Shown in pieces: positions 1 to 7,353 of a DNA stretch of 7,353 nt (position 1 is the first letter of the stretch; the number at the start of each line of letters is the position of its first letter). Both the position numbers and the translations under genes were made by a program. The notes beneath the pieces were generated by a model that saw only the letters and a list, made by a program, of their open reading frames with translations, searched no databases and was not told the DNA's origin. This DNA is from Zygnema circumcarinatum SAG 698-1b (Eukaryota > Plantae > Zygnematophyceae), in contig JBBHKD010000065.1 in the NCBI GenBank assembly GCA_037447605.1, forward strand, positions 1 to 7,353. Direction: 5' to 3'.

Positions 1-213
1 CCTTTACCGGGAAGTAGGGACGGTGTGGGTATGGACTTACGATCGCAGTCTTCTGTGACACCTGAGGGGGCATGACTCCATCCTGCGTCTTTGTCGATCG
101 ACTTCGGCAAAGATGGTGCATTTTGCACCGACCTCACGAAGCCATTTGGGGCAGCGAGATTGCAGTTGTATGTTGACAAATTATTGGAGCGACATGGTCT
201 TGGTCGAGGAAAT
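1..213 (+). pseudogene. pol: Ty3/Gypsy integrase catalytic core, N-terminal part (frameshifted)
   Basis: Across shifting frames: GVGMD(L) with first catalytic Asp at 34-36, VTPEG/GHDSIL, VFVDRL, KMVHFAPT, LYVDKLLERHGL, EEIV. This is the usual Gypsy integrase order (MDF...GxDxILVxVDRLxKMVHF...HGLPxxIVSD). Ends at the TRIM-like insertion. Confidence 0.85.
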
Positions 214-344
214 TGTAGCAACGGTATACATGGGGTGTATGACCTGAAATAGCACACATCGCGAGTTTGCCTTTTAATGGTAAAACACCCAGGTGAATGC
301 AGGGAGGTCTGTGAGTTAGAACCTGCTTGAGCGGGTTAGTTACA
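214..344 (+). repeat. 5' LTR of TRIM-like copy A
   Basis: TGTAGC...GTTACA (5/6 inverted terminal match). Shares ATACATGGGGTGTATGACCTG, TTGCCTTTTAATGGTAAAA, CAGGGAGGTCT, GAGTT(A/C)GAACCTG and GCGGGTT with 528-657. Confidence 0.8.
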
Positions 345-516
345 TTATTATCGAACTGGGGTATTTGCGATCCACCCTAAAACACCCCGTGATCTCACGA
401 GCATGAGTGCGGTTGGCGGAAGTGCGAGCGGTACATCTTGCCATGTGATGAAGGCTTGAGCGGCTTCGTGAAAACCCTTAGTGTTGTGCTTTCGAGGGCG
501 AGCCGCGGTTTGGAGT

Positions 517-527
517 GAAGGGAGGAA
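517..527 (+). other. Polypurine tract of TRIM-like copy A
   Basis: GAAGGGAGGAA immediately 5' of the TGT that starts the second repeat; equivalent to GGGGAGGAA at 4090-4098 in copy B. Confidence 0.8.
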
Positions 528-657
528 TGTAGCAGGCGGTGGCATACATGGGGTGTATGACCTGGTACTTACGTCAGTTGCCTTTTAATGGTAAAAGCAC
601 TTGGAGTGTCACAGGGAGGTCTCACGAGTTCGAACCTGGCGGGCGGGTTTATTCACA
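528..657 (+). repeat. 3' LTR of TRIM-like copy A
   Basis: Starts TGTAGC after the PPT and ends TTATTCACA; direct repeat of 214-344. Confidence 0.8.
578..640 (+). promoter_or_regulatory. tRNA-like type 2 Pol III promoter module (A-box/D-arm-like and B-box/T-loop-like) inside the LTR
   Basis: TTGCCTTTTAATGGTAAAAG can fold as a D-arm-like hairpin with an AATGGT(A) loop (578-597). It is followed by variable-loop-like GAGGTC and by GTTCGAACC (628-636), matching B-box GWTCRANNC. GG-to-B-box distance is 37 nt (nominal tRNA G19-G53: 34). No convincing acceptor or anticodon stem, so not a functional tRNA. Equivalents at 267-323 and 3827-3881. Confidence 0.6.
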
Positions 658-1555
658 GTAGTGTCGTAGTGATCCCACGATTCACGGCCATTTTGGGCGG
701 AAGTGCTCAAAATCGTTGGGACCAAGCAGGCGTTGAGTACAGCTTTCCACCCGCAAACCGATGGCCAGACGGAACGGGTGAACAGGATCCTGGAGGATTA
801 CCTCCGGCATTATGTGGGACCTACCCCGGATGGGTGGGATGAACTGCTCCCAGTGGCAGAGTACGCCATCAATAATGCTTTCGAGAGTCCATGGGAATTA
901 CCCTTTCTTCTTGAACTTTGGCGGCATCCTCTAAATCCACGCAGCGAGGATGACCCACGATCCGTGGAGACATGGGCGTCCACGAACCCCAGTCCTTGGG
1001 GCTGAGAGGGGCCCCGATGGGACTCAACCTCATGATCGAGATCTTTTGTCAGAGCTAATATGCATTTGCGGAGAACACGGCAGAAGACCTGCTAAGCGGC
1101 CCGATCGCGACAAAAAGGCCTATGTACACCTTCGCGAAGGAGATGAGGAATGTTGCGTCTGGCTGAACTTGAGACTCAAAGCTTATGGCGGAACACGTAA
1201 GCTGTGGCCCCGCTTCATCGGACCTTTTAAGGTCGTGAAGCGAATCAATGATGTCGCTTACAGGTTGGATTTACCATCCCACATGAAGGTGCATCCGGTC
1301 TTTCATGTGGGCTTGCTAAAGGTCTACCGTAGCGATGGGAGAATCCAGCCACCTCCCCCACCAGTGGAACTTGAAGGTGAACTTGAGTACGAAGTTGAAA
1401 CCATTCAAGCCCACCGTCTTGTGAGACAGGGTCGATCTTCCCGTCACGAATACCTCGTGAAGTGGTTGGGCTATGGGGTTGAACATAGCACATGGGAAGC
1501 CGAGGGCAACTTAACCAATTGCCAGGAGCTCATCAACTTTATCTTTGGGGGCTGA
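658..1555 (+). pseudogene. pol: Ty3/Gypsy (chromovirus) integrase: core C-half, GPF motif and C-terminal chromodomain
   Basis: Frameshifted DPRF(T)GHF, then VLKIVGTKQALSTAFHPQTDGQTERVNRILEDYLRHYV (catalytic Glu 772-774), WDELLPVAEYAINNA, KLWPRFIGPFKVVKRINDVAYRLDLP (GPF 1220-1228) and the chromodomain. Split over ORFs 703-1005 and 950-1555 with a garbled linker; neither ORF start is likely a real start. Confidence 0.93.
1385..1534 (+). other. Chromodomain (aromatic-cage type)
   Basis: EYEVETIQAHR...EYLVKWLGYGVEHSTWEAEGNLTNCQELI, with Tyr at 1388-1390, Trp at 1463-1465 and Tyr at 1472-1474. Confidence 0.92.
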
Positions 1556-1748
1556 GGCCCATGGGGAGAAATGGCGAGGCGTGCGGGGGAGTTCTGAGCG
1601 ATCCCAGCGCAACTCGGAAGGACTTGACGGGATTGCTCGCTGAGCCCTCCCGGGGGTTATCCGCGTAAGGGATTCGGCTGGCGTCTTGGGTTGGGAAACT
1701 CTGGTTGCCCAGCCCCTACACCCCGTGAGCGAGGCGTTCACATCCTCT

Positions 1749-1757
1749 GAGGAGTAA
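1749..1757 (+). other. Polypurine tract of the plus-strand chromovirus (eroded)
   Basis: GAGGAGTAA followed by TGT. Context CACATCCTCT-GAGGAGTAA-TGT matches CACATTCTCACT-GGGGGAGTAA-TGT in the inverted relative at 5766-5790. Confidence 0.7.
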
Positions 1758-2408
1758 TGTGGCGAGAAACCTTCTGATCACCCACGGAATTGTACTTAGA
1801 GGCGGCCTCGTCCTGGTACTCTCACCCGGCGGGCGAGTGGCCAAGCGTGGGGACCACACAGGCAGGAAGGGGTCACAGGGTCGAACACTGTGAAGGTTGC
1901 AGAGGTTCGTCGCGGCATGACTATCTTGAGACATATATGTATCGCGTCGCCCGATGTGTCGAGTCGCGAGTCCGACCACATGCTCCTTCGTTTTGGAGCG
2001 TAACCGTCGTCCGTGCAATTCTGGTTCACGGTTGAAATGCAGACGGTGGCTCGGTCGGACCCAGCGCGCGTAGGATCTGACCGTGCAGGCGTCTGGCCTT
2101 GCGCGGAATCGCGGTGGCGTTAAGTCGTTGTACACCTCGACCCGTTAAATTGTCGAGAGAGGGACCGTCTTGATCTACCATTGGGCAGCCACCTTACGTC
2201 CTCCATCTTTGGTAGGAGGAGGTTCCAGCGGGGGAGCGTAAAGGCGAGGTTGGCTGTCGTCACCCAGCGAGCGTCTTAGGCATTGATTTGCACCTGCCGA
2301 GAATTTCGCCAGCTCTCTGAAGCTTTCTCTCTCTTGCTCTCTCTCTGTTGAACTTCGGAGTCTTTGGTGTGTGATTCCTTGAGGCCCGAAGCGGTTTTAG
2401 TCGTTACA
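1758..2408 (+). repeat. Probable LTR (~650 bp) of the plus-strand chromovirus
   Basis: Starts TGTGGCGA right after the PPT. Candidate end TCGTTACA (2401-2408) is a 6/8 inverted match. Non-coding, with a CT-rich tract at 2326-2346. The right boundary is inferred because no partner LTR is in the window. Confidence 0.55.
2326..2346. repeat. Short interrupted (CT)n tract
   Basis: TCTCTCTCTTGCTCTCTCTCT inside the putative LTR. Confidence 0.7.
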
Positions 2409-2541
2409 CAAAGCGCATTGGGTCTTTGAGTCGATCTGCTTGCCGCTCACGCCTTGCCAGTTAGCAGCGGCATTACAACGGCTTGGTCGAATCCCCATCA
2501 CTTGAGGTGCAAGCGGTCGTAGAGATTACAAATGCCTTGCC

Positions 2542-3412
2542 TTGAGCTCCACATCGACCAAAAGTGATCCTCATTCGCATCCCCTGCCATTCCTCCCTGC
2601 CAATGTCAACGGCGCCAGCTCCTCTGGCACTGCTCCACCGGTTACCCCCCCTGTCAGGAGAACTTCCGTCCTCCCTCCTTCCACGGGTCATCCATTGGGA
2701 TCCACGCCTGAGGAGGAAATTGACGATCTCAATGAGGAGGAGCCGACAGCGGCGCAGCCAGAGCCGAGAGCACCAGCGACAGAAGAGATGCACGTCAACC
2801 CTCCCCATCGCCCTTGGGCAGCCCGTTTCTACCCCGGGCAGCTGACGGCGGCCACCCCCAAACCAGAACTGGCTTATCCACGATTGAGCGCATGGTTAAA
2901 TTGACTCATGGGGAAACGAGCTAAGATGGCATTACCTTGTCACGGTTAGTGCAAGCTGGTTCAGTCGCAGCCGTAGTTAGCAAGCTGGCGGCTTGATCAG
3001 GAGCCCGCCTGTGGCCTCCGGACCCACCATGGCACCTCCTCGGACATCCCCTTCGCGAGACACTTACACCACATAGCCCACGGGTGCAAAGAGACGGTTC
3101 GCTCTCAGCCATCCTCCTGCGGTCAGATCCTCCCCTCGATCCCAACACCCAGCGTCACGAATTATTGTCAATGTATGGCTAAGCGGTCATCCCGGTAAAG
3201 CCATGATAAAACCCACGGGGAAATTTATCATGCGGTTACATCCAAGCGGTAATAGAAGAGCTGCGGGGTTAAGTTGGACAAGACGCGAGCCCGTTCCCAG
3301 ATATGTGGGGGTTGAGGAGCCTACGCGAAGGATTAAGGCGTGCCAAAGATCGCTCGGCCTTGGCGAGATGGGAGCCACCGGTGAACGGTCATCCGCGGCC
3401 CGGCGACGCTGA
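2542..3412 (+). pseudogene. gag: Degenerate gag-like region
   Basis: Pro/Glu-rich low-complexity ORF 2542-2904 ending KPELAYPRLSAWL. Then, in broken frames: ASWF, KFIMRLHP (cf. Gag xFIxGLxP), EPVPRYVG (cf. EPxPME(V/I)G) and CQRSLGLGEMG (possible eroded zinc knuckle). Sits between a putative LTR and RT. The motifs are individually weak. Confidence 0.45.
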
Positions 3413-3903
3413 TATCTGTTGAGCTCGGTGGCTCATTCGCGATGGGAGCCACGAATGCGACGCCTTTCGTCTTCGGTTGCACTTATCTGCTGGCGGGGAC
3501 GGTACTCGCCCCATCATCCTCGAGTCCCTTGCCTCCGCATACCACAAACGCCCGCGCCGAGGCGCGGTCTCTACCGAGATCACCGTAGCCATGCGATTCG
3601 TGACCCCCGTTCTTCATGGATCGGCTGATTCGTCTGGAGTAAGACTCCCTACGCTCACCAGAGTCCTGCTCTCTGGTGACGAAGAACTTTTACTTGCGCC
3701 CGGTGATGTTGCCTGACTTTCCCCACGAGATCATTGGTGATGAGAATTAGGTACGGAAATAGAGGTCGGATCACGATTGGGGCCATTTGTAGCTATACAT
3801 GGGTTGTATGTAGTGCTACGTCGCGGTTGCCTTTTAATGGTAAAAGCGGTGTGTGTAGATGCGGAGTCTGATGTTCGAACCACGCGGCGGGTTTATTCTA
3901 CGG

Positions 3904-3920
3904 TGGTATGTCGAGCCAAG
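3904..3920 (+). other. Primer-binding-site-like sequence (initiator tRNA-Met type), eroded
   Basis: TGGTATGTCGAGCCAAG just after the 5' repeat resembles the canonical TGGTATCAGAGC(C) PBS. The equivalent region in copy A (345-360) is more decayed. Confidence 0.55.
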
Positions 3921-4089
3921 GGGCCCGGTATTTGCAATCCACCTAAAAACACCGTGATCTCGAGGCATGAGTGCGAGGAACGTTCCTTAGTGGCCAAAGG
4001 GGGCTAAGGTAGTCCATGTGTTGAAGGAGCTTGAAGCGGCTGCTGGTGAAAGGCTCCTTGAGGTGAGCTGAGGGCAGGCAGGTTTAGGT

Positions 4090-4098
4090 GGGGAGGAA
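4090..4098 (+). other. Polypurine tract of TRIM-like copy B
   Basis: GGGGAGGAA immediately before TGTAGC at 4099. Confidence 0.8.
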
Positions 4099-4421
4099 TG
4101 TAGCGGCAGCTTTACATGGGTTGTATGGCCTAGTCTTTACATCAGCGGTTGCGTTGTGGAGTGGGAGGTCGTGTTGAACCTGGCAGGGCGGGTTTTGTTA
4201 CGCAATGATCTCTCGGACGTCGAGCATTCACAGATGCAGCCAAAGTCTTTTAGCGTAGAAATCATCAGTTTTAGCCGCGACGTTACCGACATCGTGAGAC
4301 CCGCGATGGTGCACCACAGCCGATACGGGGATGCACCTCCGTGATGACCATGACTCCCTGCGGCTTTTCGCGGCTCGGCGGTAGATGTGACGACGGTCGA
4401 TGAAGCATTAGGCTGGCCGAC

Positions 4422-5050
4422 TTGATGGAACAGAGGAGAAGGGCTTGGGCGGCCAGTAGATTACGCTGGCCGGATGGCACACTACGCTTACGTGGAGACT
4501 ATCGGGCGGAATGCCGCGAAGTGGGATCCTATACATTCACGGGGCGTGGACTGATTCTCCGGCGTCTCCATGATGACCGGTGGTTCTCGGCGCCCGGCAT
4601 GCGAAATCCTTGGCAGTCCCCTGCGACGGTACGTCGGTTGCAAGGCCGGGGGCCGCTTGCGACCCGCAGCGCTTCGTGCGGTGGGCGGTGCTTCCCTTTA
4701 GTTTCAGAATTCGGCCAGACTCACCAGCGCACGGCTGACCAGGTGTTCGGCCCCTGTCGTGCCTTCTGCGAACCTTACGTGGATGATGCTTCGATCCACA
4801 GCAAGGACTGGTCCTCCCACCTGCAACACATTGACCAAGTCCTGCAACAGCTCATCAGTGCGCGTCTGAAGATTGCACCCAAGAAGTGCAAATGGGGCCA
4901 CCAGGAGATCACTCATCTCGGGCACCGCCTCGGCATCAATGGCCTGAAACCATCACTCGATAAGATTGAAGCGATTGCCCTTATGCCGATTCCACAGACC
5001 CTCACTCAGCTCAAGTCTTTCTTGGGACTCACCTCCTTATCGCGGTTCGT
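4422..5050 (+). pseudogene. pol: Ty3/Gypsy reverse transcriptase, degenerate
   Basis: AWAAS...PDGTLRLRGDYRA (cf. SPWAAP...DGxLRLCVDYRxL), WFSAPGMRNPWQSP (cf. FSxLDxRSGYWQxP; first catalytic Asp reads Gly), YVDD at 4776-4787, HLQHIDQVLQQL, KKCKWG..EITHLGH, DKIEAI..MPIPQTLTQLKSFLGL. The MPFG..N.PAT.QR motif is scattered over three frames at ~4691-4735. Confidence 0.92.
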
Positions 5051-5219
5051 GGGGTTATGCCTCATACGTAGCGTCCAGGTGTCCCTTGGCCCGAAATCTC
5101 GCCCTTTGGTAGATGCGTATGAATACTCCGAGTTGTGAGCTTGAGTGGGGCTTGACGGGATGGGCGTGCAACCCGATGCGGTATGTGTTGGTTGGGTGAC
5201 GGCGGTCCCCTCGCCCCTT

Positions 5220-5420
5220 CGCTTCCCGTTGAACCTCTACCAGCATGGAGGATTGGAAGCGGTTTGTCCGTATAGCGGTACCCACGTGTCCTCTCGACCG
5301 AATGGGTGGGAGGGTGTACAACGTCTGATGCTCACCGCATTCGCTGGCCTTGGCGGCGCGGCAGCCGTCTGTCGATTACGCGTGGGGATCTACTGCAGCG
5401 GCGGGAGTCGGCCCGGCGGT
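5220..5420 (+). pseudogene. Possible RNase H remnant
   Basis: Follows RT at the expected place. LYQHGGLEAV echoes LxTDASxxGLGAVL, and SSR...YNV...LTA echoes YxSRxL...YxxxELExLA. Needs assumed indels; weak. Confidence 0.3.
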
Positions 5421-5768
5421 CGTCGTGCCAGCGGGTAACGTTATTATGCTGACGAGCGGAAGAAAGTCAAGGGGATCCGGGCGGCGAGATCAACTCGGGC
5501 CGAGGTTGGTCGCGTGGTCTTGGTCAGCCCGTGATCCTCCTGCAGCTGAGGGAGAGGGGCCTTAGCGCGTGGCGTGGGGCCCATAGAGATTATGTGGTGA
5601 CCTTTGGTGGAGCGGTCTTACGGTTGAACTGGGACCTCAGAGTAGATCACATAGAATTTATCAGATGCTGCCCTACTTGGGTGGAATGCTTTGCATTGGA
5701 TGGAAACATAGAGCGGCGCCGGGCTCTAATGACCCTTCCCCTTGGGGTATTTGTAGCGTTTATTTACA

Positions 5769-5778
5769 TTACTCCCCC
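5769..5778 (-). other. Polypurine tract of the minus-strand chromovirus copy
   Basis: Minus strand reads GGGGGAGTAA followed by TGT; the LTR would start at 5768 and run leftward. Confidence 0.75.
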
Positions 5779-5982
5779 AGTGAGAATGTGAGCGCCCTGG
5801 ATTCCGCGTGTGTGTGGAGTAGTAAAGCCATTTCGTAGTTTCAGCGACGCAGCGGCGTCGAGCTCACGTGATAGCGGGGCTTCGGCGATAATCCCGGTCA
5901 AAGTCCCGCTCCAGTTAGCGGGGGCGGCGGGAACCCTTCCGTCGCAGCCCTCGCCCGCTCTCTGTGACACCAGCCTCAGTAC
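5779..5982 (-). repeat. 3' UTR of the minus-strand chromovirus copy, homologous to ~1540-1748
   Basis: GGACTTTGACCGGGATTATCGCCGAAGCCC (minus) vs GGACTTGACGGGATTGCTCGCTGAGCCC (plus, ~1620-1648), and shared CACAT(T/C)CTC before the PPT. Confidence 0.6.
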
Positions 5983-6430
5983 AAGTTGATGAGCTCACGG
6001 CGGTGGTTAAGTTGCCCTCTGACACCACGTAATGCTTATGTTCAACCCCGTAGCCCAACCACTTCACGAAGGTATTACGTGGCGGGAAGGCGACCACTCC
6101 CTTGTCTGGGTGGGCTTGAATGGTTTCAACCTCATATTCGAGTTCACCTTCAAGTTCCACTGGGGTGGGAGGTGGTTGGATCTTCCCATCGCGGCGGTAT
6201 GGCCTCAACAAACTCACATGAAAGACCGGATGCACCTTCATGTGGGATGGTAGAAATCAACACGTAAGCGGCATCATTGATTAAACTACGACCTTAAAGG
6301 TCTATGAAAGCGAGGGGCGACTACGTGTTCAGCCATAAGCTTTGAGTCTCGGATTACGTACTTAGCAACACCTCGCCAAGCCTTCGTTGAAGGTAGGTTA
6401 GATCACCGATTGACGGTTAGCATATAGGCC
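5983..6430 (-). pseudogene. pol: Second chromovirus integrase C-terminus plus chromodomain, inverted
   Basis: MKVHPVFHVSLLRPYRRDGKIQPPPTPVELEGELEYEVETIQAH...FVKWLGYGVEH...EGNLT. 38-bp exact match of 6215-6252 (reverse complement) to 1272-1309; GAGACTCAAAGCTTATGGC is shared. Frameshifted AYANR..D.TFNEG..VLLST.N.RLK extends homology to ~6430. Confidence 0.92.
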
Positions 6431-7353
6431 CAGCACAGCCATGGGCGCATTGCCGAGAATGCAGGTGTTGTTGCTGACGCCACTTAGTGGGGTACCACTT
6501 CTCCTCACCTTAGGTAGAACTCGACATCTTCAATGAATTGCTCGATCACACAAAGCCCAGCTGGTAAATGCAAAGAGAACAACTTCGGAAATATGAAAAT
6601 GTAAGGAAAGCCACCGACCTAAAACTCCTTAAGATAAAGATGAAATAAAACTTGACAATATAATATGGCGCCAATGAGCATTGTCACGTCACGGCTTTAT
6701 GCACTACGCCTTGCAAGACCCTTATCCGTCCTAATCTCGGCGTAAAAGTCGGATCCTCCTAAACACGCGGATCCGGCACGCCAATCTTGCGTCGAGATCA
6801 CTTCGGCCTTATCTCCATCCGAGGTCCTCCCAAGTGGTCGACTCCTCATTACTCGGCGTCATGTGGGACCCGGTAAGCCTACGAGCGCGCCACCGACCTA
6901 GGCCGTACAGGCCTTCCAGCACTAACGACACGTGGCGCCTTAGATTAAAACGCGCTGTCCTCAAATGAGACATTCTTTGACTCATTACCTTATCGAGTTG
7001 GTTACGCTCCAGCGGTCAGCAGCAGCGTCCGCCCTACTCGATTTGTCGGCGTCGCGCAGCGTCACATCTGACTCCGCCACGCGCCGCGCCTGCGCCCGCA
7101 GAGCCAATGTCGTACATTGAGGTCGGCCCCTTACAAATCATTACCCGCGATTGGCTCCAGGCATTCGATGCCTTGCGCGCCATCGGACCAGCGGCCTTCT
7201 ATACGCCGCAGGAACTTGTCACGGTCGCCCTGGGCCCCTGGTACAATGTGGACGCACAGGCACACCCCTCTTTGGAGACTTAGTACCAACAACGAGGTGT
7301 ACGGCAAGTCATAGCTACTTTACACTAACATGCGTTGCCTACTGCGTGATACC

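Follow-up and report, generated by a model that had tools for sequence, protein, structure and literature searches.

The window analyzed here, which is the whole 7,353-nucleotide stretch of DNA from Zygnema circumcarinatum SAG 698-1b (contig JBBHKD010000065.1), contains four homologous LTR copies located at 214-344, 528-657, 3788-3902 and 4099-4202 (nhmmer E 1e-11 to 2e-3). Inspection of their arrangement reveals two repeat-spacer-repeat units, A (214-657) and B (3788-4202), whose spacers are also homologous to one another (pairwise alignment; nhmmer E 2e-20). Every repeat starts with TGTAGC, and the repeats end in ..ACA for unit A and in ..ACG for unit B. Unit A comprises 131 + 183 + 130 = 444 nt and unit B comprises 115 + 196 + 104 = 415 nt, where no ORF of at least 70 aa is contained entirely in either one. 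The features of both units and of the chromovirus sequence flanking unit A are as follows, with the 5' and 3' LTRs referred to as A5, A3, B5 and B3.

1-213, forward strand: chromovirus integrase core upstream of TRIM A, degraded and frameshifted (translation ...VFVDRL.. / ..ERHGLGRGN).
214-657, forward strand: TRIM copy A, 444 nt, with 5' LTR, PBS remnant, internal region, polypurine tract (PPT) and 3' LTR (self-similarity and similarity to copy B).
214-344, forward strand: 5' LTR of A (A5), TGTAGC...GTTACA, with an A-like box at 267-285 and the B-like box mutated to GTTAGAACC at 315-323.
345-356, forward strand: decayed PBS remnant of A, TTATTATCGAAC, homologous to TGGTATGTCGAGCC of copy B (pairwise alignment).
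360-396, forward strand: best-conserved internal block of A, 88-89% identical to 3927-3961 (repeat families D3 and D12).
517-527, forward strand: polypurine tract of A, GAAGGGAGGAA, flush against the 3' LTR (sequence read).
528-657, forward strand: 3' LTR of A (A3), TGTAGC...TTCACA, the best-preserved LTR.
571-646, forward strand: tRNA-like module of A3, with acceptor-like CGTCAGT/GCGGGCG, A-like box, AGGTC, B-like box and GGGTTTATT tail.
578-596, 617-621 and 628-636, forward strand: parts of the A3 module, namely the A-like box (TTTT at 583-586), AGGTC and the B-like box GTTCGAACC.
658-1555, forward strand: remaining integrase (..PRFT.., HPQTDGQTERVN), SH3_Tf2-1 domain and chromodomain (Pfam PF24626, 1e-20; PF00385, 7e-15).
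3788-4202, forward strand: TRIM copy B, 415 nt (pairwise alignment, nhmmer).
3788-3902, forward strand: 5' LTR of B (B5), with an A-like box at 3827-3845, GGAGTC, a B-like box at 3873-3881 and a TACG end.
3904-3917, forward strand: PBS-like TGGTATGTCGAGCC of B, 1 nt past the 5' LTR (sequence read).
4087-4098, forward strand: polypurine tract of B, GGTGGGGAGGAA, flush against TGTAGC (sequence read).
4099-4202, forward strand: 3' LTR of B (B3), with the A-like box deleted, the B-like box minus one base (GTTGAACC, 4173-4180) and the tail GGGTTTTGTTACG.

Units A and B are two TRIMs, an identity established by their LTR pairs, PPTs and PBS-like site, and by the insertion of A within an integrase gene. 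The PBS is presumably of the initiator-Met type, an assignment based on the plant PBS TGGTATCAGAGC. TRIM A splits the integrase frame of a chromovirus, where the reading before it runs to ..ERHGLGRGN (1-213), resumes at 663 as VVVIPRFT.. and continues into HPQTDGQTERVN; excising the 444 nt together with 5 nt restores the frame. For each copy, three of five positions agree between the 5-mers on either side (GAAAT/GTAGT for A, CCATT/CAATG for B), the copies being too old for exact duplications. Given an identity of 66% between TRIMs A and B, and of 62-71% between the LTR pair of a single element, the copies are old, and both are broken and inactive. The LTRs inside one element are no closer to each other than are the LTRs of different elements. 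Positions 578-640, for which a preliminary description of this DNA had proposed a tRNA-derived Pol III promoter module, lie within the 3' LTR of a TRIM that is old and dead.

Without any retrotransposon, a repeat-spacer-repeat pattern could also come from local tandem duplication or from faulty assembly, either of which would account for start-to-start spacings as alike as 318 and 317 nt in the two pairs, as well as for LTRs that are no more alike within an element than between elements. We consider such an origin barely credible, as two copies 3.5 kb apart share both LTRs and an internal region, in each a PPT abuts TGTAGC and a PBS-like site follows the 5' LTR, and TRIM A interrupts the integrase frame precisely. 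Within the internal region of the TRIMs, the block at 360-396 / 3927-3961 retains 88-89% identity versus 66% between whole copies, which makes it a candidate packaging, dimerisation or primer-interaction signal.

A protein homology search with the integrase C-end and chromodomain returned homologues that share both domains, the best match being 64% identical, and no copy from the same genome was found among them. Downstream, 1758-1932 may be the 3' LTR of this chromovirus, where a PPT-like GAGGAGTAA is followed by TGTGGC...GAGACA. This candidate LTR holds a perfect 5-bp hairpin, CACAG (1874-1878)/CTGTG (1888-1892), around GGTCGAACA, which resembles a T arm, and its segment 1817-1900 is called by ARAGORN at 75% of thresholds only. 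Homology between the candidate chromovirus LTR and the TRIM LTRs was considered and rejected, the similarity not being significant (p 0.03-0.35), and no second copy of 1758-1932 lies within the window. On the reverse strand, 5915-6350 carries the integrase C-end and chromodomain a second time, inverted, and is 87% complementary to 1272-1415. Together with an RT fragment at about 4725-4932, these pieces describe the window as a nest of chromovirus fragments.

We next turn to the motifs within the LTRs, for which the observations of the preliminary description largely proved accurate. The A-like 19-mer reported as identical in three LTRs, TTGCCTTTTAATGGTAAAA, lies at exactly three places (267, 578 and 3827), with no further copies at up to 3 mismatches and none in 200 shuffles. 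The B-like boxes are likewise placed as reported, with GTTCGAACC at 628 and 3873, GTTAGAACC at 315 and GTTGAACC at 4173; an unrelated extra GTTGAACC lies at 5228. The spacings between TGG, taken at its second G, and the B-like box are indeed 35, 37 and 33 nt, and the A-like box is non-canonical with a T4 run, as had been cautioned (TTTT at 583-586, 272-275 and 3832-3835). GAGGTC was said to precede the B box like a variable loop, and it is present at 304, 616 and 4165, whereas the B5 LTR has GGAGTC instead. The proposed D-arm-like fold holds only loosely: RNAfold gives a small hairpin in which UUGCC pairs with GGUAA around a 7-nt loop, with the GG inside the stem. None of the module folds is more stable than shuffled sequence (z -0.9 to +0.4).

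The sequence comparison indicates that the four motif occurrences are one ancestral LTR feature rather than four independent events, because the four stretches in which they lie are homologous LTR copies. The 19-nt run of identity in three LTRs exceeds a composition-aware column model with P about 2e-4, a value that is post hoc and depends on an uncertain alignment; in the fourth LTR (4099-4202), the A-like box is gone by deletion. Columns of A/T are better conserved (65% versus 42%). CpG or base-composition bias was rejected as the full cause of the conserved 19-mer, as it leaves the 19-column run unexplained and transitions are not dominant among the differences. The B-like box is exact in two LTRs, carries a C to A change in another and lacks one base in the remaining one. 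That is to say, the B-like box is not specially conserved, being intact in only two of the four LTRs. In each of the four LTRs it starts exactly 30 nt ahead of the LTR end, and the GGGTTT(T/A) tail that follows has only TTT in three of the four. A second island, ATACATGGGKTGTATG, is kept in all four LTRs outside the tRNA-like part and is equally conserved. ATACATGGGKTGTATG forms a small hairpin; near the LTR 5' ends, the small hairpin ATACA-TGGGK-TGTAT recurs at 227-241, 545-559, 3796-3810 and 4113-4127, where that of A3 has a z of -1.8 against shuffles. Metagenome matches to the 19-mer numbered 14, every one of them with unrelated flanks, and were set aside as chance matches.

Several of these patterns bear on the possibility that the family is an ordinary TRIM driven by Pol II, in which the resemblance to tRNA boxes is a coincidence and the 19-mer serves some other purpose. 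Being a small hairpin, or else an island rich in AT within a GC-rich LTR, the 19-mer could work as a core-promoter element, bind a protein or act as a signal in the RNA. A coincidence of this kind would sit well with an A-like box that is non-canonical and contains TTTT, with a B-like box intact in two of four LTRs, and with the equal conservation of ATACATGGGKTGTATG in all four LTRs outside the tRNA-like part. Moreover, GTTCGAAC is its own reverse complement, GTTCGAACC would be just a palindromic 8-mer plus a C, and a single loose B box is expected to turn up in 0.8% of random 130-mers. The motif set taken as a whole is harder to obtain by chance. Among random 130-mers that share the window's dinucleotide composition, a fraction of 1.2e-4 contains a loose A-like box followed after 28-42 nt by a loose B-like one, and when AGGTC is added 3-8 nt before the B-like box, none of 200,000 random 130-mers matches; the true odds are weaker, because the patterns were written after the data had been seen. 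For the ordered set that includes the closing stem and T-rich tail and lies near the LTR 3' end, chance is 1e-4 or less, and no TATA box or other recognizable Pol II element was seen in the LTRs. We therefore regard an ordinary Pol II-driven TRIM with fortuitous boxes as unlikely, while still carrying appreciable weight.

In the search for a match to a tRNA model, no LTR scored above noise with Rfam, ARAGORN or two purpose-built covariance models. ARAGORN at default settings called no tRNA in the window, and Rfam searches returned no tRNA match at E<=10 for inputs of 7353, 481 and 451 bases or for the 94 bases of the best copy. At 75% of thresholds, ARAGORN called 570-648 as tRNA-Thr(tgt), with an acceptor stem of fair quality; the same setting gave 14 further calls across the window. 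The two covariance models were built from phage T5 and E. coli tRNAs using gap-free seeds. The noise matches of model R2, which carried the bacterial CCA end, were driven by 'stem + CCA', so the CCA-free model R3 was used instead; no LTR was listed on the forward strand by the CCA-bearing model. R3 aligns 571-646 end to end with 6.7 bits (E about 1), matching U8, G10, C11, UGGU, AGCAC, GGUC and GUUCGAA in order, and this is the sole full-length alignment among the top R3 matches in the window. R3 scored unseen real tRNAs at 30-68 bits and produced 8 matches of 7.3-11.4 bits on 88 kb of unrelated DNA, which places the 6.7 bits at noise level. Full-length R3 alignment of A5 and B5 yielded 0 bits or less. 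That every tRNA detector remained at noise level is a point in favor of a chance resemblance.

The sensitivity of these detectors was gauged with the 120-nt LTR of Helenus-1_SMo from Selaginella moellendorffii, taken from the supplement of Kojima 2024 (PMC10886601). ARAGORN at default settings recognizes the intact Helenus-1_SMo LTR as a tRNA. Once decay was simulated with 15-20% substitutions and 3-4% indels, approximately the level implied by the LTR-pair identities of TRIMs A and B, default detection fell to 1% or less. For this reason, the negative tRNA searches carry little weight.

Two other tRNA-like signals were noted elsewhere in the window. The top match of the CCA-bearing model lies at 3369-3433 on the reverse strand (11.1 bits, E 0.12), where a 7-bp stem AGCCACC/GGTGGCT, a D-arm-like stretch and a CCCA end occur without a T arm. 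It is flanked by a direct repeat, CG(A/C)GATGGGAGCCAC, at 3364-3378 and 3438-3452, and is probably noise. Of the pseudo-calls that ARAGORN made across the window, the highest-scoring is a tRNA-Leu(aag) at 3610-3684, called at 85% of thresholds and located about 100 nt upstream of TRIM B, and neither Rfam nor the purpose-built covariance models support a tRNA there.

TRIMs with tRNA-like LTRs are already known. Helenus is such a group (TRIMp3), recorded from fungi, animals and Selaginella (Kojima 2024, PMC10886601). Its tRNA likeness was found using Censor against tRNA and SINE2 sequences, and most cases are predicted by tRNAscan-SE; most Helenus LTRs keep a box A of TRGCY and YGG and a box B of GGTTC (Kojima 2024, PMC10886601). 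Within the LTR, the tRNA-like part occupies the 3' portion in sense orientation, and a short run rich in T and a terminal CA come after it (Kojima 2024, PMC10886601). The same study ties short element size to Pol III processivity, and Pol III use by Helenus is not validated (Kojima 2024, PMC10886601). The preliminary description had named Ajax, in molluscs, as a tRNA-bearing family, which swaps the two names: the tRNA type is Helenus, and Ajax is a TRIM with 5S-derived LTR sequence from two nemerteans only (Kojima 2024, PMC10886601). It had also asked for novelty to be checked. TRIMs A and B are not a novel kind of element, as tRNA-bearing TRIMs are Helenus (Kojima 2024, PMC10886601).

The Zygnema TRIMs share much of their anatomy with Helenus-1_SMo. 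Both measure less than 1 kb, their LTRs of about 120-130 nt begin in TGT and finish in ACA, and both have a PBS right after the 5' LTR (tggtatcggagc in Helenus-1_SMo versus TGGTATGTCGAGCC in TRIM B), a PPT flush with the 3' LTR and a target duplication that is probably 5 bp. As in the published Helenus consensus sequences, a module in tRNA order occupies the 3' part of the LTR ahead of a T-rich tail, and a layout that copies published Helenus counts against coincidence. There are also differences. The Helenus-1_SMo LTR is a tRNA to default ARAGORN, whereas the Zygnema TRIM LTRs are not; its internal region is 85 nt versus about 183-196 nt in TRIMs A and B; and it has no significant sequence similarity to the TRIM LTRs, where Smith-Waterman comparison with its tRNA-like part gave p 0.05-0.86. 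The absence of significant similarity to Helenus-1_SMo is what a fortuitous resemblance would also give. The Helenus box consensus is missed in all four LTRs, although closely, with TTGCC and TGG placing a T where R is expected, and alignment of the A-like box needs a 2-3 nt insertion. In place of GGTTC, the LTRs have AGTTC (A3), AGTTA (A5), TGTTC (B5) and TGTT-G (B3). The host also differs: it is a freshwater streptophyte alga, and the groups listed for Helenus do not include streptophyte algae. None of the papers searched reported Helenus-like tRNA-bearing TRIMs in algae. At the end of the internal region, 499-533 (TTCGAGGGCGA...GAAGGGAGGAA and then TGTAGC) resembles the scallop elements Helenus-1_ArIr and Helenus-2_MiYe by eye. 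This likeness is probably convergence or coincidence, given that chance alone should yield an exact 11-mer match in 87 kb of consensus sequence.

Comparison with other small elements helps to delimit the type. Cassandra is a TRIM with a 5S rRNA-derived Pol III promoter in its LTRs (Kalendar 2008, as cited in later work). TRIMs A and B resemble it as TRIM LTRs holding an internal, here putative, Pol III promoter taken from a small-RNA gene, and differ in that Cassandra carries 5S sequence with box A, IE and box C. Ajax is similarly a TRIM with a small-RNA-derived LTR, putatively so in TRIMs A and B, and with 5-bp target duplications, probable ones here, and differs in being 5S-derived, not tRNA-derived; Rfam searches at E<=10 gave no 5S rRNA match of the Cassandra/Ajax type. 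The description of the locus as a tRNA analogue of Cassandra is supported in part: the repeats are TRIM LTRs that carry A-like and B-like boxes in tRNA order and spacing, AGGTC and a T-rich tail, and no tRNA model matches them above noise. The tRNA-derived SINEs (SINE2) have a comparable degenerate tRNA head, A-box to B-box starts about 45-50 nt apart and a mobile-element promoter. They are moved by LINEs and are without LTRs, PBS and PPT, whereas TRIMs A and B have all three in an LTR-retrotransposon context. Ordinary TRIMs (TRIMp2 of Kojima) agree in size, LTR length, PBS, PPT and nesting in other retrotransposons, and differ in having no small-RNA-like promoter module.

Taken together, we lean toward reading TRIMs A and B as decayed copies of a Helenus-type TRIM, and descent of their LTR module from a tRNA is moderately favored. 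That active relatives use Pol III is a more tentative prediction, and we would place it on the doubtful side. For such a family, the elements would have been moved in trans by Ty3/gypsy chromoviruses, using a tRNA-primer binding site and a polypurine tract and leaving a 5-bp target duplication. In each LTR, the 3' two-thirds would most likely be a decayed tRNA-type gene unit of the Helenus (TRIMp3) design, ordered as acceptor-like stem, A-like box, AGGTC variable loop, B-like box and T-rich tail. In active relatives, TFIIIC would bind the LTR-internal B and A boxes, with transcription by Pol III beginning some 10-20 nt ahead of the A-like box, at about LTR position 35-45. The resulting RNA would read through the PBS, internal region and PPT into the 3' LTR, and may then be packaged, reverse-transcribed and integrated by chromovirus proteins. 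The TTTT in the A-like box lies about 15 nt past the expected Pol III start, where it is a possible terminator, and this argues against Pol III use. Tails with only TTT in three of four LTRs, and folds no more stable than shuffles, likewise count against a working Pol III unit in this subfamily.

The same run of T residues bears on a further alternative, in which a tRNA or tRNA-derived SINE landed in the LTR of an ancestral TRIM and stayed as a passenger that was never a promoter, the family being transcribed by Pol II. A passenger would be consistent with TTTT in three A-like boxes, which would stop Pol III early, with boxes that are off consensus, and with the unvalidated status of Pol III use by Helenus (Kojima 2024, PMC10886601). 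The exact 19-mer in three diverged LTRs instead suggests constraint in an active lineage, and lengths of 415-444 nt agree with the short element sizes that Kojima connects with Pol III processivity. We consider a passive insertion distinctly improbable, and a Helenus-type TRIM stays our preferred reading.

A bolder extension of the Helenus-type reading would treat the 19-mer as a functional signal, rather than a decayed A box, in a TRIM-chromovirus system of streptophyte algae that is driven by Pol III, with TTTT as a Pol III stop that sets the R/U5 border and with the coding chromoviruses of this genome sharing the tRNA-like LTR module. We rate this extension as very unlikely; were coding chromoviruses to share a Pol III module, the expectation that autonomous partners must use Pol II would be contradicted. 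Old and broken as they are, TRIMs A and B add little in themselves. If the LTR module is truly tRNA-derived, Helenus-type TRIMs would extend from one lycophyte to a streptophyte alga, and the green lineage would then have two cases of LTR elements with a borrowed Pol III promoter, Cassandra and this family. For genome annotation, LTRs of this kind may be mistaken for tRNA pseudogenes or SINEs.
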